Assembly (NCBI GenBank): GCA_964462335.1
Contig: CAYWYG010000001.1
Span: forward strand, 9,903-73,902
DNA length: 64,000 nt
Direction: 5' to 3'
From: an uncultured Candidatus Saccharibacteria bacterium
GTDB lineage: Bacteria; Patescibacteriota; Saccharimonadia; Saccharimonadales; Saccharimonadaceae
The number at the start of each line of letters is the position of its first letter. Within the stretch, counting starts at the first letter, position 1. The notes below the pieces were generated by a model. The model saw nothing but the letters and a program-made list of their open reading frames with translations, was not told the origin of the DNA and searched no databases. This document shows, piece after piece, positions 1 to 64,000 of this stretch. The position numbers and the translations under genes are program-made.

Positions 1-390
1 CCGTCGAAACCGTGTAATTTGATCGCTCGATTTTATACCGAAGCTATTGGTATCAAGACCTTTTATCCCAAAATAGCTTGTGACAACACCAAATGCGATT
101 ACGACGCGATCATATGAATAGGTGTGACGAGCGCCACGTAACAACCGCCGTTCCGGGTCGTAGCCCACAATTGTGTCTTTTACGACATGGACGCGACGAT
201 GAGCAAAGATCGCGTCAAGCGGGATAAATGATTGACGCTGTGCGCCACCGGTTGCGACCGCATAGAGTGCTGGATAATATACGAAATGATCGCGATCAGA
301 GATGAGTGTCACATGCAGCCCAGGCTCAGTCGCGAGCCGAAGTGCCAGTTTTACGCCAGCAAATCCACCACCGGCAATCACTATTTTCAT
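1..390 (-). CDS. ndh: type II NADH dehydrogenase (NDH-2), N-terminal 130 codons; rest of gene lies outside the window
   Basis: Reverse translation from ATG 390-388 reads MKIVIAGGGFAGVKLALRLATEPGLHVTLISDRDHFVYYPALY..., a GxGxxG dinucleotide fold as in NDH-2. It stays open to base 1 and is absent from the ORF track because it is truncated. Confidence 0.75.
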   Translation of the reverse strand, partial: MKIVIAGGGFAGVKLALRLATEPGLHVTLISDRDHFVYYPALYAVATGGAQRQSFIPLDAIFAHRRVHVVKDTIVGYDPERRLLRGARHTYSYDRVVIAFGVVTSYFGIKGLDTNSFGIKSSDQITRFRR

Positions 391-447
391 TGATCTGTAC
401 TACCTAAACTAAGCATTACTTTCATGCTAGCAGATAACGATAACGTA

Positions 448-456
448 TGCTACAGT
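448..456 (+). promoter_or_regulatory. extended -10 element TGCTACAGT, 7 nt upstream of the cyoA ATG
   Basis: Matches TGnTAnAnT. The same element and spacing recur before several first-in-operon genes. No Shine-Dalgarno sequence lies between it and the ATG. Confidence 0.4.
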
Positions 457-463
457 CATACAC

Positions 464-1366
464 ATGAAGGGGAAACGCTGGGCAGTTACGCTGATCATTT
501 TTCTCGTTATGGCTGCGCTTATTGGTGCGCTGATCGTCTTCGTCCATGATCCCGTACTTATTCGTCCAAGTGGGCTCATCGCAGCACAACAGCGAGACCT
601 GTTGTATTTTGCGACAGGGGTAATGTTGGCTGTTGCACTACCGGTTTTTGTATTGACGGCGTATATCGCTCGAAAATACCGAGCTACCAATCGTCGTGCA
701 CGATATACACCCAACGAAGACGGTAATCGCTCCCTTGAACTCGTTTGGTGGGGCATTCCCATCGCGATCGTCGGACTGTTGTCGGTCGTTGCGTGGCGTA
801 CATCCCATAGCCTTGATCCATTTCGCCCGCTTGATGACACTGCGCCGTATCGTGTGCAGGTCATTGCGCTCGAATGGAAATGGTTATTTATCTACCCAGA
901 CTATAAAACAGCATCGGTCAATGAGTTGGCGATCCCAGTGGGACAACCTGTCGAATTCTCGATCGCATCAGATGCACCGATGAATTCATTTTGGATACCA
1001 GAACTTGGCGGACAAATCTATGCGATGAGTGGCATGAGCACTCAGCTTCACCTGCAAGCAAATAAGCCAGGCGTATTTCGTGGTGTATCATCAAACCTAA
1101 GTGGCGACGGGTTTTCTGACATGAAGTTTGATGTCAGAGCTATGCCTACGAGCGATCTTGCACAGTGGCAGTACGACGCTACCACCTCGCCGCTTCGCCT
1201 TGCGATTGATAATTATCCTGTTCTTGCCATGCCAGCAACTGTCTCATCACCTCTACGATATCGTCTTGATACGCCCGATCTCTATCAGATGGTTATCGAT
1301 AAATATTCACTCGACCATAGCCGCGTTGAGGATAATGTGCACATGAAGCACGAGGGGGCAATCTAA
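464..1366 (+). CDS. cyoA: cytochrome o (bo3) ubiquinol oxidase subunit II
   Basis: 300 aa with N-terminal TM helices and a cupredoxin-like domain. [29 protein letters not shown] matches the CyoA pattern. First gene of a cyoABCDE order. Confidence 0.9.
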
Positions 1367-1368
1367 CG

Positions 1369-3312
1369 ATGTTTGGACGTATGACGCTTGACGCATTCCC
1401 GCACAATCCGATCATGATCGGAGGAGCGCTTGGCATTATCGGCGGTGCGGTAGCAGTAGTCGCGATCATCACATATCTAAAACGTTGGCGATGGTTGTGG
1501 CGCACCTATCTCACAAGCCTTGATGCGAAAAAGATCGGGATCATGTATATCGTCGTTGCGGTTGTCATGTTGCTACGTGGTGCAGGTGATGCATTGATGC
1601 TGCGCGGGCAACAGGCTATGGCGGCAGGCGATAGCGGCTTCCTTGATCCGAACCATTTTCAGCAGATATTTACCGCGCATGGCACGATTATGATATTTTT
1701 TGTGGCAATGGGGTTGATGTTTGGTCTCATCAACCTCGTCCTACCGCTCATGTTGGGGGCGCGTGATGTGGCGTTTCCGTTTCTCAACTCTGTCAGTTTT
1801 TGGCTATTTTTTGCCGGTATGGCGCTCATGAATGTATCACTCGTCTACGGTGAGTTTGCCGCTACTGGGTGGCTATCGTATCCGCCTCTGTCGGAGCTAC
1901 AATATAGTCCAGGTGTCGGAGTCGATTACTGGCTATGGGCGATCCAGATCGCAGGTGTAGGATCGACCCTGTCAGCCGTCAATTTCATCACAACAATTTT
2001 GCGCAAACGCGCACCAGGCATGGATTTGATGAAGATGCCGATGTTTGCGTGGAGTGTCCTCGGCAGTATGATCCTTGTCATGTTCGCATTTCCGATTCTG
2101 ACAGCGACCCTCGGGATGCTAGGACTCGATCGTCTCATGGGTATGCATTTTTTCACCAGTGACCTTGGTGGCAATCCGATGATGTATATCAATTTGATAT
2201 GGGCATGGGGACATCCGGAAGTCTATATCGTCATCTTGCCAGCATTTGGGATGTTTTCTGAGATCGTCGCGACATTTGCTCGCAAGCGACTCTTTGGCTA
2301 CACCAGTATGGTCGTTGCACTTATGGCGATCTCGTTTTTCAGCTATATCGTCTGGGCGCATCACTTTTTCACGATGGGTGCGGGCGGCGATGTCAACGCG
2401 TTTTTCGGTATCGCGACCATGGTGATTGCAATTCCAACCGGCGTGAAGCTATTTAATTGGCTCTTTACAATGTATCGCGGACGTATTCATTTCACGAGTC
2501 CGATGTGGTGGTTTATGGGGTTTGTCGTGACTTTTACGATTGGCGGCATGACGGGGGTATTGCACGCGATACCAGCGATCGATTTCCAGCTTCACAACAG
2601 TTTGTTTCTCGTCGCGCACTTTCATAATATGCTGATAGGTGGCGTTGTATTTGGCTACTTTGCAGGTCTTACCTACTGGTTCCCGAAAATATTTGGCTTT
2701 CGACTGCACGAGGGTCTCGGCAAGGCTGCTGCGCTTGCGTGGATACTGGGTTTCGTCGTTGCGTTCACCCCACTTTATGCGCTAGGGCTGATGGGTGTCA
2801 CGCGACGGCTTGATCATTACGACCCGAATCCTGGTTGGCAAGCGCTATTCATCGTAGCGGCAATTGGTCTCGGCATTATTTTGATAGGCGTCGTCTTGCA
2901 GCTTGCACAGCTGGCATATAGCATATGGAAACGGAAAGAACTGCGTGCCGTGAGTGACCCATGGGAAGGTCGTACGCTAGAGTGGTCAGTGCCGTCGCCT
3001 GCGCCGTCATATAATTTCACGGTTATACCACACGTGACGATGCGAGACGAATGGTGGGAGCGCAAGGCGGCAAAATATCATGCCCCTCAAACCTATGAGG
3101 ATTTTTACGAACCGAAAAACACAGCAGCCGGTATAGGTATTGCTGCCAGTGGCTTTGTGATCTGTTTTGGGCTGATCTGGCATGTCTGGTGGCTTGCGTC
3201 TGTCATGGCGGCTATCTTGGTGGCGATGATTATCAGGCGAACTACCACTATCGATACTGAGCGGTTAGTGCATGGCCGCTCACTGCATCGCGAAAAAGGA
3301 GGTGCAGCATAA
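1369..3312 (+). CDS. cyoB: cytochrome o ubiquinol oxidase subunit I (heme-copper oxidase)
   Basis: 647 aa. Carries [24 protein letters not shown] and [11 protein letters not shown] heme/CuB ligand motifs. Confidence 0.95.
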
Positions 3313-3902
3313 TGTCACTGACCGCACCAGCACACGAAAATCAGCACACCACAACACTTGGATTTTGGATCTATCTCATGACAGATTGTCTCCTATTTGC
3401 TGCATTATTTGCGACCTATGCAGTCCTACACCATCGCACAGCAGGCGGGCCGACAAGTCATGATATCATCGAGTTGCCTTACGCACTGACAAGTACGATA
3501 CTACTGCTGACGAGTAGCCTCACGAGCGGTTTTGCCTTGCTTGCAGTACGCGGTGAGCATCATCGTCGCGCGATACAATGGCTCACGCTGACACTACTAC
3601 TGGGCGTAGGCTTCATGTGTTTTGAATTGGTTGAGTTTGGCACACTTATTAACGATGGGTACAGCTGGACGGTAAGTGCGTTTTTGTCAGCGTTTTTTAC
3701 GCTTGTCGGAACGCACGGCCTCCATATCACTATCGGACTTATATGGGGTAGTGTGATGCTGTGGCTCGTAACGAAGCGGTTTTATACGACACCGCATCTT
3801 ATCAAAAAAATGACATTGTTTACGTTGTTTTGGCACTTTCTTGATATCATCTGGATATTTATATTTACCTTTGTATATCTGACAGGGAGTATCTATTCAT
3901 GA
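3312..3902 (+). CDS. cyoC: cytochrome o ubiquinol oxidase subunit III
   Basis: 196 aa polytopic protein ending in FWHFLDIIWIFIFTFVYL. Its start overlaps the cyoB stop. Confidence 0.9.
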   Translation: MSLTAPAHENQHTTTLGFWIYLMTDCLLFAALFATYAVLHHRTAGGPTSHDIIELPYALTSTILLLTSSLTSGFALLAVRGEHHRRAIQWLTLTLLLGVGFMCFELVEFGTLINDGYSWTVSAFLSAFFTLVGTHGLHITIGLIWGSVMLWLVTKRFYTTPHLIKKMTLFTLFWHFLDIIWIFIFTFVYLTGSIYS

Positions 3903-4258
3903 GAGCAGTCAAACTAAAACCACACTACTCGTACGTTATAGGTTACGTGTTATCGCTTATTTTGACACTCAATGCCTACGTGGCGGCTACGCTCAATGTC
4001 GGTGCATTGACACCGGGACTTGTGACGATGTTGGCGCTGCTTGCAAGCGCACAGTTGATCGTCCACGTTATATATTTTCTGCATCTTGGGTACGAAAGTC
4101 GGCCCAAGTGGAACTCCGTTGCATTTATTGTCACGGTCATGGTGTTGCTTTTTATCGTGGTTGGTTCTATCTGGGTGATGAACAATCTTGACTACAATAT
4201 GATGTCCCCCAATGCTCAGCATCGTATGATCGACGATGAGGGCCTTTACCTTCAGTGA
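3899..4258 (+). CDS. cyoD: cytochrome o ubiquinol oxidase subunit IV
   Basis: 119 aa with 3 TM helices. Has 4-nt overlaps with cyoC and cyoE, in the canonical position. Confidence 0.75.
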   Translation: MRAVKLKPHYSYVIGYVLSLILTLNAYVAATLNVGALTPGLVTMLALLASAQLIVHVIYFLHLGYESRPKWNSVAFIVTVMVLLFIVVGSIWVMNNLDYNMMSPNAQHRMIDDEGLYLQ

Positions 4259-5115
4259 ACAGCGTGTTGTTTCGCCGGTATTATGAACTGACAAAGCCAG
4301 GCATGGTCTATGGCAATGTGCTGCCAGCGCTCACAGGATATTTCCTAGGGTACGCGCAATCGTTCTCAATAGCGCGCTTGGTCGGGTTTGTTATCGGGTT
4401 GAGCTGTGTCATGGGGTCAAGCTGCGTGGTGAACAATATTGTCGATCGAGAGCGAGATATGATCATGAAGCGAACGGCACGACGTGTCTTGCCTCGTCAC
4501 GCTATCCGTGTCGATCACGCAAGGGTATTCGCTGGGCTTCTCGCGAGCATAGGATTTATCATCCTGGGCGCAACTGCAGGTTGGCAAGCGACGTTTGTCG
4601 CGGGCACTGCCTGGCTACTCTATGCAGGGGTGTACACCTGGCTAAAGCCTAAGACGCCATACGCGACATTGGTCGGAGCCGTATCAGGCGCACTACCACC
4701 AGTCATCGGCTGGCTTGCAGCAGGAAATCACCTAGGCATCATCGCGCTGATGCTATTTTTCATCCTCTTTTTCTGGCAAATGATACATTTCTATGCGATT
4801 GCGCTGCGCTGCATCAATGATTATCGTCGAGCAGCCACACCTGTATATCCGATAGTATTTGGTGCGTCACGTACGATCTGGGCGATGCGAGCGTACGGGT
4901 GCATCTACACTTTGTTGGTATTCCTACTCACGGTGTGGCTCTGGGGAAATTCTTGGCCTACGTGGGTAATCGTGACCACGCACGTAGTGACACTTTGGTA
5001 TCTCTTGCAGCCCGCAACACACATCGCATCATGGGCACGTCGCGCATTCTTCAGCTCGCTGTTGGCGCTCTGTGCGTGGTCGATTACTACATCAGTCTTT
5101 GTGGTACTTGTATAG
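4255..5115 (+). CDS. cyoE: protoheme IX farnesyltransferase (heme O synthase)
   Basis: 286 aa. UbiA-type motif NNIVDRERDMIMKRTARR. GTG start overlaps the cyoD stop (GTGA). Confidence 0.9.
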   Translation: MNSVLFRRYYELTKPGMVYGNVLPALTGYFLGYAQSFSIARLVGFVIGLSCVMGSSCVVNNIVDRERDMIMKRTARRVLPRHAIRVDHARVFAGLLASIGFIILGATAGWQATFVAGTAWLLYAGVYTWLKPKTPYATLVGAVSGALPPVIGWLAAGNHLGIIALMLFFILFFWQMIHFYAIALRCINDYRRAATPVYPIVFGASRTIWAMRAYGCIYTLLVFLLTVWLWGNSWPTWVIVTTHVVTLWYLLQPATHIASWARRAFFSSLLALCAWSITTSVFVVLV

Positions 5116-5764
5116 CACGATAGTGGTGATGCGAATTGCTATCATGGCCAAGCTCTCTGAGTGTATCGACTAACTGATCATGCGTCAGGTGGTCACATGC
5201 GATGCCATTGTGGCGCGCGATAACATATCCCTGGATCATGTGTTTCAGGTGCTGCGCATCTTGCCGTGAAAAGTTTCGGATAGTGAAATGATCATCAGAG
5301 CTCAGGACGCGAGTCGCGATAGTTACCGACCCAAAGAATGGGCCTACGCTCGCAGACACATTGAGAATGTCCTCGATCCTAATACTCATGACGTCTTCGG
5401 CGAAGAAAAATTGGCGCCGTATGATAGTCAGCTTGGTGCGATCTAAGATGATTGTATCGGGGAATATCGTAAGCGGAAATACTGTAGTTGCTCGCGCCAA
5501 AACCTCATTTGACTGTTCGATGACGCGCGCTAGTTCGTGCGCTGCATTCTGACCACCTGCTTTGACAAGTGTACTAAGGTGTTGGACAAGCGGGGACGTT
5601 TGATTTGCGAAGTGCACCTCTTTTTTCAGTATGCCGACCGCAAGTAGCTGAGCCTGTGTTGCAGAATGACCTACGTCATGGCAAAATCGCCGTATAAACT
5701 GAAGACGCCGTAGACGTGATGCAATGTCTCCAGAACCGTTACTGTTGATAGGCTCTTCATTCAT
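5087..5764 (-). CDS. hypothetical protein
   Basis: The track ORF 5087..5905 was shortened to Met48 (MNEEPINS...), which is preceded by GGAGGTG 5 nt upstream. Its 3' end overlaps the cyoE 3' end by 29 nt, convergently. Confidence 0.6.
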   Translation of the reverse strand: MNEEPINSNGSGDIASRLRRLQFIRRFCHDVGHSATQAQLLAVGILKKEVHFANQTSPLVQHLSTLVKAGGQNAAHELARVIEQSNEVLARATTVFPLTIFPDTIILDRTKLTIIRRQFFFAEDVMSIRIEDILNVSASVGPFFGSVTIATRVLSSDDHFTIRNFSRQDAQHLKHMIQGYVIARHNGIACDHLTHDQLVDTLRELGHDSNSHHHYRAIQVPQRLM

Positions 5765-5999
5765 TGCACACCTCCTTCGGCTTGCATCTCTATTGTAGCG
5801 CATAATGCAACATAAATGTGAAAGAATGTGTAGTAATAAAATCAACGTACGAACAGAGGTAATATCGTGAAATATTACAAATTTTATACATTTCACGGTT
5901 GACACTCAATTTATCATCTGTTATTAGGCATTTGCCCCTTATATGGTGATAGTGGGCAAGTCTTGCTATACTATCTCAGTGCTATGGCACGCACGCGAT

Positions 6000-6075
6000 A
6001 GGGGAGTAGCTCAGCTGGTAGAGCAACGGTCTCCAAAACCGTAGGCCGCAGGTTCGAATCCTGTCTCCCCTGCCA
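6000..6075 (+). tRNA. trnW: tRNA-Trp (anticodon CCA), CCA end encoded
   Basis: Cloverleaf read by eye: acceptor AGGGGAG/CTCCCCT, D stem GCTC/GAGC, anticodon stem ACGGT/ACCGT with loop CTCCAAA, T arm GCAGG-TTCGAAT-CCTGT. TGCTATACT at 5964-5972 is a likely promoter. Confidence 0.95.
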
Positions 6076-6175
6076 AACAGTAGATCGTCGATATTATCCC
6101 GTATTCAGACTTTGCTTCTATATCGAGGGCTGGGCTGCTACTTGTCCTGTAAAATTTGCCCGCAAATTAAAATGT

Positions 6176-6218
6176 GCGCGTGACTGTCGAGAGCCAAGTG
6201 CTCTCGACAGTCACGCGC
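6176..6218. terminator. perfect 19-bp hairpin between the tRNA-Trp and a convergent small ORF
   Basis: GCGCGTGACTGTCGAGAGC - CAAGT - GCTCTCGACAGTCACGCGC. There is no clear U-tract on either strand. Confidence 0.5.
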
Positions 6219-6228
6219 GAATCCTCTC

Positions 6229-6312
6229 TCATCGCCGCAGTTTCATGCTAATCATCACTCCTAGCGCAATGCCGACGGCGATCATCGCGATGTATGCCAG
6301 CGCGTAGCTCAT
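6229..6312 (-). CDS. possible 27-aa hydrophobic peptide
   Basis: MSYALAYIAMIAVGIALGVMISMKLRR, preceded by AGGAAGG. Taken from track ORF 6229..6453 and shortened to Met48. Confidence 0.25.
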   Translation of the reverse strand: MSYALAYIAMIAVGIALGVMISMKLRR

Positions 6313-6563
6313 CGTAGCCTTCCTTCTTAATGCGTTGTTGAGAGGAGTACAATTTAAATATATTATCATACTTTTATACGGAACGCAATACCCATATCCC
6401 AAAAGCTTCACCCACGCATTTGCAGATATCACATATATCACATACTGCAACACTCTCTGCTATACAGAGTTTTGTAACAACCGTATAAATAATGTGCACT
6501 TGGAAATTGAGAGGTTGAGAAACTAAGCATTATAGAGCAATTGCTAGGTGATATAATATGCCT

Positions 6564-7880
6564 ATGACACAGACTCGCCTATCACTTCGCCACACTATCA
6601 AAAAAGCATTGCCAAAGTCAGTCTTCAAACGCATCGAGCGACAAGGACACTTGGCAGAGAGCGTTGTCTATTCAGCAAAATACAAGTTTCCTGGTCGCGG
6701 CATGCGATTTATCGGTGTCACCGGCACCAATGGCAAGACGACCACGACAAACCTGATATTTACCATACTGCGCGCTGCCGGCTACAAGGTCGCGTTGTTT
6801 AGCTCGACGTCATACGGCTACATGGACGATATCCGCGAAGAAGCAACTCATATGACGACCGTACCGTCGCCTATTCTCCAGCAGCGACTTCGTGAATTTG
6901 CTGATCGCGGCGCTGAGTGGGTCGTCATCGAGATGTCGAGCCATGCGCTCGCACAAGCGCGCGGCTGGGGATTGCCCTTTGAAATCGGTGTCATGACCAA
7001 TGTCACACATGAGCACCTTGATTACCACGGAAGTATGGAAAAGTACCGCGAAGACAAGCGCAAACTTTTCAAATTGGTCGCGAAAAACCCGCACGGTTTC
7101 GGCGTCGTCTACGCCGAAGATCCATCGGCTGAATTATTTCTGAGGACCGTGCCCTCAGGTGTCAGTTACGGCGTGGCCGTGGGTGATATGCGCGCACACG
7201 ACATACAACTTGGTCGCGATGACGTACGTTGCACGGCGACCATAAGCAATGACACGTATCATTTGCGCGTGAATATGCCTGGTGAATTCAATGTACAAAA
7301 CGCCATGGCTGCGACGCTCGTCGCACGTCATCTTGGTATTGATGCGAAGACGATTGAAACAGCGATCTCATCACTCGAAGGCGTCTATTGCCGCATGATG
7401 CCGATACGTGAAGGTCAGCCGTGGCGGGCGCTTGTCGACTATGGTGGCACGCCTGATGCGTTTGAGAAACTCTTCGCCGCGTTGCGCCCGACGACACCAG
7501 GAAAGTTGGTGGTTGTGTTTGGTAGTCCGGCGGAACGCGACAGATTGAAACGACCCATCCAAGGCGAAATCGCCGCTCGTTGGTGCGACGAAGTGATTAT
7601 CACAGAGGAAGAAAACCGCCATGAAGACGGCAATCAAATCATGGAAGAAATTGCCGTTGGTGCCGAAAAAGCCGGCAAGGTTCGCGACAAAGACTTATTT
7701 TTGATCGCTAAGCGCGACGATGCCATCGACTTTGCGATGACACGCGTCAGCGGCTCTGACGACACCGTCGTCGCAACAGGCAAGGGCAATGAGAAGACAA
7801 TCGAACGTGGCGACGACAAGCTACCATGGAATGAACCTGAGGTCGTCCGCGCCGCCATCCGCAAGGTCTGGAAACGCTAG
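6564..7880 (+). CDS. Mur ligase family protein, MurE-like with a short N-terminus
   Basis: P-loop GVTGTNGKTTTT at about aa 53, DYGGTPDAFEKL and GSPAERDRLKRP as in MurE. EENR replaces the DNPR motif. The start is placed at the second ATG because TGATATAAT (6549-6557) abuts the first. Confidence 0.8.
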   Translation: MTQTRLSLRHTIKKALPKSVFKRIERQGHLAESVVYSAKYKFPGRGMRFIGVTGTNGKTTTTNLIFTILRAAGYKVALFSSTSYGYMDDIREEATHMTTVPSPILQQRLREFADRGAEWVVIEMSSHALAQARGWGLPFEIGVMTNVTHEHLDYHGSMEKYREDKRKLFKLVAKNPHGFGVVYAEDPSAELFLRTVPSGVSYGVAVGDMRAHDIQLGRDDVRCTATISNDTYHLRVNMPGEFNVQNAMAATLVARHLGIDAKTIETAISSLEGVYCRMMPIREGQPWRALVDYGGTPDAFEKLFAALRPTTPGKLVVVFGSPAERDRLKRPIQGEIAARWCDEVIITEEENRHEDGNQIMEEIAVGAEKAGKVRDKDLFLIAKRDDAIDFAMTRVSGSDDTVVATGKGNEKTIERGDDKLPWNEPEVVRAAIRKVWKR

Positions 7881-7892
7881 GTAACGACCCCC

Positions 7893-9158
7893 CTAGACTA
7901 TCTTTGCAGCTTCTTCGACGGCATGTGCGGCGATATCGAGACCTTGGCGGAGGGTGTCGTCATCAATCGTAAGCGCCGGCATAAATTTGACGACTTCGTC
8001 GTCGCGACCAGCACGCTCGATGATAAGACCGTCGGCAAAACACCGTTTGCCCACTGATGCCGCGAGTTCGGCATCTTCAAAGACAAGCCCTTGCAAGAAC
8101 CCACGACCACGTACAGACATATGTAAATCTGGATGGCGCTCTACAATACTCTCAAGCGAGGTGCGCAACATAGCCGCTTTGTGCGCAAGATCACGCTGCA
8201 GCGTATCATCGGCCCAGTATGTCTCTATAGCCGCGCGCGCCGTGACAAACGCGTGGTTGTTACCACGGAATGTGCCATTGTGCTGAGCTGGTTTCCAGAC
8301 ATCGAATGCATCGTGCAGAAGCACGAGCGACATTGGCGATCCATAGCCAGAGATGGACTTGGAAAGCGTCACAACATCTGGCCTAATGCCGCTTGGCTCA
8401 AAGCTGAAAAATGTCCCACTCCGTCCACAGCCAGCTTGGATATCGTCGAGGATCAGCAGCGATTCATGCTCCTTGGTGAGCGCGCGTAGCGCTTGTAGCC
8501 ACTCAGGACGAGCCTCATTGACACCACCTTCACCCTGGATACACTCGGCTATCGCACCGGCTGGCGCACCATGTTCGCTCACAAGCGATGCAAACTCGCT
8601 CTTAAGGCGCTTGACCGATTCTTCAACCGTCACTGACAGATCATCATACGTCAGGAAATGAACATGCTCTAGCTCAACGCCGGCAACATCTCGAAAATAC
8701 GGATTGCTTGTCGTAGCCAGCGCGCCGAGGCTGACACCGTGAAAGCCATTGTGAAATGAGACGATATCACTCCGACCGGTCGCCAGACGAGCCAGTTTGA
8801 GCGCAGCCTCGACGGCATTTGTCCCAGTCGGGCCGGTAAACTGCAGCTTGTACTCACTCATACCGCGCGGCTGGAGAATGCGCGCAACGAACGAATCGAT
8901 AAATGACTGCTTTGCGACAGTCGCCATGTCCAAACTATTGTTGATGCCGTCACGTTCGATATATGCAAGCAGCTCTGACTTGAGAGCCTGAGGATTGTGG
9001 CCATAATTATTGGCACCGGCACCACTAAAAAAGTCGATGTACTTACGGCCTTCAGTGTCAGTAATATGCGAGCCTTTGGCAGTATCGATGACAAATGGAA
9101 ATGATTTGTTATACGATGCGACGTTGGATTCGTCTTTGTGTATAGAGTGTTGTGTCAT
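7893..9158 (-). CDS. diaminobutyrate--2-oxoglutarate transaminase (EctB/Dat type, class III aminotransferase)
   Basis: 421 aa, colinear by memory with EctB: YIDFFSGAGANNYGHN, GPTGTNAVEAALKLAR, DDIQAGCGRSGTFFSFE, WKPAQHNGTFRG. Confidence 0.85.
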   Translation of the reverse strand: MTQHSIHKDESNVASYNKSFPFVIDTAKGSHITDTEGRKYIDFFSGAGANNYGHNPQALKSELLAYIERDGINNSLDMATVAKQSFIDSFVARILQPRGMSEYKLQFTGPTGTNAVEAALKLARLATGRSDIVSFHNGFHGVSLGALATTSNPYFRDVAGVELEHVHFLTYDDLSVTVEESVKRLKSEFASLVSEHGAPAGAIAECIQGEGGVNEARPEWLQALRALTKEHESLLILDDIQAGCGRSGTFFSFEPSGIRPDVVTLSKSISGYGSPMSLVLLHDAFDVWKPAQHNGTFRGNNHAFVTARAAIETYWADDTLQRDLAHKAAMLRTSLESIVERHPDLHMSVRGRGFLQGLVFEDAELAASVGKRCFADGLIIERAGRDDEVVKFMPALTIDDDTLRQGLDIAAHAVEEAAKIV

Positions 9159-9212
9159 GAGCTATAGTATACCATTCATCACTCGTCAGGCTTTAGTTTA
9201 TAATAGTGGGGT

Positions 9213-10664
9213 ATGAAAGCACCCATCATCATGAAATTTGGCGGCACCTCTGTCGGTGATGCCGAGCAGATCGAACGTGTTGCGGCAATTATCGCGCATC
9301 GTCCAGATCATCCTACCGTCATCGTTGCATCAGCCATGGCTGGCGTCACTGACATGCTTGTCAGCCTCGCTCAATCAGTCAAGGACCGTGCTGTCGGACA
9401 TAGCCAGTTGCTGAGCGATATCACCGAGCGTCACATGCGGGCGGTCGTCAGTCTTCATCTTGACCCGGGCGAACGTACCGCGCTTCGCCACACCATGATC
9501 ACGCGACTTCACGAGCTCGAAGAGGCGACGGCACGTCTCAGCACGCAAAAATCCTCGTTTACCAAAGCCCACTATGATCAGATTGTGTCGTTTGGCGAAC
9601 GACTGAGTGTCGAATTGGTAGCTGCAGCGCTACGTCATGCTGGTATCGCCGCCCAAGCCGTATTGGCGACTGAGTGCATCGTGACCAATGACCGACATGG
9701 CGATGCCGAGCCACTGCTTGATGAGTCAGCCGCACAAGTAACACGTGTGCTCACGCCGCTTCTTGTTGATGGCGTCATACCTGTCGTAACGGGCTTTATC
9801 GGTGCGACTGCATCAGGAGACGTCACGACGCTCGGCCGTGGTGCGTCAGATTACACCGCGACCATCCTCGGCTATTGTCTCGATGCCTATGAAGTCTGGA
9901 TATGGACTGATGTAACCGGCGTCCTGACCGCCGATCCCAAGCTCATTCCTGACGCACAGACAATCGATCACTTGTCATACGAAGAGGCGGCAGAGCTGTC
10001 GCACTTTGGAGCAAAAGTTCTCCACCCGCTGACCATTGTGCCGGTTTCACTCAAAAACATCCCTATTCGTATCAAAAATACCTTCGAACATACCAACGAC
10101 GGAACACGCGTCTCGTCAGATACGCCTCGGCAGCCATCAGGCGTCAAAGCCGTGACGGCAAAGCACAATTTGTCGCTTGTCACGGTACGAGGCAAGGGTA
10201 CACCTGCGATCGCGCACGTCGCAGCGGCGACGTTTGGCGCACTAGCTCAGGAGAAGATCGATATCTACCTCATCTCTCATGCATCCTCCGAACGAAATAT
10301 GGCATTTGTCGTTGCCTCATCAGATAGCGAGCGCGCCGCAAATGCCGTGAGAATTGCTCTCAGCAAAGAGGAGATCGCGCATGACATCGATGAAGTACAT
10401 GTCCGCGACAATATATCGATGGTCGCTGTTGTTGGTGATGGCATGCAGCAATCTACTGGTATTACCGGCCAGCTTTTTTCGGCACTTGGCGCACATCGTG
10501 TCAATGTCGTCGCAGTTGCCCAGGGCCAGTTTGAGAGCAATATGTCATGTGTCGTCGACAGCCACGACGCAAACAGTGCCGTCAAAAGCCTCCATCATGC
10601 GTTTAATCTAAAAGGAGAAAAATCATCATGGCAGAAGCCATTCAAACGTCTGCTCAAGAGATGA
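9213..10664 (+). CDS. ask: aspartate kinase
   Basis: Begins MKFGGTSVGD and has an amino-acid kinase fold followed by C-terminal ACT-like repeats. TATAAT sits 8 nt before the ATG. Confidence 0.9.
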   Translation: MKAPIIMKFGGTSVGDAEQIERVAAIIAHRPDHPTVIVASAMAGVTDMLVSLAQSVKDRAVGHSQLLSDITERHMRAVVSLHLDPGERTALRHTMITRLHELEEATARLSTQKSSFTKAHYDQIVSFGERLSVELVAAALRHAGIAAQAVLATECIVTNDRHGDAEPLLDESAAQVTRVLTPLLVDGVIPVVTGFIGATASGDVTTLGRGASDYTATILGYCLDAYEVWIWTDVTGVLTADPKLIPDAQTIDHLSYEEAAELSHFGAKVLHPLTIVPVSLKNIPIRIKNTFEHTNDGTRVSSDTPRQPSGVKAVTAKHNLSLVTVRGKGTPAIAHVAAATFGALAQEKIDIYLISHASSERNMAFVVASSDSERAANAVRIALSKEEIAHDIDEVHVRDNISMVAVVGDGMQQSTGITGQLFSALGAHRVNVVAVAQGQFESNMSCVVDSHDANSAVKSLHHAFNLKGEKSSWQKPFKRLLKR

Positions 10665-11752
10665 CGCCCTACCGCGTCGGTATACTTGGGGCAACTGGTA
10701 TGGTCGGGCAGCGTTTTGTCACGCTACTCTCTGAGCACCCGTGGTTTGAGATAGCCGTCGTGGCGGCATCACCGTCATCAGCGGGTAAATTATACACGGA
10801 CGCTGTCCAAGACCGCTGGCATATGAGCTCACCTATACCTGATGGTGTGGCGAGCCTCACCGTTCGTTCTGTCGTCGATGACCTTGCCTCGATTGCTGCC
10901 GAGGTCGATATCGTCTTTTGTGCGCTAGATATGGACAAAGACACGATCCGGCAAGTAGAAACCGATTATGCCGCCGCTGGCGTTGCCGTCATATCCAACA
11001 ACTCAGCCCACCGCTGGACCGAGGACGTCCCGATGCTCATGCCAGAAGTAAACCTCGCACATACGGCACTCATCGACGTACAACGCCGTCAGCGCGGTTG
11101 GTCGACAGGTTTTATCGCCGTCAAACCAAACTGCTCTATCCAGTCGTATGTCTCGGTATTGACCGCACTCGTACCATTTGTGCCGCGTGATGTGAGCGTG
11201 ACGAGCTTGCAGGCTATTTCTGGAGCAGGCAAGACGTTTGTCACATGGCCCGAGATGGTCGACAATGTCATTCCCTACATCAGTGGCGAAGAGGAAAAAT
11301 CCGAACGTGAACCACTCAAGATATGGGGTCGGGTAGACGGTGATAGACTCACGCTTGCCGAGTCCCCGCGCATCAACGCAACGTGTATCCGCGTCCCAGT
11401 GAGTGACGGCCACATGGCATCAGTGCGTGTACGTTTCGATCACCCCGCCACGCGAGAGCAGATTATTGACGCGGTCAATAATTTTGCCAATCCGCTTCGT
11501 GATATGCAGCTTCCGTCAGCACCACAGCAGCTGATACGCTATCTCGAAGAAGATGATCGTCCGCAGACTAGGGCTGACCGTGATTATGAACATGGTATGG
11601 GTATCACGATGGGTCGTTTGCGTCAGATTGATAAGCATGAATGGCAATTTATATCACTCTCGCACAATACAATTCGCGGTGCGGCTGGCGGTGCTGTCTT
11701 GATGGCGGAGGTGCTCGCACGACAAGGATATATTACGCACCGTGAGAGATAA
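10661..11752 (+). CDS. asd: aspartate-semialdehyde dehydrogenase
   Basis: GILGATGMVGQRF NAD-binding site, active-site KPNCSIQS and SHNTIRGAAGG. The start was moved to the ATG that forms an ATGA overlap with the ask stop. Confidence 0.9.
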   Translation: MTPYRVGILGATGMVGQRFVTLLSEHPWFEIAVVAASPSSAGKLYTDAVQDRWHMSSPIPDGVASLTVRSVVDDLASIAAEVDIVFCALDMDKDTIRQVETDYAAAGVAVISNNSAHRWTEDVPMLMPEVNLAHTALIDVQRRQRGWSTGFIAVKPNCSIQSYVSVLTALVPFVPRDVSVTSLQAISGAGKTFVTWPEMVDNVIPYISGEEEKSEREPLKIWGRVDGDRLTLAESPRINATCIRVPVSDGHMASVRVRFDHPATREQIIDAVNNFANPLRDMQLPSAPQQLIRYLEEDDRPQTRADRDYEHGMGITMGRLRQIDKHEWQFISLSHNTIRGAAGGAVLMAEVLARQGYITHRER

Positions 11753-11791
11753 GTTTTATCAGCAAAACAGATTTGCTATACTGGCTAGAGT

Positions 11792-12415
11792 ATGAAATCA
11801 CTGAGTTTAGCGAGGCCGTTGGTCATAATGCTTGTAGGGATCCCCGGATCGGGTAAGAGTTTTTTTGCTCGCCAGTTTAGCGACCTTTTTGATGCGCCAA
11901 TTGTCAGCCTTGATGAGATTCGACATGTTCTATTTAGCGACCCTCAGTTTAGCCGCGACGAGGAAACATTGATCGCAATGGTCATGCGTATACAGATGAA
12001 ACAATTATTTCGGACGCAGAAAACATTTTTGATCGACGGTGGACTGAATACTCGTATGGCGCGAATGGCCATTGAAAAGCTGGCAAAACAGTATGAGTAT
12101 GGTACGGTCACCGTGTGGGTGCAAACTGACGAAGATACGTCTGCATATCGCTCACTGAAGCGCCATGCAAAGCGCCCAGGTGATGCACTCAATACGTCTA
12201 TGAGCGAGAGCGTGTTTATCAATCAGGCAAAACGTATCAACCCCCCCGAAGAAAAGGAAGTGCACGTCGTTATTAGTGGTAAGCACACGTTCGCAACACA
12301 AGCCAAGATGGTTCTGCGTCGTATCATTGTACCTCGCGACCAGAGTACCTCGCCTGGCTCGCTACGAGGTGATATCGCCCAGCAACGTACACCGTCACCC
12401 CGCACGAACTCCTGA
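11792..12415 (+). CDS. P-loop kinase-like ATPase (AAA_33 / zeta-toxin-like fold)
   Basis: Walker A VGIPGSGKSFF. 207 aa. TGCTATACT sits 9 nt upstream of the ATG. Confidence 0.6.
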   Translation: MKSLSLARPLVIMLVGIPGSGKSFFARQFSDLFDAPIVSLDEIRHVLFSDPQFSRDEETLIAMVMRIQMKQLFRTQKTFLIDGGLNTRMARMAIEKLAKQYEYGTVTVWVQTDEDTSAYRSLKRHAKRPGDALNTSMSESVFINQAKRINPPEEKEVHVVISGKHTFATQAKMVLRRIIVPRDQSTSPGSLRGDIAQQRTPSPRTNS

Positions 12416-13116
12416 TGCGTGCTACGACGTTAACTGACGAGGAGTTCGGGGTGATCACAATTCGACGTATCACCGGTACGCGACACGTCAAAGTGAGGGT
12501 CGCCCATGATGGCTCTGTGAGAGCAACCATGCCCCGTATTGCACCGCTCTATCTGCTCAGACAGTTGATCGATTCATCCCGCCCAGCACTTCGCGAGGCA
12601 ATCGCTGAGATGGCTACATCAGCGCCTCCGCATTATCGTGACGGAGACCAGGTTGGCTCATCGCATCGCATCACTGTCGAACCCGCACCAGACAGCTCTG
12701 CGCGTGTCGTTGGGCAGCGAATTATTTGGAAGATAGCATCTGGCGCCAATCCTGATACGCCCACACAGCAAGCGATTATTCGCAAAGCGGTTCGTAAGGC
12801 GCTCGATGTCGAAGCCAAGGCATATCTCCCGCGGCGGTTATCGTATCTCGCTCAGCGTCATGGTTTTCAGTACAATACCGTGCGCTACAGCAACGCAAAA
12901 GGACGGTGGGGAAGTTGTAGCAGCCGCGGTGTCATTAGCCTCAACGTTGCGCTTATGCGTCTTCCGATGGAATACGTCGATTATGTCCTTATACACGAGC
13001 TCGTGCACACCAAGCATCTCAATCACTCAGACGCGTTTTGGGCAGAGGTTTCACGGTGTTATCCCAACTACAAAGCAGCCAAAAAAGCACTCAAATCGTA
13101 CAACCCATATCTCTGA
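12415..13116 (+). CDS. YgjP/DUF45-type (M48-like) metal-dependent hydrolase
   Basis: HExxH motif in VLIHELVHTKHLNHSDAFW. Start overlaps the upstream stop. Confidence 0.7.
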   Translation: MRATTLTDEEFGVITIRRITGTRHVKVRVAHDGSVRATMPRIAPLYLLRQLIDSSRPALREAIAEMATSAPPHYRDGDQVGSSHRITVEPAPDSSARVVGQRIIWKIASGANPDTPTQQAIIRKAVRKALDVEAKAYLPRRLSYLAQRHGFQYNTVRYSNAKGRWGSCSSRGVISLNVALMRLPMEYVDYVLIHELVHTKHLNHSDAFWAEVSRCYPNYKAAKKALKSYNPYL

Positions 13117-13173
13117 ATATACTGTTAACGCTATTTACCATTTACCGTGAACCGTTTACTATAGTAGGCAAGC

Positions 13174-14811
13174 ATGGGTGGAAATGTCTTCGAAAAACGT
13201 GATAAATATTCACTACTTCTCGCGTCATCATTGAGAAAAACTGCGGCAATTTTGGCGTTGTTTGTCACTTTATATGCAATCGCTGCTCATGCAGGGTTGG
13301 TCGCAACCTCACCCCTCTACAGTCCGAACAGCAGCGTGATCGTCGCAACTTTGACGATTATGAGCGCCTTGTGGATATACTTCAATCGTGCCACACGCAG
13401 TGCAGGTACTGTACGTCTCTTTCTCTTGCCATTTCACCTCTTAGCTGTACTGACGCCGCTCCTCATTACAGGGTTTATGAGCCCTTTGACTGTTTTTTGG
13501 GCGATCTTGATCGCTATCACGGATATTTTGATATCACGCAAAGCTATGCTGTACAGCGCCGCAGCGCTAGTCACAACTGCGTATCTCAATATCATGGTGC
13601 TCGACCAGGTAACACCGCTCTCAGTAACATCCCATCTAAACTATGCGGTAATCATCATTATTCTGGCCGGATTTATCAGTGCGCTGCAACGAGTCCAATA
13701 CATTGAGCATCAAGATTTTGTCAAAGAAAAGGCCGAGCGCTCCACCCAACAAAATCAGCTTATGACACTCATCAACAGTGTCAACGAGGCAATTTTAAGC
13801 GTCAACGCTAGCGGCATCATACAGCTTTACAACGCGGCCGCCCTCAACCTCCTCGATACAAACCAGACACTCAACGGCACACGTCTCGATGATGTACTCA
13901 ACCTATATGGCGAGGACAACAACCCAACCGAAATATTCGCCGAGCTCAAAAATGGCGGACCAGTCGTAGTACGAAATGACTTAGAGCACCGGTTTCAGGA
14001 CGGTGAAGCAATCAGTTTGTCGATCAGCGGGTCACGGATACGAGGAACAAACAATGAGATCCAGGGCTATATATTGATTTTGCGAGATATCACCAAAGAC
14101 AAGAGTCTCGAAGAAGAACGAGATGAATTTATCTCCGTCGTATCTCATGAATTACGCACGCCAGTTACGATTACGGAGGGGACGATTAGTAATGTCCAGT
14201 TGCTGATAAGCAAGGGAGCATCACCACAGGTCGTGACCGACGCGCTAAGCGCTGCTCATGATCAAACATTGTATTTGTCGCGCATGATCAATGATCTTAG
14301 CACACTCTCGAGGGCCGAGCGGGGCATCGGGGACGAAAAAGAGCATATTGACATCACGGCATTGCTTCACAATCTCTACAATGACTACCACACGAAAGCA
14401 AGTGCCAAGAAACTTAAACTCAACCTCGATATATCACCCAGTCTAGGGCATGTTCACGCGAGTCGATTATACCTCGAAGAGGTCTTGCAAAACTTTTTGA
14501 CTAACGCGATCAAATATACCGAGAAGGGCTCCATCACTCTTGGCGCCACGCGCCGCAAGGGTACGATTCGCTTTGCTGTTCGCGACACGGGCATAGGTAT
14601 CAGCAAGCACGAACAGAAAAAGGTGTTTGATAAGTTTTACCGCGCAGAGGATTACCGCACTCGTCAGACAAGTGGTACTGGGCTTGGTCTGTATATTGTG
14701 CGCAAACTTGCTCATAAATTAGGTACGGAGATCGCACTAGAGAGCCGGCTCAATCATGGCTCTGAGTTTTCATTTGCGCTACCGGTTGACAAGGATGCTC
14801 AAAGCAAGTAG
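13174..14811 (+). CDS. sensor histidine kinase (multi-TM N-terminus, PAS-like, HisKA, HATPase_c); no adjacent response regulator
   Basis: H-box SHELRTP, N box LTNAIKYT, and G boxes DTGIGI and GTGLGL. Confidence 0.85.
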   Translation: MGGNVFEKRDKYSLLLASSLRKTAAILALFVTLYAIAAHAGLVATSPLYSPNSSVIVATLTIMSALWIYFNRATRSAGTVRLFLLPFHLLAVLTPLLITGFMSPLTVFWAILIAITDILISRKAMLYSAAALVTTAYLNIMVLDQVTPLSVTSHLNYAVIIIILAGFISALQRVQYIEHQDFVKEKAERSTQQNQLMTLINSVNEAILSVNASGIIQLYNAAALNLLDTNQTLNGTRLDDVLNLYGEDNNPTEIFAELKNGGPVVVRNDLEHRFQDGEAISLSISGSRIRGTNNEIQGYILILRDITKDKSLEEERDEFISVVSHELRTPVTITEGTISNVQLLISKGASPQVVTDALSAAHDQTLYLSRMINDLSTLSRAERGIGDEKEHIDITALLHNLYNDYHTKASAKKLKLNLDISPSLGHVHASRLYLEEVLQNFLTNAIKYTEKGSITLGATRRKGTIRFAVRDTGIGISKHEQKKVFDKFYRAEDYRTRQTSGTGLGLYIVRKLAHKLGTEIALESRLNHGSEFSFALPVDKDAQSK

Positions 14812-14873
14812 TATTGACTTGACAGGCTGTATCAAGACAGTCTTTTTTAGTGACAAAGTAAGTGGGAGTAATA

Positions 14874-15140
14874 ATGGCTAAAAAACCAGCGTCAAAAAAA
14901 GTCGCAGCGAGTAAACTACCTCGATTGAAACTGCCTCGTATTCGCCGAGTGAAAAAATCGGATGATACAGTAGGATATTTTGGAGGGGCATGGCGCGAAC
15001 TTCGCCTCGTACGATGGCCAGATCGTTCAGCAACATGGGTTTTGACACTCGCAGTCATCCTATTCTCAGTATTCTTTGCCGCGATTATTCTCGGGCTTGA
15101 TTTTGGGTTTAATGAATTATTCAGAAAGGTAATACTTTAG
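14874..15140 (+). CDS. secE: preprotein translocase subunit SecE
   Basis: MAKKPASKK... followed by WRELRLVRWP and a single C-terminal TM helix. GGGAG sits upstream, and the gene lies directly before nusG. Confidence 0.85.
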   Translation: MAKKPASKKVAASKLPRLKLPRIRRVKKSDDTVGYFGGAWRELRLVRWPDRSATWVLTLAVILFSVFFAAIILGLDFGFNELFRKVIL

Positions 15141-15142
15141 TC

Positions 15143-15691
15143 ATGACAACCAAACACCGCTACGATTCGACGCGTTCATGGTACGCTATTCATACGTATA
15201 GCGGCTATGAAGAGAAAGTCGCGGAGAGCATTCAGCAGCGCGTCGAATCCGTCGACATGGCAGACAAAATATTTGGCGTGCTTGTCCCCAAAGAAAAACA
15301 GATTGAGATCAAAAACGGCAAACGCAAGATTGTCGAGAAAAAGATCTTTCAAGGCTACGTGCTCGTTGAGATGAAGATGACCGAAGATGCGTGGTTCATC
15401 GTCCGCAACACGCCTGGTGTGACCGGATTTGTCGGTAGCGGCACCGAGCCAACACCAGTCAGCGACGCCGAGATAAGCAAGATCAAGAAACGTATGGGTG
15501 TCGCCGATCCGAAACACCACATCAACTATGAGATTGGTGAAGTGGTCAACATCACCGATGGTCCCTTCAAAGGCTTCGACGGCGCCATCAGCGAGATCGA
15601 CACCCAAAAAGGCAAGATCCGCGTCCTTGTCAGCATGTTTGGTCGCGAAACACCTGTCGAACTGGACGCCCTGCAAGTGAAGAAAGTGTAG
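15143..15691 (+). CDS. nusG: transcription termination/antitermination factor NusG
   Basis: NGN domain (WYAIHTYSGYEEKV) and KOW motif (GEVVNITDGPFKGFDGAI). Confidence 0.95.
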   Translation: MTTKHRYDSTRSWYAIHTYSGYEEKVAESIQQRVESVDMADKIFGVLVPKEKQIEIKNGKRKIVEKKIFQGYVLVEMKMTEDAWFIVRNTPGVTGFVGSGTEPTPVSDAEISKIKKRMGVADPKHHINYEIGEVVNITDGPFKGFDGAISEIDTQKGKIRVLVSMFGRETPVELDALQVKKV

Positions 15692-15740
15692 TGCTCGTAC
15701 TGACTGCGATAAAGGCGCACCTCCGATCTGGCCATCTCTC

Positions 15741-16289
15741 ATGAGTGAATCACCACACCATCAAGAGCTACGCCTCGAACAACGGTACGATCGTTTGACG
15801 GCTGAGGAGATTATACATCGTGCGAGCGCACTAGTGGGAGAAAGCCGTGTATATATCCGGACTGTCTTTGATAGTTTGAGGCGTGCATGCGAGAAGCATA
15901 TTCTCGCAAACGACCTCGACAACGAGTACAAAAAAGCCCTCAGCTGCGTCATAGCGGCGAGTGAACACACCCGCTATGCGTTTGGCGACTTTACACCTAT
16001 CCCATCTGTTGTGTTAGATGAAATTTCGAACGCAAAGCCTCCTGTTCGCGACATTATGTTTATCACAGCAGCAGCACAACACCATGTAGCAAGGTTATGG
16101 CAAGCTAACATGGGTGAAGCTGCACCAGAAACACTTGCCGCGACAAGAAATACCACACTTATGACAATGCGCAGGATGTCGATGGTCGACATGCCCGAAG
16201 GTGGAAGACCTGTTCACTATGTAAGTCTTTTACCTGGTCAAGCATTACTGCATGGCCGTCCACTGTCAACCGTTGACGTTCAAATCTAA
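15741..16289 (+). CDS. hypothetical protein inserted between nusG and rplK
   Basis: 182-aa ORF with no motif I recognise. Its position is atypical. Confidence 0.5.
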   Translation: MSESPHHQELRLEQRYDRLTAEEIIHRASALVGESRVYIRTVFDSLRRACEKHILANDLDNEYKKALSCVIAASEHTRYAFGDFTPIPSVVLDEISNAKPPVRDIMFITAAAQHHVARLWQANMGEAAPETLAATRNTTLMTMRRMSMVDMPEGGRPVHYVSLLPGQALLHGRPLSTVDVQI

Positions 16290-16377
16290 GGGTAAAATTG
16301 ACTAGTTTATCGAAATGCGCTACAATCGACCACTGTTACGCACATGAAATATCAATTTTATGAAGGTTTTGGAGCTT

Positions 16378-16416
16378 CATTCTAGCATCTAGAATCCAGA
16401 ATCTAGCATCTAAGGA
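16378..16416. repeat. low-complexity TCTAGCATCTA direct repeat block in the rplK 5' region
   Basis: TCTAGCATCTA occurs at 16381-16391 and 16402-16412. ATTCTAG/CTAGAAT forms a small hairpin. The block ends 8 nt before the rplK ATG. Confidence 0.4.
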
Positions 16417-16423
16417 TATACGT

Positions 16424-16849
16424 ATGGCCAAAAAAATCATAGGTAACCTCAAATTCCGCGTCCCTGGTGGTCGTGCAACGGCTGGTCCACCAGTCGGTAG
16501 CACCCTCGGCCAATGGGGTCTCAACATGATGGATTTTATCAATCCATTTAATGACGCAACCAAAGAATACAATGGCAAAGATGTCATCGTCCACTTGCAG
16601 GTCTACGAAGACCGCACCTTTACGTGGAAATGTCTCGGTCAGCCAGTCGATGAACTGATCAAAGAAAAGACTGGTATCAAAGCTGGTTCAGGCAAGCCTC
16701 ACACCGACAAAGTAGGCAAGATCACTCGTGCACAACTCGAAGAGATCGCTGAGATCAAGATGAAGCAGCTCAACGCCAACGATCTCGACGCCGCTGTCAA
16801 GATCGTCGCCGGTACTGCCCGTAGTATGGGTGTGACGGTCGAAAAATAA
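16424..16849 (+). CDS. rplK: 50S ribosomal protein L11
   Basis: 141 aa with PPVGSTLGQWGLNMMDF, the typical L11 N-terminal domain. Confidence 0.95.
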   Translation: MAKKIIGNLKFRVPGGRATAGPPVGSTLGQWGLNMMDFINPFNDATKEYNGKDVIVHLQVYEDRTFTWKCLGQPVDELIKEKTGIKAGSGKPHTDKVGKITRAQLEEIAEIKMKQLNANDLDAAVKIVAGTARSMGVTVEK

Positions 16850-16866
16850 TAACCTATTGAAACGCA

Positions 16867-16899
16867 AAATTACCCCTTGTACATGAGGGGTAATTTTAT
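16867..16899 (+). terminator. intrinsic terminator after rplK
   Basis: AAATTACCCC - 10-nt loop - GGGGTAATTT, followed by TA. Confidence 0.6.
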
Positions 16900-16911
16900 G
16901 TTCAGGGTAGT

Positions 16912-16937
16912 CCTGGGTGCTTATTCAAGCACCCAGG
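16912..16937 (-). terminator. hairpin downstream of cdsA
   Basis: 11-bp perfect stem CCTGGGTGCTT/AAGCACCCAGG with loop ATTC. Confidence 0.5.
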
Positions 16938-16944
16938 CTGATCC

Positions 16945-17607
16945 CTACCTTGCATGCTTACGCAAACGCAAGACGACGAGCAGGATTACGCCGACGACGG
17001 AGCTACGGAGCAGACTGTCGACACGGTCGGTCCACCCGCCATGCTCGCCAAGCGCTCCTCCGACATCTTTGATGTCGATGTCACGCTTCATCTGGCTCTC
17101 CTGCAGGTCTCCGGCGACGGCGACAACATTCACGATGAGACCAAAGACGATTCGGAGAGGGAGGGGTATAAAGCTTCGGGAGAATCGCGAGAAAAACCAC
17201 GTACCTGCCGCGACACCGATAATCGCACCCTCCCATGACTTATTGGGTGAGTAGCGTGACAACCCCTTGGTGAACACCTTCTTGCCAAAGAGCATGCCGC
17301 CGATGTTTGCGAAAATATCGTTTGCAATGGCTCCTAGGCTGACCGCGAGCGTCATAGGAAGGTTTACTACACGAGTTATCATTGCCGCACTGAAGCCAGT
17401 AACGACAAATGCCTTCTCGCGGCTGATATATACACGATAACCGTGCATACGCTCGAGACCTGTCAGCTCCTGCCAGCACTTCACCCCGACGTAGGCGATG
17501 AGCAACGCGAAGGTCAATGGCGACAGTAACGTTGCCATCAGCGCAGCAGCAAAGAGAGGCAGGGCAACCGTCGCCTTTTTTGCGAGCTTGGTGTAGGACG
17601 GAGACAT
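16945..17607 (-). CDS. cdsA: phosphatidate cytidylyltransferase (CDP-diglyceride synthase family)
   Basis: SPNKSWEGAIIG and GDLQESQMKRDIDIKD...GEHGGWTDRVDS signature. Confidence 0.85.
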   Translation of the reverse strand: MSPSYTKLAKKATVALPLFAAALMATLLSPLTFALLIAYVGVKCWQELTGLERMHGYRVYISREKAFVVTGFSAAMITRVVNLPMTLAVSLGAIANDIFANIGGMLFGKKVFTKGLSRYSPNKSWEGAIIGVAAGTWFFSRFSRSFIPLPLRIVFGLIVNVVAVAGDLQESQMKRDIDIKDVGGALGEHGGWTDRVDSLLRSSVVGVILLVVLRLRKHAR

Positions 17608-17799
17608 TTATGACCCCTTTCACGGGTGATGTCAGTTGTTAAGGTAGAGTTCAACTCGTATAGTAGCAAACGCGTCGCAGTTCTCAAACCATATACAATA
17701 TGATTTTTGACTAACTGATGATATAATCTGTCAGATATAACTATAACTTTGTGGGACCATATCATCTGATATTGGGTTTGTACCACGAAAGGATTGATC

Positions 17800-18801
17800 A
17801 TGGCCAAGAAAGCCGAACTGCTCGAGCGAGCACATACACTAAAACTTGACGTCAGCGCCAAAAACACCATCGCGGAGATAGAGGCTGCCTTGCAGTCAGC
17901 AGAAGGTGAGAAAAAGAAGGAAGATGGAAGAGAAGTTATCGCAGAGCGCAAAGCCGACGTAGCAAAAGCCGGCAAACGAAGTGAAAAAGCTCTCCACGAA
18001 GCCGAAGAACACGCCGACAAAGAAGCCCGAAAAGCGGCTCACGACACAACCCCTCAGTCAGACACCGTAGCGCACCACAAAAAAGGCGCCGCACCCAAAG
18101 TCCGTCCGCATCACGAGCGCAAAGGTAAAAAATACCGCGACGCCTATGCCAAAATTGACCATAGCAAATCCTACGCATTGGCAGAAGCGCTTGAGCTTGC
18201 TGTCAGCACTAGCCCTGCCAAATTCGACGCAAGTGTCGAAGCTCATGTCGTCCTTGGTGTCGATCCGCGTCAAGCTGATCAGAATATTCGCGCCACCGTG
18301 GCACTGCCTCACGGTACTGGTAAAACATTGCGTGTCGCTGCGTTTGTGCCGAGTGATGAAGTCGACGCTGCAACCAAAGCTGGTGCAGATGTCGCAGGTG
18401 AAGAAGCAATCGTCGCACTGCTTGATGCAGAAAAGCTTGATTTTGACATCCTCGTCGCGACCCCGGCACTCATGCCGAAACTCGGTAAATACGCTCGACT
18501 ACTTGGTCCACGCGGCCTTATGCCAAACCCCAAAAGTGGCACAGTCAGTACCAACGCTGCCAAAGCTGTCAAAGAAGCCAAAGGCGGCAAGGTTGAATAC
18601 CGCGTCGACAAACAATCGATCGTGCACCTCTCTGTCGGCAAAGTTAGCTTTGGTGGTAGCAAGCTGGCCGACAATGCCAATGCGTTCTTTACTAGCCTCC
18701 AAGGTGCTAAACCGAGCTCTATCAAAGGCATCTACATCCAATCAGTTCACGTCACCACTACCATGGGCCCTAGCGTGAAAGTCGATCCATCATCACTTTA
18801 A
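17800..18801 (+). CDS. rplA: 50S ribosomal protein L1 with an N-terminal extension of about 105 aa
   Basis: The canonical L1 core runs from about aa 110 (KKYRDAYAKID...ALPHGTGK...GPRGLMPNPKSGTV). ATG 17800 follows AAAGGA. TGATATAAT lies at about 17718-17726. Confidence 0.9.
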   Translation: MAKKAELLERAHTLKLDVSAKNTIAEIEAALQSAEGEKKKEDGREVIAERKADVAKAGKRSEKALHEAEEHADKEARKAAHDTTPQSDTVAHHKKGAAPKVRPHHERKGKKYRDAYAKIDHSKSYALAEALELAVSTSPAKFDASVEAHVVLGVDPRQADQNIRATVALPHGTGKTLRVAAFVPSDEVDAATKAGADVAGEEAIVALLDAEKLDFDILVATPALMPKLGKYARLLGPRGLMPNPKSGTVSTNAAKAVKEAKGGKVEYRVDKQSIVHLSVGKVSFGGSKLADNANAFFTSLQGAKPSSIKGIYIQSVHVTTTMGPSVKVDPSSL

Positions 18802-18818
18802 TAACGACCATCTCATAC

Positions 18819-18848
18819 AAAACTCCGTACAGGCTGCGGAGTTTTGAT
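18819..18848 (+). terminator. intrinsic terminator after rplA
   Basis: AAAACTCCG - TACAGGCTG - CGGAGTTTT, followed by GAT. Confidence 0.65.
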
Positions 18849-18882
18849 ATGATAGATATATCAAACATGATCGGAGCACACG

Positions 18883-18999
18883 ATGCAACCAGACGAGATA
18901 AACAACGCGCCAGCTGACGCCGACGGTTACTACGGCGACGAAGACGGCGATAGCGAAGTCGACCTCAGCTTCCTCGATGATGACACCAGCGAAGAGTAG
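18883..18999 (+). CDS. possible 38-aa highly acidic peptide
   Basis: MQPDEINNAPADADGYYGDEDGDSEVDLSFLDDDTSEE, with GGAG 8 nt upstream. Too short for the ORF track. Confidence 0.25.
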   Translation: MQPDEINNAPADADGYYGDEDGDSEVDLSFLDDDTSEE

Positions 19000-19006
19000 A
19001 GGCGGT

Positions 19007-20191
19007 ATGAAGCGCTTGAAGATTGGGGTGGTCGTGCCCCATATTTTCATGCACCGCGATATTTTACCTCGAGTCATTTTTTCACCAGGACACCTCGCGG
19101 TCGATCTCGTCAACGGGCTACACGCTCTCGGGCATGACGTGACGTTATTTTCACCAGGACCAGTTGAGGTAACGTGCCGCAATATCACAGCAGACCTCAC
19201 GTTATTTCAGGCAGAGCTAGACCGTCGTGGCGACACTTATGTTGACTTACTGCGTAAACACCCGATGACATTTGTCACGCTCGCTCGCCAAGTCCAATCT
19301 GAGTTGATCGCCCACGCATACAAGATGGCAAATGACGGTCAGCTCGATATCATCCATATGTATACCAACGAAGAAGAAATCGGCTACACGTTTGCGCGTC
19401 TCTGTCGCAAGCCAGTGGTATTTACTCATCACGACCCATTCAATTTTCTCGTACGCTACAAATCGATTATGTCGCGGTACAAAGACCTCAACTGGATCAG
19501 CATTAGCTACGCCCAGCGTGCCAGTATGCCGCCCGATACCCACTGGGTCGGCAACGTCTATCATGGACTCAATGAGCCGAAACTCACCCCTGTTGAGTAC
19601 CCATCCCGAGATTATTTCGCCTATATCGGCCGCATCATCCAGCCCAAAGGTGTTCACCTCGCTATCGCCGCTGTCAAGAAATATAACGAGACCGCCGACA
19701 CACCGCTCCGGCTGAAAATCGCCGGCAAGCACTATAGCGAAGAAGGCAATGATAATTACTGGCGCACCGTCATCGAACCCGAACTATGCGACATGATAGA
19801 GTACGTCGGTTTTATCGACACACCCGAAGCTAAACGCAATTTCCTCGGCAACGCCCGCGCACTGCTCGTCCCATCGCTCTTTGACGAGCCGTTTGGTATG
19901 GTCACGCTCGAAGCTTTCGCCTGCGCTACGCCCGTCGTCGCCCTCGACTCCGGCGCATTGCCCGAAGTCATAGACAGTGGCGTGACAGGCTACATTGTGC
20001 AAAAGTGCAACGATGAAGCTACAACTATTGATGGTATGTCACGCGCATTGCACGACGGTGCTGCTTTAAATCCTGCGGCATGTCGGCGGGTATGTGAAGA
20101 AGACTATTCTACCGATAATATGGTCGCCAACTATGAGCAAATCTACTATACAATTACTAAGTCAGTTTTGATCCGCGGGTGTGATTGGTAG
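19007..20191 (+). CDS. glycosyltransferase family 4 (GT-B fold)
   Basis: The track ORF was shortened to MKRLKIGVVVP, which follows GAGG. C-terminal EPFGMVTLEAFACATPVVA is the E-x7-E region typical of GT4. Confidence 0.75.
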   Translation: MKRLKIGVVVPHIFMHRDILPRVIFSPGHLAVDLVNGLHALGHDVTLFSPGPVEVTCRNITADLTLFQAELDRRGDTYVDLLRKHPMTFVTLARQVQSELIAHAYKMANDGQLDIIHMYTNEEEIGYTFARLCRKPVVFTHHDPFNFLVRYKSIMSRYKDLNWISISYAQRASMPPDTHWVGNVYHGLNEPKLTPVEYPSRDYFAYIGRIIQPKGVHLAIAAVKKYNETADTPLRLKIAGKHYSEEGNDNYWRTVIEPELCDMIEYVGFIDTPEAKRNFLGNARALLVPSLFDEPFGMVTLEAFACATPVVALDSGALPEVIDSGVTGYIVQKCNDEATTIDGMSRALHDGAALNPAACRRVCEEDYSTDNMVANYEQIYYTITKSVLIRGCDW

Positions 20192-20961
20192 TTTTCGAGC
20201 ACAAAATGTTCTTCACGAAAGTCGTCGATGTTTTTGACATCACCAATTATCTTGAGCCGCGGAAGAGGGTAGGGGGTACGGGTGATTTGCTCGCGCGCGA
20301 CGTCAACGTGGTTTTTGTAAAGGTGAGCTGAGCCGGCTGAGATGATCAACTCGCGCGCTTCGAGACCAGTGATATGCGCCACCATATGCAGTAGCATGGC
20401 GTACTGCGCGATATTAAACGGTGCACCGAGGAAGACATCCCAGCTGCGCTGATAGAGATGGAGCCGTAATTTACCTTTGGTCACGTCAAATTGAAACATC
20501 GTGTGACACGGCGGCAAGCGCATCTCATCGAGCTCGCCGGCATTCCAGGCGCTCACGATGATCGCTTTGCTGTCGGGATTGGTGCGGATCTGCTCGATCG
20601 CCCATGCAAGCTGATCAAACTCTGTGCCGTCTGGCCGCTGCCAGTGACGCCATTGCACGCCGTAGACACGACCGAGATCAGTCTTCCCCTCGTGCAAAAA
20701 TCCATCCCAGTAGTGTATCTTGTGCTCATGCAGATAGCCGACTTCTGAACTACCAGATATGAACCATAGGAGTTCATGGAGCAATATCTTGAACGGCATT
20801 TTTTTGGTCGTCAGCAATGGGAAGCCATAGCGCATATCAAACCGTAACTGCGCGCCAAAGATACTCGTAATATCGTGGATGCCGCGTGTTTTTTTCGTCT
20901 TGCCTTCATCGATGATGCGTTGCATGAGCTCGAGGTACTGGTATTCTGGGTGTCGTTTCAT
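20146..20961 (-). CDS. thyA: thymidylate synthase (ThyA)
   Basis: 271 aa with LPPCHTMFQF and SWDVFLGAPFNIAQYA. Confidence 0.95.
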   Translation of the reverse strand: MKRHPEYQYLELMQRIIDEGKTKKTRGIHDITSIFGAQLRFDMRYGFPLLTTKKMPFKILLHELLWFISGSSEVGYLHEHKIHYWDGFLHEGKTDLGRVYGVQWRHWQRPDGTEFDQLAWAIEQIRTNPDSKAIIVSAWNAGELDEMRLPPCHTMFQFDVTKGKLRLHLYQRSWDVFLGAPFNIAQYAMLLHMVAHITGLEARELIISAGSAHLYKNHVDVAREQITRTPYPLPRLKIIGDVKNIDDFREEHFVLENYQSHPRIKTDLVIV

Positions 20962-21380
20962 CGCTCCTCCTTGAGATGGTGAGTCGCGATCCCTGCGCCA
21001 TGCAATATATCAAGCGAAGCCTTGTCCCACCACTCGTAGAGATACACAAGGTTCGTTATACCTGACGTCGCAATACGTGTCGCGCAGGCGAGGCAGGGCG
21101 ACATAGTAACAAATAGTGTCGAACCGGCTACGTCGATAGCATTTGTCTGTGCCGCCGTCAGCGCCGCAATCTCCGCATGAATTACCTCTGGTCGCGTTAC
21201 CAATTTTCCATCCACGACATACTCCATCGGCTCACCAGTCGGGTTATAATTGATGCCACTTGATATGATCGCATCGTTTTTAATCACGAAGCAGGCAACA
21301 CCACCTAGCTGGGCCTGTGATACTCTCGCAAGTTTCTTAAGCGGCTTGAGAAACTGGTAGCAGGTAGGTATATCACGCAT
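20958..21380 (-). CDS. dCMP deaminase (ComEB/cytidine-deoxycytidylate deaminase family)
   Basis: HAEIAAL ... PCLACA zinc motifs. The start is uncertain: 21380, 21392 or 21446. Confidence 0.85.
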   Translation of the reverse strand: MRDIPTCYQFLKPLKKLARVSQAQLGGVACFVIKNDAIISSGINYNPTGEPMEYVVDGKLVTRPEVIHAEIAALTAAQTNAIDVAGSTLFVTMSPCLACATRIATSGITNLVYLYEWWDKASLDILHGAGIATHHLKEER

Positions 21381-21918
21381 ACTTTTGTCCATAGCGTTTG
21401 GCGAGTTTGCGCAATTTGTCAGATTGCGAACGATATCTTTCGGCATTTTCGTAAGGCGTGCTCGAAAGTACTTTGTAATGCCAAGTACTTAGGTCTGGAC
21501 TATCAAATGGAATGCAGTGAAAATGCAAATGCTCGACTGTGCTCTGTGCCGTGACGCCGTCTTTCTGGACGATCTGCATGCCTTTGACGCCATGGACTTC
21601 TCGGATCATTTTCTTGGCAATATAGAACATCTTGCGCATCGTCTCCCACTCGTTCGGCGTTAATTCTTTGACCGACCGCACATGGCGACGGGGAATCACC
21701 AGCAGATGCCCATCGACGTAGGCATACGCTGGTACGGTCATATAGACGTCGTTTTCGACGTAGACCTCGTGATGACCCTCGGCCGTATCATGATCGCAAA
21801 ACACACAGCGTCCCACCGTCTGCCATATTTGGTCGTATGCGCCCGTGGTACGCGCAACGCGGTATGCCTCTTCCTGATCTAACTGCTGCTTCGTCAATCT
21901 TCCTTCTTCATTCATCAT
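21373..21918 (-). CDS. HIT family protein
   Basis: Histidine triad VEHLHFHCIP. 181 aa. Confidence 0.8.
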   Translation of the reverse strand: MMNEEGRLTKQQLDQEEAYRVARTTGAYDQIWQTVGRCVFCDHDTAEGHHEVYVENDVYMTVPAYAYVDGHLLVIPRRHVRSVKELTPNEWETMRKMFYIAKKMIREVHGVKGMQIVQKDGVTAQSTVEHLHFHCIPFDSPDLSTWHYKVLSSTPYENAERYRSQSDKLRKLAKRYGQKYA

Positions 21919-21926
21919 TCTTCTTT

Positions 21927-22487
21927 CTATTTTTCTTTAAGCGGTTCCTTGCGGTACTGCATGAAATCTTTGAGCACATCACTGAGGTGTCCACCGATCG
22001 CACGCTGCAATATCTGAGTCGTCGAGATGCTTGTCGACTGACGGTCAACCACAATCACTTCACCGCCATATTTGGTGACGGTTGCGTACTCTTTGGACGA
22101 TTTGTAGTCGGCCGTCCAATCTTCTTTGACCGTGACATAGGTATCAGGGCGAAGCAGACCAAGTGTCGGTACGCAGCTCGGTTCGGGCAGGATCGTCACA
22201 AAATCGACCGAGCGCAAAAACGTCAGCATCTCGGCACGGATCTTTTCATCAAGTATCGGCTTGTTCGGACCCTTGACGCTGCGGATGGCGGCATTACTGC
22301 TTACGCCGACGACAAGCACATCACCATATGCCCTCGCTTTTTCTAAGTAGCGGCACTGACCCGCGTGGATGAGGTCCCAACTTCCGGCAGTAAATACGAC
22401 TTTTTTGCCTTTGTCTTGCAGCTTTTCATGCAGCGTCAATAGATCACTCTGTGAGATCAGCCGCTTCCGCCACTCGTTACTCCCCAT
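21927..22487 (-). CDS. cytidylyl/adenylyltransferase family protein (RfaE domain II / TagD-like)
   Basis: VVFTAGSWDLIHAGQCRYLEKARAYGDVLVVGVSSNAAIRSVKG. Shortened to Met44, which follows GGGAG. Confidence 0.7.
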   Translation of the reverse strand: MGSNEWRKRLISQSDLLTLHEKLQDKGKKVVFTAGSWDLIHAGQCRYLEKARAYGDVLVVGVSSNAAIRSVKGPNKPILDEKIRAEMLTFLRSVDFVTILPEPSCVPTLGLLRPDTYVTVKEDWTADYKSSKEYATVTKYGGEVIVVDRQSTSISTTQILQRAIGGHLSDVLKDFMQYRKEPLKEK

Positions 22488-22509
22488 ATCTATCTCCCGT
22501 TTATCCCTA

Positions 22510-23487
22510 TTATTGTAGCATCTGTCGCTGCACGAGTATATCTCTCGTCCGCACAAAATGGTGGTTTTTTTGCAACGATTCATAGGGGTTGTCGCGGAGA
22601 AACTTATAGAAATCATAGAGCAAAAATACGCTGATTAGCTGATCAACCCATTCCTGACGCAGAGAACCAGCCTGACCGCGTTTGTAGTAACCTGAATCAA
22701 TAAAATATTTGATGATCTTGTCGGGCGGCTTGACGCTATCAACGAGTAAAAAGGCAAGTGTCCGTGCGATGTCAAACTCTCTCGGCCCACAGGCGGCCTT
22801 TTCGAGATCGAGTATGCCGCTCAGCTCCAAGGTGCCGAGCCGATATCGTCCGTTTCTCGCCGGCCGAAAAAGGACATTACCCCTGACAAAATCCATGTGG
22901 AGTGCACAGGTCGGTAGATCAGGGTGGTCTACCACAGCGGCATCACACCAAGTAAACACATGGTCGCGACAGCTCAGCTTGAGTTTATCAGCCATCGCCA
23001 ACGCGACATCGTGACGTCGAAAATACTGCCGCATCGTCATCACGATGGTCTGATATTCGATCCGCACATCTGGCAGTCGCTCAGGGTAATCGACGAGTGC
23101 GCGATGTATATCACCGAGCGCCCAGCCGAGCAGCTTGAGGTGTTTCATGCTATACATCTCCCACGCAATCGTCTCGCCGGGCAGATGATGATAGAGACAA
23201 CCGTAGCGCGTGACAGTCTGGCTCTGTAGTTGCACGATCCGTTCATCTGCTGGCACCCGCACCGGCATGCCGCAATCATGGAGGTATCGCCCCATCACAT
23301 TGACACGATGGATGAGGTCTACAATTCTGGGCTCGTGTTTATACAGTATGAGATTGCATAGACCTTGGTTAGTTTCGACGATATGGCTGACGTTACGATA
23401 GCCAGATATAACCGTGACGAGGCTGCGAAAGTCTAGCCCATACGACATGATCACGCGTCGCAAGAGCGGTTCAGCCAGCACCTTCAT
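22510..23487 (-). CDS. aminoglycoside/choline-kinase-type phosphotransferase family protein
   Basis: Catalytic loop LHMDFVRGNVLF (HxDxxxxN). 325 aa. Confidence 0.7.
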   Translation of the reverse strand: MKVLAEPLLRRVIMSYGLDFRSLVTVISGYRNVSHIVETNQGLCNLILYKHEPRIVDLIHRVNVMGRYLHDCGMPVRVPADERIVQLQSQTVTRYGCLYHHLPGETIAWEMYSMKHLKLLGWALGDIHRALVDYPERLPDVRIEYQTIVMTMRQYFRRHDVALAMADKLKLSCRDHVFTWCDAAVVDHPDLPTCALHMDFVRGNVLFRPARNGRYRLGTLELSGILDLEKAACGPREFDIARTLAFLLVDSVKPPDKIIKYFIDSGYYKRGQAGSLRQEWVDQLISVFLLYDFYKFLRDNPYESLQKNHHFVRTRDILVQRQMLQ

Positions 23488-23966
23488 GCGCGCTCGTACG
23501 TCACAAAATCATAATCGTACTGGTTGCGATCGTCTTTTTTGTGCGGCTCACGGGCGATTTCACGCCATTCGGGCCCGATGACAGGGAAGTGCACATCCCC
23601 ATTGATCGTCGCTTTCACCTCGGTGACGTACAGCCGATCCGCCATATCAAGCATCTGACGATAGATCTCGGCTCCTCCGATGACAAATATATCGTCGCCA
23701 AGTGATCGTATGTCGGTGATATTATGGATAACCCGTACTCCCTCAACGGCAAAACTAGTATCGTGTGTCATCACGACGTTGGTACGGTGAGGCAAAGGGT
23801 GCCGGATCCTGCCTACGATAGAGTCATAGGTCTTGCGCCCCATCACTACTGTATGACCAATTGTCAGCTCTTTGAAATGCGTGAGATCTGCCGGCAGGTA
23901 CCAGGGTAGATCATTGCGTGAACCGATGACGTCGTTGTCACTTTTGGCGACGATGAGAGAAATCAT
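23484..23966 (-). CDS. folA: dihydrofolate reductase
   Basis: MISLIVAKSDNDVIGSRNDLPWYLPADLTHFKELT...VMGRKTYDSI. Confidence 0.9.
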   Translation of the reverse strand: MISLIVAKSDNDVIGSRNDLPWYLPADLTHFKELTIGHTVVMGRKTYDSIVGRIRHPLPHRTNVVMTHDTSFAVEGVRVIHNITDIRSLGDDIFVIGGAEIYRQMLDMADRLYVTEVKATINGDVHFPVIGPEWREIAREPHKKDDRNQYDYDFVTYERA

Positions 23967-23975
23967 ATAGTGATT

Positions 23976-24836
23976 TTAGCTTGCCAAGCGATGAAGCGCA
24001 AAGTAGGTGGTCTCAGCCGGTAACACGACAGGACTGATCACATCTCCTTTGCTTTCACGAAAAGCAACAATTCTTGGCTCCACAACTACTTTTCCTGCAA
24101 CCGTATGAAGAGCTTTCCTCGATGTATCATCTCCTGCAGAGATAGCTTGATCAATTAATGCGTTCTCATAGGCCTCTAACCCGTCAGAATCGATGGCAAA
24201 GAACGAAGATTTTACGATTTCTATTTTTCTCTTCCGCTCACCATCTGAAGCAACCACATCTGCAACCGGTCTATGCCGACGAGCAATTAGACTTCCTTGT
24301 TCGGTAGTGTCATGATCGGCACGCATAAATTTGTATCCTGTACGAGGATCAAATGGAGGATATAACTCAACTAACTGTAGGCCTGTGCCACCAAACTGTC
24401 GTGGCAAATACCTAGCCTTCTTGTCGATATCGAGACTTCCCCACAACCCATTTTGCGTTTCGTGTCCAAGCTCTACAGCGACTTCCCCCACCGTGTCTCC
24501 ATACAATGTCACTTCATCACCTATTTGAGTAGAGAGATCATGAGCAAACACGTGTATGCTGTCGCGTAATAATTTCGAAGGTGTAGTCGGCTCGTCAAAA
24601 AACGCTCTGCGACCTGCTATTCGTAAATATCGTTCATGATGCGCATGTCGGCGCTCTCGTGACTCGGCGACAGCCAAAGCTATACCATGTGCGACGTCAC
24701 TTTGTCGGTCACGATCAACATGTCCTACATGCGGCAGTATTGAGCGCGTAATATATTCGGGACGCAATACATGAGTATAGCGACCTTCATGGTCACTATG
24801 GGCAATATTCGGTATTCTATTCTGAGTCTGAGACAT
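23976..24836 (-). CDS. hypothetical protein, first gene of the thymidylate operon
   Basis: 286-aa ORF lying 9 nt upstream of folA. No motif recognised. Confidence 0.55.
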   Translation of the reverse strand: MSQTQNRIPNIAHSDHEGRYTHVLRPEYITRSILPHVGHVDRDRQSDVAHGIALAVAESRERRHAHHERYLRIAGRRAFFDEPTTPSKLLRDSIHVFAHDLSTQIGDEVTLYGDTVGEVAVELGHETQNGLWGSLDIDKKARYLPRQFGGTGLQLVELYPPFDPRTGYKFMRADHDTTEQGSLIARRHRPVADVVASDGERKRKIEIVKSSFFAIDSDGLEAYENALIDQAISAGDDTSRKALHTVAGKVVVEPRIVAFRESKGDVISPVVLPAETTYFALHRLAS

Positions 24837-24923
24837 ATTTATGTTTATTATAACATAAATATATTTACTTGTGAATAGTTATATGCTATCGTAAGATTAG
24901 GCTCGATCTAGAAAGGAATCCAT

Positions 24924-25106
24924 ATGGACAAGTTCGTGATGCACAAGGCATTCACGCCGGTCATATTCGCCGTCATGGCGGTTTTGACCTTCGCCACGTG
25001 TTACGGGGCGACCCGCAGCCTATGGCTATCGGTGATCCCTAGTGGCGCAGTCCTGGGAGTAGGGTACTGGATTTCCAGAACCCCTCCAAACAGCAATCGA
25101 AACTGA
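24924..25106 (+). CDS. 60-aa two-TM small membrane protein in a GC-rich islet
   Basis: AAAGGA lies 7 nt upstream. Third codon positions are GC-rich. Two strong hairpins follow. Confidence 0.45.
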   Translation: MDKFVMHKAFTPVIFAVMAVLTFATCYGATRSLWLSVIPSGAVLGVGYWISRTPPNSNRN

Positions 25107-25117
25107 TCACACGAGCC

Positions 25118-25157
25118 GGCCACGGACGGGAGCCAACGACGTCTCCCGTCCGTGGCC
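25118..25157 (+). terminator. 15-bp perfect GC-rich hairpin
   Basis: GGCCACGGACGGGAG - 10 nt - CTCCCGTCCGTGGCC. Confidence 0.45.
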
Positions 25158-25159
25158 CC

Positions 25160-25201
25160 AGGCGCAGCGCACTTCATCAGTGCCTGCGCCTCTTTTCTTT
25201 T
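25160..25201 (+). terminator. intrinsic terminator
   Basis: AGGCGCAG...CTGCGCCT with an inner GCACT/AGTGC stem, followed by CTTTTCTTTT. Confidence 0.6.
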
Positions 25202-25212
25202 CGAGATAATTA

Positions 25213-25418
25213 TGCTACAATGCAAAGCAGTCGTTACCGAAGACAGTAGCCGCCGATCGTACGAGACGCTTAATCTGCTACCGAGGCAACTGTTCCGCCA
25301 GCTGGCGGACTATGGTTTGCCCCTGTCGGTTGACAGGGATTTTTGTAACGCTAGCCCATTAACATCTCGGGAAGTATCTATATAACAACGCTAATACCGA
25401 CGAAGGAGCCACGTACTT
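25213..25418 (+). promoter_or_regulatory. rplJ promoter (TGCTACAAT) and structured L10-type leader with an attenuator hairpin
   Basis: Extended -10 element at 25213-25221. Palindrome CCGCCAGCTGGCGG at 25295-25308. CCCTGTC-GGTT-GACAGGG followed by ATTTTT at 25321-25345, about 75 nt before the ATG. Confidence 0.5.
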
Positions 25419-25943
25419 ATGGCAATTTCTCGTGACAAAAAACATGCGTTCGTAACAGATTTTCAGACGACACTGCAAACCGCTAAGATGACGGTCGCTG
25501 CCAAATATGACGGCACCAGCGTGGCCGATTTGCAACAACTTCGTCGTGATGCTCGTGCTGCCGGTGTGACGATCAAAGTTATCAAAAACCGACTCGTTCG
25601 TACCGCCATGCAGGGTACCAAAGGATTCGATGCAACCGATACGTCACTCCTGACTGGCCAACTCCTCTATGCCTCAAGTACTGAGGATGAAGTTGCGCCA
25701 GCACAGGTGATCGACACATTCGGTAAAACCGTTTCTACGGTTGAGCTCGTCGCTGGATTCGACAATACAGGCGCCGTTCTGGCAACCGCTGAGGTCAAAG
25801 CACTTGCTGGCCTCCCAAGCAAAAACCAGCTCATCGCCGAAGTCGTCGCACAGCTGCTCAGCCCAGTCCACGATGTTACCAATGCACTTTCTGGCAATTT
25901 GCACGCACTACTTGATGGTGTCGAGGCAAAAGCCGCATCATAA
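25419..25943 (+). CDS. rplJ: 50S ribosomal protein L10
   Basis: 174 aa, immediately upstream of rplL, with a typical L10 N-terminus. Confidence 0.95.
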   Translation: MAISRDKKHAFVTDFQTTLQTAKMTVAAKYDGTSVADLQQLRRDARAAGVTIKVIKNRLVRTAMQGTKGFDATDTSLLTGQLLYASSTEDEVAPAQVIDTFGKTVSTVELVAGFDNTGAVLATAEVKALAGLPSKNQLIAEVVAQLLSPVHDVTNALSGNLHALLDGVEAKAAS

Positions 25944-25946
25944 GGA

Positions 25947-25982
25947 TAGAAGAAGTTGGATTATGGATTTTAGATTTTAGAA
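25947..25982. repeat. family-A repeat arm (C-free GATTTTA/GGATTAT array)
   Basis: ATAGAAGAAGTTGGATTATGGATTTTAGATTTTAGAA contains no C. Related arms lie at 27437-27466 and 47386-47422. Confidence 0.6.
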
Positions 25983-26002
25983 CAATCACATAAATCACAT
26001 AG

Positions 26003-26043
26003 CCTTCTTCCAATATCCAAAATCTATAATCTAAAATCTACTA
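26003..26043. repeat. family-A repeat arm, complementary (G-free) version
   Basis: CCTTCTTCCAATATCCAAAATCTATAATCTAAAATCTACTA. CTAAAATCTA is complementary to TAGATTTTAG at 25970-25979. Confidence 0.6.
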
Positions 26044-26053
26044 GGAGATTATC

Positions 26054-26434
26054 ATGGCAGATGTCAAAAAACTGGCCGAAGAACTGACTAGTTTGACAGT
26101 TCTCGAAGTCAACGAACTTAAAAATGTCCTCAAAGAAGAATACGGTATCGAGCCTGCAGCTGCAGCTGTCGCTGTCGCGGGTCCTGCAGCCGGTGGTGAC
26201 GCTGCACCAGCAGAGGATGCTAAGACTGAATTTACCGTCACCCTCAAAGACGGTGGTTCACAAAAAGTTGCCGTCATCAAAGCCGTCAAAGACCTCACAG
26301 GTCTTGGCCTCGGTGAAGCAAAAGCGCTCGTCGACAACGCACCAAGCCCCATCAAAGAAAAAGTCAGCAAAGAAGACGCTGAAGCTGCGAAAAAAGCCCT
26401 CGAAGACGCAGGCGCAACCGTAGAACTCAGCTAA
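26054..26434 (+). CDS. rplL: 50S ribosomal protein L7/L12
   Basis: 126 aa with an Ala-rich hinge and [19 protein letters not shown]. Confidence 0.95.
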
Positions 26435-26440
26435 TACAAG

Positions 26441-26490
26441 GGACGGGCTCGCCCGTCCGGCATATGAAACTGAAGTAAATTCAGTTTCAT
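26441..26490 (+). terminator. two tandem hairpins after rplL
   Basis: GGACGGGC/GCCCGTCC, then ATGAAACTGAA-GTAAA-TTCAGTTTCAT. Confidence 0.55.
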
Positions 26491-26492
26491 AG

Positions 26493-26760
26493 CTCCCTCA
26501 CCCCTAAAGGCTGCGCTCACGCTTGCTATCGCCTTTAGACTCCAGGAGCAGTCATCAAAATTCCCGAGATGTTTGTCCAGACCCGTCACATGTTGTGGCG
26601 GGTTTTTGGTGGCATGAAACAGCGGGCTACGTCGAGGCACTATTTCCTGAAGGGCAGTTGGCCGTGACGGTCAGTCCCCCGCCAGGGCGAAGGCTCATCA
26701 GTTGGCAGCTGGGGACGATTGCCCTGAGGGAAATAGTGACTCGTCGAGCTCACTAAAATA
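26493..26760 (+). ncRNA. candidate structured RNA (unknown class) where rpoB would normally follow rplL
   Basis: Hairpin CTAAAGGC/GCCTTTAG. Intrinsic terminator CCCGTCAC-ATGTT-GTGGCGGG followed by TTTTT at 26582-26607. A roughly 115-nt imperfect long hairpin at 26631-26745. Confidence 0.3.
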
Positions 26761-26842
26761 CACGCTCCTACGGTCATCCGCAAGACCAAAATTTACAACG
26801 ATTTTAACGCGACCACATAAACTCGTGTGGAAAAGAATTTTC

Positions 26843-26871
26843 TTGACATTTTATACGCAACTTGATACGCT
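26843..26871 (+). promoter_or_regulatory. sigma70-like promoter TTGACA-17-TACGCT
   Basis: Consensus -35 element, 17-nt spacer, about 40 nt upstream of ORF 26913. Confidence 0.4.
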
Positions 26872-26912
26872 CAAGGTAATCACCAACCAAAAACAGACAA
26901 GGATGCGAGCTT

Positions 26913-27419
26913 ATGTCTGACCTACCAGAGAAACAAGTTAAACGACTACGAAGCCTCATCACAGAGGCAGAAACTAATTTGGCGGCCGCAAAGGAACTTC
27001 TCATTAGTATCGCCGGAGAGGATGTTATCCCGAGAGGAAATCTCGAAGATGTTGCCGGTAAAGTCATCGAGGGTGTATTTGACGGGCAAGGCATGGTCGG
27101 CCCAGACGGAAAGTCATATCCGGTACCCGCTAACTATGCAAGCAAATCAAAACTGATTGAGGGCGATATACTGAAGCTTACCATTGCTGAAGACGGCAGC
27201 TTCATCTACAAACAAATCGGCCCTGTCGCACGCCGGCAGGTCATCGGTACTCTCGTGCAGCATGACGGGGGTTACTACGTCGAAGTCAGCGGTCACGAAT
27301 ACCGCGTCCTCCTCGCCAGCGTCACCTACTTTAAAGCCAAAGTTGGTGACCAAGTCAGCATCATCATCCCAGAAGACAACCGTGACGCCGTGTGGGCAGC
27401 AGTCGAAGCAGCGCTGTAG
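26913..27419 (+). CDS. hypothetical protein
   Basis: 168-aa ORF with a helical N-terminus and a beta-rich C-terminus. Has its own promoter and terminator. Confidence 0.6.
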   Translation: MSDLPEKQVKRLRSLITEAETNLAAAKELLISIAGEDVIPRGNLEDVAGKVIEGVFDGQGMVGPDGKSYPVPANYASKSKLIEGDILKLTIAEDGSFIYKQIGPVARRQVIGTLVQHDGGYYVEVSGHEYRVLLASVTYFKAKVGDQVSIIIPEDNRDAVWAAVEAAL

Positions 27420-27436
27420 TCACAACAAAGTAGACG

Positions 27437-27466
27437 TTAGATTTTGGATTATAGATTTTAGAAGAA
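27437..27466. repeat. family-A repeat arm (C-free) left of the dut cassette
   Basis: TTAGATTTTGGATTATAGATTTTAGAAGAA. Bases 27438-27450 are the exact reverse complement of 27954-27966. Confidence 0.6.
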
Positions 27467-27467
27467 T

Positions 27468-27491
27468 GAGCCGCAGGTCGCGGCTCGTTTT
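27468..27491 (+). terminator. intrinsic terminator; overlaps the dut stop codon
   Basis: GAGCCGC-AGGTC-GCGGCTC followed by GTTTT. Confidence 0.6.
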
Positions 27492-27924
27492 AATGGTGCG
27501 TGCTACCGTAGCCTTTTTCACCCCGTTTGGATGCTGATAAGAGATCAGTTTCATCCCATTGCACCTTTTCACACTTGGCAACTACCATTTGTGCGATACG
27601 CGTACCAGGCTCGACCACAAACGCTTCATTGCTGAGATTGATCAATATGACCCCAACTTCGCCTCGATAATCCGCATCGATCGTGCCGACGCCATTTGCC
27701 AGACATATGCCGTATTTGAGACTCAGCCCACTCCGAGCCCGAATCTGCGCTTCATACCCTACAGGGATTTCTATCGCAAAACCGCTCGAAACAACCAGCC
27801 GTTGCATAGGTTCTATAGTCATCGGCGCATCAATCGCAGCATGCACGTCCATCGCTGCTGCCCCATCCGTCTGATATTTTGGCAGTATAGCCGCGTCCTT
27901 TACTCGCTTGATCTTTATATTCAT
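27490..27924 (-). CDS. dut: dUTP diphosphatase
   Basis: 144 aa with GTIDADYRGEVGVILIN and RIAQMVV motifs. Confidence 0.95.
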   Translation of the reverse strand: MNIKIKRVKDAAILPKYQTDGAAAMDVHAAIDAPMTIEPMQRLVVSSGFAIEIPVGYEAQIRARSGLSLKYGICLANGVGTIDADYRGEVGVILINLSNEAFVVEPGTRIAQMVVAKCEKVQWDETDLLSASKRGEKGYGSTHH

Positions 27925-27972
27925 TATTTATAATTCTATCTTCCAAAATCCAAAATCCAAAATCTATCTTCT
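27921..27972. repeat. family-A repeat arm (G-free, CCAAAAT x3) right of the dut cassette
   Basis: TCATTATTTATAATTCTATCTTCCAAAATCCAAAATCCAAAATCTATCTTCT contains no G. Confidence 0.6.
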
Positions 27973-28045
27973 GCCTATATTGTGATATCTACGCCATCAT
28001 TCTCGTCCCAAACCCGCTATAATAGATCGTGAAAAGGGAGAGGTA

Positions 28046-29491
28046 GTGAGTCACGCACTGTATCGCAAGTACCGTTCGCGCGGATTTGATGAAGTCGTCG
28101 GTCAACGACACGTCACCGATCTGCTAAGAAGTGCTGTCAAAAACGGCGCGATTTCGCATGCGTACCTATTTACCGGTCCACGCGGTACTGGCAAGACGAG
28201 CGTCGCGCGTATCCTCGCTCATGAGGTCAACGGATTACCCTATATCGATGATGCAACCCACCTCGACATCATCGAGATTGACGCCGCGAGCAACCGTCGT
28301 ATCGACGATATCCGTGACCTGCGAGAAAAAGTCTATATAGCCCCCACGAGCGCGCGCTACAAAGTCTATATCATCGATGAAGTTCACATGCTGACCGGAG
28401 AAAGTTTTAATGCGCTATTGAAAACACTGGAGGAGCCGCCGGCTCATGCGATATTTATTCTTGCGACGACAGAGCTTCACAAAGTACCAGCAACTATCGT
28501 AAGCCGAACCCAACGGTTTCATTTTCGTCCCGGCAGTTTGAGTGATGTAGCTGCACACCTTAGAATGATAGCCGACAAGGAAAAGATAGATATCAGCGAT
28601 GACGCGCTCCGTCTTATCGCCGAGCATAGCGAAGGAGGGTTTCGAGACAGCGTGAGCCTCCTTGATCAGGTATCCAGCCTCGATCAAAGCACGATCGGCG
28701 TCGATATGATCGAACGCCTGCTTGGACTTGCGCCACACGCAGCTATCAATGCGATCGTAGACTGCATCGCGGAGGAGCGTTATACAGATGCGACACAGGG
28801 TATTCATCGGTTACTCGACAATGGCACGAGCCCGCATGTCATCATCGCCCAACTAATCAAGCATTTGGCGGAGCGTGCTGCCACATCACCGCATCTATAT
28901 CACATCTTATATGAACTGGTCGAAGTACCGAAAAGTTACGCTCCGCAACTAAAATTGCTCGCCGTAGTAGGAAGGGGCCAAGAGAGTGCAGAGCAGCCGG
29001 TGCGAAAGGATGTAGTATCAAAGCGCGATGAAGATAATACACCAAAAACTCGCCCACGCGAGAAAACGCCAGCAGCCCCCGAGACAAAGCCCCTTCCAGC
29101 CAGAGACGATCCGCTCGTCAATTCCAAGGACGAGACACGCGCACCAGAACATAAGGACGACGACGCCACAGGTTCAACAATCGTATGGGATGATGTATTG
29201 GCACAACTACGTAGTCATGCGCCCGCCCTCCATAGTGTGCTGAAACGGGCGAGTGTGACAATCGATGATACCGGTGTCCATCTCGGTTTTGCGTTTGCGC
29301 TTCACCGCAAAAAGATGAGTGACGAAAAAGCTCGACAGGAACTGGTACGGACTATCACTGCACTGTACGGCTCATGCCCGCCAATATGTGTGGATGATAC
29401 TACCACCCATCTTGACGAGACAAGTAAAGCCGTGGCTGATATTATGGGTGGGGGAGAGCCGGTGCAAGTTCCGGCAGATGGTAGAACATAG
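28046..29491 (+). CDS. dnaX: DNA polymerase III subunit gamma/tau
   Basis: GPRGTGKTS Walker A and DEVHMLT. GTG start follows GGGAGAGG, with TATAAT at about 28017-28022. Confidence 0.9.
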   Translation: MSHALYRKYRSRGFDEVVGQRHVTDLLRSAVKNGAISHAYLFTGPRGTGKTSVARILAHEVNGLPYIDDATHLDIIEIDAASNRRIDDIRDLREKVYIAPTSARYKVYIIDEVHMLTGESFNALLKTLEEPPAHAIFILATTELHKVPATIVSRTQRFHFRPGSLSDVAAHLRMIADKEKIDISDDALRLIAEHSEGGFRDSVSLLDQVSSLDQSTIGVDMIERLLGLAPHAAINAIVDCIAEERYTDATQGIHRLLDNGTSPHVIIAQLIKHLAERAATSPHLYHILYELVEVPKSYAPQLKLLAVVGRGQESAEQPVRKDVVSKRDEDNTPKTRPREKTPAAPETKPLPARDDPLVNSKDETRAPEHKDDDATGSTIVWDDVLAQLRSHAPALHSVLKRASVTIDDTGVHLGFAFALHRKKMSDEKARQELVRTITALYGSCPPICVDDTTTHLDETSKAVADIMGGGEPVQVPADGRT

Positions 29492-30856
29492 ATGGCAGAA
29501 CGTAAAAAATCACAGGCCGTAGAGGGCAAGATCCCACCGCATAATCTCGATGCCGAGATGAGTTTGCTCGGGGCTATCTTGATTGATGAAGAAGTCTTGA
29601 CGGACGTCATGGACAAAGTGAAGGCGGAAGATTTTTATGAAAAACGTCACCAGCTCGTCTTTGCCGCGATATTACGGTTATTTGAAATGCATCGCCCAAT
29701 CGATCTTTTGACGCTTAGTGACGAGCTAGAGAAAAAAGACGAGCTAGAAGCAATCGGTGGTAGTAGTTACCTCAATGAGCTTACAAACTACGTACCAACG
29801 GCCGCCAATGCCAGCACATATGCAGAGCTAGTTGCGCAACGTGCCGTGCGACGCCGTCTGATAAAGGCTAGTGGCGAGATCGCAGAGATGGCCTACAAGG
29901 AAGACAGCAACACCCAAGAGATTCTCGAGCGCGCCGAGGCAGAGCTTTTCTCTGTCAGCGATACAAACCTCAAACAAGATCTAGTAAGCCTTGAGCAGAT
30001 TCTCACCGAAAGCTTTGACCGCATGGAAGAGTTGCACCGCGATCGCGGTAAACTTCGCGGTGTCCGCACTGGCTGGCGCGACCTCGACAACATGACGGCA
30101 GGGCTGCAACGCTCAGACCTCATCATCCTCGCCGCACGCCCCGCTATGGGTAAAACGACACTCGTTACCAACCTCGCCTACAATGTCGCCGCCAAAGAAC
30201 ACCAGTCAGTGTTGTTTTTCAGCCTCGAGATGAGCAAAGAACAGCTCGTCGACCGTATGTTAGCTGACGCTGCTGGTGTCGATGCATGGAATATCCGTAC
30301 CGGTAATCTCAGTGATGATGATTTCGAGAAACTATCCACTGCAATGGGCGAAATGGCTGAAGCCCCAATCTATATCGACGACACGCCAGGCCTGACTGTG
30401 CTCGAGATGCGCACTAAGGCACGCCGACAAGCTCATGTACATCCTCTCGGTCTCATCATCGTCGACTATCTGCAGCTCATGCAAGGACGTTCACGGGGAG
30501 GTGAGTTCAACCGCGTGCAAGAGATCAGCGAGATATCACGTGGCCTCAAACTCATTGCCCGCGAGCTCAATGTACCCGTCATCGCCCTCTCACAGCTCAG
30601 TCGTGCGGTCGAATCACGCAACCCGCCTATCCCACAGCTCGCCGATCTCCGTGAGTCAGGTTCTATCGAGCAAGACGCCGATATTGTGCAGTTTATTTAT
30701 CGCCCGGGCTACTACAATCCTGATGACCCTGAACTGGCAAATATCACCGAGCTTCACATCGCAAAACACCGTAATGGCCCCACCGGCAAGGTAGAGTTGT
30801 ATTTCCACCCAGAGCGCCTACGTTTCATGTCGCTCGAAAAGCGCCGCGACGACTAA
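29492..30856 (+). CDS. dnaB: replicative DNA helicase DnaB
   Basis: PHNLDAEMSLLGAIL N-terminal domain and ARPAMGKTT Walker A. Its ATG abuts the dnaX stop. Confidence 0.95.
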   Translation: MAERKKSQAVEGKIPPHNLDAEMSLLGAILIDEEVLTDVMDKVKAEDFYEKRHQLVFAAILRLFEMHRPIDLLTLSDELEKKDELEAIGGSSYLNELTNYVPTAANASTYAELVAQRAVRRRLIKASGEIAEMAYKEDSNTQEILERAEAELFSVSDTNLKQDLVSLEQILTESFDRMEELHRDRGKLRGVRTGWRDLDNMTAGLQRSDLIILAARPAMGKTTLVTNLAYNVAAKEHQSVLFFSLEMSKEQLVDRMLADAAGVDAWNIRTGNLSDDDFEKLSTAMGEMAEAPIYIDDTPGLTVLEMRTKARRQAHVHPLGLIIVDYLQLMQGRSRGGEFNRVQEISEISRGLKLIARELNVPVIALSQLSRAVESRNPPIPQLADLRESGSIEQDADIVQFIYRPGYYNPDDPELANITELHIAKHRNGPTGKVELYFHPERLRFMSLEKRRDD

Positions 30857-30881
30857 TGCCCGTGATATAATCATTACAACA

Positions 30882-32342
30882 ATGAACGGCTCCGTCATCC
30901 GCGAGATTCTATTGTATCGCTACCGCTATGTTGCCGGTTTGTTCGTCTTTGCGATCGTGCTTGTCGGTTTACTAACCGTCCGCACAGATCTTGCGCCGAC
31001 AGGCCTCACCGCACTTGATATGAATAGTGCGCTGAGAAGCGCGACGTTTAAGTTTTCACAACCGCTCGCACAATCGACAGTTGACCTCCCGTACTTGTTG
31101 CTCCAGAAATTGTCACTTCATTTTCTCGGCATCACCGATTTCGCAATAAAACTTCCGTCGATTATCCTTGCTATCGCAACTGGATTTGCCTTTATGATGA
31201 TGGTTCGTCGCTGGTTTCGGCTCAATGTCGCGCTGGTCACAAGCCTCATTCTCATCACCTCATCAGCGTTTCTTACGTTGGGGCGTAGCGGCCACGGAGA
31301 GATTATGACAAGCTTTTGGCTATCATTGTTTTTACTCGCTGCAACCAATATTGTCCACCCGGAGGGCAAGACACGTGTATGGTTCTGGGTCGCGTTTCTT
31401 ATGCTACCGCTCAGCCTGTACACCCCGATGATGGTTTACCCGATTATTGCGATTACGATTGCTGGTGTACTACACCCCCATGTTCGATTCACGTTGGCGC
31501 ATGTCACACATTGGCAGTATGCTATCGCGATAGCTTTTTTCCTTGTTGCGCTCGCGCCATTGATCTTGATGACAACGCTGCACCCAAAAACCGGTTTTGA
31601 ATTACTGGGTTTGCCCGATCATACACCTAGCGGTGCCGAGCTGCTTATCAACGCAAAAATAGTGATAAAATCGTTTTTCAACCTAGGAAATGCAGTCGTC
31701 GGTACTGTACCGCAGCCTGTTTTCGGTGCAGCATCATTTATCATTATCATCCTCGGGTTTCTACAAACTATCCGCGATTGGTATTCGGCTCGCTCCTACA
31801 TGCTCCTCATTTGGTCGATCATGTTTATACCGCTCGCACTATTCAACCCGGATAAACTACTCATTTGTCTGGTGCCCGCATACCTTTACCTTGCAATAGG
31901 TGTCGAGACACTTATTCGTGAGTGGTATCGTTTATTCCCGTTCAACCCATACGCGCGGCTAGCAGGTGTATTTCCGCTGGTAGCACTACTGGGTGGCATC
32001 ATGACGAGTAATGCAGCGCAGTACTTCTATGGTCATTTTTACGGTACGCCTATTGTCGCCTATAAGGAACAGTTGACCGCGAGCCGTCGCATCCTCGATC
32101 GACCTGAGTACAAAAACGCGATTATGACGATCGTTGCAAAACCTGACGAACAGTCATTTTATGATCTCCTACGACGCGATTATCCCCGTACAAATATCGC
32201 CACCAGTCAGACTGGCAAGGTGACACGGCCGACGATCGTGCATGATACCGCCCAGGTATCGGATATCGGCTTTCCGTCACAAATTGTGACGTCATACAAA
32301 ACCAGTCGAGATCACGTGATCCTTCGCCTCTACAAACCTTGA
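30882..32342 (+). CDS. polytopic membrane protein, probable GT-C fold glycosyltransferase (ArnT/PMT-like)
   Basis: 486 aa with more than 10 predicted TM segments and a soluble C-terminal tail. The call rests on architecture only. Confidence 0.45.
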   Translation: MNGSVIREILLYRYRYVAGLFVFAIVLVGLLTVRTDLAPTGLTALDMNSALRSATFKFSQPLAQSTVDLPYLLLQKLSLHFLGITDFAIKLPSIILAIATGFAFMMMVRRWFRLNVALVTSLILITSSAFLTLGRSGHGEIMTSFWLSLFLLAATNIVHPEGKTRVWFWVAFLMLPLSLYTPMMVYPIIAITIAGVLHPHVRFTLAHVTHWQYAIAIAFFLVALAPLILMTTLHPKTGFELLGLPDHTPSGAELLINAKIVIKSFFNLGNAVVGTVPQPVFGAASFIIIILGFLQTIRDWYSARSYMLLIWSIMFIPLALFNPDKLLICLVPAYLYLAIGVETLIREWYRLFPFNPYARLAGVFPLVALLGGIMTSNAAQYFYGHFYGTPIVAYKEQLTASRRILDRPEYKNAIMTIVAKPDEQSFYDLLRRDYPRTNIATSQTGKVTRPTIVHDTAQVSDIGFPSQIVTSYKTSRDHVILRLYKP

Positions 32343-32387
32343 CCTGATATACTAGATAGATCGAGAACCTAACAATGGGAGATACAT

Positions 32388-32675
32388 ATGCTTGACCAAG
32401 CAAAGATGATCATGCAGCTCAAAAAAGCGCAAAAAGAACTGACCAAGATGGAAGCCGAGGGCTCAGCAGGTGATGGTGCCGTCATAGTGACCGTGACGGG
32501 TGAGATGAAGGTCAAAAAAGTCACGATCGATCCTGAATATGTCGATCTCGACGATATTCAGGTGCTCGAACGCTGGGTCGAACAAGCGACTCGTGAAGCC
32601 ATGAGCAAAGCGCAGGAGATGGCCGCCGAGAAGATGAAACCACTGATGGGCGGACTGGGGAACTTAGGTTTATAA
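32388..32675 (+). CDS. ybaB: YbaB/EbfC family nucleoid-associated protein
   Basis: 95 aa with MQLKKAQKEL...VTVTGEMKVKKVTIDPE. Confidence 0.9.
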   Translation: MLDQAKMIMQLKKAQKELTKMEAEGSAGDGAVIVTVTGEMKVKKVTIDPEYVDLDDIQVLERWVEQATREAMSKAQEMAAEKMKPLMGGLGNLGL

Positions 32676-32692
32676 GTTTCCCAGACAGTAAT

Positions 32693-32708
32693 CAGTTTAC
32701 AGTTTACA
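32693..32708. repeat. family-B inverted-repeat arm CAGTTTACAGTTTACA
   Basis: Its reverse complement matches 15 of 16 nt at 33092-33107. Confidence 0.6.
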
Positions 32709-32718
32709 ATTATCAAGT

Positions 32719-33069
32719 ATGGCCGAGAACTATCAATTAGAAGAGAGAACATTGCGATTTAGCGCTAGAATTATCAGGCATTGTTCAAAGTTACAACAGC
32801 CTATACTGATAGATATTATCAAACAAGTGGTTCGATCGGCGACGAGTATTGGCGCGAATTATACCGAAGCCAATAACGCTGCATCAAAAACTGACTTCAG
32901 GGCAAAAATTTTTATTGCCAAAAAAGAAGCTGCTGAAACTAAGTACTGGCTCTCATTGCTAAGTGAGCTAGGTGACACATCTGACGAACTCAAAATATTA
33001 CGACAAGAGTCACAAGAAATATTGATGATATTGCAAAAAATTATCACGACGCTTAGGAATGGTAAATGA
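32719..33069 (+). CDS. four-helix-bundle protein (23S rRNA intervening-sequence protein family)
   Basis: 116 aa with VRSATSIGANYTEANNAASKTDFRAKIFIAKKEAAETKYWLSLL, the TIGR02436/PF05635 pattern. Confidence 0.85.
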   Translation: MAENYQLEERTLRFSARIIRHCSKLQQPILIDIIKQVVRSATSIGANYTEANNAASKTDFRAKIFIAKKEAAETKYWLSLLSELGDTSDELKILRQESQEILMILQKIITTLRNGK

Positions 33070-33091
33070 AAACTGAAAACTGCGAACGTAA

Positions 33092-33107
33092 TGTAAACTG
33101 TAAACTA
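33092..33107. repeat. family-B inverted-repeat arm TGTAAACTGTAAACTA
   Basis: Partner of 32693-32708. Sits in a GAAAACT/GTAAACT heptamer array at 33066-33120. Confidence 0.6.
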
Positions 33108-33129
33108 CGTAAACTGTGAACTAGCCTAT

Positions 33130-33735
33130 ATGTTACCAAAAGCACTGCAAGATCTCATCGATGCGCTCGGCATGTTGCCGGGTGTGGGGCCGCGCACGGC
33201 GGAACGCTATGCGTATTATTTGCTCAAGACAAACGACCATAACCGTGCCAAGCTAAGTGGATCAGTGGCGGAAATCGCCGACGGGGTGAAATTATGCCCC
33301 GTGACCTACGCGCTGATCGACGCCGACGAGTCAACATCGCCGCTCTACAGCGACCCCGATCGCAATCGCAAGCTCATCGCCGTCGTCGAGGAACCGCTCG
33401 ATGTCATCGCCCTCGAAAAAACGGGGCTATTTAAGGGCACCTACCACGTCCTCGGCGGCGCGATCAGTCCGATCGATGGTATCGGCCCGGATCAGCTGCA
33501 TATACCTGAACTGATCGAGCGGCTCAAAAAAGATGAGGTCGAAGAGATTATCCTCGCCACCAACGCCAGCGTCGAAGGTGAATCAACCGCTATCTACATC
33601 CAAAAGTTCATCGATGAAGCGGACGTGAGCGTCAAGATAACCCGCCTTGCTCGCGGCATCCCCGTCGGCGTCGACCTAGAATATGCCGACCAAATCACCC
33701 TATCTCATGCCCTCGAAGGCAGGCAGGCCTTGTAG
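33130..33735 (+). CDS. recR: recombination protein RecR; Cys4 zinc finger not conserved
   Basis: LPGVGPRTAERYAYYLL HhH motif and a Toprim region (VVEEPLDVIALEKTGLFKGTYHVLGG). Only one Cys remains where CxxC...CxxC is expected. Confidence 0.9.
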   Translation: MLPKALQDLIDALGMLPGVGPRTAERYAYYLLKTNDHNRAKLSGSVAEIADGVKLCPVTYALIDADESTSPLYSDPDRNRKLIAVVEEPLDVIALEKTGLFKGTYHVLGGAISPIDGIGPDQLHIPELIERLKKDEVEEIILATNASVEGESTAIYIQKFIDEADVSVKITRLARGIPVGVDLEYADQITLSHALEGRQAL

Positions 33736-33775
33736 CTTACCACTTACCACCTAAAACCATGCTACAATTGATCTG

Positions 33776-34777
33776 ATGTACGACCATGTTAAACAACTCA
33801 TCGATGATGCAAAGCGCATCGTCGTCATTCAGCCGGAAAATCCCGATGCGGATAGTTTAGGGTCTGCAATCGCGCTCGAAGAGATACTCAGTGATATACC
33901 TGGCACATCTGTGAACTTATTTTGTGCGATCGATATGCCCAAATACCTGCACTATATCGATGGCTGGGCACGGGTCGACAAAGAGTGGACGGGGCAGTAT
34001 GACCTCGCAATCATCGTTGATACTTCAGCCGAAGCACTTTTAGTAAAGGCGCTCGAGACGCCCGGACTGCGGCATTTTTGCGAGACACACCCCGTACTTG
34101 TCATCGATCACCATGTCGAGGGCGACGAAGGCGGCAACGATCTGCCATTTACCCATGAACTCGTGCTCGACGACTCGGCTGCCGCAACGAGCGAATTACT
34201 CTACGATATGGCCATGCAACTAGGCTGGTCCGTCAACCAGTCGGCCGCCGAGGCAATGATGGCATCGATACTGGGCGACACGCTCGGCCTCAGTACACAG
34301 AGTGTGACCGAGCGTACTATTACAACTATCGCCTCACTCATGAAACTCGGTGCTCACCCCGCAACCATCGAACAGAAGCGCCGTGAGTACATGAAAAAAC
34401 CCGCCGATATCTTGACGTACAAAGGTGAGCTCATCCAGCGTATCGAATATCACTGCGATGGCCGTCTTGCGACCGTGCATATTCCATGGGAAGATATCGA
34501 GGCTTATTCTGACCGCTACAACCCAAGCGTCCTCGTACTCGATGAGATGCGCCTCGTCGAGGGTGTCGACGTTGCCATCGCCATCAAGACGTATCCCGAC
34601 GGTAAACTCACCGGCAAAATCCGCGCCAACCTGCCTATCTGCGACCAGGTCGCCGGCTATTTCGGCGGCGGCGGCCATGCCTACAGCGCCGGCTACAAGA
34701 TATACGAAGACTACGACAAAGCCCTGTCTGAGCTCATCGCCGCTGTCGATAAAATCCTCAGCGAGCACCCATCATGA
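33776..34777 (+). CDS. nrnA: DHH/DHHA1 phosphoesterase (NrnA-like oligoribonuclease/pAp phosphatase)
   Basis: VIDHHVEG and GGGGHAYSAG motifs. TGCTACAAT lies 7 nt before the ATG. Confidence 0.8.
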   Translation: MYDHVKQLIDDAKRIVVIQPENPDADSLGSAIALEEILSDIPGTSVNLFCAIDMPKYLHYIDGWARVDKEWTGQYDLAIIVDTSAEALLVKALETPGLRHFCETHPVLVIDHHVEGDEGGNDLPFTHELVLDDSAAATSELLYDMAMQLGWSVNQSAAEAMMASILGDTLGLSTQSVTERTITTIASLMKLGAHPATIEQKRREYMKKPADILTYKGELIQRIEYHCDGRLATVHIPWEDIEAYSDRYNPSVLVLDEMRLVEGVDVAIAIKTYPDGKLTGKIRANLPICDQVAGYFGGGGHAYSAGYKIYEDYDKALSELIAAVDKILSEHPS

Positions 34778-36198
34778 AACTTCACAATACCATGTCGGGG
34801 CACATCGATGAGCTACGACCATTGAATGACGGGATGGTGACACTCTACACCTGCGGCCTGACTGTCTATGGTCAACCGCACATCGGCAACTGGATAGGCT
34901 ATATCTACTGGGACGTGCTTGTACGAACGCTCCGAGCAGACGGATACCGCGTTGTGCGGACGCAAAATATTACCGACGTCGGACACCTCGTAAGCGACGA
35001 CGACAGCGGGGAAGACAAGATGGAAAAAGGCGCCCGCGCCGAAGGCCTGACCGCCTGGGACGTCGCCGCCAAATTCACCGCCATTGCCGAACAAGAAAGC
35101 CATTCCCTCGGGCTCATTGCGCCTGACCACTTAGTCACTGCGACAAGTTGTATCGATGAGCAGATTGCATTTGCGAAGGAACTCGACACCCGTGGCTACC
35201 TGTACCGCACCGACGACGGCATGTATTTTGATACTAGCAAGCTCTCTGATTATGGCAAGCTCGCACGACTCGACATAGACGGCCTTCAGGCTGGCGCGCG
35301 TGTCGATATGGCGGGGAAAAGGAACCCAACTGATTTTGCCGTCTGGAAGTTTAGTCCTCCTGATACGCAGCGCGACATGGAGTGGGATAGTCCATGGGGC
35401 AAAGGGTTTCCTGGTTGGCACCTCGAATGCTCAGTGATTGCTCGCACCACCCTCGGCGACCGTATCGATATCCACGCGGGCGGCATCGACCACATCCCCG
35501 TACATCACACAAACGAGATCGCTCAGACCGAGAGCCTGACAGGTCAGCCCTTTGCCACCATATGGATACACAACAACCACCTCAAAGTCGACGGGCAAAA
35601 AATGGCCAAATCGCTCGGCAATATCTATACGCTCGCCGACCTCTCGGCACGCGGCTACGAGACCAGTGATTTTCGTATGTTTGCACTCGGGAAGCACTAC
35701 CAGACAGAGGGAAACTTCACCTGGGATAATCTTGCCGCCGCGCACAACCGCCTGCAACGCTGGCGTGATATGGCTGCATTGCGCTGGCAAACACATGACA
35801 CCCTCGCCGATGACGATGCGAAAGACACCCGGCACGATGTCAACGCCGTCTTACTCGCTGCGCCGCACGCCGCGCAAGAAGCACTCACCAACGATCTCGA
35901 TACACCGGGCGCACTGATCACTATCGAACGCGCCTTTGACGAGATCGATCTCTCACCGATCAACACGCTGCAACATGACGCACTCGCGCAGCTGGTTACA
36001 TGGATCGATGATATACTCGGGCTCAACCTAGCTGCGTCGACACCCGATATCACTGACGAGCAAAAACGTCTCATCATCGAACGACGGCGAGCACGTGACG
36101 AAAAGGATTGGACGCGTTCTGACGCACTGCGCGACGAGCTAGCCAGTCAGGGTGTTGTCATCCGCGACACACCGTCGCGTACCATATGGAGCCGCTAG
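34774..36198 (+). CDS. cysS: cysteine--tRNA ligase
   Basis: HIGN and KMAKS class I motifs. ATGA overlap with nrnA. Confidence 0.95.
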   Translation: MKLHNTMSGHIDELRPLNDGMVTLYTCGLTVYGQPHIGNWIGYIYWDVLVRTLRADGYRVVRTQNITDVGHLVSDDDSGEDKMEKGARAEGLTAWDVAAKFTAIAEQESHSLGLIAPDHLVTATSCIDEQIAFAKELDTRGYLYRTDDGMYFDTSKLSDYGKLARLDIDGLQAGARVDMAGKRNPTDFAVWKFSPPDTQRDMEWDSPWGKGFPGWHLECSVIARTTLGDRIDIHAGGIDHIPVHHTNEIAQTESLTGQPFATIWIHNNHLKVDGQKMAKSLGNIYTLADLSARGYETSDFRMFALGKHYQTEGNFTWDNLAAAHNRLQRWRDMAALRWQTHDTLADDDAKDTRHDVNAVLLAAPHAAQEALTNDLDTPGALITIERAFDEIDLSPINTLQHDALAQLVTWIDDILGLNLAASTPDITDEQKRLIIERRRARDEKDWTRSDALRDELASQGVVIRDTPSRTIWSR

Positions 36199-37325
36199 CT
36201 TTTCAGTTTTGTCACTAGCTTTTCGACAGGATTTTTCGAAGATTTTTCTTCGCGTTCGATTTCTGCATGACGGAGATAGTCAACCATCAGTACACGAATA
36301 CACCCAGCAACGGGGATCGATATGATGGCGCCCAAAAAACCAAACAGCGACACACCGATAAGAATCGCGATCAGGACTGATAGCGCTGATAATTCAACTT
36401 TTTTTGACTGGATGGCTGGCGCGATCCAATTATTTTCAACCTGCTGATAGACAAAGAAGTAGATCGCGAAGACGATCGCAGCCGATGAATTATTGAGCAA
36501 CAACACCAAACCAACGATCACCGCACCGATCGTCGCCCCCACCATAGGGATAAGATCCATCAAAAAGATGATCGCGGCAAGCGGCAACGCGAGATTGGCG
36601 GGCAAATCGAAAATGAAACTAAGCAGCAGCACAACAACAAGTGTCGCCGTCGCGGCAATCATCGCAACAGATATCTGCCCGTTGACATAGCCGACCACGA
36701 CCCTGTACATCTTCTGTACGACCGTGCGATGTCGCTCAAGCCGTTTGGGATCCTGATATAGACCCCAGAGCTTCTCCATCCATTCTGGGCCTTCGATCAG
36801 CATCAAAAATGCAAGCACGAGGATAATGACAAGTGTAACTGCACCGTTGAGAAACGATGTCGCACCATTGACGAGCAGTTTACCTATATCATTGGCAACC
36901 GCCGCAGCTTGAGATTTTGCTTGCTCGATGCTTTTATCAAGCTGGTCTTGCAAACCATATTGCGTGACGAAATCCGCAACTAGGTGTTGCTGCTGGCTGA
37001 TATCATCGATGATTTGAGGCACGGTATCGGCAAACTTCGATGATTGCTCGACGACAGGAGGGACAACCAAAACAAGCAGAAGCCCAAGCAATGTGACGAC
37101 AAGAAAGTATGCGAGGGCAGTTGCCCCTACACGAGACCTACCCGGCAAGCGCCGCGCTATGGCACTCACCGGAGGATTGAGCGCCAGAGCAAAAAACAAC
37201 GCGATACCTACTATCGTCAAAGGTTGCTGAGCCTGAATAAAAAGATAAATAGACGCGACAAATGTCAATATAACCAACCCGAGGCGCACAAATGTCTTCG
37301 TATCTACATCGACTCGCACTTTCAT
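36195..37325 (-). CDS. AI-2E family transporter (PerM/UPF0118)
   Basis: 376 aa with about 8 TM segments and typical family architecture. Confidence 0.8.
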   Translation of the reverse strand: MKVRVDVDTKTFVRLGLVILTFVASIYLFIQAQQPLTIVGIALFFALALNPPVSAIARRLPGRSRVGATALAYFLVVTLLGLLLVLVVPPVVEQSSKFADTVPQIIDDISQQQHLVADFVTQYGLQDQLDKSIEQAKSQAAAVANDIGKLLVNGATSFLNGAVTLVIILVLAFLMLIEGPEWMEKLWGLYQDPKRLERHRTVVQKMYRVVVGYVNGQISVAMIAATATLVVVLLLSFIFDLPANLALPLAAIIFLMDLIPMVGATIGAVIVGLVLLLNNSSAAIVFAIYFFVYQQVENNWIAPAIQSKKVELSALSVLIAILIGVSLFGFLGAIISIPVAGCIRVLMVDYLRHAEIEREEKSSKNPVEKLVTKLKS

Positions 37326-37396
37326 AGTTCTAAGTATGCATGAGACTCATGATGAACGCAATATCCGGTTGCCATATGCACGCTTCCTGTGCTTAG

Positions 37397-38155
37397 ATGA
37401 GTACTATGAAAAGAGGCATAAACAATATCGTTGAGATACGTGATTTTGTCATGCAGTTCGATAAGACTGTTGTCATCGATACGTTAAGTTTTGACGTGAG
37501 GCGTGGTGAAACATTTGGGCTTCTCGGTAGTAACGGCAGTGGGAAGACGACAACTATTCGCGCACTACTTGGTATCTATCCGCCCACCGCCGGCACGCTA
37601 CATATCGATGGGCAACCGTATCGTGTCGACGGCACGGTAAAGCTCGGCTATCTCCCTGAAGAACGGGGGCTCTACAAAAAAGAGAGGGTACTCGAGGTTA
37701 TGACATATTTTGGCATGCTCAAGGGCTTGAGTAGACCGGAGGCAACGAGACAAAGCCGCGCATTTCTCGAACGAGTGAAGCTAGCCGACAAAGCGACGAT
37801 GCGACTCGAAAAACTTTCAGGCGGACAACAACAAAAGATACAACTTGGTATCACGATTCTTGGCGAACCGGAGCTCCTCATTCTTGACGAGCCCACCAAG
37901 GGCTTTGATCCCGTCAACCGTCGGCTCCTAATGACGATCATCGAAGAGCATCAAGCAAAGGGCGCGACAGTGATCTTTGTTACCCATCAGATGGAAGAAG
38001 TCGAGCGTCTATGCGATCGGATCATTCTCCTCAAAGACGGAGTCGCAAAAGCATACGGCAGTGTACATGATGTAAAAAAACAGTGGGGTAATAAATCGCT
38101 CGATGATATATTTATCGAAATCTACGGCGATGAAAATGAGGAGGAACATGAATAA
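37397..38155 (+). CDS. ABC transporter ATP-binding protein (ABC-2 type)
   Basis: GSNGSGKTT, LSGGQQQK and LILDEPT motifs. Confidence 0.85.
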   Translation: MSTMKRGINNIVEIRDFVMQFDKTVVIDTLSFDVRRGETFGLLGSNGSGKTTTIRALLGIYPPTAGTLHIDGQPYRVDGTVKLGYLPEERGLYKKERVLEVMTYFGMLKGLSRPEATRQSRAFLERVKLADKATMRLEKLSGGQQQKIQLGITILGEPELLILDEPTKGFDPVNRRLLMTIIEEHQAKGATVIFVTHQMEEVERLCDRIILLKDGVAKAYGSVHDVKKQWGNKSLDDIFIEIYGDENEEEHE

Positions 38156-39365
38156 TTTTCATAACTTCGGAACTGTATTTCGTTTTGAAGTCATCCGAAC
38201 GCTCAAGAAAAAAAGTTTTTGGCTCATGTCACTTTTATTTCCCGTGATGTTTGGTCTGATTGCAGGTATCATGTTCTTCTCAAATAAGACGACCGAGGAA
38301 GCGATCAATGACGCACAGAAACAACAATTCTCATTTGGTGTTACCGATGCATCGGGAGTCATCCAGCCTGAAATTTTAGCGACCATGAACGCCGAGCGAA
38401 TCGCAAGCAAACAAGACGGTATCCAACGTGTCGCATCAGGTTCGATTGACGCGTATTTCTACTATCCGCCCGATCTGTCTCGCGACCGTGTCGAGATATT
38501 TGGTAAAGATGTCGGTCTGTTTGATAATGGCAGGTATCAGGGAGTTGCAAAGATGATACTCGATCAGTCTGCCACCCTGAATGTCGCCGGTAGTGTTCGA
38601 TCTGTCCTGCAAAATACCGTCTCGTATCAGTCAACTGTCTACAGAAACGGCACCGTATATGACGGCATGAGGCAGTTGATCGCACCTGCGATATTTTTGG
38701 TTTTGTTTTATATTATGATCACAACATTTGGCAACCAAATGCTGACAAGTACTACCGAGGAAAAAGAAAATCGTGTCATAGAGGTCATCCTCACCACGAT
38801 CGAGGCACGCACACTGATCATCGGAAAAATCATATCGCTCATCATACTTGGCTTTATCCAGATGACTATCATCCTTACTCCGGTCATCATCGGCTATAGT
38901 ATCTTTCACGACAAGCTCTCTCTACCGTCTATTGATCTGTCGAGCATCCCACTTGATCCGACTCGTATCGGAATAGGTGCAGCAATATTTGTCGCGAGCT
39001 TTTTGCTATTTACTGGTCTCCTGGTCACGGTTGGTGCTGCAGCGCCTACCGCCAAAGAAGCAGGGGGCTTTTTTGGCATCGTCATGGTGCTCATCTTTGG
39101 CCCGTTGTATGCCTCATCAATATTTGTCTCGTCTCCAGATACGATTTTCGTAAAAGTCTTGTCATTTTTCCCGCTCACGTCGCCAATACCACTCATGTTG
39201 CGCAATGCGGTAGGTAACCTAAGTGTCATTGACGCATTGATTGCAATCGCGTTGATCATGCTCTTGGCGGTTATTGTGCTTTCGATCGCTGTCCGCGTCT
39301 TTCGCTATGGCGCACTTGAATACAACCGGCGACTCAGCCTCAAAGAAATTTTTCGCTCAAGATAA
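38148..39365 (+). CDS. ABC-2 family transporter permease (NatB-like)
   Basis: Start moved to MNNFHNFG, which follows GGAGG and overlaps the ATPase stop. Has a large extracytoplasmic loop and a C-terminal TM bundle. Confidence 0.7.
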   Translation: MNNFHNFGTVFRFEVIRTLKKKSFWLMSLLFPVMFGLIAGIMFFSNKTTEEAINDAQKQQFSFGVTDASGVIQPEILATMNAERIASKQDGIQRVASGSIDAYFYYPPDLSRDRVEIFGKDVGLFDNGRYQGVAKMILDQSATLNVAGSVRSVLQNTVSYQSTVYRNGTVYDGMRQLIAPAIFLVLFYIMITTFGNQMLTSTTEEKENRVIEVILTTIEARTLIIGKIISLIILGFIQMTIILTPVIIGYSIFHDKLSLPSIDLSSIPLDPTRIGIGAAIFVASFLLFTGLLVTVGAAAPTAKEAGGFFGIVMVLIFGPLYASSIFVSSPDTIFVKVLSFFPLTSPIPLMLRNAVGNLSVIDALIAIALIMLLAVIVLSIAVRVFRYGALEYNRRLSLKEIFRSR

Positions 39366-39380
39366 CTCAAGATAAGTGAG

Positions 39381-39491
39381 CTATAGACCGCTCGTCAGCG
39401 CCGCAAGGCAGAGAAGCGAGACCGATGCAAATGCCGCGAGTGCCAACGACAGCTTGGTTGGTTCAAATGTCGATTTTTTCTTTTTTACCAT
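39381..39491 (-). CDS. possible 36-aa membrane peptide
   Basis: MVKKKKSTFEPTKLSLALAAFASVSLLCLAALTSGL. Taken from track ORF 39381..39626 and shortened. Confidence 0.2.
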   Translation of the reverse strand: MVKKKKSTFEPTKLSLALAAFASVSLLCLAALTSGL

Positions 39492-39555
39492 ATCACGTAG
39501 TATATCGTGCTTTTGGTTATTGTAAAAGACTACGCGAAGGCGCATTATAGAATAT

Positions 39556-41202
39556 ATGTCTTTGAGCGAAGAACTCCGTGCAATCGTGCAAGGCGACGTA
39601 TACGATGACGATGCATCACTAGACATCGCATCTCATGATGCGAGCTTGTTTGAATTGCGCCCGAGCGCAGTTGTTGCGGCACACGGTAGCGATGACATAT
39701 CTGCTCTCGTCCGCTATGTAAACCAGCATAAGAAGGACAACCCTGAGCTTTCTCTCACGGTTCGTTCTGGCGGTACGGATATGTCAGGCGGCACCGTCAA
39801 CACCTCTATCATCATCGACACAAAGCCGCACATGAATCATATCAAGCATCTCGACGCGACCCGTGCACATCTCGAGCCTGGAGTGTTTTTCCGTGACTTT
39901 GATACAAAATCAGCCCACTTCGACGCGCTTCTGCCCAGCTATCCGGCAAGTCGTGACTTATGTACCGTCGGGGGTATGGTTGCGAACAACTCAGGCGGCG
40001 AGAAAAGCCTCCGCTACGGCAAGACTGCCGATTATGTCAGCGAGATAAATGTCGTCTTGGCAGACGGCAACGAGTACTCGATCAAACCGATCAAAAAGGC
40101 AGAGCTAGTTCGCAAGATGAGTCAAAAGGACTTTGAGGGTCGCCTCTATAAAAAAGTGTTTGATCTGTGTGAAGCACATTATGACGAGATCAAAGCCGCC
40201 AAGCCACAGGTCAGCAAAGACTCAACCGGCTACCACCTATGGGACGTCTGGGATCGCGAGACAGGGGTATTTGACCTTACCAAGCTCATTGTCGGCTCCC
40301 AAGGAACGCTTGGTATCATCACTGATTTTCATGTCCGCCTCGTCGAGCGGCCAAAGCACTCGGGGATCTTGGTCTGTTTTATGAAAGATGTCGATCGGCT
40401 TGGCGACGTGATCAATACGGTGCTGACTCACAAACCTGCGACATTTGAAAGTTTTGATGACAATACGTTGTGGCTGAGCTTTAAATTTTTCTTTAGTTTC
40501 ATCAAAAAACTTGGCTTTGTCCTCTGGGTCAAAACTGCGTTGCAACTGATCCCTGACTTGCTCGCGCTTGCTCACGGCATACCAAAACTAATCCTTATGA
40601 TCGAATTTACCGACAATGATGTCGATGAGATAGAACGTAAGATCATCGCGATGCAAGATGACCTCAAGCAATACAAGATGCTCTATATGGAACGTGACGA
40701 AACCGAAGCAAAATCAAAGAAATTTTGGATTATGCGACGGGAAAGTTTCAACCTACTGCGCCAAAAGGTAAAGGACAAACACACCGCGCCATTTATCGAT
40801 GACCTAGTGATCCCGCCTGCAAAATTACCGGAAGCTTGGCCTCAGCTGCGTCGTATCATCAAAAAGTATGGCCTCATGGCAACGATTGCTGGTCATATGG
40901 GTGACGGAAATTTCCATATCATACCCCTCATGAATATCGAGCTTGAAAAAGAACGAGCCAAGTTAAAGCCTGCGATGGTCGAGGTCAACGAGCTCGTCCT
41001 CAAAATGGGCGGTTCCTTGAGTGGTGAGCACAACGACGGGATGATACGTGGCCCCTGGCTCGAACGCATGTACGGCCCAACCGTCTATGGGTACATGCGT
41101 GATATCAAATCCATCTTTGACCCAGACAATATCTTCAACCCCCACAAGAAAACCGATGCCACCTGGGATTATAGTTTCAGCCATATACGAAAAAACTTCT
41201 AG
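39556..41202 (+). CDS. FAD-linked oxidase (GlcD/D-lactate dehydrogenase-like)
   Basis: VRSGGTDMSGG PCMH-type FAD-binding domain and C-terminal GEHNDGMIR. Confidence 0.8.
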   Translation: MSLSEELRAIVQGDVYDDDASLDIASHDASLFELRPSAVVAAHGSDDISALVRYVNQHKKDNPELSLTVRSGGTDMSGGTVNTSIIIDTKPHMNHIKHLDATRAHLEPGVFFRDFDTKSAHFDALLPSYPASRDLCTVGGMVANNSGGEKSLRYGKTADYVSEINVVLADGNEYSIKPIKKAELVRKMSQKDFEGRLYKKVFDLCEAHYDEIKAAKPQVSKDSTGYHLWDVWDRETGVFDLTKLIVGSQGTLGIITDFHVRLVERPKHSGILVCFMKDVDRLGDVINTVLTHKPATFESFDDNTLWLSFKFFFSFIKKLGFVLWVKTALQLIPDLLALAHGIPKLILMIEFTDNDVDEIERKIIAMQDDLKQYKMLYMERDETEAKSKKFWIMRRESFNLLRQKVKDKHTAPFIDDLVIPPAKLPEAWPQLRRIIKKYGLMATIAGHMGDGNFHIIPLMNIELEKERAKLKPAMVEVNELVLKMGGSLSGEHNDGMIRGPWLERMYGPTVYGYMRDIKSIFDPDNIFNPHKKTDATWDYSFSHIRKNF

Positions 41203-41225
41203 AGCGTATAGTAATAATCACTAGT

Positions 41226-42140
41226 ATGTCACCACGCAACTCAATCATCTTTGTCGAAAACCTCAGCAAATGCTTTGGGAAGCTGGCAGCGGTTGACGAT
41301 GTCAGTTTTATGGTGAAGCCTGGTGAAATCGTCGGCTTCGTTGGGCCAAATGGTGCCGGTAAGACGACGACGATTTCTCTCATGATGGGCTACCTTCGGG
41401 CTACCACTGGTATTGTTCGGCTATTTGGAGATGATACGACACCCGCTTCTGCTCATCGACACCATGTACAAATCGGCTATACGGCCGGTGATATGTCGCT
41501 CCTCAACAACCTGACTGGCTCACAATATCTTGCCCATATGGCAGCCCTGACCCGTCTCAATAGCGTCAGGCAGAAAGAGCTGATCGATCTGATCAACCCC
41601 GTCTTGAACAAAAGGCTCAAACACTTGTCTCGTGGCAACAAACAAAAAATTGCCCTGATTGCCGCATTGCAGCATGGTCCCAAATTGTTGATCCTTGATG
41701 AGCCCACAACCGGCCTCGACCCTCTTATGCAAGAGACATTTCTGAATATCATACGACAAGAGGCTCGAGAAGGCGCGACCGTCTTTATGTCGTCGCATAT
41801 TTTGAGCGAAGTGACACATATCTGTACGCGCGTAATGTTTATGAAACGAGGCAAGATCATCTTAGATAGTACCGTCGCCGACATTGAAGCGCAAGCTGGC
41901 AAGGAAATTAGCATCACATCAGACAAAAAATCACTTGTCGCACTTCTGAAAAATCACCCCGCAGGGCTCATCAATCCAAAACAAACTGGTACAACAATCA
42001 CATTTTTATATCAAGGAAAGATCACTCCTATTACCAAATGGCTTGCGTCACATACTATCCGTGACGTCACCATACGTGACCGTGATTTTGATAGTATATT
42101 CCATGATATGTATGATGATGGAGAGGAGACGGCACGATGA
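41226..42140 (+). CDS. ABC transporter ATP-binding protein
   Basis: GPNGAGKTT, LSRGNKQK and LILDEPT motifs. Confidence 0.85.
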   Translation: MSPRNSIIFVENLSKCFGKLAAVDDVSFMVKPGEIVGFVGPNGAGKTTTISLMMGYLRATTGIVRLFGDDTTPASAHRHHVQIGYTAGDMSLLNNLTGSQYLAHMAALTRLNSVRQKELIDLINPVLNKRLKHLSRGNKQKIALIAALQHGPKLLILDEPTTGLDPLMQETFLNIIRQEAREGATVFMSSHILSEVTHICTRVMFMKRGKIILDSTVADIEAQAGKEISITSDKKSLVALLKNHPAGLINPKQTGTTITFLYQGKITPITKWLASHTIRDVTIRDRDFDSIFHDMYDDGEETAR

Positions 42141-42922
42141 TGCGCTCAATCTTTCTTAGGACGCTCTATGATAAAAGATGGTTCACACTCGGATGGTCAC
42201 TGGCTCTTAGCCTTATGGCTGTCCTGATGATCGCGATGTACCCCTCGCTTCATGAAGGTATGAAGCAAATTGCGGCAACAATGCCGCCAGCATTGCAAGG
42301 TCTCGTCGGCGACATGAGTATGTTCAGCCATCTCGACACCTACCTCTCGTCGCAACTCTACGATATTCGTATCCCGTTGTTCCTTATGATCATGGCTGTG
42401 GTACTTGCACAGAATGTAAGTGTCGGCTCAGAAGAAAAAGGTGAGATGCGGACACTACTTAGCACGTCAGTCTCTCGTACGAGCCTCTACGTACAGACGG
42501 TACTCGCCGCTATGGTTGTGTTTACTGTCGCGCTACTTGTCACGTTACTTATCACATGGCTTGGCGTGCCCCTTATCAAAGAATCGATTGATACTATGCT
42601 CGTTGTAAAACTTGGGGTGCTATCACTTGGGTTTGCAATGGTGATATTTGCAATTGTCTATGGTGTTGGGATGATCACCGGCTCACGATCAGCGACACTC
42701 AGTATCGGGGTAGGGCTCATCATCAGCAGTGTCATCCTCGAAGCCGGTCGTACTGTCGATTGGCTCGATCTTGCTCAGAAAATCTCAATGCTCCACTATT
42801 ACGACGCCGGAAAACTCCTCGCCACCGGTATCGATCTCAAGCATATTCTTGTGCAAATCATCCTCTTCATTGTCTCACTCACTGCCGGTTGGCTATGGTT
42901 TCGACGACGTGATATCGGGTAG
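42137..42922 (+). CDS. ABC-2 type transporter permease
   Basis: 261 aa with 6 TM segments. ATGA overlap with the upstream ATPase. Confidence 0.65.
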   Translation: MMRSIFLRTLYDKRWFTLGWSLALSLMAVLMIAMYPSLHEGMKQIAATMPPALQGLVGDMSMFSHLDTYLSSQLYDIRIPLFLMIMAVVLAQNVSVGSEEKGEMRTLLSTSVSRTSLYVQTVLAAMVVFTVALLVTLLITWLGVPLIKESIDTMLVVKLGVLSLGFAMVIFAIVYGVGMITGSRSATLSIGVGLIISSVILEAGRTVDWLDLAQKISMLHYYDAGKLLATGIDLKHILVQIILFIVSLTAGWLWFRRRDIG

Positions 42923-42931
42923 CTCTGACTC

Positions 42932-44230
42932 GTGATTTGGTATGATAAACAAATGAAATATTTCTTGCGACGCCATGCTAGGCAAGCTATATTCATTGTC
43001 GTAGCATCAGTGCTGCTAGGGTGTAGCGTGATCTCACTCATGCAATTTTCTCACGAATTCTTTTTTTCTCCTGGCTATTTCAAAGGCACACACAATGATT
43101 TCCTGGCATTTTATACGACAGGACAGTTGGCCAGCAGCGGGAGAATCGAGCAGGTCTACGACGCGACCACCCTGACTGAGTTACAACGGCTGATCGTCCC
43201 GCACCCAGTCAGTGCGCTCGGCTATATGCCATTTCTGAACCCGCCGTTTGTAGCAGTGTTGCTCGCACCGCTTGGCTGGTTCAATGTCAACGATGCGCGA
43301 TTGGTCTGGATGCTAATCAACGTCGCGCTCATGATCGGCATCGGGTGGTATCTCACCCGTACGATCGTGACCGGATGGCAACGCGCGCTAGTGCTGCTAC
43401 TCCTTGTAACCTCATATCCAGTGTTCCAAAACCTCATCCAAGGACAGTTGTCGATAGCCATCACGGCTATCGTGTTGCTTGGACTGCATTTTGCGTTGCA
43501 GAGACGTATGATTGCCACCGGAGCCTGCCTCGCCATCCTCACTATCAAACCGCAACTCGCCGTCATGGTCGGGATTGGCCTGCTCGTCTTTCGGCAATGG
43601 GAGATGATCAAAGGCATGGTCATAGCCGCCGCCGTATGCCTGCTTGTCACCTTGCCATTGACCGGAACCTCTCTCTACCAGACCTATGCCGAGTTCTCGG
43701 CAGGTGTCAGCGCAAGTCACGTGAGCGGAGCAGGGCGTGCCGGTGATAGCACGTGGGAGGGTAATATGAAATACATGTATAGCTTGCCGGGACTCTCCGT
43801 GGCGCTTATCGGTCAAGATAATGTCACTGCAACCAATCTATTTACGTACGGTATCGGCGCCGCCCTCATCACACTCTTTTTTCTAGCTGCTCGACGTCTG
43901 CAACCATCACTTTTTACGACATCGGGACGGCTGGTGCTCGCTGCTGGTATCGCGATCATCCTGCTGATCAACCCTCACGCCTATTCGCAAGACGCGATGC
44001 TTCTTTATATACCGATGGCTATACTACTACTAATCTGGCGCACTTCGTACATGGTCATCATATTTCTCGCGAGCATCGCTCTGATGTATCCTGATCAAAT
44101 GGCGGGATCACACTGGCTCACGATCTCGCTGCTACTCTCGATCATCTATATCCTCGTCGCGACAATCAGACAAAAATGGCCAGTTATAGTACTGCGTGCC
44201 CGAAAGTTGAGTCATAGGGGCACTGTTTGA
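42932..44230 (+). CDS. polytopic membrane protein, DUF2029/GT87-like glycosyltransferase
   Basis: 432 aa with many TM segments. Call rests on architecture only. The start could instead be 42953. Confidence 0.5.
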   Translation: MIWYDKQMKYFLRRHARQAIFIVVASVLLGCSVISLMQFSHEFFFSPGYFKGTHNDFLAFYTTGQLASSGRIEQVYDATTLTELQRLIVPHPVSALGYMPFLNPPFVAVLLAPLGWFNVNDARLVWMLINVALMIGIGWYLTRTIVTGWQRALVLLLLVTSYPVFQNLIQGQLSIAITAIVLLGLHFALQRRMIATGACLAILTIKPQLAVMVGIGLLVFRQWEMIKGMVIAAAVCLLVTLPLTGTSLYQTYAEFSAGVSASHVSGAGRAGDSTWEGNMKYMYSLPGLSVALIGQDNVTATNLFTYGIGAALITLFFLAARRLQPSLFTTSGRLVLAAGIAIILLINPHAYSQDAMLLYIPMAILLLIWRTSYMVIIFLASIALMYPDQMAGSHWLTISLLLSIIYILVATIRQKWPVIVLRARKLSHRGTV

Positions 44231-44279
44231 TATAATTGCCTCTGTTCGTGTAGACAAAAAATCGTACACGAACTATTGA

Positions 44280-44480
44280 TGGGGAGTCGCCAAGTGGTAA
44301 GGCACATGGCTGTCTGATCCGCCAGCAGGCGGAGAGTACAATCTATATGAGTCCATGCATTCGGGGTGAGAAGTGCCTGTGGCACTTCGCAAGGAAACCT
44401 TCTCTTGAAAACTTGTTTTCAAAGACGAAGTTTCGGGCCCGCCGAAGGTGGGTCGATCCCATCGAACCCCTTGTACGTTA
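44280..44480 (+). pseudogene. tRNA-Gln-derived element: 5' two-thirds of the tRNA with two insertions and no matching 3' acceptor strand
   Basis: 44280-44309 is identical to 44497-44526, and 44353-44366 is identical to 44534-44547. The 7-nt anticodon loop is replaced by 43 nt, and the T-loop and 3' end by about 100 nt of hairpin-rich sequence. Confidence 0.5.
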
Positions 44481-44496
44481 TAATAGATTAGGCTGA

Positions 44497-44571
44497 TGGG
44501 GAGTCGCCAAGTGGTAAGGCACATGGTTTTGGTCCATGCATTCGGGGGTTCGATCCCCTCCTCCCCAGCCA
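44497..44571 (+). tRNA. trnQ: tRNA-Gln (anticodon TTG), CCA encoded
   Basis: Acceptor TGGGGAG/CTCCCCA, anticodon stem CATGG/CCATG with loop TTTTGGT, and T loop TTCGATC. TATAAT lies about 12 nt upstream. Confidence 0.9.
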
Positions 44572-44578
44572 TAGAAAC

Positions 44579-44610
44579 ATCCGTATGCCCTTGTGGTATA
44601 CGGATATTTC
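44579..44610 (+). terminator. hairpin after tRNA-Gln
   Basis: ATCCGTAT - 11 nt - ATACGGAT, followed by ATTTC. Confidence 0.55.
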
Positions 44611-44688
44611 TATAGTTGTAGTGTTAGGGATTCGAACGGGCAGTCTGTGGTAGACTGCCCCGGCACTTCGCGAGATTGATCGAGCAAA

Positions 44689-44710
44689 GCGATCCCCTTC
44701 CTCCCAGCCA
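44689..44710 (+). pseudogene. relic of a tRNA-Gln 3' end (T-stem/acceptor/CCA)
   Basis: GCGATCCCCTTCCTCCCAGCCA compared with TCGATCCCCTCCTCCCCAGCCA of the intact gene: 18 of 22 ungapped. Confidence 0.4.
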
Positions 44711-44744
44711 CGAAAATAGTCGGTCATGAGACCGACTATTTTCG
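44711..44744 (-). terminator. 14-bp perfect hairpin overlapping the PAP2 gene stop
   Basis: CGAAAATAGTCGGT - CATGAG - ACCGACTATTTTCG. Confidence 0.55.
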
Positions 44745-45674
44745 TGGTACAATTCGATCGTTATCACGCCTCGTACTACGATATCGCCGAAAACCCCATC
44801 GCACCAGCCACATGCCTCCGAGCACAAAGACAATAGCCGCCACGACATCAAATATATAATGTTCACCAAGATAGACGACGCCCCACCACATCGAAAGCGG
44901 GTAGAGAGCCAGCCACCACGTGCGTCGCAGGCCAAATGCCTTCATGATAAACAGTGTGGCGATCAACGGATAGGCTGAGTGGAGTGACGGTACGGCCGCA
45001 ACCGCATTGGGAGAGAGATTGCTATAGACCTGTGAAAAACTTTCAACACCCATTGCCCACCAAATATCACTAGAGATACGATGGAGCGGCTCTGCGATAT
45101 AGCCCAATTCTTTCGCCATCCAGGGCGGGGCAGCAGGAAAGATGATATAGGTGATAAACGCCGCAAAACTTATCCCGACAATCGACCATACAAATGGCCA
45201 GTAGAGTCGGGGACGATATCGCCATAGCAACAACCCCACGATCAACGGTACAAGAAAATGCAGCATATAAAGTACGTAGAAATAGAAATCATACCATTGC
45301 ACCTGACCGTGCCACATCCACGACTGAAACCAGCTCGTCGGAAGCTGCCCCAGCCACAACCAACGATCAAAATCGATCATCTCCGTGAAATGTACATTTT
45401 TGTTGAGATCATCGGCGATACCGCGGAAGCTATCATAGACCACCAGCATACCGAGGAAAGGTACAAACCTGATGACAAATTCACGCGCCTTGCCAAATAC
45501 AACACCAATCACCAACACGATGAGCAGTAGCGTGTCGGGTGTCCAAAACGTCCGTTTAACCAGCATGAGAGCAAGGACAAGCAACACCACCGTCGCACGC
45601 AACGCAAATCGTGGTCGATCACGAATAAACTCAGTATGCAACCGCGTCACGGTACGACGCACAAAAGAACTCAT
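44736..45674 (-). CDS. PAP2 superfamily membrane phosphatase/phosphotransferase
   Basis: 312 aa, polytopic, with a VPSLHSAYPL motif region. Confidence 0.7.
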   Translation of the reverse strand: MSSFVRRTVTRLHTEFIRDRPRFALRATVVLLVLALMLVKRTFWTPDTLLLIVLVIGVVFGKAREFVIRFVPFLGMLVVYDSFRGIADDLNKNVHFTEMIDFDRWLWLGQLPTSWFQSWMWHGQVQWYDFYFYVLYMLHFLVPLIVGLLLWRYRPRLYWPFVWSIVGISFAAFITYIIFPAAPPWMAKELGYIAEPLHRISSDIWWAMGVESFSQVYSNLSPNAVAAVPSLHSAYPLIATLFIMKAFGLRRTWWLALYPLSMWWGVVYLGEHYIFDVVAAIVFVLGGMWLVRWGFRRYRSTRRDNDRIVPRK

Positions 45675-45739
45675 GTATCAATTGTAGCAAAGGTATCTTG
45701 TTTAGTTGTATACTAGTGTCATAACGTGAGGAGGTAGAT

Positions 45740-46360
45740 ATGAAACGTTCATGGACAGTGTTCGGCGTGATCATCGGCATCATCGTACTCGCCGGTCTAT
45801 TACTCGCCGGTAGTTACAATGGGCTTGTCACCGCACGCGAGACGGTACGCGCATCAATCAACAATCTCCAGAGTCAGTATCAGCGGCGTGCCGACCTCGT
45901 GCCCAATCTCGTCAATACCGTCAAAGGCTCAGCAAATTTTGAACAAGATACACTGCAACAAGTCGTGGAAGCACGCGCCAAGGCGACAAGTATCACGATC
46001 GACCCAAGCAAAGTCACTGCCGAGCAATTGCAACAATTTCAAAACGCCCAAGGTCAGCTCAGCTCGGCGCTTGGCCGCCTGATTGCTGTCGCAGAAAATT
46101 ACCCAGACCTCAAATCAACCGTTGCATTTCAAGGCTTGATGGACGAGTTGAGCGGCACTGAGAACCGTATCCAGGTCGCCCGTGCCGACTACGGCAAGAC
46201 CGTCCAAGCTTACAATGCCAAGATCCAACGCTTTCCGACCAACCTCTCAGCTAGCCTCTTCGGTTTCTCGACGTATCCCTACTTCACAGCCGACCAAGGC
46301 GCCGAAACCGCCCCTAACGTTGACTTCAACACCGCTCCATCAACCCAATCGACACAATAA
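45740..46360 (+). CDS. lemA: LemA family protein
   Basis: N-terminal TM helix followed by NGLVTARETV...YQRRADLVPNLVNTVKG. Confidence 0.9.
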   Translation: MKRSWTVFGVIIGIIVLAGLLLAGSYNGLVTARETVRASINNLQSQYQRRADLVPNLVNTVKGSANFEQDTLQQVVEARAKATSITIDPSKVTAEQLQQFQNAQGQLSSALGRLIAVAENYPDLKSTVAFQGLMDELSGTENRIQVARADYGKTVQAYNAKIQRFPTNLSASLFGFSTYPYFTADQGAETAPNVDFNTAPSTQSTQ

Positions 46361-46438
46361 TATGCCCTCAAAGGCTGAGGCATTGAGAGATTTGTGCCAA
46401 CCTAGTATGGCTGCTAGCGAGGAAAGCGACTGTCAATT

Positions 46439-47380
46439 ATGAATATACTCACGATCTGCACAAAACGACCGTCTTTCTTAATCACAATCATTTTCGCCGC
46501 ATTAGTCCTGTTACTCTCTGTGAGTTTCACCTCATTTGCCTCAGCCGACATGCCCGTGCCAGACCCGCCGCGTGATGGCTACGTGCTCGACCAGACCTCG
46601 ACCCTCACACCCGAGCAAGTGACGACCCTCAACCAAACCATCAGCAGCTACAAACAACGCACCCAAGTAGAACTCGGCATCCTCGTCGTGCCAAGCATCG
46701 ACAACGACTATATCGAAAACTTTAGCCTCCACGTCGCACGCACGTGGGGAATCGGCCAAGCTGGCAAAGACAACGGGGCGTTGCTCATCATCTCCAAAAA
46801 TGATCGCAAACTTCGTATCGAAGTCGGCAACGGGCTCGAAGGCGACCTCACCGACAACCGCGCTAGTCAGATCATCCGAAATCGCATCGCGCCCAAATTT
46901 AAAACTGGCGACTACTATGGGGGCATCACATCGGGCATCGAAGGTATGATGTTGGCTATCAATGCCGCCGACGACCCTCTCGCACACAGCCCGAAGAGCT
47001 CGAAAGTAGACTGGTTTATAGTATTTGGCATCGGCGCGTATTTATTTGCGATGGTGCTCTCGTGGTTCGCCTCCATGCTCGGGCGCAGCAAGCGGTGGTG
47101 GCCAGGTGGTATCATCGGTGCCGCACTTGGCGGTGGACTCGGCGCACTTATTGGCACGACACTTGCGATTACGCTTACCTCTGCGTTTGTCGTCGGGTTT
47201 TTTGGATTACTTTTTGACTATTTGGTCAGCAAAAACTATCGCAAAGCCATCAAGCACGGCGAAGCGCCATCATGGTGGGCGGGTGGCTGGGGAAGTGGTA
47301 GCCCCGGTGGCGGTGGTGGTTTTGGCGGATTTAGCGGCGGAGGTGGTTTCTCAGGCGGCGGCGCCAGCGGCAGCTGGTGA
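46439..47380 (+). CDS. TPM-domain protein (YgcG-like) with a Gly-rich C-terminal tail
   Basis: YVLDQTSTLTPEQ...ELGILVVPSI, and the typical LemA-TPM gene pair. Confidence 0.85.
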   Translation: MNILTICTKRPSFLITIIFAALVLLLSVSFTSFASADMPVPDPPRDGYVLDQTSTLTPEQVTTLNQTISSYKQRTQVELGILVVPSIDNDYIENFSLHVARTWGIGQAGKDNGALLIISKNDRKLRIEVGNGLEGDLTDNRASQIIRNRIAPKFKTGDYYGGITSGIEGMMLAINAADDPLAHSPKSSKVDWFIVFGIGAYLFAMVLSWFASMLGRSKRWWPGGIIGAALGGGLGALIGTTLAITLTSAFVVGFFGLLFDYLVSKNYRKAIKHGEAPSWWAGGWGSGSPGGGGGFGGFSGGGGFSGGGASGSW

Positions 47381-47385
47381 CCACA

Positions 47386-47422
47386 AGGAGAAGTTAGATT
47401 ATGGATGTTGGATTATAAAATA
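47386..47422. repeat. solo family-A repeat arm (C-free)
   Basis: GGAGAAGTTAGATTATGGATGTTGGATTATAAAATAA. No complementary partner was seen nearby. Confidence 0.5.
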
Positions 47423-47499
47423 ACCGCTACCTCCGGTAAAAACAGTGATTCGCGTAAAATCTTGGTCTGCACTTCATGTATCTTTGCTTCGTAACTCAT
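47413..47499 (-). CDS. 28-codon ORF with a strong RBS, possibly the stump of a truncated gene
   Basis: GGAGGAAGT-ATG MSYEAKIHEVQTKILRESLFLPEVAVIL. Its stop codon lies inside the repeat arm. Confidence 0.25.
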   Translation of the reverse strand: MSYEAKIHEVQTKILRESLFLPEVAVIL

Positions 47500-47690
47500 A
47501 CTTCCTCCTTATAACCATATCGTACTCGACACACCGAGGCAAAACTAGGGAAGTCAACTTCCCGTAAAATCACGCACTAAAATTGACTAAAGTTACTAAT
47601 TGTGCTATTATTATATAGATGTCGACATCATGTCGATACTCGCACCCGCACACGCTGCATCGCAGCCCGAGCCCAATCAAGGAGCAAGCC

Positions 47691-48179
47691 ATGAGCCTGA
47701 ACCTTCTCGTCCCGCGTGACACGTCAACCGTCCTGGGTGGCGGTACGTACCGCCAGGACGACAGCACGTTCCCGTACACCCCCGACCAGCTCGCGTTCCC
47801 AAGATACCAACTCTTGGGCACGTACGGCAAATCCGAGGCCGAGGAGACCGCGGCGCGGATCATCACCCTGTGCCAGCAGCTCGGTTCTTGGGCTGCCTTC
47901 AACTGGAACGTCCTGCGCCGCATGGTGGCAGACGAACTGCAGACCAACAAGCTCCAGTCCGGCCAGGTGCTCTCGCTCATCTGCGTCGAGATGACACGAT
48001 TCGGTAGCCAACCCGACGAGTGGATCAACAACGTCATTGGCGTCGGCCTTCACCACCTCAAAGACAACGGATACATCGATATGGTGCACGAGGCCGATGG
48101 TGATGCCAGAGTCCCCCTGGTTCGGCTCAGACCGAAGTTCTTCGAGCCGATCGGCAAGTACGCCCAGACAGCAGCGTGA
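47691..48179 (+). CDS. hypothetical protein in a GC-rich islet
   Basis: Shortened to MSLNLLVPRD, which follows AAGGAG. Third positions are strongly GC-biased. Long overlapping ORFs in other frames are typical of GC-rich DNA. Confidence 0.6.
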   Translation: MSLNLLVPRDTSTVLGGGTYRQDDSTFPYTPDQLAFPRYQLLGTYGKSEAEETAARIITLCQQLGSWAAFNWNVLRRMVADELQTNKLQSGQVLSLICVEMTRFGSQPDEWINNVIGVGLHHLKDNGYIDMVHEADGDARVPLVRLRPKFFEPIGKYAQTAA

Positions 48180-48188
48180 CCTGCGGGG

Positions 48189-48214
48189 CCCAGGGGCGCC
48201 ATTGCGCCCCTGGG
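48189..48214 (+). terminator. 11-bp GC hairpin after the GC-rich ORF
   Basis: CCCAGGGGCGC - CATT - GCGCCCCTGGG, with no U-tract. Confidence 0.5.
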
Positions 48215-48236
48215 ATAACCCCTTGTATGAAGTTAT

Positions 48237-48265
48237 TTGACACGTATACATTAGCATGATATATT
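48237..48265 (+). promoter_or_regulatory. sigma70-type promoter TTGACA-17-TATATT
   Basis: Consensus -35 element, 17-nt spacer and a near-consensus -10 element. Confidence 0.5.
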
Positions 48266-48274
48266 GAAAGAGTT

Positions 48275-48382
48275 ATGAAACAACGTACAGCCACATTGAG
48301 TCTATACCCGACGCAGATCTCTGCGAATGCGGGTTATGTCGTCATGAATGACTCGCACAATGCGGCTCCTATTGTTTCCTAA
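48275..48382 (+). CDS. 35-codon micro-ORF, either a leader peptide or part of a small RNA
   Basis: MKQRTATLSLYPTQISANAGYVVMNDSHNAAPIVS. Lies between the promoter and the intrinsic terminator. The RBS is weak. Confidence 0.3.
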   Translation: MKQRTATLSLYPTQISANAGYVVMNDSHNAAPIVS

Positions 48383-48412
48383 GATACCAAAATATTTCGA
48401 ATCGATAGCGAG

Positions 48413-48433
48413 CCTCCGACCAGGAGGTTTTTT
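48413..48433 (+). terminator. intrinsic terminator/attenuator upstream of the MFS gene
   Basis: CCTCC-GACCA-GGAGG followed by TTTTTT. Confidence 0.7.
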
Positions 48434-48547
48434 GATCGCCACAGAACCTGCGCCGGAGACTCCCTTTCGCTCCGAATACGAAACCGCATATGCGACCGTA
48501 CGAGCGAACGCACATTGTCATCACTACCTAACATCGAGGAGAATCTC

Positions 48548-49741
48548 ATGCATAACCCATACTACCGCAGTCTGCGTCTCTTGCAGCTCGAATCTGTTGC
48601 CACGGCAATGGTGTTTGCGATGCCAATTCTCACAATCTACTTCAAAGACGAGATCGGGATGAGTCTCGCGCAAGTCGGACTCAGCCAAGCTGCTTTCACC
48701 ATCCCCCTGCTATTACTCAACGTTGTGAGCGGCTGGATCGCTGATACGTTTAGTCGGCGCTGGTGTAACTTTTTTGGCGATGCACTTGAAGTTGTCGGGT
48801 TTTTAGTCTATGCGTGCGCCACCAGTTTCTGGCAAATAGTCGGCGCAGAGGTATTGCTCGGTATCGGAGTCGCATGTAGCACCGGTGCTGATACGGCACT
48901 TTTCAAAGCATATACCGACCGACTGAAAATCAGCTATGAACGTGTATCTGCTCAGACCAATGAGTGGCGGACACTGGGCGAGATGTGCGCGGTCGGAGTC
49001 GGTGGCGTGGTCGGGGCGTACAACCCCCGACTTGCTATCGGTCTATCGGCGGCAAGCTGCGCCGTCGGCGCAGTACTATCATATCTTGTCATCGAAGATG
49101 GAGAGCGACGTGCGAGACCGAAGGGCACATTCGTCGCGATACTACGGCACGCCGTCGCCGACATGGTGCGTATCACCCGCTACAGCCTCCACGGTCACGC
49201 GCCATTGGCCTGGCGGGTTATCGGCTATGCAGTGGGTCGCAATGTCACGCATGCGTTGATATGGATGCTGACACCGTTGCTCGTGCTCGCTGGAGTCCCT
49301 GCCCAGATCATCGGTATTGGCTGGATGCTCAATCTCGCTGCGGTGTGGCTGGGGTCGCGGGTCGCACGCCGCGCTAGCCTCGCGCTCACCGATGCCCAAC
49401 GCTACGGCGTAGCTCTCGTGGTATTTGTTATCGCCGCAGGCGGTTTGTCGATCAATGTATCCCTGGTGACGATCGGTCTATATGCGGGTTATGGCTTCAT
49501 ACGAGGCTGGATCGCATCAGTCATGCCGCCAATGGTACAAATGCATACACCTGCCGATATGCAGTCTACTGTCATGAGCGTCAGCGGGACGATCGGCAAT
49601 CTGATCTATATACCGCTGGTGTGGGGCTTTAGCGCACTAGGCGATTGGTCACCACAGTGGTCAGTCCTCGCAAATCTCGTGCTATTTGCCCCGATCATGA
49701 TGCTGATCACCCGCAAACTCTCCATCAATGAAAGGAAGTGA
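48548..49741 (+). CDS. MFS transporter
   Basis: Start moved to MHNPYY, which follows GAGGAG. Has 12 TM segments and a GWIADTFSRR loop motif. Confidence 0.85.
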   Translation: MHNPYYRSLRLLQLESVATAMVFAMPILTIYFKDEIGMSLAQVGLSQAAFTIPLLLLNVVSGWIADTFSRRWCNFFGDALEVVGFLVYACATSFWQIVGAEVLLGIGVACSTGADTALFKAYTDRLKISYERVSAQTNEWRTLGEMCAVGVGGVVGAYNPRLAIGLSAASCAVGAVLSYLVIEDGERRARPKGTFVAILRHAVADMVRITRYSLHGHAPLAWRVIGYAVGRNVTHALIWMLTPLLVLAGVPAQIIGIGWMLNLAAVWLGSRVARRASLALTDAQRYGVALVVFVIAAGGLSINVSLVTIGLYAGYGFIRGWIASVMPPMVQMHTPADMQSTVMSVSGTIGNLIYIPLVWGFSALGDWSPQWSVLANLVLFAPIMMLITRKLSINERK

Positions 49742-49746
49742 TGCCA

Positions 49747-49774
49747 CCCCGCCGCAGTCACGCGGCGGGGTTTT
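49747..49774 (+). terminator. intrinsic terminator
   Basis: CCCCGCCGC-AGTCAC-GCGGCGGGG followed by TTTT. Confidence 0.75.
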
Positions 49775-49915
49775 CCTGTCTCGCTGAACTAACTATCTCA
49801 TTTTTCTATGCGCGAACCATATATTCTCCATCACCGATCGGGCGTGGTGAATATAAAGTTTATTGAGATGATGCGCGTTTGTGGACTGAGATACGTCTCG
49901 AGATATATGGAGATA

Positions 49916-50404
49916 TTATTGGGTTTTGATCTGTTTGTACGTTGCCTTTACGCTCGGGCGCCAGCCGGTGATAGCTTCGGCGTCAAATTGATTGATGACA
50001 CCGCCGGTGATCTCGGAGATGCTGACGAGTGCGGGGTTGTACGGTGCCATCATGCGATAAAATCGCAGATCGAGATCGGATATGTGATGGCGGCCAGGAT
50101 AGGCGTGCTTGAATTTGTCGAGGGCGACCTCATCGAAATAGTTTGGTCGGCCTTTGGGCGCACAGTACGCCTCAGCTTTCAGTCCCATACGGAGGATGAT
50201 CTTCCGTACATCGCCAAGGGTCAGGGGAGCAGAGCCCGTGACCAGCGTATACATCTTGTTTTTCGTCGTGATGAAGACACTAGCCTGAGCGCTACGACCC
50301 GCCGGTACACCCCTTACCAGCACTTTCTCTATATCGACCGCCACCCCGAAGCTATCCTTCGCCATCTCCTCCAGCGCAATATCGTCGAAAATCTCGCTAT
50401 TCAT
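49916..50404 (-). CDS. hypothetical protein
   Basis: 162 aa. Preferred over the antisense ORF 49808..50422 on amino-acid composition. Confidence 0.55.
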   Translation of the reverse strand: MNSEIFDDIALEEMAKDSFGVAVDIEKVLVRGVPAGRSAQASVFITTKNKMYTLVTGSAPLTLGDVRKIILRMGLKAEAYCAPKGRPNYFDEVALDKFKHAYPGRHHISDLDLRFYRMMAPYNPALVSISEITGGVINQFDAEAITGWRPSVKATYKQIKTQ

Positions 50405-50443
50405 ATCTGTAGATTACTATAGCATAATTTTTTGAAAAAAGTA

Positions 50444-50472
50444 TTGACATAATTATGTTTATAGTCTATAAT
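50444..50472 (+). promoter_or_regulatory. perfect consensus sigma70 promoter TTGACA-17-TATAAT
   Basis: Both hexamers match the consensus and the spacer is 17 nt. Confidence 0.6.
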
Positions 50473-50478
50473 AAGAAT

Positions 50479-50680
50479 AAGGTTCGCTGCACCTTGTCCT
50501 ATTTGGGCAAACACAGTGGTTGCGAACCAGTTTAAGGTTGACGTCACAAACTTGAGCCATCATAGACGTCAAGCGATCCTCCTAGATGGCCACACCGATG
50601 CCGGCGAGCTCTGTCTCGCCCTAAAGCGAGCATCCCGCCGGCATCGGTTTTTTCAAGCGCCACCACTAGGTGGTTTTTTT
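50479..50680 (+). ncRNA. candidate sRNA or leader of about 170-200 nt ending in two tandem intrinsic terminators
   Basis: Stems GGTTCGC/GCGAACC and TTGACGTC/GACGTCAA, then a single-stranded ATCCTCCTAGA. Terminator 1: ACCGATGCCGGCG...CGCCGGCATCGGT followed by TTTTTT. Terminator 2: CCACC-ACTA-GGTGG followed by TTTTTTT. Confidence 0.5.
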
Positions 50681-50737
50681 GTTTTCATCATTCATCTTTC
50701 TTCCTTCTTCTTTCTCTCATCTTGTATACTTAAACCA

Positions 50738-53700
50738 ATGGAGTTTACACGTAGGTACAAAGCGCTCAACGCAGCGCAAAAGGAGGCCGTCGATACCATC
50801 GATGGTCCCGTCATGGTCGTGGCGGGGCCAGGGACGGGCAAGACCGAGCTGCTCAGTGTGCGTGTCGCCAATATCCTGGACAAAACTGACGCGCTGCCAA
50901 GCAATATCTTGTGCCTGACATTTACCGATAGCGGCGCGGTCGCCATGCGCGAGCGCTTGGCTGGGCTGATCGGACCCGAAGCCTACAAAGTCGCCATCCA
51001 TACGTTTCATAGTTTTGGTACCGAAATCATCAACCAGTTTGGCGAGTATTTTTACCATGGCGCACATTTTCGTCCAGCCGATGAGCTGAGCAGCTACGAG
51101 ATCCTGAGCGAACTGCTCGAAAAATTACCACACGACAACCCGCTCGCGAGCACAATGAACGGTCAGTTCACCCACCTGCGCGATCTGCAGAGCGCCATAT
51201 CTGATCTCAAAAAATCTGGTCTCACGCCTGACGAAGTCGGCATGATACTCGACCGCAATGATGCATTTGCCGAGTGGCTACAGCCGCGGCTGCAACCAGT
51301 TTTCGGTGAGCGCCTCAGCAAAAAGTTATTTCCTGCGATCGAAGCACTCGCCGACGAGATACATAATTACGACGAAGACCCGCTCAATCTCATCGGCTAC
51401 AAACCGCTCTGCCGCGTAATATGGGAAAGTCTACAGGCGGCCGTGGATGAAAGTATCGTCGACTCAACGACCAAACCGCTCAGTGCATGGAAAAAATCGT
51501 ACCTGGCTAAAAACGCCCATGACGACGTGATCCTACGTGATGCGCGCATCTCTCCAAAGCTACGCGCGGCATCTCAGATCTACTATGAATATCTGGTCGC
51601 CATGCAGTCGCATGAGCTCTATGATTTTGACGACATGATCTTGCGTGTCGTCCACGCAATGGAAGTCTTTACCGAGCTACGAAGCGATCTGCAAGAAACC
51701 TATCAATACATCCTCGTCGATGAGTTTCAAGACACCAACGATGCTCAAATGCGGCTCATTTGGAATCTGACGAATAACCCCGCCAGCGAGGGACGGCCAA
51801 ACCTCATGGTTGTCGGCGACGATGATCAGGCTATCTATCGTTTCCAGGGTGCGACCATGAGCAATATCCTGGACTTTACGAGTCGCTACTGGGACGTCGC
51901 CGTCATCACACTGACTGACAATTATCGCTCGCGTGCCGACATATTGCAGCTGGCTCGTGCGGTGATAGTACAGGGGAGCGAACGGCTCGAAACGAGCCTG
52001 GGTATCGATAAAACATTGACAGCACACTACGATGTGACCGCGACTAATAGCATATCACCACTCAGGACAAACGCCCGAGCGCTTGTTGATGAACCCGTGT
52101 CTTACTCGGGCTTGGCCGGGAAGGCCAATTGTCCTTCGGGCGATATGCCATCAGTCGCTTTCAACACATATGCGTCCGAGCACGAAGCCCGCCACGCACT
52201 CGCTCGGCAGATCGCGGCTGATTACCGCACGGATTCATCGGCCAGCCGCGCCGTCATCGCCCGCAATCATCGCCAGCTCGCCGCACTCATCCCGCACCTG
52301 CAAGCCATCGGCATCCCGCTGCGCTATGAACGCCAAGACAATGTACTAGATAGTGAACCAGTCCAGCAACTGGAGCTCGTCGGGCGCATCGTCCAGTACA
52401 TCGCTGAGCAACGTTTCGACGATGCCAACGCACTCCTCCCTGAGCTGCTCGCCCATCCCGCGTGGGGTGTATCGGCGATGGATGTCTGGCGGCTCAGCCT
52501 GCGCGCTCATCGCGATCACATCTACTGGCTCGAGGCGATGCTGACGAGCGACGGGACGCTCCGGCAGATCGCCGAATGGCTCATCGTCGCTTCGCATTAT
52601 GCAAAAAACGAGCCGCTCGAATACATGATCGATCACCTGTTTGGTGTCATTGAAGCACAATTGAGCGACGACGCTCGAGACGAAAGTACATCTGATACAA
52701 CTCCATCCCAGGAGGAATTTGTCTCGCCATACCGCGCCTATTTCTTTCCGCATGAGAGTCTCGATACCCAGCCAGGGCGCTACCTCGCATGGCTCGATGC
52801 CCTGCAACGCATCCGCACGAGCTTGCGCGAATTTCGTCCCGGTGATGTCTTGCAGCTCATCGACATGATCGAGTTTTTGGATCTACACCGCGAGATGGAA
52901 CTAGCGATCCATGGACGAGGCGAGGTCGAGCACGATGAGTCGGCCGTCACATTGCTCACCGCACACAAGAGCAAAGGCCTCGAGTTTGATGCGGTCTACA
53001 TCACCGACGCGATCGAATCGATTTGGGGCAGTAGTGCCCGCACGCGCGCCCGCTTGATCCAATTTCCGTCCAATCTGCCACTCGCTCCAGCTGGCGACAG
53101 TGATGACGAACGCCTCCGCCTGCTCTACGTCGCACTGACGCGGGCGCGTGATCAGCTGTCGTTGTGGTCAGGGCGGGTAAGTGACGGCGGCAAAGATCTC
53201 CTGCCGGTCGGGTCGATCCCGACTGATTGCGTGACGATGACCAGCCATGAGGCGTTGCCGCATCTCGAGCAGATCGCCGCTGCTGAGCACGATTGGCGAA
53301 CGCCGCTTTTCGATGTCGCCTCAGCGACAAAAGACCAGGCGCTCCGGCCAACCCTCGATCACTACAAACTGAGTGCCACCCACCTCAATCATTTTCTCGA
53401 TGTCTCGCGCGGCGGTCCGCAGCTATTTTTGCTACACAATCTCCTGCGGTTTCCGCAGATGATGGGGGTCAGTGCTGCCTACGGCTCGGCTATCCATACG
53501 ACATTGCAACGGGCACATGCTCATCTCGCCTCGACGGGTAAACGACGCCCGGTCGAGGATGTCCTCCATGACTACGAGGAGCATCTCAGGCGTCATCAGC
53601 TATCTGATACTGATTTTGGCAGACAACTGCAGCGCGGCTCGCAGGTCCTGACGGCATTTCTTACTCAGCGATATGACAGCTTCACGCCGCATCAGCTCGT

Positions 53701-54160
53701 CGAACGTGATTTTCGCACCGAGTCGATCCTCGTCGGCGAGGCGCTGATCACTGGCGCGATCGACCTCATCGATATCGATCACGATGAAAAGACGATATTT
53801 ATCACGGATTATAAGACCGGTTCTGCTGTACGAACATGGCAGGGTAAAACAGACTACGAAAAGATCAAACTGCACCACTATGAGCAGCAGCTCATGATGT
53901 ACCGGTTGCTCATCGAAAATTCCCGTCAATTTCGCGACTACGCCGTCACCGGCGCCCGGGTCGAGTTCGTCGAACCAGATGAAAAAGACGAGGTCATACT
54001 ACTGGACTATGTCTACGACGAGGCGAAAATGGCTGAGTTTCGCCGTCTGATCGATGCGGTCTGGGGGCGTATCCAGAAGCTTGATTTTGATCTCGATGAT
54101 GACTATGAGGCGAGTATCAAAGGCATCGTGGCATTTGAGCATGATTTGCTAGAATCGTGA
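50738..54160 (+). CDS. UvrD/PcrA-type SF1 helicase fused to a C-terminal PD-(D/E)xK (RecB-family) nuclease
   Basis: Start set at MEFTRRYKALNAAQ. AGPGTGKT (motif I), DEFQDTN (motif II) and LLTAHKSKGLEFD. C-terminal GAIDLIDID...ITDYKTG nuclease motif. 1140 aa. Confidence 0.85.
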   Translation: MEFTRRYKALNAAQKEAVDTIDGPVMVVAGPGTGKTELLSVRVANILDKTDALPSNILCLTFTDSGAVAMRERLAGLIGPEAYKVAIHTFHSFGTEIINQFGEYFYHGAHFRPADELSSYEILSELLEKLPHDNPLASTMNGQFTHLRDLQSAISDLKKSGLTPDEVGMILDRNDAFAEWLQPRLQPVFGERLSKKLFPAIEALADEIHNYDEDPLNLIGYKPLCRVIWESLQAAVDESIVDSTTKPLSAWKKSYLAKNAHDDVILRDARISPKLRAASQIYYEYLVAMQSHELYDFDDMILRVVHAMEVFTELRSDLQETYQYILVDEFQDTNDAQMRLIWNLTNNPASEGRPNLMVVGDDDQAIYRFQGATMSNILDFTSRYWDVAVITLTDNYRSRADILQLARAVIVQGSERLETSLGIDKTLTAHYDVTATNSISPLRTNARALVDEPVSYSGLAGKANCPSGDMPSVAFNTYASEHEARHALARQIAADYRTDSSASRAVIARNHRQLAALIPHLQAIGIPLRYERQDNVLDSEPVQQLELVGRIVQYIAEQRFDDANALLPELLAHPAWGVSAMDVWRLSLRAHRDHIYWLEAMLTSDGTLRQIAEWLIVASHYAKNEPLEYMIDHLFGVIEAQLSDDARDESTSDTTPSQEEFVSPYRAYFFPHESLDTQPGRYLAWLDALQRIRTSLREFRPGDVLQLIDMIEFLDLHREMELAIHGRGEVEHDESAVTLLTAHKSKGLEFDAVYITDAIESIWGSSARTRARLIQFPSNLPLAPAGDSDDERLRLLYVALTRARDQLSLWSGRVSDGGKDLLPVGSIPTDCVTMTSHEALPHLEQIAAAEHDWRTPLFDVASATKDQALRPTLDHYKLSATHLNHFLDVSRGGPQLFLLHNLLRFPQMMGVSAAYGSAIHTTLQRAHAHLASTGKRRPVEDVLHDYEEHLRRHQLSDTDFGRQLQRGSQVLTAFLTQRYDSFTPHQLVERDFRTESILVGEALITGAIDLIDIDHDEKTIFITDYKTGSAVRTWQGKTDYEKIKLHHYEQQLMMYRLLIENSRQFRDYAVTGARVEFVEPDEKDEVILLDYVYDEAKMAEFRRLIDAVWGRIQKLDFDLDDDYEASIKGIVAFEHDLLES

Positions 54161-54169
54161 TTTTACGTT

Positions 54170-54760
54170 TTATATAATTACAAAGGTCTAGCAAACCATA
54201 GGTTTGCCTATACCTGACACTTTGTGCCGACAAAGTGTCGCAAAACTCCTGGGCGGCTTCAGCTATATCGGGTGCCTCACCGTCTCATGACAGGTCACGC
54301 CAAGACCTCCGTCGAACTCCGGCCCATTTGTATTTATTTTAGATGATGACAAATGGGTTTAGTTGGCGTGAATCATCCCTGTCATGATCCAGCTCGTCAC
54401 TCGACATACCTTGCAGATGCCCAGACCCGATTCGCCTACTGGCGAAAACCTGCGGTTGGCTTAGCTGCATAACACTGTAATTCAGTGCGGTTCACGTCGC
54501 TCTCGACGTACTCTGCGACGTATGTTATCAGGCGCACAATCTCACAAAACCGAGGACTGTTTGAACGGAGTTATAAGCGCCAATGGCGCTTATAACGAAG
54601 AGAGTTCCGCAGGTGATTGTACGCCCTAACCAACATCGGCCAGAGTACCAAGGAGCCGCGACTTGGCTTTTTTGCTTCTTTTTGTGCTAAGACAAAAAGA
54701 AGGCGCTGCTTCTGGCGCTCCAGAAGATGATAGTTCTTGCGTCACAAGAACCAAAAAACC
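54170..54760 (+). ncRNA. about 0.6 kb of ORF-free, hairpin-dense sequence (unknown RNA or degraded element)
   Basis: TATATAAT at 54170. Hairpins GCAAACC/GGTTTGC and GACACTTTGT/ACAAAGTGTC. A roughly 105-nt composite hairpin at 54285-54387. Further stems GTTATAAGCGCC/GGCGCTTATAAC, CCAAG..CTTGG followed by T6, and CTTCTTTTTGT/ACAAAAAGAAG. Confidence 0.25.
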
Positions 54761-54761
54761 A

Positions 54762-54790
54762 TTGACTCTCATCTCAAAAAATGTTATCTT
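54762..54790 (+). promoter_or_regulatory. possible promoter TTGACT-17-TATCTT
   Basis: Hexamers and spacing fit. Lies about 70 nt upstream of the Cys-rich ORF. Confidence 0.3.
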
Positions 54791-54860
54791 AGTAACCAAC
54801 TGCAGGGAAGTTGACACGTGATCCACCCGGATCGCCGCGCTTCTCACGCGCAGATCGTAC

Positions 54861-55016
54861 ATGAAGGAAGTGGCTCAGTTGGCGAAGTGCAACGTCTGCA
54901 AGGACACCAAGGTCTGCCAGGGCTGCAAGGGCCGCAACCAGAAGTGCTCATGTGGCACCTGGGATGCGCTCGCCGGTGTGAACCGCGGTGGCGGGAAATG
55001 CCAAGCCTGCAAGTGA
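54861..55016 (+). CDS. 51-aa cysteine-rich (4 x Cxx/xC) putative zinc-binding mini-protein
   Basis: MKEVAQLAKCNVCKDTKVCQGCKGRNQKCSCGTWDALAGVNRGGGKCQACK. Very strong GC3 bias and no obvious SD. Not in the ORF track because it is shorter than 60 aa. Confidence 0.45.
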   Translation: MKEVAQLAKCNVCKDTKVCQGCKGRNQKCSCGTWDALAGVNRGGGKCQACK

Positions 55017-55041
55017 CCAACCGCCGGCGTCAGTCGGTCCC

Positions 55042-55115
55042 GCCTGTTTAGCTCAGAATGGCAGAGCACCCACGTTCTAAGTGGGAGGACGCCGCCTCGA
55101 AAACGGCAACAGGCT
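55042..55115 (+). tRNA. tRNA-Arg (anticodon TCT) with a non-canonical T arm; no CCA encoded
   Basis: Acceptor GCCTGTT/AACAGGC, D stem GCTC/GAGC, anticodon stem CCCAC/GTGGG with loop GTTCTAA. The T loop reads CTCGAAA, with a C53-A61 mismatch. Confidence 0.6.
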
Positions 55116-55220
55116 CTAGGACAGGTGCTGTATCGCGTCTCATACACGACGCAGCACGTGTCCGCACGACCTGCTCGGGTTCGCCTAGAGCGGGGGTCTC
55201 GTTGGGGAGAGCGAGACCGA

Positions 55221-55256
55221 GGGTGCGGCGGGGTGAGCAGAAGCTCCGCCGCACCC
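55221..55256 (+). terminator. 11-bp GC-rich hairpin
   Basis: GGGTGCGGCGG - 14 nt - CCGCCGCACCC, with no U-tract. Confidence 0.35.
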
Positions 55257-55386
55257 GACCAAACTTCCTTTATCACAACCCAAAGACTGAACGGTGGGAA
55301 AGGTTTTTCCTGATTTTCTGCTCACGCAGAATCTCAAGGCAATCCCAGGCTCTTCACTGAGCGTTCTCACCGTTCACCATACCACC

Positions 55387-55600
55387 GAGGCGGGGCTGCG
55401 ACCACCTGCGCGCCCCGTCTCGGTGCCTTACATACGACGATATTACATCACTGCGTTAAACGGCGCGCGTGGAAAGTGATATGTCGTCGCATGAGGTTGT
55501 GCCAGAGTAGTGACCGAGCTCACCGATGACTATCGGAATGAGCGTGAGGAGCTACTCTGGCACGACCAGACCTTGAGCCTGCATCCACGCAGGCTCTTTT
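55387..55600 (+). ncRNA. candidate structured RNA or leader ending in an intrinsic terminator about 105 nt upstream of dus
   Basis: A 12-bp stem CCGAGGCGGGGC/GCCCCGTCTCGG. A 12-bp stem GTGCCAGAGTAG (55499-55510) / CTACTCTGGCAC (55552-55563) enclosing CCGAT/ATCGG. Terminator GAGCCTGC-ATCCAC-GCAGGCTC followed by TTTT at 55575-55600. Confidence 0.3.
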
Positions 55601-55705
55601 CAATTGGAACTTTTTCCGCTTTCCGCTTAAGCGAGCACGGCTCGCGCCACCATCTCCCACCTACTATCTACCATCTACCAATAAATGCTATACTATACCC
55701 CTGTT

Positions 55706-56734
55706 ATGAACGTCTGGAATACGCTACCGCGACCATTTTTTGTCCTCGCCCCGATGGAGGCGGTGACCGACGTGGTATTTCGTCATGTCATCGCACGCGC
55801 TGCGCCGCCAGACCTCTACTACAGTGAATTTACCAATGCAACAGGCTGGGTGCATGCAGGTGAGAAAGCCATTCGTGGCCGCCTAGTCAAAACTGATGAC
55901 GAAAAACCCATCATCGCTCAGATATGGGGCGGTGAGCCAGGTGATATGGAAGCGCTTGCACGACATTGCAAAAAACTCGGTTATGACGGTATCGATATCA
56001 ATATGGGCTGCCCCGCCAAATCCGCGGTGAAATCGGGCGGCGCCGCACTTATCCGCCAACCCGACCTCGCGATCGCGGCGATCAAGGCAGCAAAATCGGC
56101 CGGTCTACCAGTCAGCGTCAAGACGCGTCTCGGCTATAGTCGTACTGATGAGTGGCGTGACTGGCTCACGCTCCTACTCCAACAAGACATCGCGGCGTTG
56201 ACGATACATCTTCGCAGTAAAAAAGAGATGAGCAAAGTACCCGCCCACTGGGAACTCATGCCAGACATCGTGAAACTACGTGATGAAATAGCTTCACAGA
56301 CTCTCATCGTCGGCAATGGCGACGTGCGCGATCGGACCCACGGACTAGAATTAGTCGAGCGATACGGTTGCGATGGTATCATGATCGGCAGGGGAGTGTT
56401 TACTGATCCATTTGCATTTGCGAAGCAAATTAGCGATGAGCAATTATCAATTTGCGATAAATTAGCAATTGGCAATGATCAAATTAATTGTAAATCGCAA
56501 ACTGCAAATTTATTGCCAGTCGCTCATCGCCAATTGCTCATTGGGCTCCTTCAGTACCACCTCGACCTCTACGATCAATATTCCACACAAACTCTGCGGC
56601 CCTACGACACACTCAAACGGTTTTTTAAGATCTATATCCGTGATTTTGACGGCGCGAGTGAATTACGTGAGAAATTGATGCATACCACTTCGACGAACGA
56701 AGTAAGAACTATCATTGACGAGATCGAAGCATAG
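55706..56734 (+). CDS. dus: tRNA-dihydrouridine synthase
   Basis: Start moved to MNVWNTL. FFVLAPMEAVTD and GIDINMGCPA (catalytic Cys) motifs, with a helical C-terminal domain. Confidence 0.85.
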   Translation: MNVWNTLPRPFFVLAPMEAVTDVVFRHVIARAAPPDLYYSEFTNATGWVHAGEKAIRGRLVKTDDEKPIIAQIWGGEPGDMEALARHCKKLGYDGIDINMGCPAKSAVKSGGAALIRQPDLAIAAIKAAKSAGLPVSVKTRLGYSRTDEWRDWLTLLLQQDIAALTIHLRSKKEMSKVPAHWELMPDIVKLRDEIASQTLIVGNGDVRDRTHGLELVERYGCDGIMIGRGVFTDPFAFAKQISDEQLSICDKLAIGNDQINCKSQTANLLPVAHRQLLIGLLQYHLDLYDQYSTQTLRPYDTLKRFFKIYIRDFDGASELREKLMHTTSTNEVRTIIDEIEA

Positions 56735-56789
56735 GCGTTAAATAATAGATGATGGCACTCAAACTGGGAAGGAGCAGTCGTGGATCACC

Positions 56790-56964
56790 GTGTGAGGTCA
56801 TCATGAGGCGGTCGGCTCGGGGAGAGAACGGGTGGCAACACCCACTACCTGCGATACGACGACCGTAACTGGCGTACGTATTCAGGCAAGCCCTCGAGCC
56901 ACCGTCCGCCTCTCACAAAAGTCCTGCCAGGTCCGCATCGATGCGGAGACCGACAGGACTTTTT
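56790..56964 (+). ncRNA. candidate orphan sRNA with a GNRA-capped hairpin and a compound terminator
   Basis: Long-range stem GAGGCGG-TCGGCTCGGGG / CCCTCGAGCCA-CCGTCCGCCTC. Hairpin GGGTG-GCAA-CACCC. Terminator AGTCCTG...CAGGACT followed by TTTTT at 56920-56964. No downstream gene lies on this strand. Confidence 0.35.
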
Positions 56965-57157
56965 CCTTCTATAGATTAAACTCACGCCCCCTCAATCCTA
57001 AAAATGACCATACCAAGCTGTATATTCACCACGCCCGATCGGTGATGGTAAATATACAGTAGAGCGCGGTCATACAGCACAGCCATACGTGCGTTTTATT
57101 TAATGTGAATAGTAAATAAGAGCTATGGATAGTGCGTCGATAAAAAACCGACAACTG

Positions 57158-58033
57158 TCATAGCCTCATAAGCAATCGCTGCGAACCATCAGTCAGAGCC
57201 ATGAGCGTCGCAATCGTGATCATGACCCGCGCCACGACAAAACGTTCTCGATCAAGATCCTGCGAGGGTAACGGAAATAGTGTCGCAGCAAGTTGTTTGG
57301 AACGCCAGATATCATAGCCAAATGCCTGCATGTCATCATGATCCGCGGCGAAACGATTAGAGGCAAGTGTCGTATCCGGGACGAAATTGATGATAAGTAA
57401 TACTTCTTGATGATTGCCTTCAAGCACTGAGACGCTGCCAGGCGCTTTTGACTCAAGCACATCGAGTACTTTGTCACGACCCGCAAAATAATCAGCAGAT
57501 CTACTCCTGAGGACAAGCCCTGCGCCCATGACGCGCAGGTAGTGATCACGGTTAAACTGGCCATCGAGGATCGCTTTGACCAGGCGCTTGTGATCCTCGA
57601 CAAGTTTGGGATCGGTCATACACTGCAGCACATGCTCGATACCATCGATCGCACCACACCCAACACCCTCATCGCGTTCGGTATTGTCGCGATGCCCGCC
57701 AGGCGAGAGTCCGAGACGGACGAAAGATTCGATCATAACCTCAGCATCGTTATAAAATGTACCTCGGGTGAGATCATCCTTATCTACTCCTAGACGATAG
57801 GCCAACGCCGCACCTGGCGCGCCGCCAGGAACCTGTGCTCCAAGATTGGACTCGTCGAGTGTGGGGTCATGTCGACCATCAATACACCGCGTCTTGGCAC
57901 CAGCGTGCATAGGGACGTAGTAGTTGTCGAGGTCACGTACGATAGCAGCACTATCGACAAATACGTGCTCAGCCGACACTTTGCCGGGCCATTTTTTGTC
58001 CGATAACCGTCCGAGATTGATAATCTGGCTCAT
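57158..58033 (-). CDS. hypothetical protein, last gene of the atp transcription unit
   Basis: 291 aa with RCIDGRH ... GGHRDNTERDEGVGCGAIDG, that is a CxDxR plus H...CG arrangement. No secure family assignment. Confidence 0.6.
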   Translation of the reverse strand: MSQIINLGRLSDKKWPGKVSAEHVFVDSAAIVRDLDNYYVPMHAGAKTRCIDGRHDPTLDESNLGAQVPGGAPGAALAYRLGVDKDDLTRGTFYNDAEVMIESFVRLGLSPGGHRDNTERDEGVGCGAIDGIEHVLQCMTDPKLVEDHKRLVKAILDGQFNRDHYLRVMGAGLVLRSRSADYFAGRDKVLDVLESKAPGSVSVLEGNHQEVLLIINFVPDTTLASNRFAADHDDMQAFGYDIWRSKQLAATLFPLPSQDLDRERFVVARVMITIATLMALTDGSQRLLMRL

Positions 58034-58050
58034 ATCCCACCCAAATTTAT

Positions 58051-58317
58051 TTATGCCGCTTTATGTTCTAGTTTTCGCAATCTACCGTCATGATCATCAA
58101 GACGTACATCATGATGCTGCAAGGATTCGCCAACTGCGTTCAAAATCTCGTCGAGTTTTTCGTCTTGCTCGTCGAGGCGAGATTTCACTTCGGCTATGTC
58201 AGATTTCACTTCGGCTATGTTCGACGACGTCGCCATATCTTCAAGCTGCAACGTAAGCTGCTGACTAATCGTAGCCTCGATAAATTGTTTGAGATCGGCG
58301 ATGTCATCTGATGTCAT
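58051..58317 (-). CDS. 88-aa coiled-coil protein with an internal 7-aa duplication
   Basis: NIAEVKS-DIAEVKS is encoded by a 21-nt tandem duplication (58180-58200 and 58201-58221, 20 of 21 identical). Lies 15 nt downstream of atpC. Confidence 0.55.
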   Translation of the reverse strand: MTSDDIADLKQFIEATISQQLTLQLEDMATSSNIAEVKSDIAEVKSRLDEQDEKLDEILNAVGESLQHHDVRLDDHDGRLRKLEHKAA

Positions 58318-58332
58318 AGTACTACTATACTC

Positions 58333-58752
58333 CTAGCGTTTACGACGACGCAAGCCAGCCACTTTGAGCCGGACGGCGTGACGGTCGATCTCCGCCTTGG
58401 CTTTTTCGAGCTCGGCAAGGTCTCTGACACTCTCGCGCAGCTTCGTCGCGCGGTCGAGGGCGGCGCGAGCCTCCTCTTCGATAATATCATCAGCCGTATC
58501 AGCTTCGTCGACAAGGATACGGATGCGAGTCGGGCTAACTTCGACCATACCTCCATAGGTTGCAAAATGCTCCATCTGGTCATCTGAGTCGCCTTTTTTG
58601 TCGCGAATCGAGATGACACCGTTGACGGCAAGTGTGACGATACGCTCGTGGCCCGGCATGACCGCGATCACGCCATCAGATGTTGGGATAAGTACCTCGT
58701 AGACATCGTCGTCAACTTTGACACCATCGAGGGTGATAAGCTCGAGTTTCAT
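58333..58752 (-). CDS. atpC: F1 ATP synthase subunit epsilon
   Basis: 139 aa with an N-terminal beta-sandwich (LELITLDGVKVDDDVYEVLIPTSDGVIAVMPGH) and a helical C-terminus. Confidence 0.9.
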   Translation of the reverse strand: MKLELITLDGVKVDDDVYEVLIPTSDGVIAVMPGHERIVTLAVNGVISIRDKKGDSDDQMEHFATYGGMVEVSPTRIRILVDEADTADDIIEEEARAALDRATKLRESVRDLAELEKAKAEIDRHAVRLKVAGLRRRKR

Positions 58753-58787
58753 AGCGTATCTCCTTTGGAGATGTGAGGCATGAGAAA

Positions 58788-58801
58788 TGAGGCATGAGTC
58801 A
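58788..58801. repeat. family-C inverted-repeat arm TGAGGCATGAGTCA; contains the four-helix-bundle stop codon
   Basis: Exact reverse complement of 59181-59194. Sits in an ATGAGGC/ATGAG array at 58773-58805. Confidence 0.7.
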
Positions 58802-59188
58802 TGAGCGAGAACTCCTTTGTTTGGTTGCGCGGATAAGACCTGTTAATATTTTGTGTACCTTAATCGATTGCGTACTTACTAATTTAAAATCATCTAGGAT
58901 CATATAGCCCACATCACGACTTATCATCAAATGACTTTGGAGTTCTGTAAGTGAGCCAAGAGACATCGTGTAAAAGTGTTCACGATCAGCAGATGTTTTA
59001 CGACTAAATCCTTCGGCAATATTCGCGCTCACAGATGTGGCAGCTCTTCTAATTTGCGAGGTCAGCGCAAACGTTTCTTCTTTGGGGAAATGCTTGGTAG
59101 CTTTATATATCATGACGGCAAGAGCGTGAGCTTCACGCCATGCATCTAAATCAGTAAACGATTTTATAGTTTCTGCCTCCTGACTCAT
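58799..59188 (-). CDS. four-helix-bundle protein (23S rRNA intervening-sequence protein family)
   Basis: 129 aa with FTDLDAWREAHALAVMIYKATKHFPKEETFALTSQIRRAATSVSANIAEGFSR, the textbook PF05635/TIGR02436 signature. Confidence 0.9.
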   Translation of the reverse strand: MSQEAETIKSFTDLDAWREAHALAVMIYKATKHFPKEETFALTSQIRRAATSVSANIAEGFSRKTSADREHFYTMSLGSLTELQSHLMISRDVGYMILDDFKLVSTQSIKVHKILTGLIRATKQRSSRS

Positions 59189-59194
59189 GCCTCA
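59181..59194. repeat. family-C inverted-repeat arm TGACTCATGCCTCA; contains the four-helix-bundle start codon
   Basis: Exact reverse complement of 58788-58801. Confidence 0.7.
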
Positions 59195-59212
59195 TAACTC
59201 CTGATATACATA

Positions 59213-60905
<1,693 letters not shown>

Positions 60906-60909
<4 letters not shown>

Positions 60910-61772
60910 TTCATCGCCTCCACGCCAGCGCTGATCTCAGATAATTCCTGTGTGATTGCGCTTTGGCGAACTTTGTTCATCTCGAGCGTCAGGTCATCGA
61001 TCAGATCGGTCGCGTTATCCGTCGCGTTTTTCATCGCCATGCGGCGCATGCTGTGCTCGGACGCTTTGGCATCGAGAACGGCCTGGTAGAGCTGTGATTC
61101 GAGCAGGCGAATCACCGCGCCTTCAAGCACTTCCTCGAGGCTCGGCTCAAAGTACGACTGCTGGATATCACGCGATACCTCAGTTGTCTCAAATGACGCG
61201 GGTAGCAGCGGGATGGTCGCTGCAGTCTGCGTGAAGCTATTGACGAACTCCGTCGTGATGATCGAGACTTCATCGACTATTCCGTCAATATAACGATCGA
61301 CCGCGGCCACGAGGATCGGGCGCATATCGGCAGCCGTCAGGTTCTCAGGCAGACCGGCGTAGACACCAGTGACTTCGAGGTCTTTGATCTTTGCGGCAAA
61401 CTGCGCGCCCTTTTTGCCCACCGCGAGCACTTCGGTTTTCACCCCATTTTTGCGATCTGCCTCGAGGAGTGCAATGAGCTGTTTGATGGCATTGGCGTTG
61501 AATGACCCGGCGAGGCCGCGATCACTGGTGATGATGATCGCAAGGCGTGCTTTTACAGGGCGCTGTTTGAAAAATACTGAGCCTTGGACGTCGAGCTTTT
61601 GGCCGAGTTGTGTCAATATTTCACGCGCTGCAGCAGAGTAGGGCAAAGACGCTTTGGTCGCATCCTGGGCACGTCGAAGCTTGCTCGCCGCGACGAGCTC
61701 CATCGCCTTAGTGATCTGTTTGTTGGATTTGACAGATCGGATACGGCTCTTAAGCTGACGCGTACTAGCCAT
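60906..61772 (-). CDS. atpG: F1 ATP synthase subunit gamma
   Basis: 288 aa with [36 protein letters not shown] and C-terminal ITQELSEI. Confidence 0.9.
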
Positions 61773-61980
61773 TATTCTCCCCTATGCCTATCATATTGCG
61801 TAGCATTGTACGCACTCGCGCATCCAACTCATCTTTTGGCATATCAGGATGTGCAGATACGAGATCAACGATCAAAGCAGATGTTAGTGCGATATCTCTT
61901 TCAATTCTATCTCGCTCATTTGCAGCAGCCCATGCTTGCCCCTCGGGAGTCCCCCGAAAACCGTCGTCATCAATACTCAT
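61765..61980 (-). CDS. 71-aa acidic hypothetical protein inserted between atpA and atpG
   Basis: ATGA overlap with the atpA stop (61977-61980) and an 8-nt overlap with the atpG start. Confidence 0.55.
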
Positions 61981-63500
61981 GAACGAAACCCTTTCATGAC
62001 CTTCTCGGCGGCTTTTTCGATGAGAGCTATCATCTTGTCATCAGGCTTGTCGCCTTTGTTTAGTTCGGCCATGTCTTTTTTGTGGTCGCTCCCGAGAGCG
62101 GTGAGCAGGGCGTCGCGGGCATCGTTGACTTTTTCGATCGGTACGTCGTCAAAATGACCTTTGTCAGCGACGAGCAAGACAGCCGTCTGCTCCCAGACGC
62201 TTTTCGGCTGGTACTGCGGCTGCTTGAGCAGCTCTGTCAGGCGAACACCACGGTTCAGACGAGCCTGTGTGTCTTTGTCGAGATCGCTTCCGAACTGCGC
62301 AAATGCCGCCAGTTCGCGGTACTGCGCGAGACTAAGGCGAAGGTTACCCGAAACTGATTTGACCGCTTTGGTCTGGGCCGAACCACCGACACGCGAGACC
62401 GAGAGACCGACCGAGATAGCCGGGCGGATACCCTGATAAAACAGATCGGTTTCGAGGAAGATTTGACCATCGGTGATCGAGATGACATTGGTCGGGATGT
62501 AGGCAGAGATATCGCCCGCCTGCGTCTCGATGATAGGGAGTGCCGTCAGGCTACCTCCACCGAGATCATCGCTCAGTTTGGCAGCACGCTCCAGCAAGCG
62601 AGAGTGAAGATAAAAGACATCGCCTGGGTATGCCTCGCGACCTGGTGGACGGCGGAGCAGAAGTGACATCTGGCGGTAGGCGGCGGCGTGCTTGGTCAGG
62701 TCGTCATGGATGATGAGCGCGTGCTCGCTGTTGTCACGGAAATATTCACCCATGGCGGTACCGGCATACGGCGCGAGATAGAGCAGCGACGCTGGGTCAC
62801 TCGGGCCAGTCGCAACGACGATCGTCTGATCCATGACGCCTTCTTGCTCAAGACGGTCGACGAGGCGAGCGATCTTGCTCAGTTTTTGACCGATCGCGAC
62901 ATAGACGTTGACGACGCCCGTCTTTTGGCGACCTTGGTTGATCATGGTATCGAGTGCGATCGCGGTCTTACCAGTCTGGCGGTCACCGATGATCAGCTCA
63001 CGCTGCCCACGGCCGATCGGCACCATCGTGTCGATGGCGAGCAAGCCTGTCATCAGTGGTTCGGCTACCTTTTTGCGGCCCATCACGCCGATTGCTGGGC
63101 GCTCGATACGGCCAGTTGCTTTCGCCTTGATCGCGCCTTTGCCATCAAGCGGACGACCGAGCGGATCGACCACGCGGCCGAGTAGTTCGCGTCCGACAGG
63201 TACTTCGAGAACTTTGCCGGTACGCGAGACGCTGTCGCCAGCTTTCACTAGTGTATCGTCGCCGAGAAGTACCGCGCCGATCTCGTCTTCCATGAGGTTG
63301 AGCACGAATGCTTCCACGCCGCCGTGTGCCGTTTCGATAGTCACGACTTCGGCGTAGCCTGCCGAACTGAGGCCGTAAATCCACGCGACACCGTCGCCAA
63401 TACGCGTCACGACGCCTGATTGTTTCATGTCGGCCGTCGTCTGCAAGTTGGCGATCGCGCCGGCCAGTTCTTTACTCAGTGTTGCAACATCTATACTCAT
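61977..63500 (-). CDS. atpA: F1 ATP synthase subunit alpha
   Basis: GDRQTGKTA Walker A. 507 aa. Confidence 0.97.
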
Positions 63501-63509
63501 ATATCTCCT

Positions 63510-63878
63510 TTAGCTTGTCCTAAGTAGCTTTAGCTGCGTCCGCAGCGACGCGTCGAGCAATGTCTCGGGCGTTTTGATGATAATCCCACCGATCAGGTCG
63601 GCGTCGATGTGTTCACGAAGGGTCGTCGCAGCACCACCAACAGATGAGATAATGCGCTCACGCATCGACTCATCTATCGGCCGCGCGGTCGTCACATCGA
63701 TGATCACCGTACCGCGACGAGCCAGCGCCGCCTCGAGATCCGCGAGATAGCGGTCAGCCTGACTTGTCAATTTGTGGTCGACGAGATAGGCAGCGAGCTG
63801 CTGCATGACCTCACTCGTCGACTCGCCATCGACAAGGCGCTGAGCGAGATGATCAGTGACGCGGCGGCGACTCAGCAT
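63510..63878 (-). CDS. atpH: F1 ATP synthase subunit delta (OSCP), short form of 122 aa
   Basis: The track ORF was shortened to the Met lying 1 nt after the atpF stop. C-terminal IGGIIIKTPETLLDASLRTQL is delta-like. About 55 aa shorter than E. coli delta. Confidence 0.75.
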   Translation of the reverse strand: MLSRRRVTDHLAQRLVDGESTSEVMQQLAAYLVDHKLTSQADRYLADLEAALARRGTVIIDVTTARPIDESMRERIISSVGGAATTLREHIDADLIGGIIIKTPETLLDASLRTQLKLLRTS

Positions 63879-63879
63879 A

Positions 63880-64000
63880 CTACTTCGCCTCCTTGAGTGC
63901 TGCCTCGATAAGACGTTTGTCGGTCGCGCTGTCCATCTTTTCGCGCAAAATCTTCTCGGTCGCATCAGTCACAAGACCAAGCATCTCACGACGAAGTGCG
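63880..64000 (-). CDS. atpF: Fo ATP synthase subunit b, C-terminal 39 codons; gene continues beyond the window
   Basis: Reverse translation reads ...ALRREMLGLVTDATEKILREKMDSATDKRLIEAALKEAK*. Helical and charged, immediately upstream of atpH. Confidence 0.6.
   Translation of the reverse strand, partial: ALRREMLGLVTDATEKILREKMDSATDKRLIEAALKEAK

What the first reader, a model, noticed from the sequence alone, without database searches (positions are those of the whole stretch)
6558..11752. Aspartate-to-2,4-diaminobutyrate gene set (ask-asd plus an EctB-type transaminase) next to a MurE-like ligase with an altered DAP-recognition motif
ask (9213) and asd (10661) are coupled. The divergently placed transaminase (7893-9158) is colinear with EctB/Dat. 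No ectA/ectC or lysine/threonine genes follow, so the product would be L-2,4-diaminobutyrate (DABA).

Convergent with the transaminase is a stand-alone MurE-like ligase.
- Its N-terminal domain is short: the P-loop sits at about aa 53.
- The position aligned to the MurE DNPR meso-DAP motif reads EENR (IITEEENRHED).

My inference is a dedicated module making DABA and ligating it into a peptidoglycan stem peptide or another glycopolymer. This would be unusual for an organism that otherwise looks auxotrophic.
Basis: partly seen in the sequence, partly recalled or inferred. Interest (0 to 1): 0.65.

Follow-up and report, generated by a model that had tools for sequence, protein, structure and literature searches.

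The report
Saccharibacteria cell-wall ligase with diaminobutyrate pathway
A reduced, host-dependent Saccharibacterium keeps a three-enzyme route from aspartate to the short diamino acid 2,4-diaminobutyrate right beside its only recognisable MurE-type cell-wall ligase, which suggests, without proving, that this lineage builds an unusual diaminobutyrate-containing peptidoglycan.

Summary
The four genes are real. They are a MurE-type ligase (6558-7880 +), an EctB-type diaminobutyrate (DABA) transaminase (7893-9158 -), an aspartate kinase (9213-10664 +) and an aspartate-semialdehyde dehydrogenase (10628-11752 +). No ectA/ectC, hom/thrC or dap genes were found among the ORFs annotated across the 64 kb window.

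The organism is a Candidatus Saccharibacteria (Patescibacteria) bacterium.

- The short N-terminus occurs in all Patescibacteria MurE-type ligases examined.
- Most Saccharibacteria read EDDR where ordinary bacteria read DNPR. EENR is a minor variant of that.

The DABA-to-cell-wall idea gains comparative support:
- An EctB gene sits beside the ligase in 7 distinct loci, in three gene arrangements and from two EctB lineages.
- None of 80 non-Patescibacteria EctB loci has such a ligase within 6 kb.
- In related Saccharibacteria the same slot holds an arginine-dihydrolase-like gene.
- Two ligase residues (G297, P324) separate EctB-linked from dihydrolase-linked ligases without exception.

Verdict: a new variant of a known kind. 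It is probably a DABA-type peptidoglycan module, but this is unproven biochemically.

The parts
6558..7880 (+). MurE-type Mur ligase, 440 aa, of the short Patescibacteria form. It has the central and C-terminal domains only; about 45 helical residues replace domain 1.
   Evidence: Pfam Mur_ligase_M and Mur_ligase_C only. TIGR01085 murE 353.5 bits against a 257.3 cut-off; the DAP-type and Lys-type equivalog models score below their cut-offs. The AlphaFold2 model has pLDDT 87.9, and its best PDB matches are MurE of M. tuberculosis and S. aureus at TM 0.79-0.82. Residues aligned to the E. coli catalytic positions are conserved.
6714..6740 (+). ATP-binding P-loop GVTGTNGKT (aa 53-61)
   Evidence: The same early position is seen in all Patescibacteria homologues; ordinary bacteria have it at about aa 100-120.
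7446..7448 (+). G297, in DYGGTPDA. It aligns with the His of the E. coli DYAHTPDA motif. This is the first of two positions that separate EctB-linked ligases from dihydrolase-linked ones.
   Evidence: Gly in 16/16 ligases scored as EctB-linked (6 inspected loci plus 10 assigned by shared contig length). His or Ser in 12/12 dihydrolase-linked ligases. Across 120 homologues it co-varies with position 324.
7527..7529 (+). P324, in FGSPAERD, three residues before R327. R327 aligns with the E. coli Arg that, from memory of the literature, contacts DAP. This is the second discriminating position.
   Evidence: Pro in 16/16 EctB-linked ligases; Ala in 11/12 and Leu in 1/12 dihydrolase-linked ligases. 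Only the pairs G/P, S/A and H/A occur, apart from rare C/P and N/P.
7608..7619 (+). EENR (aa 351-354), at the position of the MurE DNPR meso-DAP motif
   Evidence: Alignments. Family-wide motif survey.
7893..9158 (-). EctB-type L-2,4-diaminobutyrate:2-oxoglutarate transaminase, 421 aa
   Evidence: NF006733 578.5 bits (cut-off 438) and TIGR02407 553.3 bits (cut-off 552.2). PDB DABA transaminases 9s1q and 6rl5 score 438 and 385 bits; GABA transaminase scores 163 bits. The TLSKS stretch matches the corresponding stretch of 9s1q.
9159..9212 (.). 54-bp divergent intergenic region between ectB and ask, presumably a shared control region
   Evidence: Sequence. No Rfam match was found anywhere in 5800-12000 except the tRNA.
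9213..10664 (+). Aspartate kinase, 483 aa, with two ACT domains
   Evidence: AA_kinase plus ACT_9 domains. TIGR00657 413 bits against a 208.7 cut-off.
10628..11752 (+). Aspartate-semialdehyde dehydrogenase of the archaeal/eukaryotic type. Its start overlaps the end of ask.
   Evidence: NF006416 460.4 bits (cut-off 232) and TIGR00978 348.3 bits (cut-off 301.2). RBS and ATG at 10628, alternative ATG at 10661.

Best explanation
This is a four-gene cell-wall module of one Saccharibacteria lineage.

**Proposed mechanism**
1. Aspartate kinase and aspartate-semialdehyde dehydrogenase convert aspartate to aspartate semialdehyde.
2. The EctB-type transaminase converts the semialdehyde to L-2,4-diaminobutyrate (DABA).
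3. The adjacent ligase is the lineage's own MurE orthologue, in the short Patescibacteria form. It is proposed to add DABA as the third residue of the peptidoglycan stem peptide.
4. The free side-chain amine would then be available for cross-linking or for FemX/FemAB-type branching.

**What is shown and what is inferred**
- Shown: the identity of the four enzymes, their conserved linkage, and a ligase sequence signature that tracks the linkage.
- Inferred: that DABA is the ligase's substrate, and that the product is peptidoglycan.
For: **Enzyme identities**
- All four identities are established by family scores and solved-structure relatives.

**Conserved linkage**
- The ligase-ectB-ask-asd block recurs in Saccharibacteria contigs where ligase identity falls to 62% and below and EctB identity falls to 53-71%. 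These are L001, L088, L089 and L090.
- The block sits in different wider contexts. In the window and L001 it lies beside a cytochrome-oxidase operon. In L088-L090 it lies in a FemAB/TsaD/GroEL neighbourhood.
- In L004, ectB lies one gene away from the ligase, inside a FemAB-rich cluster.
- In L092, an EctB of a different lineage (53% identical) lies 27 nt upstream of the ligase on the same strand.
- At least 10 further ligase/EctB pairs appear to share a contig, judged by matching contig length.

**Control**
- None of 80 EctB loci from other bacteria has a Mur ligase within 6 kb.

**Slot replacement**
- In 12 other Saccharibacteria loci, the gene convergent with the ligase is a 288-aa enzyme. 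Its closest solved relatives are the ornithine-forming arginine dihydrolases Alr4995 and Sll1336.
- The flanking genes of L006 and L089 match: FemAB, TsaD, PGI and FtsX/ABC.

**Ligase signature**
- Exactly two ligase columns separate the two groups without overlap. They are G297 versus H/S, and P324 versus A (one L).
- The two columns co-vary across 120 homologues.
- The G/P state was joined in a single clade in only 2 of 100 neighbour-joining bootstraps. The main EctB-linked clade had 83% support. This is consistent with the G/P state arising twice.

**Pocket chemistry**
- The DNPR position is more acidic here (EENR or EDDR). The S. aureus MurE study attributes selection of a cationic side chain to an acidic pocket (PMC3829189).

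**No competing consumer nearby**
- No ectA, ectC, decarboxylase or dap gene was found among the annotated ORFs of the 64 kb window. tblastn found no hom/thrC in the window or in any EctB-linked locus examined (L001, L004, L088-L090, L092).
Against: - There is no biochemical or muropeptide evidence. None was found in the searchable literature for any Saccharibacterium.
- Only 64 kb of the genome is visible. Other users of DABA or aspartate semialdehyde, or a second murE, could lie elsewhere.
- Elsewhere in Patescibacteria, ask-asd belongs to a threonine-type cluster. L095 has ask-hom-asd-x-thrC, and L094 has a hom fragment followed by ask-asd. The pair therefore has another possible role.
- L004 and L092 have ectB but no ask/asd within 10 kb.
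- The location of G297 and P324 in the amino-acid pocket rests on remembered homology to MurC and MurD. No coordinates were measured.
- The two diagnostic residues could be clade markers. The evidence for a second, independent origin rests on one inspected locus (L092) and a distance tree.
- The ligase lacks the UDP-binding domain 1, so its acceptor substrate is itself an inference.
Confidence: 0.55

Rival explanations
1. Coincidental neighbours. The ligase is the housekeeping MurE and adds scavenged L-Lys or L-Orn. The ask-asd-ectB module makes DABA for something else, such as ectoine, N-acetyl-DABA, 1,3-diaminopropane or another polyamine, or a secondary metabolite.
For: - EctB serves such pathways in other bacteria. 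In L096 an EctB lies next to NRPS condensation and carrier domains.
- Many close EctB homologues come from bacteria whose EctB is usually ectoine-related.
- Only 64 kb of the genome is visible.
- The ligase motif (EENR/EDDR) does not distinguish EctB-linked ligases from the others.
Against: - Adjacency persists through three rearrangements and with two EctB lineages.
- None of 80 control EctB loci has the adjacency.
- No ectA, ectC or decarboxylase was found among the annotated ORFs of the window or the called genes of any linked locus.
- The ligase carries a two-residue signature that tracks EctB linkage.
Confidence: 0.2
2. The ligase is not a UDP-MurNAc-dipeptide ligase. Lacking domain 1, it attaches DABA to another acceptor, such as a lipid-linked precursor or another glycopolymer. 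Alternatively it builds a DABA-containing polyamide, in the manner of MurT, CapB or cyanophycin synthetase.
For: - The N-terminal UDP-binding domain is absent.
- No DAP-type or Lys-type equivalog model reaches its cut-off.
- Other Mur-family enzymes without domain 1 act on non-UDP substrates (general knowledge).
Against: - The same short form is the only MurE-type ligase seen in every Patescibacteria locus examined, and sources annotate it as MurE.
- It passes the murE subfamily cut-off. MurT scores about 35 bits against a cut-off of 800, and cyanophycin synthetase about 100 against 877.
- Its best structural matches are MurE.
- In S. aureus MurE the product is bound predominantly by the central domain (figure legend in PMC3829189).
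- FemAB/FemX-like genes cluster with it.
Confidence: 0.12
3. ask-asd serve homoserine, threonine or lysine/DAP synthesis, as in other Patescibacteria. EctB is then an accessory or reverse-acting enzyme, and the ligase uses DAP or Lys.
For: - Closely related asd genes (about 66-70% identity) sit in ask-hom-asd-x-thrC (L095) and hom(fragment)-ask-asd (L094) clusters.
- A preprint reports that lysC and asd are enriched in a Saccharimonadia genus and reads them as general aspartate metabolism (10.64898/2026.09.16.751625).
Against: - tblastn found no hom or thrC in the window or in any of the EctB-linked loci examined. No dap family appeared among the annotated ORFs.
- ask starts 54 bp from ectB across a divergent region.
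- The ligase lacks the Asn of DNPR. [quoted passage not shown]
Confidence: 0.1

Closest known systems
MurE (UDP-MurNAc-L-Ala-D-Glu:diamino-acid ligase), especially the L-Lys enzymes of S. aureus (4C12/4C13) and T. maritima (4BUB, DDPR motif)
   Same: - Same central and C-terminal domains.
- The P-loop is present, and residues aligned to the E. coli catalytic positions (carbamylated-Lys position, His/Glu metal ligands as recalled from the literature) are conserved.
- The R327, E351 and E412 equivalents of the residues lining the amino-acid site are present.
- It passes the TIGR01085 cut-off and matches at TM 0.79-0.82.
- The pocket is acidic, as in the Lys-adding enzyme (PMC3829189).
   Different: - Domain 1 is missing.
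- DNPR/DNPA/DDPR is replaced by EENR.
- The conserved His of DYAHTPD is Gly, and the Gly before the DAP-contacting Arg is Pro.
- The gene is linked to DABA synthesis rather than sitting in a dcw cluster.
2,4-diaminobutyrate-containing peptidoglycan of Actinobacteria such as Microbacteriaceae (Agromyces, Clavibacter, Leucobacter). This comparison rests on general knowledge and was not tested here.
   Same: - A diamino acid shorter than Lys occurs in the stem peptide.
- These bacteria carry a Dat/EctB-type transaminase. An Agromyces EctB is 55% identical to the window protein.
   Different: - The phylum is different.
- No conserved murE-ectB-ask-asd block is known to me in those bacteria.
- Their DAB occurs in B-type cross-links.
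- Here the chemistry is only predicted.
Ectoine clusters ectABC(-ask), which carry a dedicated aspartokinase
   Same: EctB is paired with a dedicated aspartate kinase that feeds aspartate semialdehyde.
   Different: - No ectA or ectC was found among the annotated ORFs of the window or the called genes of any linked locus.
- asd is included in the block.
- The partner enzyme is a Mur ligase.
Mur-family ligases without domain 1: MurT (lipid II amidation), CapB/PgsB, the cyanophycin synthetase M domain, and FolC
   Same: No N-terminal UDP-binding domain.
   Different: Sequence and fold are clearly of the MurE type, and these families score far below their cut-offs.
Arginine dihydrolases ArgZ (Sll1336) and AgrE (Alr4995). 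These are relevant to the gene that occupies the EctB slot in other Saccharibacteria.
   Same: The 288-aa neighbour of the ligase in 12 loci aligns over its full length with these ornithine-forming enzymes (E = 2e-23).
   Different: - It scores below every NCBIfam cut-off (DdahMtb 138 bits against 300; arginine dihydrolase 105 against 450).
- Its function is untested, and it is absent from this window.

Membership tests
MurE (TIGR01085 subfamily) | Profile score above the curated subfamily cut-off | tested here: met
   353.5 bits against a 257.3 cut-off.
MurE, DAP-adding or Lys-adding equivalogs | Score above an equivalog cut-off (NF001126 and related models for DAP; NF010628 for L-Lys) | tested here: not met
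   NF001126 scores 322 against 373. NF001124 scores 307 against 476. NF010628 scores 191 against 536.
MurE | Three-domain architecture with an N-terminal UDP-binding domain 1 | tested here: not met
   - No PF01225 hit.
- The P-loop starts at aa 53, and the ORF cannot extend upstream.
- The model shows only two helices before the central domain.
- The same is true of all Patescibacteria homologues examined.
MurE | Catalytic residues of Mur ligases: P-loop, Mg2+ ligands, carbamylated Lys, C-domain Arg and Glu | tested here: met
   Alignment to E. coli MurE shows these residues at the aligned positions: GTNGKT, E125, H129, T147/N148, H153/H157, K167, D294, R327, K331/R332 and E412. All are invariant in the family alignment. 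The functional roles assigned to the E. coli residues are recalled from the literature, not tested here.
MurE (meso-DAP type) | DNPR motif that binds the distal carboxylate of DAP | tested here: not met
   The motif reads EENR. Asn is replaced by Glu and Pro by Asn, while Arg is retained.
MurE | Fold similarity to solved MurE structures | tested here: met
   Matches are 2wtz, 4c13 and 8g6p at TM 0.79-0.82 and probability 1.00. MurC, MurF and MurD rank lower.
MurE | It is the genome's only position-3 ligase and acts on UDP-MurNAc-L-Ala-D-Glu | not testable with these tools
   - Only 64 kb of the genome is held, and whole genomes could not be scanned.
- There is no enzymology.
- Indirect evidence: no long-form MurE appeared among about 30 Patescibacteria loci.
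EctB / DABA:2-oxoglutarate transaminase | Score above the curated cut-offs, and closest solved relatives are DABA transaminases | tested here: met
   - NF006733 scores 578.5 against 438.
- TIGR02407 scores 553.3 against 552.2, which is marginal.
- 9s1q scores 438 bits and 6rl5 scores 385 bits, against 163 bits for GABA transaminase.
Ectoine biosynthesis cluster (ectABC) | ectA (DABA acetyltransferase) and ectC (ectoine synthase) present with ectB | tested here: not met
   Neither family was seen among the ORFs annotated in the window (mainly those of 150 aa or more) or among the called genes of 7 linked loci. Short unannotated ORFs in the window were not scanned. The rest of the genome is not visible.
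Aspartate kinase / aspartate-semialdehyde dehydrogenase | Scores above the curated cut-offs | tested here: met
   TIGR00657 scores 413 against 208.7. NF006416 scores 460.4 against 232. TIGR00978 scores 348.3 against 301.2.
MurT / CapB / cyanophycin synthetase | Profile score near the family cut-off | tested here: not met
   MurT models score 33-35 bits against a cut-off of 800. Cyanophycin synthetase scores 97-101 bits against 850-877.
DABA-type peptidoglycan chemotype | DABA detected at stem-peptide position 3 | not testable with these tools
   This needs muropeptide analysis. No published data on Saccharibacteria peptidoglycan composition were found.

The most novel reading that the evidence does not exclude
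Saccharibacteria place the gene that supplies their position-3 diamino acid next to murE, and they have switched cell-wall chemotype.
- The ancestral state would be ornithine, made from arginine by a dihydrolase-like enzyme.
- At least one lineage, and possibly two independently, replaced that gene with an EctB-based aspartate-to-DABA route.
- Each time, the MurE pocket changed in the same way (His/Ser to Gly, and Ala to Pro).

This would define the first sequence signature for a DABA-specific MurE. It would also show an otherwise auxotrophic epibiont keeping de novo amino-acid synthesis solely for its wall.
Probability: 0.3. Interest if true: 0.75.

Novelty: new variant of a known kind. Interest (0 to 1): 0.6.

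Why it matters
- No peptidoglycan chemistry for any Patescibacterium turned up in the literature searched here. These organisms are usually described as taking their building blocks from a host.
- A retained three-step pathway tied to MurE would show which wall component they refuse to outsource.
- It would predict a wall chemotype that differs between Saccharibacteria lineages. That bears on self-protection from lytic enzymes, host range and immune recognition of peptidoglycan fragments.
- It offers a two-residue marker (G297/P324) for MurE substrate choice. The marker can be tested with recombinant protein.
- It shows that MurE functions, or is at least universally retained, without domain 1 across a whole phylum-level radiation.

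Tried and rejected
**Searches that did not answer the question**
It returned no relative closer than 53% identity, so it gave dihydrolase-type and outgroup loci but none of the EctB clade.
- A metagenome scan with the second EctB lineage (A2) was meant to find more L092-like loci. It returned only EctB loci without a ligase, apparently from other bacteria. It was useful as a control but did not test how general the L092 arrangement is.
- Looking up the 1214-aa helicase to annotate the far end of the window found nothing. Pfam was used instead.
- An Rfam scan of 5800-12000 found only tRNA-Trp, with no riboswitch. Promoter and terminator scans gave nothing interpretable.
- Literature searches found no link between Saccharibacteria and diaminobutyrate, muropeptides or an ornithine wall. 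They also found no statement on the role of MurE His359.

**Ideas rejected**
- EENR as the DABA determinant. EctB-linked ligases also carry EDDR, EEDR and EDNR.
- The short N-terminus as a sign of a special second ligase. It is found across Patescibacteria.
- A GABA or ornithine transaminase identity for the transaminase.

**Not possible with these tools**
- Measuring pocket distances, because model coordinates are not exposed.
- Taking an inventory of Mur ligases in a whole genome.

Full report
**1. What is in the sequence**

The window is a stretch of a Candidatus Saccharibacteria (Patescibacteria/CPR) genome. Close homologues of its proteins come from Saccharibacteria and Saccharimonadales metagenome-assembled genomes.

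- **Ligase (6558-7880, +).** It has only the central and C-terminal Mur-ligase domains. It passes the murE subfamily model at 353.5 bits against 257.3. It passes no DAP-type or Lys-type equivalog model. Its P-loop starts at aa 53. The residues aligned to DNPR of E. coli and mycobacterial MurE, and to DDPR of T. maritima MurE, read EENR.
- **Transaminase (7893-9158, -).** It belongs to the EctB/DABA-transaminase family. It scores 578.5 bits on NF006733 and 553.3 on TIGR02407, the latter just over the 552.2 cut-off. Solved DABA transaminases score 438 and 385 bits, against 163 bits for GABA transaminase.
- **ask (9213-10664) and asd (10628-11752).** Both are unambiguous. They overlap.
- **Spacing.** ectB and ask diverge across 54 bp. 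The ligase and ectB converge with a 12-bp gap.
- **Rest of the window.** It encodes a cytochrome-oxidase operon, ribosomal and replication genes, ATP synthase, and nucleotide-metabolism genes. No ectA, ectC, decarboxylase or dap family appeared among the ORFs that were annotated, which were mainly those of 150 aa or more. tblastn found no hom or thrC in the window.

**2. Two stressed features are lineage-wide**

All 120 best homologues of the ligase are 411-466 aa long. In 80 loci from a species-level genome collection, every Patescibacteria ligase has the P-loop early once over-extended ORF calls are set aside. This covers Saccharibacteria, Moranbacteria, Uhrbacteria, Kuenenbacteria, Peribacteria and Minisyncoccota, with the P-loop at about aa 33-60. 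Firmicutes, Proteobacteria and other ordinary bacteria have it at about aa 100-120.

At the DNPR position the pattern is as follows:

| Group | Sequence at the motif |
|---|---|
| Ordinary bacteria | TSDNPR |
| Other Patescibacteria | TNEDPY or TEEDPxS |
| Most Saccharibacteria | TEEDDR |
| The window's closest relatives | TEEENR or TEEEDR |

An AlphaFold2 model (pLDDT 87.9) matches solved MurE structures best, at TM 0.79-0.82. It shows two helices where domain 1 would be. Residues aligned to the E. coli catalytic positions are conserved.

The gene is therefore the Saccharibacteria orthologue of MurE in its short Patescibacteria form. It is not an extra stand-alone ligase. EENR is a small variation on a phylum-level theme.

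**3. Evidence linking the ligase to DABA**

*Conserved adjacency.* EctB lies beside the ligase in seven distinct loci.
- The ligase-ectB-ask-asd block recurs in L001 (ligase 86% identical) and in L088, L089 and L090, whose EctB proteins are 68%, 59% and 53% identical to the window's.
- The wider contexts differ. In the window and L001 the block lies next to cox genes. In L088-L090 it lies among FemAB/FemX-like genes, TsaD, GroES/EL and PGI.
- In L004 (ligase 62% identical), ectB is one gene away from the ligase, and FemAB genes lie on both sides.
- In L092, an EctB-family gene of a separate lineage (53% identical) lies 27 nt upstream of the ligase on the same strand. It groups with ordinary bacterial EctBs, one of which lies next to an NRPS.

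*Control.* None of 80 EctB loci from other bacteria has a Mur ligase within 6 kb.

*Slot replacement.*
- In 12 more distant Saccharibacteria loci, the gene immediately downstream of the ligase and convergent with it is a 288-aa enzyme of the DDAH/amidinotransferase fold.
- Its closest solved relatives are the ornithine-forming arginine dihydrolases Alr4995 and Sll1336 (E = 2e-23, full length). It scores below all NCBIfam cut-offs.
- The flanking genes match those of the EctB-type loci. One syntenic slot thus holds either a candidate ornithine-forming enzyme or the DABA route.

*Ligase signature.*
- Across the whole alignment, exactly two ligase columns separate ligases scored as EctB-linked (16) from dihydrolase-linked ones (12) without overlap. 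Six of the 16 come from inspected loci and ten from contig-length matches.
- The first is G297 against His/Ser, in the conserved DYAHTPD motif.
- The second is P324 against Ala (one Leu), three residues before R327. R327 aligns with the E. coli Arg that, as I recall the literature, contacts DAP.
- The two columns co-vary across 120 homologues. G/P occurs in 47, S/A in 53 and H/A in 2. There are no mixed G/A or S/P pairs.
- The prediction that a G/P ligase of unknown context (P0039) would have an EctB neighbour was then borne out.
- In neighbour-joining bootstraps, the main EctB-linked clade has 83% support. All G/P ligases form one clade in only 2% of replicates. Together with the two EctB lineages, this suggests two independent recruitments with the same substitutions. 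That conclusion rests on one inspected locus of the second group and a simple distance tree.

**4. Most likely mechanism**

Aspartate is converted by Ask to aspartyl phosphate. Asd converts that to aspartate semialdehyde. EctB converts the semialdehyde to L-DABA. The enzyme identities behind these three steps are shown.

The MurE orthologue then ligates DABA to UDP-MurNAc-L-Ala-D-Glu. This step is inferred.

The motif here is more acidic (E-E/D-D/N-R). This fits the S. aureus MurE study, where an acidic pocket, including the first Asp of the motif and Glu460, selects a cationic side chain. [quoted passage not shown]

By homology with MurC (His348) and MurD (Thr321 region), the DYAH(T)P loop lines the pocket for the incoming amino acid. 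This is recalled from the literature and was not measured here. FemAB/FemX-like neighbours are consistent with a free side-chain amine that is branched.

I put about 0.55 on DABA being the ligase's substrate in peptidoglycan.

**5. Rivals**

- **Coincidental linkage (0.2).** DABA would go to ectoine, polyamine or another product. This cannot be excluded without the whole genome. It is disfavoured by the repeated, rearranged adjacency and by the clean control.
- **A non-MurE acceptor, because domain 1 is missing (0.12).** This is disfavoured because the short form is the only MurE type seen across Patescibacteria, and because the sequence and fold are MurE-like.
- **ask-asd serving threonine or lysine synthesis (0.1).** There is a real precedent. 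L095 carries ask-hom-asd-x-thrC, and L094 carries a hom fragment followed by ask-asd. A 2026 preprint reads the enrichment of lysC/asd in a Saccharimonadia genus as general aspartate metabolism. However, tblastn found no hom or thrC in the window or in any of the EctB-linked loci examined.

**6. Comparison with known systems and novelty**

The closest enzymes are the L-Lys MurEs of S. aureus and T. maritima. The closest chemistry is the DAB-containing peptidoglycan of some Actinobacteria, which I cite from general knowledge. The closest gene logic is the ectABC-ask cluster.

The differences are:
- loss of domain 1;
- the EENR/EDDR motif;
- the G297/P324 signature;
- a murE-ectB-ask-asd block in an organism that otherwise shows no amino-acid biosynthesis in 64 kb.

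No paper in the searchable library links Saccharibacteria with diaminobutyrate or reports their muropeptides.

I rate this a new variant of a known kind, with interest 0.6. It makes a specific, testable prediction about the walls of an uncultivated radiation. It also offers a candidate specificity signature, but it is not a new kind of system.

**7. Limits**

- I could not scan a whole genome for a second murE or for other consumers of DABA.
- I could not measure distances in the model.
- The trees are neighbour-joining only.
- The naive association between G/P and an EctB neighbour is 7 of 7 against 0 of about 20 Saccharibacteria loci. The naive Fisher p is about 6e-7, computed on a 7/0 versus 0/22 table. 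This ignores shared ancestry and should be read as at most two independent events.

Noticed in passing
L006 11304-12170 (-); also L008, L010-L012, L014-L016 and L018-L021, immediately downstream of the ligase: In 12 Saccharibacteria loci, the gene convergent with the MurE-type ligase is a 288-aa DDAH-fold enzyme. Its best solved relatives are the ornithine-forming arginine dihydrolases Alr4995/AgrE and Sll1336/ArgZ. This may be a dedicated ornithine supply for the wall. The gene is absent from this window.
   Followed up: partly
window 6558-6713 (ligase aa 1-52); L008-L034, L036, L039, L048, L049, L071: All Patescibacteria MurE-type ligases examined lack the N-terminal UDP-binding domain 1. 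About 45 helical residues take its place. How they bind the UDP-MurNAc substrate is unexplained.
   Followed up: partly
L004 8931-10004 (+): A 357-aa, highly divergent Mur-ligase paralogue sits directly upstream of the ligase and overlaps it by 4 nt. It is 23% identical to the ligase. It keeps a P-loop (GVYGKTTT) but has lost most of the catalytic motifs.
   Followed up: partly
P0165 (Aestuariimicrobium ganziense EctB, 61% identical to the window EctB): The EctB of an actinobacterial isolate nests inside the Saccharibacteria EctB clade in the distance tree. This suggests gene transfer between Saccharibacteria and Actinobacteria, which are their usual hosts. The direction is unknown.
   Followed up: no
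window 464-5115 (+): A haem-copper oxidase operon followed by haem O synthase lies upstream of the module. The COX2, COX1, COX3 and COX4 assignments come from synteny with L001. The haem O synthase scores 216.8 bits on TIGR01473 against a 210.3 cut-off. This points to an aerobic respiratory chain in a Saccharibacterium.
   Followed up: no
window 6176-6218: A perfect 19-bp stem (13 G-C pairs) with a 5-nt loop lies in the 480-bp non-coding stretch between tRNA-Trp (6000-6075) and the ligase. It lies next to a short minus-strand ORF and may be a bidirectional terminator.
   Followed up: no
L095 8042-13012; L094 7535-11089: Elsewhere in Patescibacteria, closely related asd genes sit in threonine-type clusters. 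L095 has ask (300 aa, no ACT domain)-hom-asd-x-thrC. L094 has a hom fragment followed by ask-asd, and the L094 genes look fragmented. The ask-asd pair may have been re-used for the wall module.
   Followed up: partly
L093 10001-11305 (P0047) and P0080, P0108: A few ligases carry the intermediate pairs C/P or N/P at the two diagnostic positions. L093 has neither an EctB nor a dihydrolase gene within 10 kb, only FemAB genes.
   Followed up: no
L096 207-3627: The closest metagenomic relative of the L092 EctB (72% identical) lies directly downstream of an NRPS carrier and condensation protein. In that organism DABA appears to feed a non-ribosomal peptide.
   Followed up: partly

What the first reader, a model, noticed from the sequence alone, without database searches (positions are those of the whole stretch)
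61765..61980. Second intra-operon insert: a 71-aa acidic ORF coupled between atpA and atpG
The ORF start overlaps the atpA stop (ATGA at 61977-61980), and its 3' end overlaps the atpG start by 8 nt.

The sequence is [71 protein letters not shown].

The F1 cluster here also carries orf106, the four-helix-bundle cassette and a short (122-aa) delta subunit. That makes three non-canonical genes inside atpA-G-D-C plus two more after atpC, which is highly atypical for this conserved operon.
Basis: partly seen in the sequence, partly recalled or inferred. Interest (0 to 1): 0.65.

Follow-up and report, generated by a model that had tools for sequence, protein, structure and literature searches.

The report
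Orphan small gene inside ATP-synthase operon
A real but lineage-restricted 71-residue acidic protein gene sits, translationally coupled, between the alpha and gamma genes of the ATP synthase of a soil Saccharibacterium. It is one example of a phylum-wide habit of unrelated small genes lodging at the junctions of this otherwise very conserved operon.

Summary
A 71-aa ORF (61765-61980, minus strand) starts on the atpA stop (ATGA) and ends 8 nt into atpG.

It is a genuine gene:
- Exactly four orthologous sequences exist in about 15 billion proteins.
- All four sit in the same slot with the same overlaps.
- pN is below pS (dN/dS about 0.2-0.3).
- AlphaFold predicts a two-helix hairpin (pLDDT 84).
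- Its last codons encode the atpG Shine-Dalgarno and start.

No Pfam, NCBIfam, PADLOC, PHROG, PDB or fold match was found.

It is dispensable. Sister lineages have a tight atpA/atpG junction, an unrelated orphan ORF, or a 94-nt stem-loop in its place. It does not co-occur with orf106, so a toxin-antitoxin or immunity pair is not supported.

The wider context is that in 80 Saccharibacteria species the three F1 junctions carry inserts:
- alpha|gamma: 22 of 76
- gamma|beta: 38 of 77
- beta|epsilon: 12 of 74
- F0/stalk junctions (control): 0-1 of 43-68

The inserts are about 58 unrelated families. They are mostly orphans, mostly acidic, low in GC3, on the same strand and tightly coupled.

Best reading: orf71 is an accessory protein embedded in the operon at a junction hotspot, and it is not a core subunit. 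Its biochemical function is unknown.

The parts
61977..63500 (-). atpA (F1 alpha, 507 aa); its TGA stop overlaps the orf71 ATG
   Evidence: ORF list. PF00006 and PF00306 on the identical gene in L001. 95% identity to L011 atpA.
61765..61980 (-). orf71: 71-aa acidic orphan protein gene
   Evidence: for the ORF. Four-member family, always in this slot. dN/dS 0.18-0.29. No family hit.
61977..61980 (-). ATGA stop/start overlap (termination-reinitiation site). Only a weak, distant SD-like AAAGGG lies upstream, inside the atpA codons for MKGF
   Evidence: Sequence. The same ATGA is present in L016, L091 and L094.
61852..61947 (-). Codons for predicted helix 1 (residues 12-43), containing the invariant I-V-D-L motif
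   Evidence: AlphaFold2 model, pLDDT 88-96 in this stretch. Invariant columns.
61777..61836 (-). Codons for predicted helix 2 (residues 49-68), which follows the conserved P-x-x-P-K/R-D-E/Q-L-D-A turn
61777..61782 (-). GGGGAG Shine-Dalgarno for atpG, embedded in orf71 codons Gly67-Glu68. This explains the conserved C-terminal G-E-N-N-G
   Evidence: Sequence.
61765..61772 (-). 8-nt overlap ATGGCTAG (atpG start plus orf71 stop)
   Evidence: The same +8 ending occurs in 14 of 21 unrelated slot ORFs.
60906..61772 (-). atpG (F1 gamma, 288 aa)
   Evidence: PF00231 and TIGR01146, full length from residue 1.
60589..60909 (-). orf106: second junction ORF (gamma|beta slot), orphan, low GC3
   Evidence: Its only homologue is in the distant L025, in the same slot.
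58779..59203 (-). Third junction insert (beta|epsilon slot): PF05635 four-helix-bundle gene (58799-59188) bracketed by 33-nt inverted repeats
   Evidence: Pfam E=5.8e-34. Inverted repeats 58779-58811 and 59171-59203, which pair in the predicted mRNA fold.

Best explanation
orf71 is a genuine protein-coding gene for a small, cytoplasmic, acidic two-helix hairpin protein. It is confined to one clade of soil Saccharimonadales.

How it is expressed (inferred from the sequence anatomy):
- It has no promoter or strong ribosome-binding site of its own.
- Ribosomes finishing atpA restart at the overlapping ATGA.
- The last six codons of orf71 carry the Shine-Dalgarno (GGGGAG) and the ATG of atpG, so ribosomes are passed on to gamma.
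- The gene takes over the alpha-to-gamma coupling point that is a direct TAATG overlap in insert-free relatives, and it rebuilds that coupling point at its own 3' end.

Its history (shown by comparison):
- It was gained once in the ancestor of the clade and inherited vertically.
- It evolves 2-4 times faster than gamma, but under purifying selection.
- It has been lost or replaced in sister lineages, so it is dispensable and is not a core ATP-synthase subunit.

Its setting (shown by comparison): it occupies one of three insertion-permissive junctions of the F1 gene cluster (alpha|gamma, gamma|beta, beta|epsilon). Across Saccharibacteria these junctions hold dozens of unrelated, mostly orphan, mostly acidic, low-GC3, same-strand, tightly coupled ORFs.

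What the protein most likely does (inferred):
- It is an accessory protein-binding hairpin whose dosage is tied to the highly expressed atp operon.
- It either arose in situ or has diverged beyond recognition.
- Its partner is unknown.
For: Real gene:
- Four orthologues, all between atpA and atpG with ATGA and the 8-nt overlap.
- pN 0.23-0.43 against pS 0.65-0.94; dN/dS 0.18-0.29 where it can be measured, compared with 0.07-0.10 for atpG.
- 24 invariant columns, concentrated in the two predicted helices.
- AlphaFold2 gives a hairpin with mean pLDDT 84.

Coupling anatomy:
-.
- No promoter-like site upstream on the minus strand.

Vertical descent and dispensability:
- The atpG tree places the window, L091, L094 and L016 in one clade. 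In that same clade L013 has a tight junction, L011 has an unrelated ORF136 and L012 has a 94-bp stem-loop.
- The four-way distance comparison for orf71 gives the same grouping as the atpG tree.
- Alpha and gamma of relatives that lack orf71 are 95% and 83-86% identical to the window's, with the same alpha C-terminus and (L011, L013) the same gamma N-terminus.

Hotspot:
- Gap sizes are bimodal. Inserts are present in 22 of 76, 38 of 77 and 12 of 74 F1 junctions, against 0 of 68, 1 of 68 and 1 of 43 control junctions.
- 74 junction ORFs fall into 58 clusters.
- Only 6 of 69 have a Pfam domain.
- 60 of 69 have lower GC3 than atpG. orf71 is 0.375 against 0.65.
- 21 of 21 alpha|gamma gaps are open on the sense strand.
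- ORF starts lie within -4 to +3 nt of the atpA stop in 20 of 21 cases, and 14 of 21 end at +8.

Orphan status:
- No other homologue among 1.84 billion representatives or 5.8 billion clusters, in IMG/VR, or in JGI metagenome contigs.
Against: - No direct evidence that the protein is made.
- Synonymous sites are saturated, so dN/dS values are rough.
- Only four sequences support the alignment and the AlphaFold model.
- The position between alpha and gamma, together with the acidic bias of the ORFs flanking atpG (49 of 59 with pI below 6, against 15 of 59 background genes), could instead point to a function connected with F1.
- How inserts enter a junction that has no non-coding DNA is unexplained. 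orf71 has no flanking repeats.
- The 80 comparison loci are one genome per species, and most are MAGs, so some junctions could be affected by assembly errors.
Confidence: 0.6

Rival explanations
1. orf71 is a lineage-specific modulator or assembly helper of F1. For example, it could be an acidic hairpin that shields the very basic N-terminal helix of gamma before it enters the alpha3beta3 ring, or an inhibitor in the style of the epsilon C-terminal domain, IF1 or the zeta subunit.
For: - It is encoded between alpha and gamma and translated in step with them.
- It has a two-helix hairpin fold, like the epsilon C-terminal domain.
- Unrelated ORFs in the two slots flanking atpG are overwhelmingly small and acidic, whereas ORFs in the beta|epsilon slot are not.
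- It is under purifying selection.
Against: - It is absent from close relatives whose alpha and gamma are 95% and 83-86% identical, with the same alpha C-terminus and (L011, L013) the same gamma N-terminus.
- The same slots also hold enzymes with no link to the ATP synthase: NUDIX, histidine phosphatase and nucleoside deoxyribosyltransferase.
- No similarity to any known F-ATPase subunit or inhibitor in Pfam, NCBIfam or the PDB.
- Known inhibitory helices that dock near the acidic beta DELSEED loop are basic, whereas orf71 is acidic (from general knowledge of those inhibitors).
Confidence: 0.2
2. orf71 is a functionless spacer ORF. DNA that became lodged between atpA and atpG is kept free of stop codons only so that ribosomes stay coupled from alpha to gamma, and the peptide merely has to be harmless.
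For: - All 21 alpha|gamma inserts are open on the sense strand and tightly overlapped.
- Most are singleton orphans.
- GC3 is low.
- An acidic, hydrophilic composition is what a harmless peptide would be expected to have.
- Turnover among close relatives is rapid.
Against: - 24 of 71 columns are invariant across four lineages whose synonymous sites are saturated, including a defined IVDL...PxxPxDxLDA..R..LR core.
- The hairpin is predicted with confidence.
- L012 shows that the junction can function with a non-coding stem-loop plus its own Shine-Dalgarno, so an open frame is not obligatory.
Confidence: 0.12
3. orf71 is a decayed remnant of a mobile four-helix-bundle (PF05635, rRNA-intervening-sequence type) cassette, like the one between atpD and atpC.
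For: - PF05635 cassettes with terminal inverted repeats do insert into operon junctions in this genome.
- There is a weak local resemblance of '[15 protein letters not shown]' to the 'IYKATKHFPKEE' region of PF05635 proteins.
Against: - hhalign probability is only 6.5%.
- hmmsearch E-value is about 0.1 in a database of 160 sequences.
- No Pfam hit.
- No flanking inverted repeats.
Confidence: 0.04
4. orf71 and orf106 form a toxin-antitoxin or immunity pair.
For: Both are small, acidic, unannotated and in the same operon.
Against: - They are not adjacent.
- They co-occur in only one of four orf71 lineages, and orf106's only homologue is in a species without orf71.
- No PADLOC, Pfam or NCBIfam hit for either.
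Confidence: 0.02
5. The ORF is an annotation artefact: a chance open frame, a mis-set atpG start, or a structured RNA spacer.
For: A mirror ORF of the same length exists on the plus strand at 61784-61999.
Against: - atpG cannot start upstream.
- The frame, start overlap and stop overlap are conserved in four lineages, with pN below pS.
- The RNA fold z-score is +1.2 and there is no Rfam hit.
- The antisense frame is not kept in L016.
Confidence: 0.02

Closest known systems
Chromosomal hotspots of accessory-gene integration flanked by core genes
   Same: One interval between two conserved core genes holds different, unrelated accessory genes in related genomes. Turnover is rapid and the accessory genes are more AT-rich than the core genes.
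   Different: - The interval lies inside an essential, co-translated operon.
- The cargo is usually a single tiny orphan ORF with no non-coding flanks, integrase or repeats.
- It is welded to its neighbours by overlapping stop and start codons.
Phage 'morons' (extra genes inserted between conserved genes of a co-linear module)
   Same: An add-on gene sits between two genes of a conserved module. It is compositionally distinct and is absent from close relatives.
   Different: - Morons are defined as having their own promoter and terminator and lie in prophages.
- orf71 has neither, depends on read-through translation from atpA, and has no phage relatives.
Small helical F-ATPase regulators (epsilon C-terminal hairpin, mitochondrial IF1, alphaproteobacterial zeta, cyanobacterial AtpTheta)
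   Same: A small, largely helical protein. In this case it is also encoded within the F1 gene cluster.
   Different: - No sequence or fold match.
- It is acidic.
- It is dispensable in near relatives with almost identical F1.
- Binding to F1 is untested.
PF05635 / TIGR02436 four-helix-bundle 'rRNA intervening sequence' cassettes
   Same: They occupy neighbouring operon junctions in the same genome (atpD|atpC and ybaB|recR) and are also low in GC3.
   Different: Those cassettes have terminal inverted repeats and short non-coding flanks. orf71 has neither, and the profile comparison fails.

Membership tests
Type II toxin-antitoxin or immunity pair | Two adjacent genes that are inherited together | tested here: not met
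   orf71 and orf106 are separated by atpG and co-occur only in the window. L016 and L094 have orf71 relatives without orf106, and L025 has orf106 without orf71.
Type II toxin-antitoxin or immunity pair | A recognisable toxin, antitoxin or defence domain | tested here: not met
   No Pfam, NCBIfam or PADLOC hit at E<=0.1.
Known F-type ATPase subunits and regulators (alpha-epsilon, a, b, c, AtpI/AtpZ, zeta/DUF1476, IF1) | Sequence match to the family model | tested here: not met
   No Pfam or NCBIfam hit at E<=0.1. No PDB sequence hit better than E=0.008, and that hit is to an unrelated ABC ATPase.
Known F-type ATPase subunits and regulators | Physical association with F1 and an effect on ATPase activity | not testable with these tools
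   Needs biochemistry or multimer modelling. Indirect evidence against: the gene is absent from relatives whose alpha is 95% identical.
PF05635 four-helix-bundle (23S rRNA IVS protein / Avd-like) cassette | HMM or profile match to PF05635 | tested here: not met
   No Pfam hit. hhalign probability 6.5%.
PF05635 four-helix-bundle cassette | Terminal inverted repeats bracketing the ORF | tested here: not met
   None around orf71. They are present around the two true PF05635 genes.
Integron gene cassette | An attC-type imperfect inverted repeat in non-coding DNA at the 3' end of the cassette | tested here: not met
   There is no intergenic DNA, because the ORF overlaps both neighbours. No inverted repeats were found.
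Phage moron | Own promoter and terminator, in a prophage context | tested here: not met
   No promoter-like or terminator-like site on the minus strand near orf71. No PHROG, IMG/VR or BFVD relatives.
Translationally coupled overlapping cistrons (ATGA type) | The start codon overlaps the upstream stop, and the downstream start lies within the ORF's 3' end and is preceded by a Shine-Dalgarno | tested here: met
   ATGA at 61977-61980, GGGGAG at 61777-61782, and the 8-nt overlap. All three are conserved in four lineages.
Core-gene-flanked accessory-gene hotspot | The same interval between two core genes holds unrelated genes in related genomes | tested here: met
   23 alpha|gamma ORFs fall into 19 clusters. 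Gap sizes are bimodal. Control junctions are cold.

The most novel reading that the evidence does not exclude
The three F1 junctions (alpha|gamma, gamma|beta, beta|epsilon) of Saccharibacteria form a dedicated gene nursery or expression platform.

- DNA that lands there is forced into an open, translationally coupled frame by selection on ATP-synthase stoichiometry. This would continually generate new small acidic proteins, some of which (such as orf71) become fixed and come under purifying selection.
- Alternatively, the acidic proteins flanking atpG could be a convergent class of lineage-specific partners of gamma or F1.

Either reading would be a previously undescribed way for ultra-small genomes to create and express new genes.
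Probability: 0.25. Interest if true: 0.75.

Novelty: new variant of a known kind. Interest (0 to 1): 0.5.

Why it matters
The atp operon is one of the most conserved gene arrays in bacteria, and Saccharibacteria have tiny, streamlined genomes.

- Finding that up to half of their species (at the busiest junction) tolerate unrelated orphan ORFs welded by overlapping stop and start codons into the F1 gene cluster is unexpected.
- At least one of these ORFs, orf71, is kept under purifying selection.
- This gives a concrete and abundant natural system for three questions. How do new small proteins arise and become fixed? How is translational coupling rebuilt after an insertion? Do CPR bacteria tune their ATP synthase with lineage-specific partners?
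- On its own, orf71 is a modest result: a real hypothetical protein of unknown function.

Tried and rejected
Family searches that found nothing for orf71:
- Pfam, NCBIfam, PADLOC and PHROGs.
- Rfam on the whole window found only two tRNAs.

Homology searches:
- The exhaustive HMMER search gave two long 'hits', P0004 and P0006. These are repeat-driven false positives from a DGDG-repeat protein and an ARM-repeat kinase.
- A PDB sequence search, and Foldseek against the PDB and BFVD, gave no match better than Foldseek E=1 (PDB sequence hits E>=0.008, unrelated). A helical hairpin is too generic a fold.
- Scans of IMG/VR and the JGI metagenome contigs with the family profile found nothing.

Origin hypotheses tested:
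- Derivation from a PF05635 four-helix-bundle protein: hhalign probability 6.5%.
- Homology between orf71 and the other alpha|gamma slot ORFs, including ORF136 of L011: hmmsearch --max found nothing significant. ORF136 is itself a singleton orphan.
- A donor sequence or paralogue inside the 64-kb window: blastn and tblastx found none.

Structural features looked for:
- Flanking direct or inverted repeats around orf71: none.
- RNA structure in the orf71 region: z-score +1.2.

Other:
- My first attempt at a dN/dS comparison for the atpA C-terminus used a mis-set frame and should be ignored (third block).
- Literature searches found no description of junction ORFs in Saccharibacteria atp operons. 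A 2014 survey of atp loci (PMC4154653) reports splits at the IA|IG, IG|IB and IB|IE junctions in other phyla. My term search of that paper turned up no mention of CPR bacteria or small inserted ORFs.

Full report
**1. The observation**

On the minus strand the window carries this gene order:
- atpH: 63510-63965 as the longest ORF; gene callers give 122 aa
- atpA: 61977-63500
- orf71: 61765-61980
- atpG: 60906-61772
- orf106: 60589-60909
- atpD: 59213-60592
- a PF05635 four-helix-bundle gene: 58799-59188
- atpC: 58333-58752
- orf88: 58051-58317
- orf291: 57158-58033

orf71 has exactly the quoted sequence. Its ATG overlaps the atpA TGA (ATGA, 61977-61980). Its TAG lies in atpG codons 2-3 (ATGGCTAG, an 8-nt overlap). 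atpG cannot start further upstream, because 61772 is the first start codon after the in-frame stop and the gamma models align from residue 1. The protein is acidic, with pI 4.47 and net charge -6.

**2. Is it a gene?**

The organism is a Saccharimonadales bacterium (Saccharibacteria/TM7).

*Family size*
- A word-indexed search of 5.8 billion protein clusters found only the protein itself.
- An exhaustive HMMER scan of 1.84 billion representatives, followed by a profile search, found exactly four real family members. They are the window protein, P0002 (L016, annotated 'hypothetical protein'), P0003 and P0005.
- Two long hits from the HMMER scan are repeat artefacts.

*Position*
- All four members lie between atpA and atpG, with the same ATGA start and the same 8-nt overlap.

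*Selection*
- Nei-Gojobori counts give pN 0.23-0.43 against pS 0.65-0.94.
- dN/dS is 0.18-0.29 where dS can be computed, compared with 0.07-0.10 for atpG.
- dN is 2-4 times that of atpG.

*Conservation and structure*
- 24 of 71 columns are invariant. They are concentrated in IVDL and P-x-x-P-[KR]-D-x-L-D-A-x-x-R-x-x-L-R.
- AlphaFold2 on the four-sequence alignment gives a helical hairpin: helix 12-43, turn HPDMP, helix 49-68, mean pLDDT 84.
- The region shows no excess RNA structure (z = +1.2) and has no Rfam hit.

I conclude that it is a real, fast-evolving protein-coding gene.

**3. How it is wired**

- Upstream of the orf71 ATG there is only a distant AAAGGG, within the atpA codons for M-K-G-F. 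Translation therefore most likely depends on termination-reinitiation at ATGA. This is an inference from the sequence.
- The conserved C-terminus G-E-N-N-G is the atpG ribosome-binding site read as protein: GGG GAG AAT AAT GGC TAG equals SD GGGGAG, a 4-nt spacer, ATG and then GCTAG.
- In insert-free relatives (L013, L014) the atpA stop overlaps the atpG start directly, as TAATG. orf71 therefore sits exactly on the alpha-to-gamma coupling point and re-creates it at its own 3' end.
- No promoter-like or terminator-like site on the minus strand accompanies it. No repeats flank it.

**4. History**

An atpG neighbour-joining tree places these lineages in one clade: L016, L013, and the window with L011, L012, L091 and L094. 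The state of the alpha|gamma slot in each is:

| Lineage | alpha\|gamma slot |
|---|---|
| window, L091, L094, L016 | orf71 family |
| L013 | tight junction |
| L011 (alpha 95%, gamma 86% identical to the window) | unrelated 136-aa ORF, itself a singleton orphan |
| L012 | 94-nt insert that folds into a heptamer-repeat stem-loop, -38 kcal/mol, z = -3.9 |

- The four-way distance comparison for orf71 gives the same split as atpG, so the data fit a single gain followed by vertical descent with losses or replacements.
- The gene is therefore dispensable.
- Relatives that lack it have the same alpha C-terminus, and L011 and L013 the same gamma N-terminus. This argues against an obligatory role in F1.

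**5. The wider pattern**

I located the atp genes by tblastn in 80 species-representative loci and measured the gaps between them. Gap sizes are bimodal: either 6 bp or less, or roughly 170-1060 bp. Inserts of at least 150 bp occur as follows.

| Junction | Loci with an insert of at least 150 bp |
|---|---|
| atpA>atpG | 22 of 76 |
| atpG>atpD | 38 of 77 |
| atpD>atpC | 12 of 74 |
| atpF>atpH (control) | 0 of 68 |
| atpH>atpA (control) | 1 of 68 |
| atpE>atpF (control) | 1 of 43 |

*Properties of the inserts*
- At atpA>atpG, all 21 usable gaps are stop-free on the sense strand over at least 90% of their length. The figure is 5.5% for shuffles and 6 of 21 for the antisense strand.
- 20 of 21 ORFs start within -4 to +3 nt of the atpA stop, and 14 of 21 end exactly 8 nt into atpG.
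- 74 junction ORFs fall into 58 BLASTP clusters, of which 50 are singletons.
- Of 69 ORFs scanned, six had Pfam domains: three PF05635, one His_Phos_1, one NUDIX and one Nuc_deoxyrib_tr.
- 60 of 69 have lower GC3 than the adjacent atpG, with a mean difference of -0.12.
- In the window, orf71 (0.375), orf106 (0.374) and the four-helix-bundle gene (0.338) contrast with 0.61-0.66 for the atp genes and about 0.45-0.65 for typical genes.

*Turnover among close relatives*
- In oral Nanosynbacter genomes with near-identical atpG, the gamma|beta junction is either empty (14 bp) or holds one of at least four different cargos. The first codons of atpD differ between the empty alleles and the occupied alleles.

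*An unexplained regularity*
- ORFs in the two slots flanking atpG are mostly acidic: 20 of 23 and 29 of 36 have pI below 6.
- Only 15 of 59 background genes in the window are that acidic.
- ORFs in the beta|epsilon slot are mostly basic.

**6. What orf71 is not**

- *A toxin-antitoxin or immunity pair with orf106.* The two co-occur only in the window, and neither has a defence-system or toxin domain.
- *A known F-ATPase subunit or inhibitor.* There is no family, PDB or fold match.
- *A decayed PF05635 cassette.* hhalign probability is 6.5% and there are no inverted repeats.
- *Phage-derived.* No support from PHROGs, IMG/VR or BFVD.
- *A duplication of sequence within the window.* None found.

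**7. Best explanation and its limits**

*Shown*
- It is a conserved, selected, translationally coupled small gene.
- It is restricted to one lineage and is dispensable.
- It sits in a phylum-wide junction hotspot.

*Inferred*
- It is translated by reinitiation.
- It is an accessory protein-binding hairpin whose dosage follows the atp operon.
- It arose in situ or has diverged beyond recognition, since no homologue exists elsewhere among about 15 billion proteins.

*Probabilities*
- About 0.6 that it is an F1-independent accessory protein or a fixed proto-gene.
- About 0.2 that it is a partner of F1 or gamma.
- About 0.12 that it is only a spacer frame.
- The remainder goes to the minor rivals.

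*Unexplained*
- How DNA enters a junction that has no non-coding sequence is unexplained. The conserved atpA and atpD genes could serve as homology arms for exchange between lineages, but that is conjecture.

**8. Novelty**

- The orf71 family is new and unannotated.
- Literature searches found no description of junction ORFs in Saccharibacteria atp operons.
- A 2014 survey (PMC4154653) reports that atp loci are broken at the IA|IG, IG|IB and IB|IE junctions in other phyla. My term search of that paper turned up no mention of CPR bacteria or of small inserted ORFs.
- I classify the finding as a new variant of a known kind: an accessory-gene hotspot combined with coupled overlapping cistrons.
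- Interest for orf71 alone is moderate. The phylum-wide pattern is the more interesting result.

Noticed in passing
window 58779-58811 and 59171-59203 (flanking the gene at 58799-59188): The PF05635 four-helix-bundle gene between atpD and atpC is bracketed by 33-nt inverted repeats that are 82% complementary. The repeats pair as a long closing stem in the predicted mRNA fold (z = -2.9). This resembles the excisable stems of rRNA intervening sequences and suggests a mobile, possibly RNase III-processed cassette.
   Followed up: partly
window 32694-33106 (gene at 32719-33069): A second low-GC3 PF05635 gene (E=5.9e-17) sits between ybaB and recR. It is flanked by perfect 15-nt inverted repeats built from tandem heptamers (AGTTTACAGTTTACA / TGTAAACTGTAAACT). 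This is the same architecture in a second conserved gene pair.
   Followed up: partly
L012:4907-5000: In a close relative the atpA>atpG slot holds no sizeable ORF (only a 33-codon frame). It holds a 94-nt element made of heptamer repeats that folds into a strong stem-loop (-38 kcal/mol, z = -3.9), followed by a hairpin over the atpG Shine-Dalgarno. It may be an ORF-less relative of the inverted-repeat cassettes.
   Followed up: partly
window 60589-60909; L025:6073-6393: The only homologue of orf106 among the 86 loci beyond the window's own species (49% identity) is in a distant species (atpG 55% identical), in the same slot directly upstream of atpD. L094, which carries an orf71 relative, has two different orphan ORFs there (101 and 61 aa).
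   Followed up: partly
L011-L090, junction ORFs: Unrelated ORFs in the alpha|gamma and gamma|beta slots are overwhelmingly acidic (49 of 59 with pI below 6). Only 15 of 59 background genes in the window are, and ORFs in the beta|epsilon slot are mostly basic (four-helix-bundle and membrane proteins). No explanation so far.
   Followed up: partly
L058-L089 (Nanosynbacter and oral TM7), atpG>atpD junction: Genomes with near-identical atpG differ at this junction. Some have an empty 14-bp junction. Others carry one of several cargos: a 126-aa nucleoside-deoxyribosyltransferase-like protein, a 169-aa protein clustering by BLASTP with L071's histidine phosphatase, a 151-aa membrane protein, or a histidine phosphatase plus a NUDIX protein. 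Empty alleles start atpD with ATGGCAAAAGAT. Occupied alleles start it with ATGAGTAAAACA, which creates the upstream ORF's TAA.
   Followed up: partly
window 63488-63500 compared with 61968-61980: atpA and orf71 begin with almost the same 13 nt (ATGAGTATAGATG and ATGAGTATTGATG; both proteins start M-S-I-D). The upstream sequences are unrelated, so this is probably coincidence.
   Followed up: no
window 63510-63965: The delta subunit is short. Gene callers give 122 aa, and it matches only positions 55-170 of the 172-position OSCP model, so most of the N-terminal domain that normally binds alpha appears to be missing. Relatives align only from about residue 30 of the 151-aa ORF.
   Followed up: no
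window 58051-58317 and 57158-58033: orf88, a coiled-coil protein directly after atpC, is conserved in at least seven other species (35-75% identity). orf291 has a sub-threshold match to the cadmium carbonic anhydrase repeat (PF18484, E=6e-5, 23 bits against a cut-off of 29). It follows the operon in four relatives at 68-82% identity.
   Followed up: no
L045:2883-4408: atpA appears to be split in this MAG. Residues 2-310 are in one frame, and the C-terminal 226 aa form a separate ORF. This is a frameshift, a pseudogene or an assembly error.
   Followed up: no
window 23976-24836: A 286-aa ORF with unusually low GC3 (0.36) and no Pfam hit. It is another candidate for a foreign or accessory gene.
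   Followed up: no
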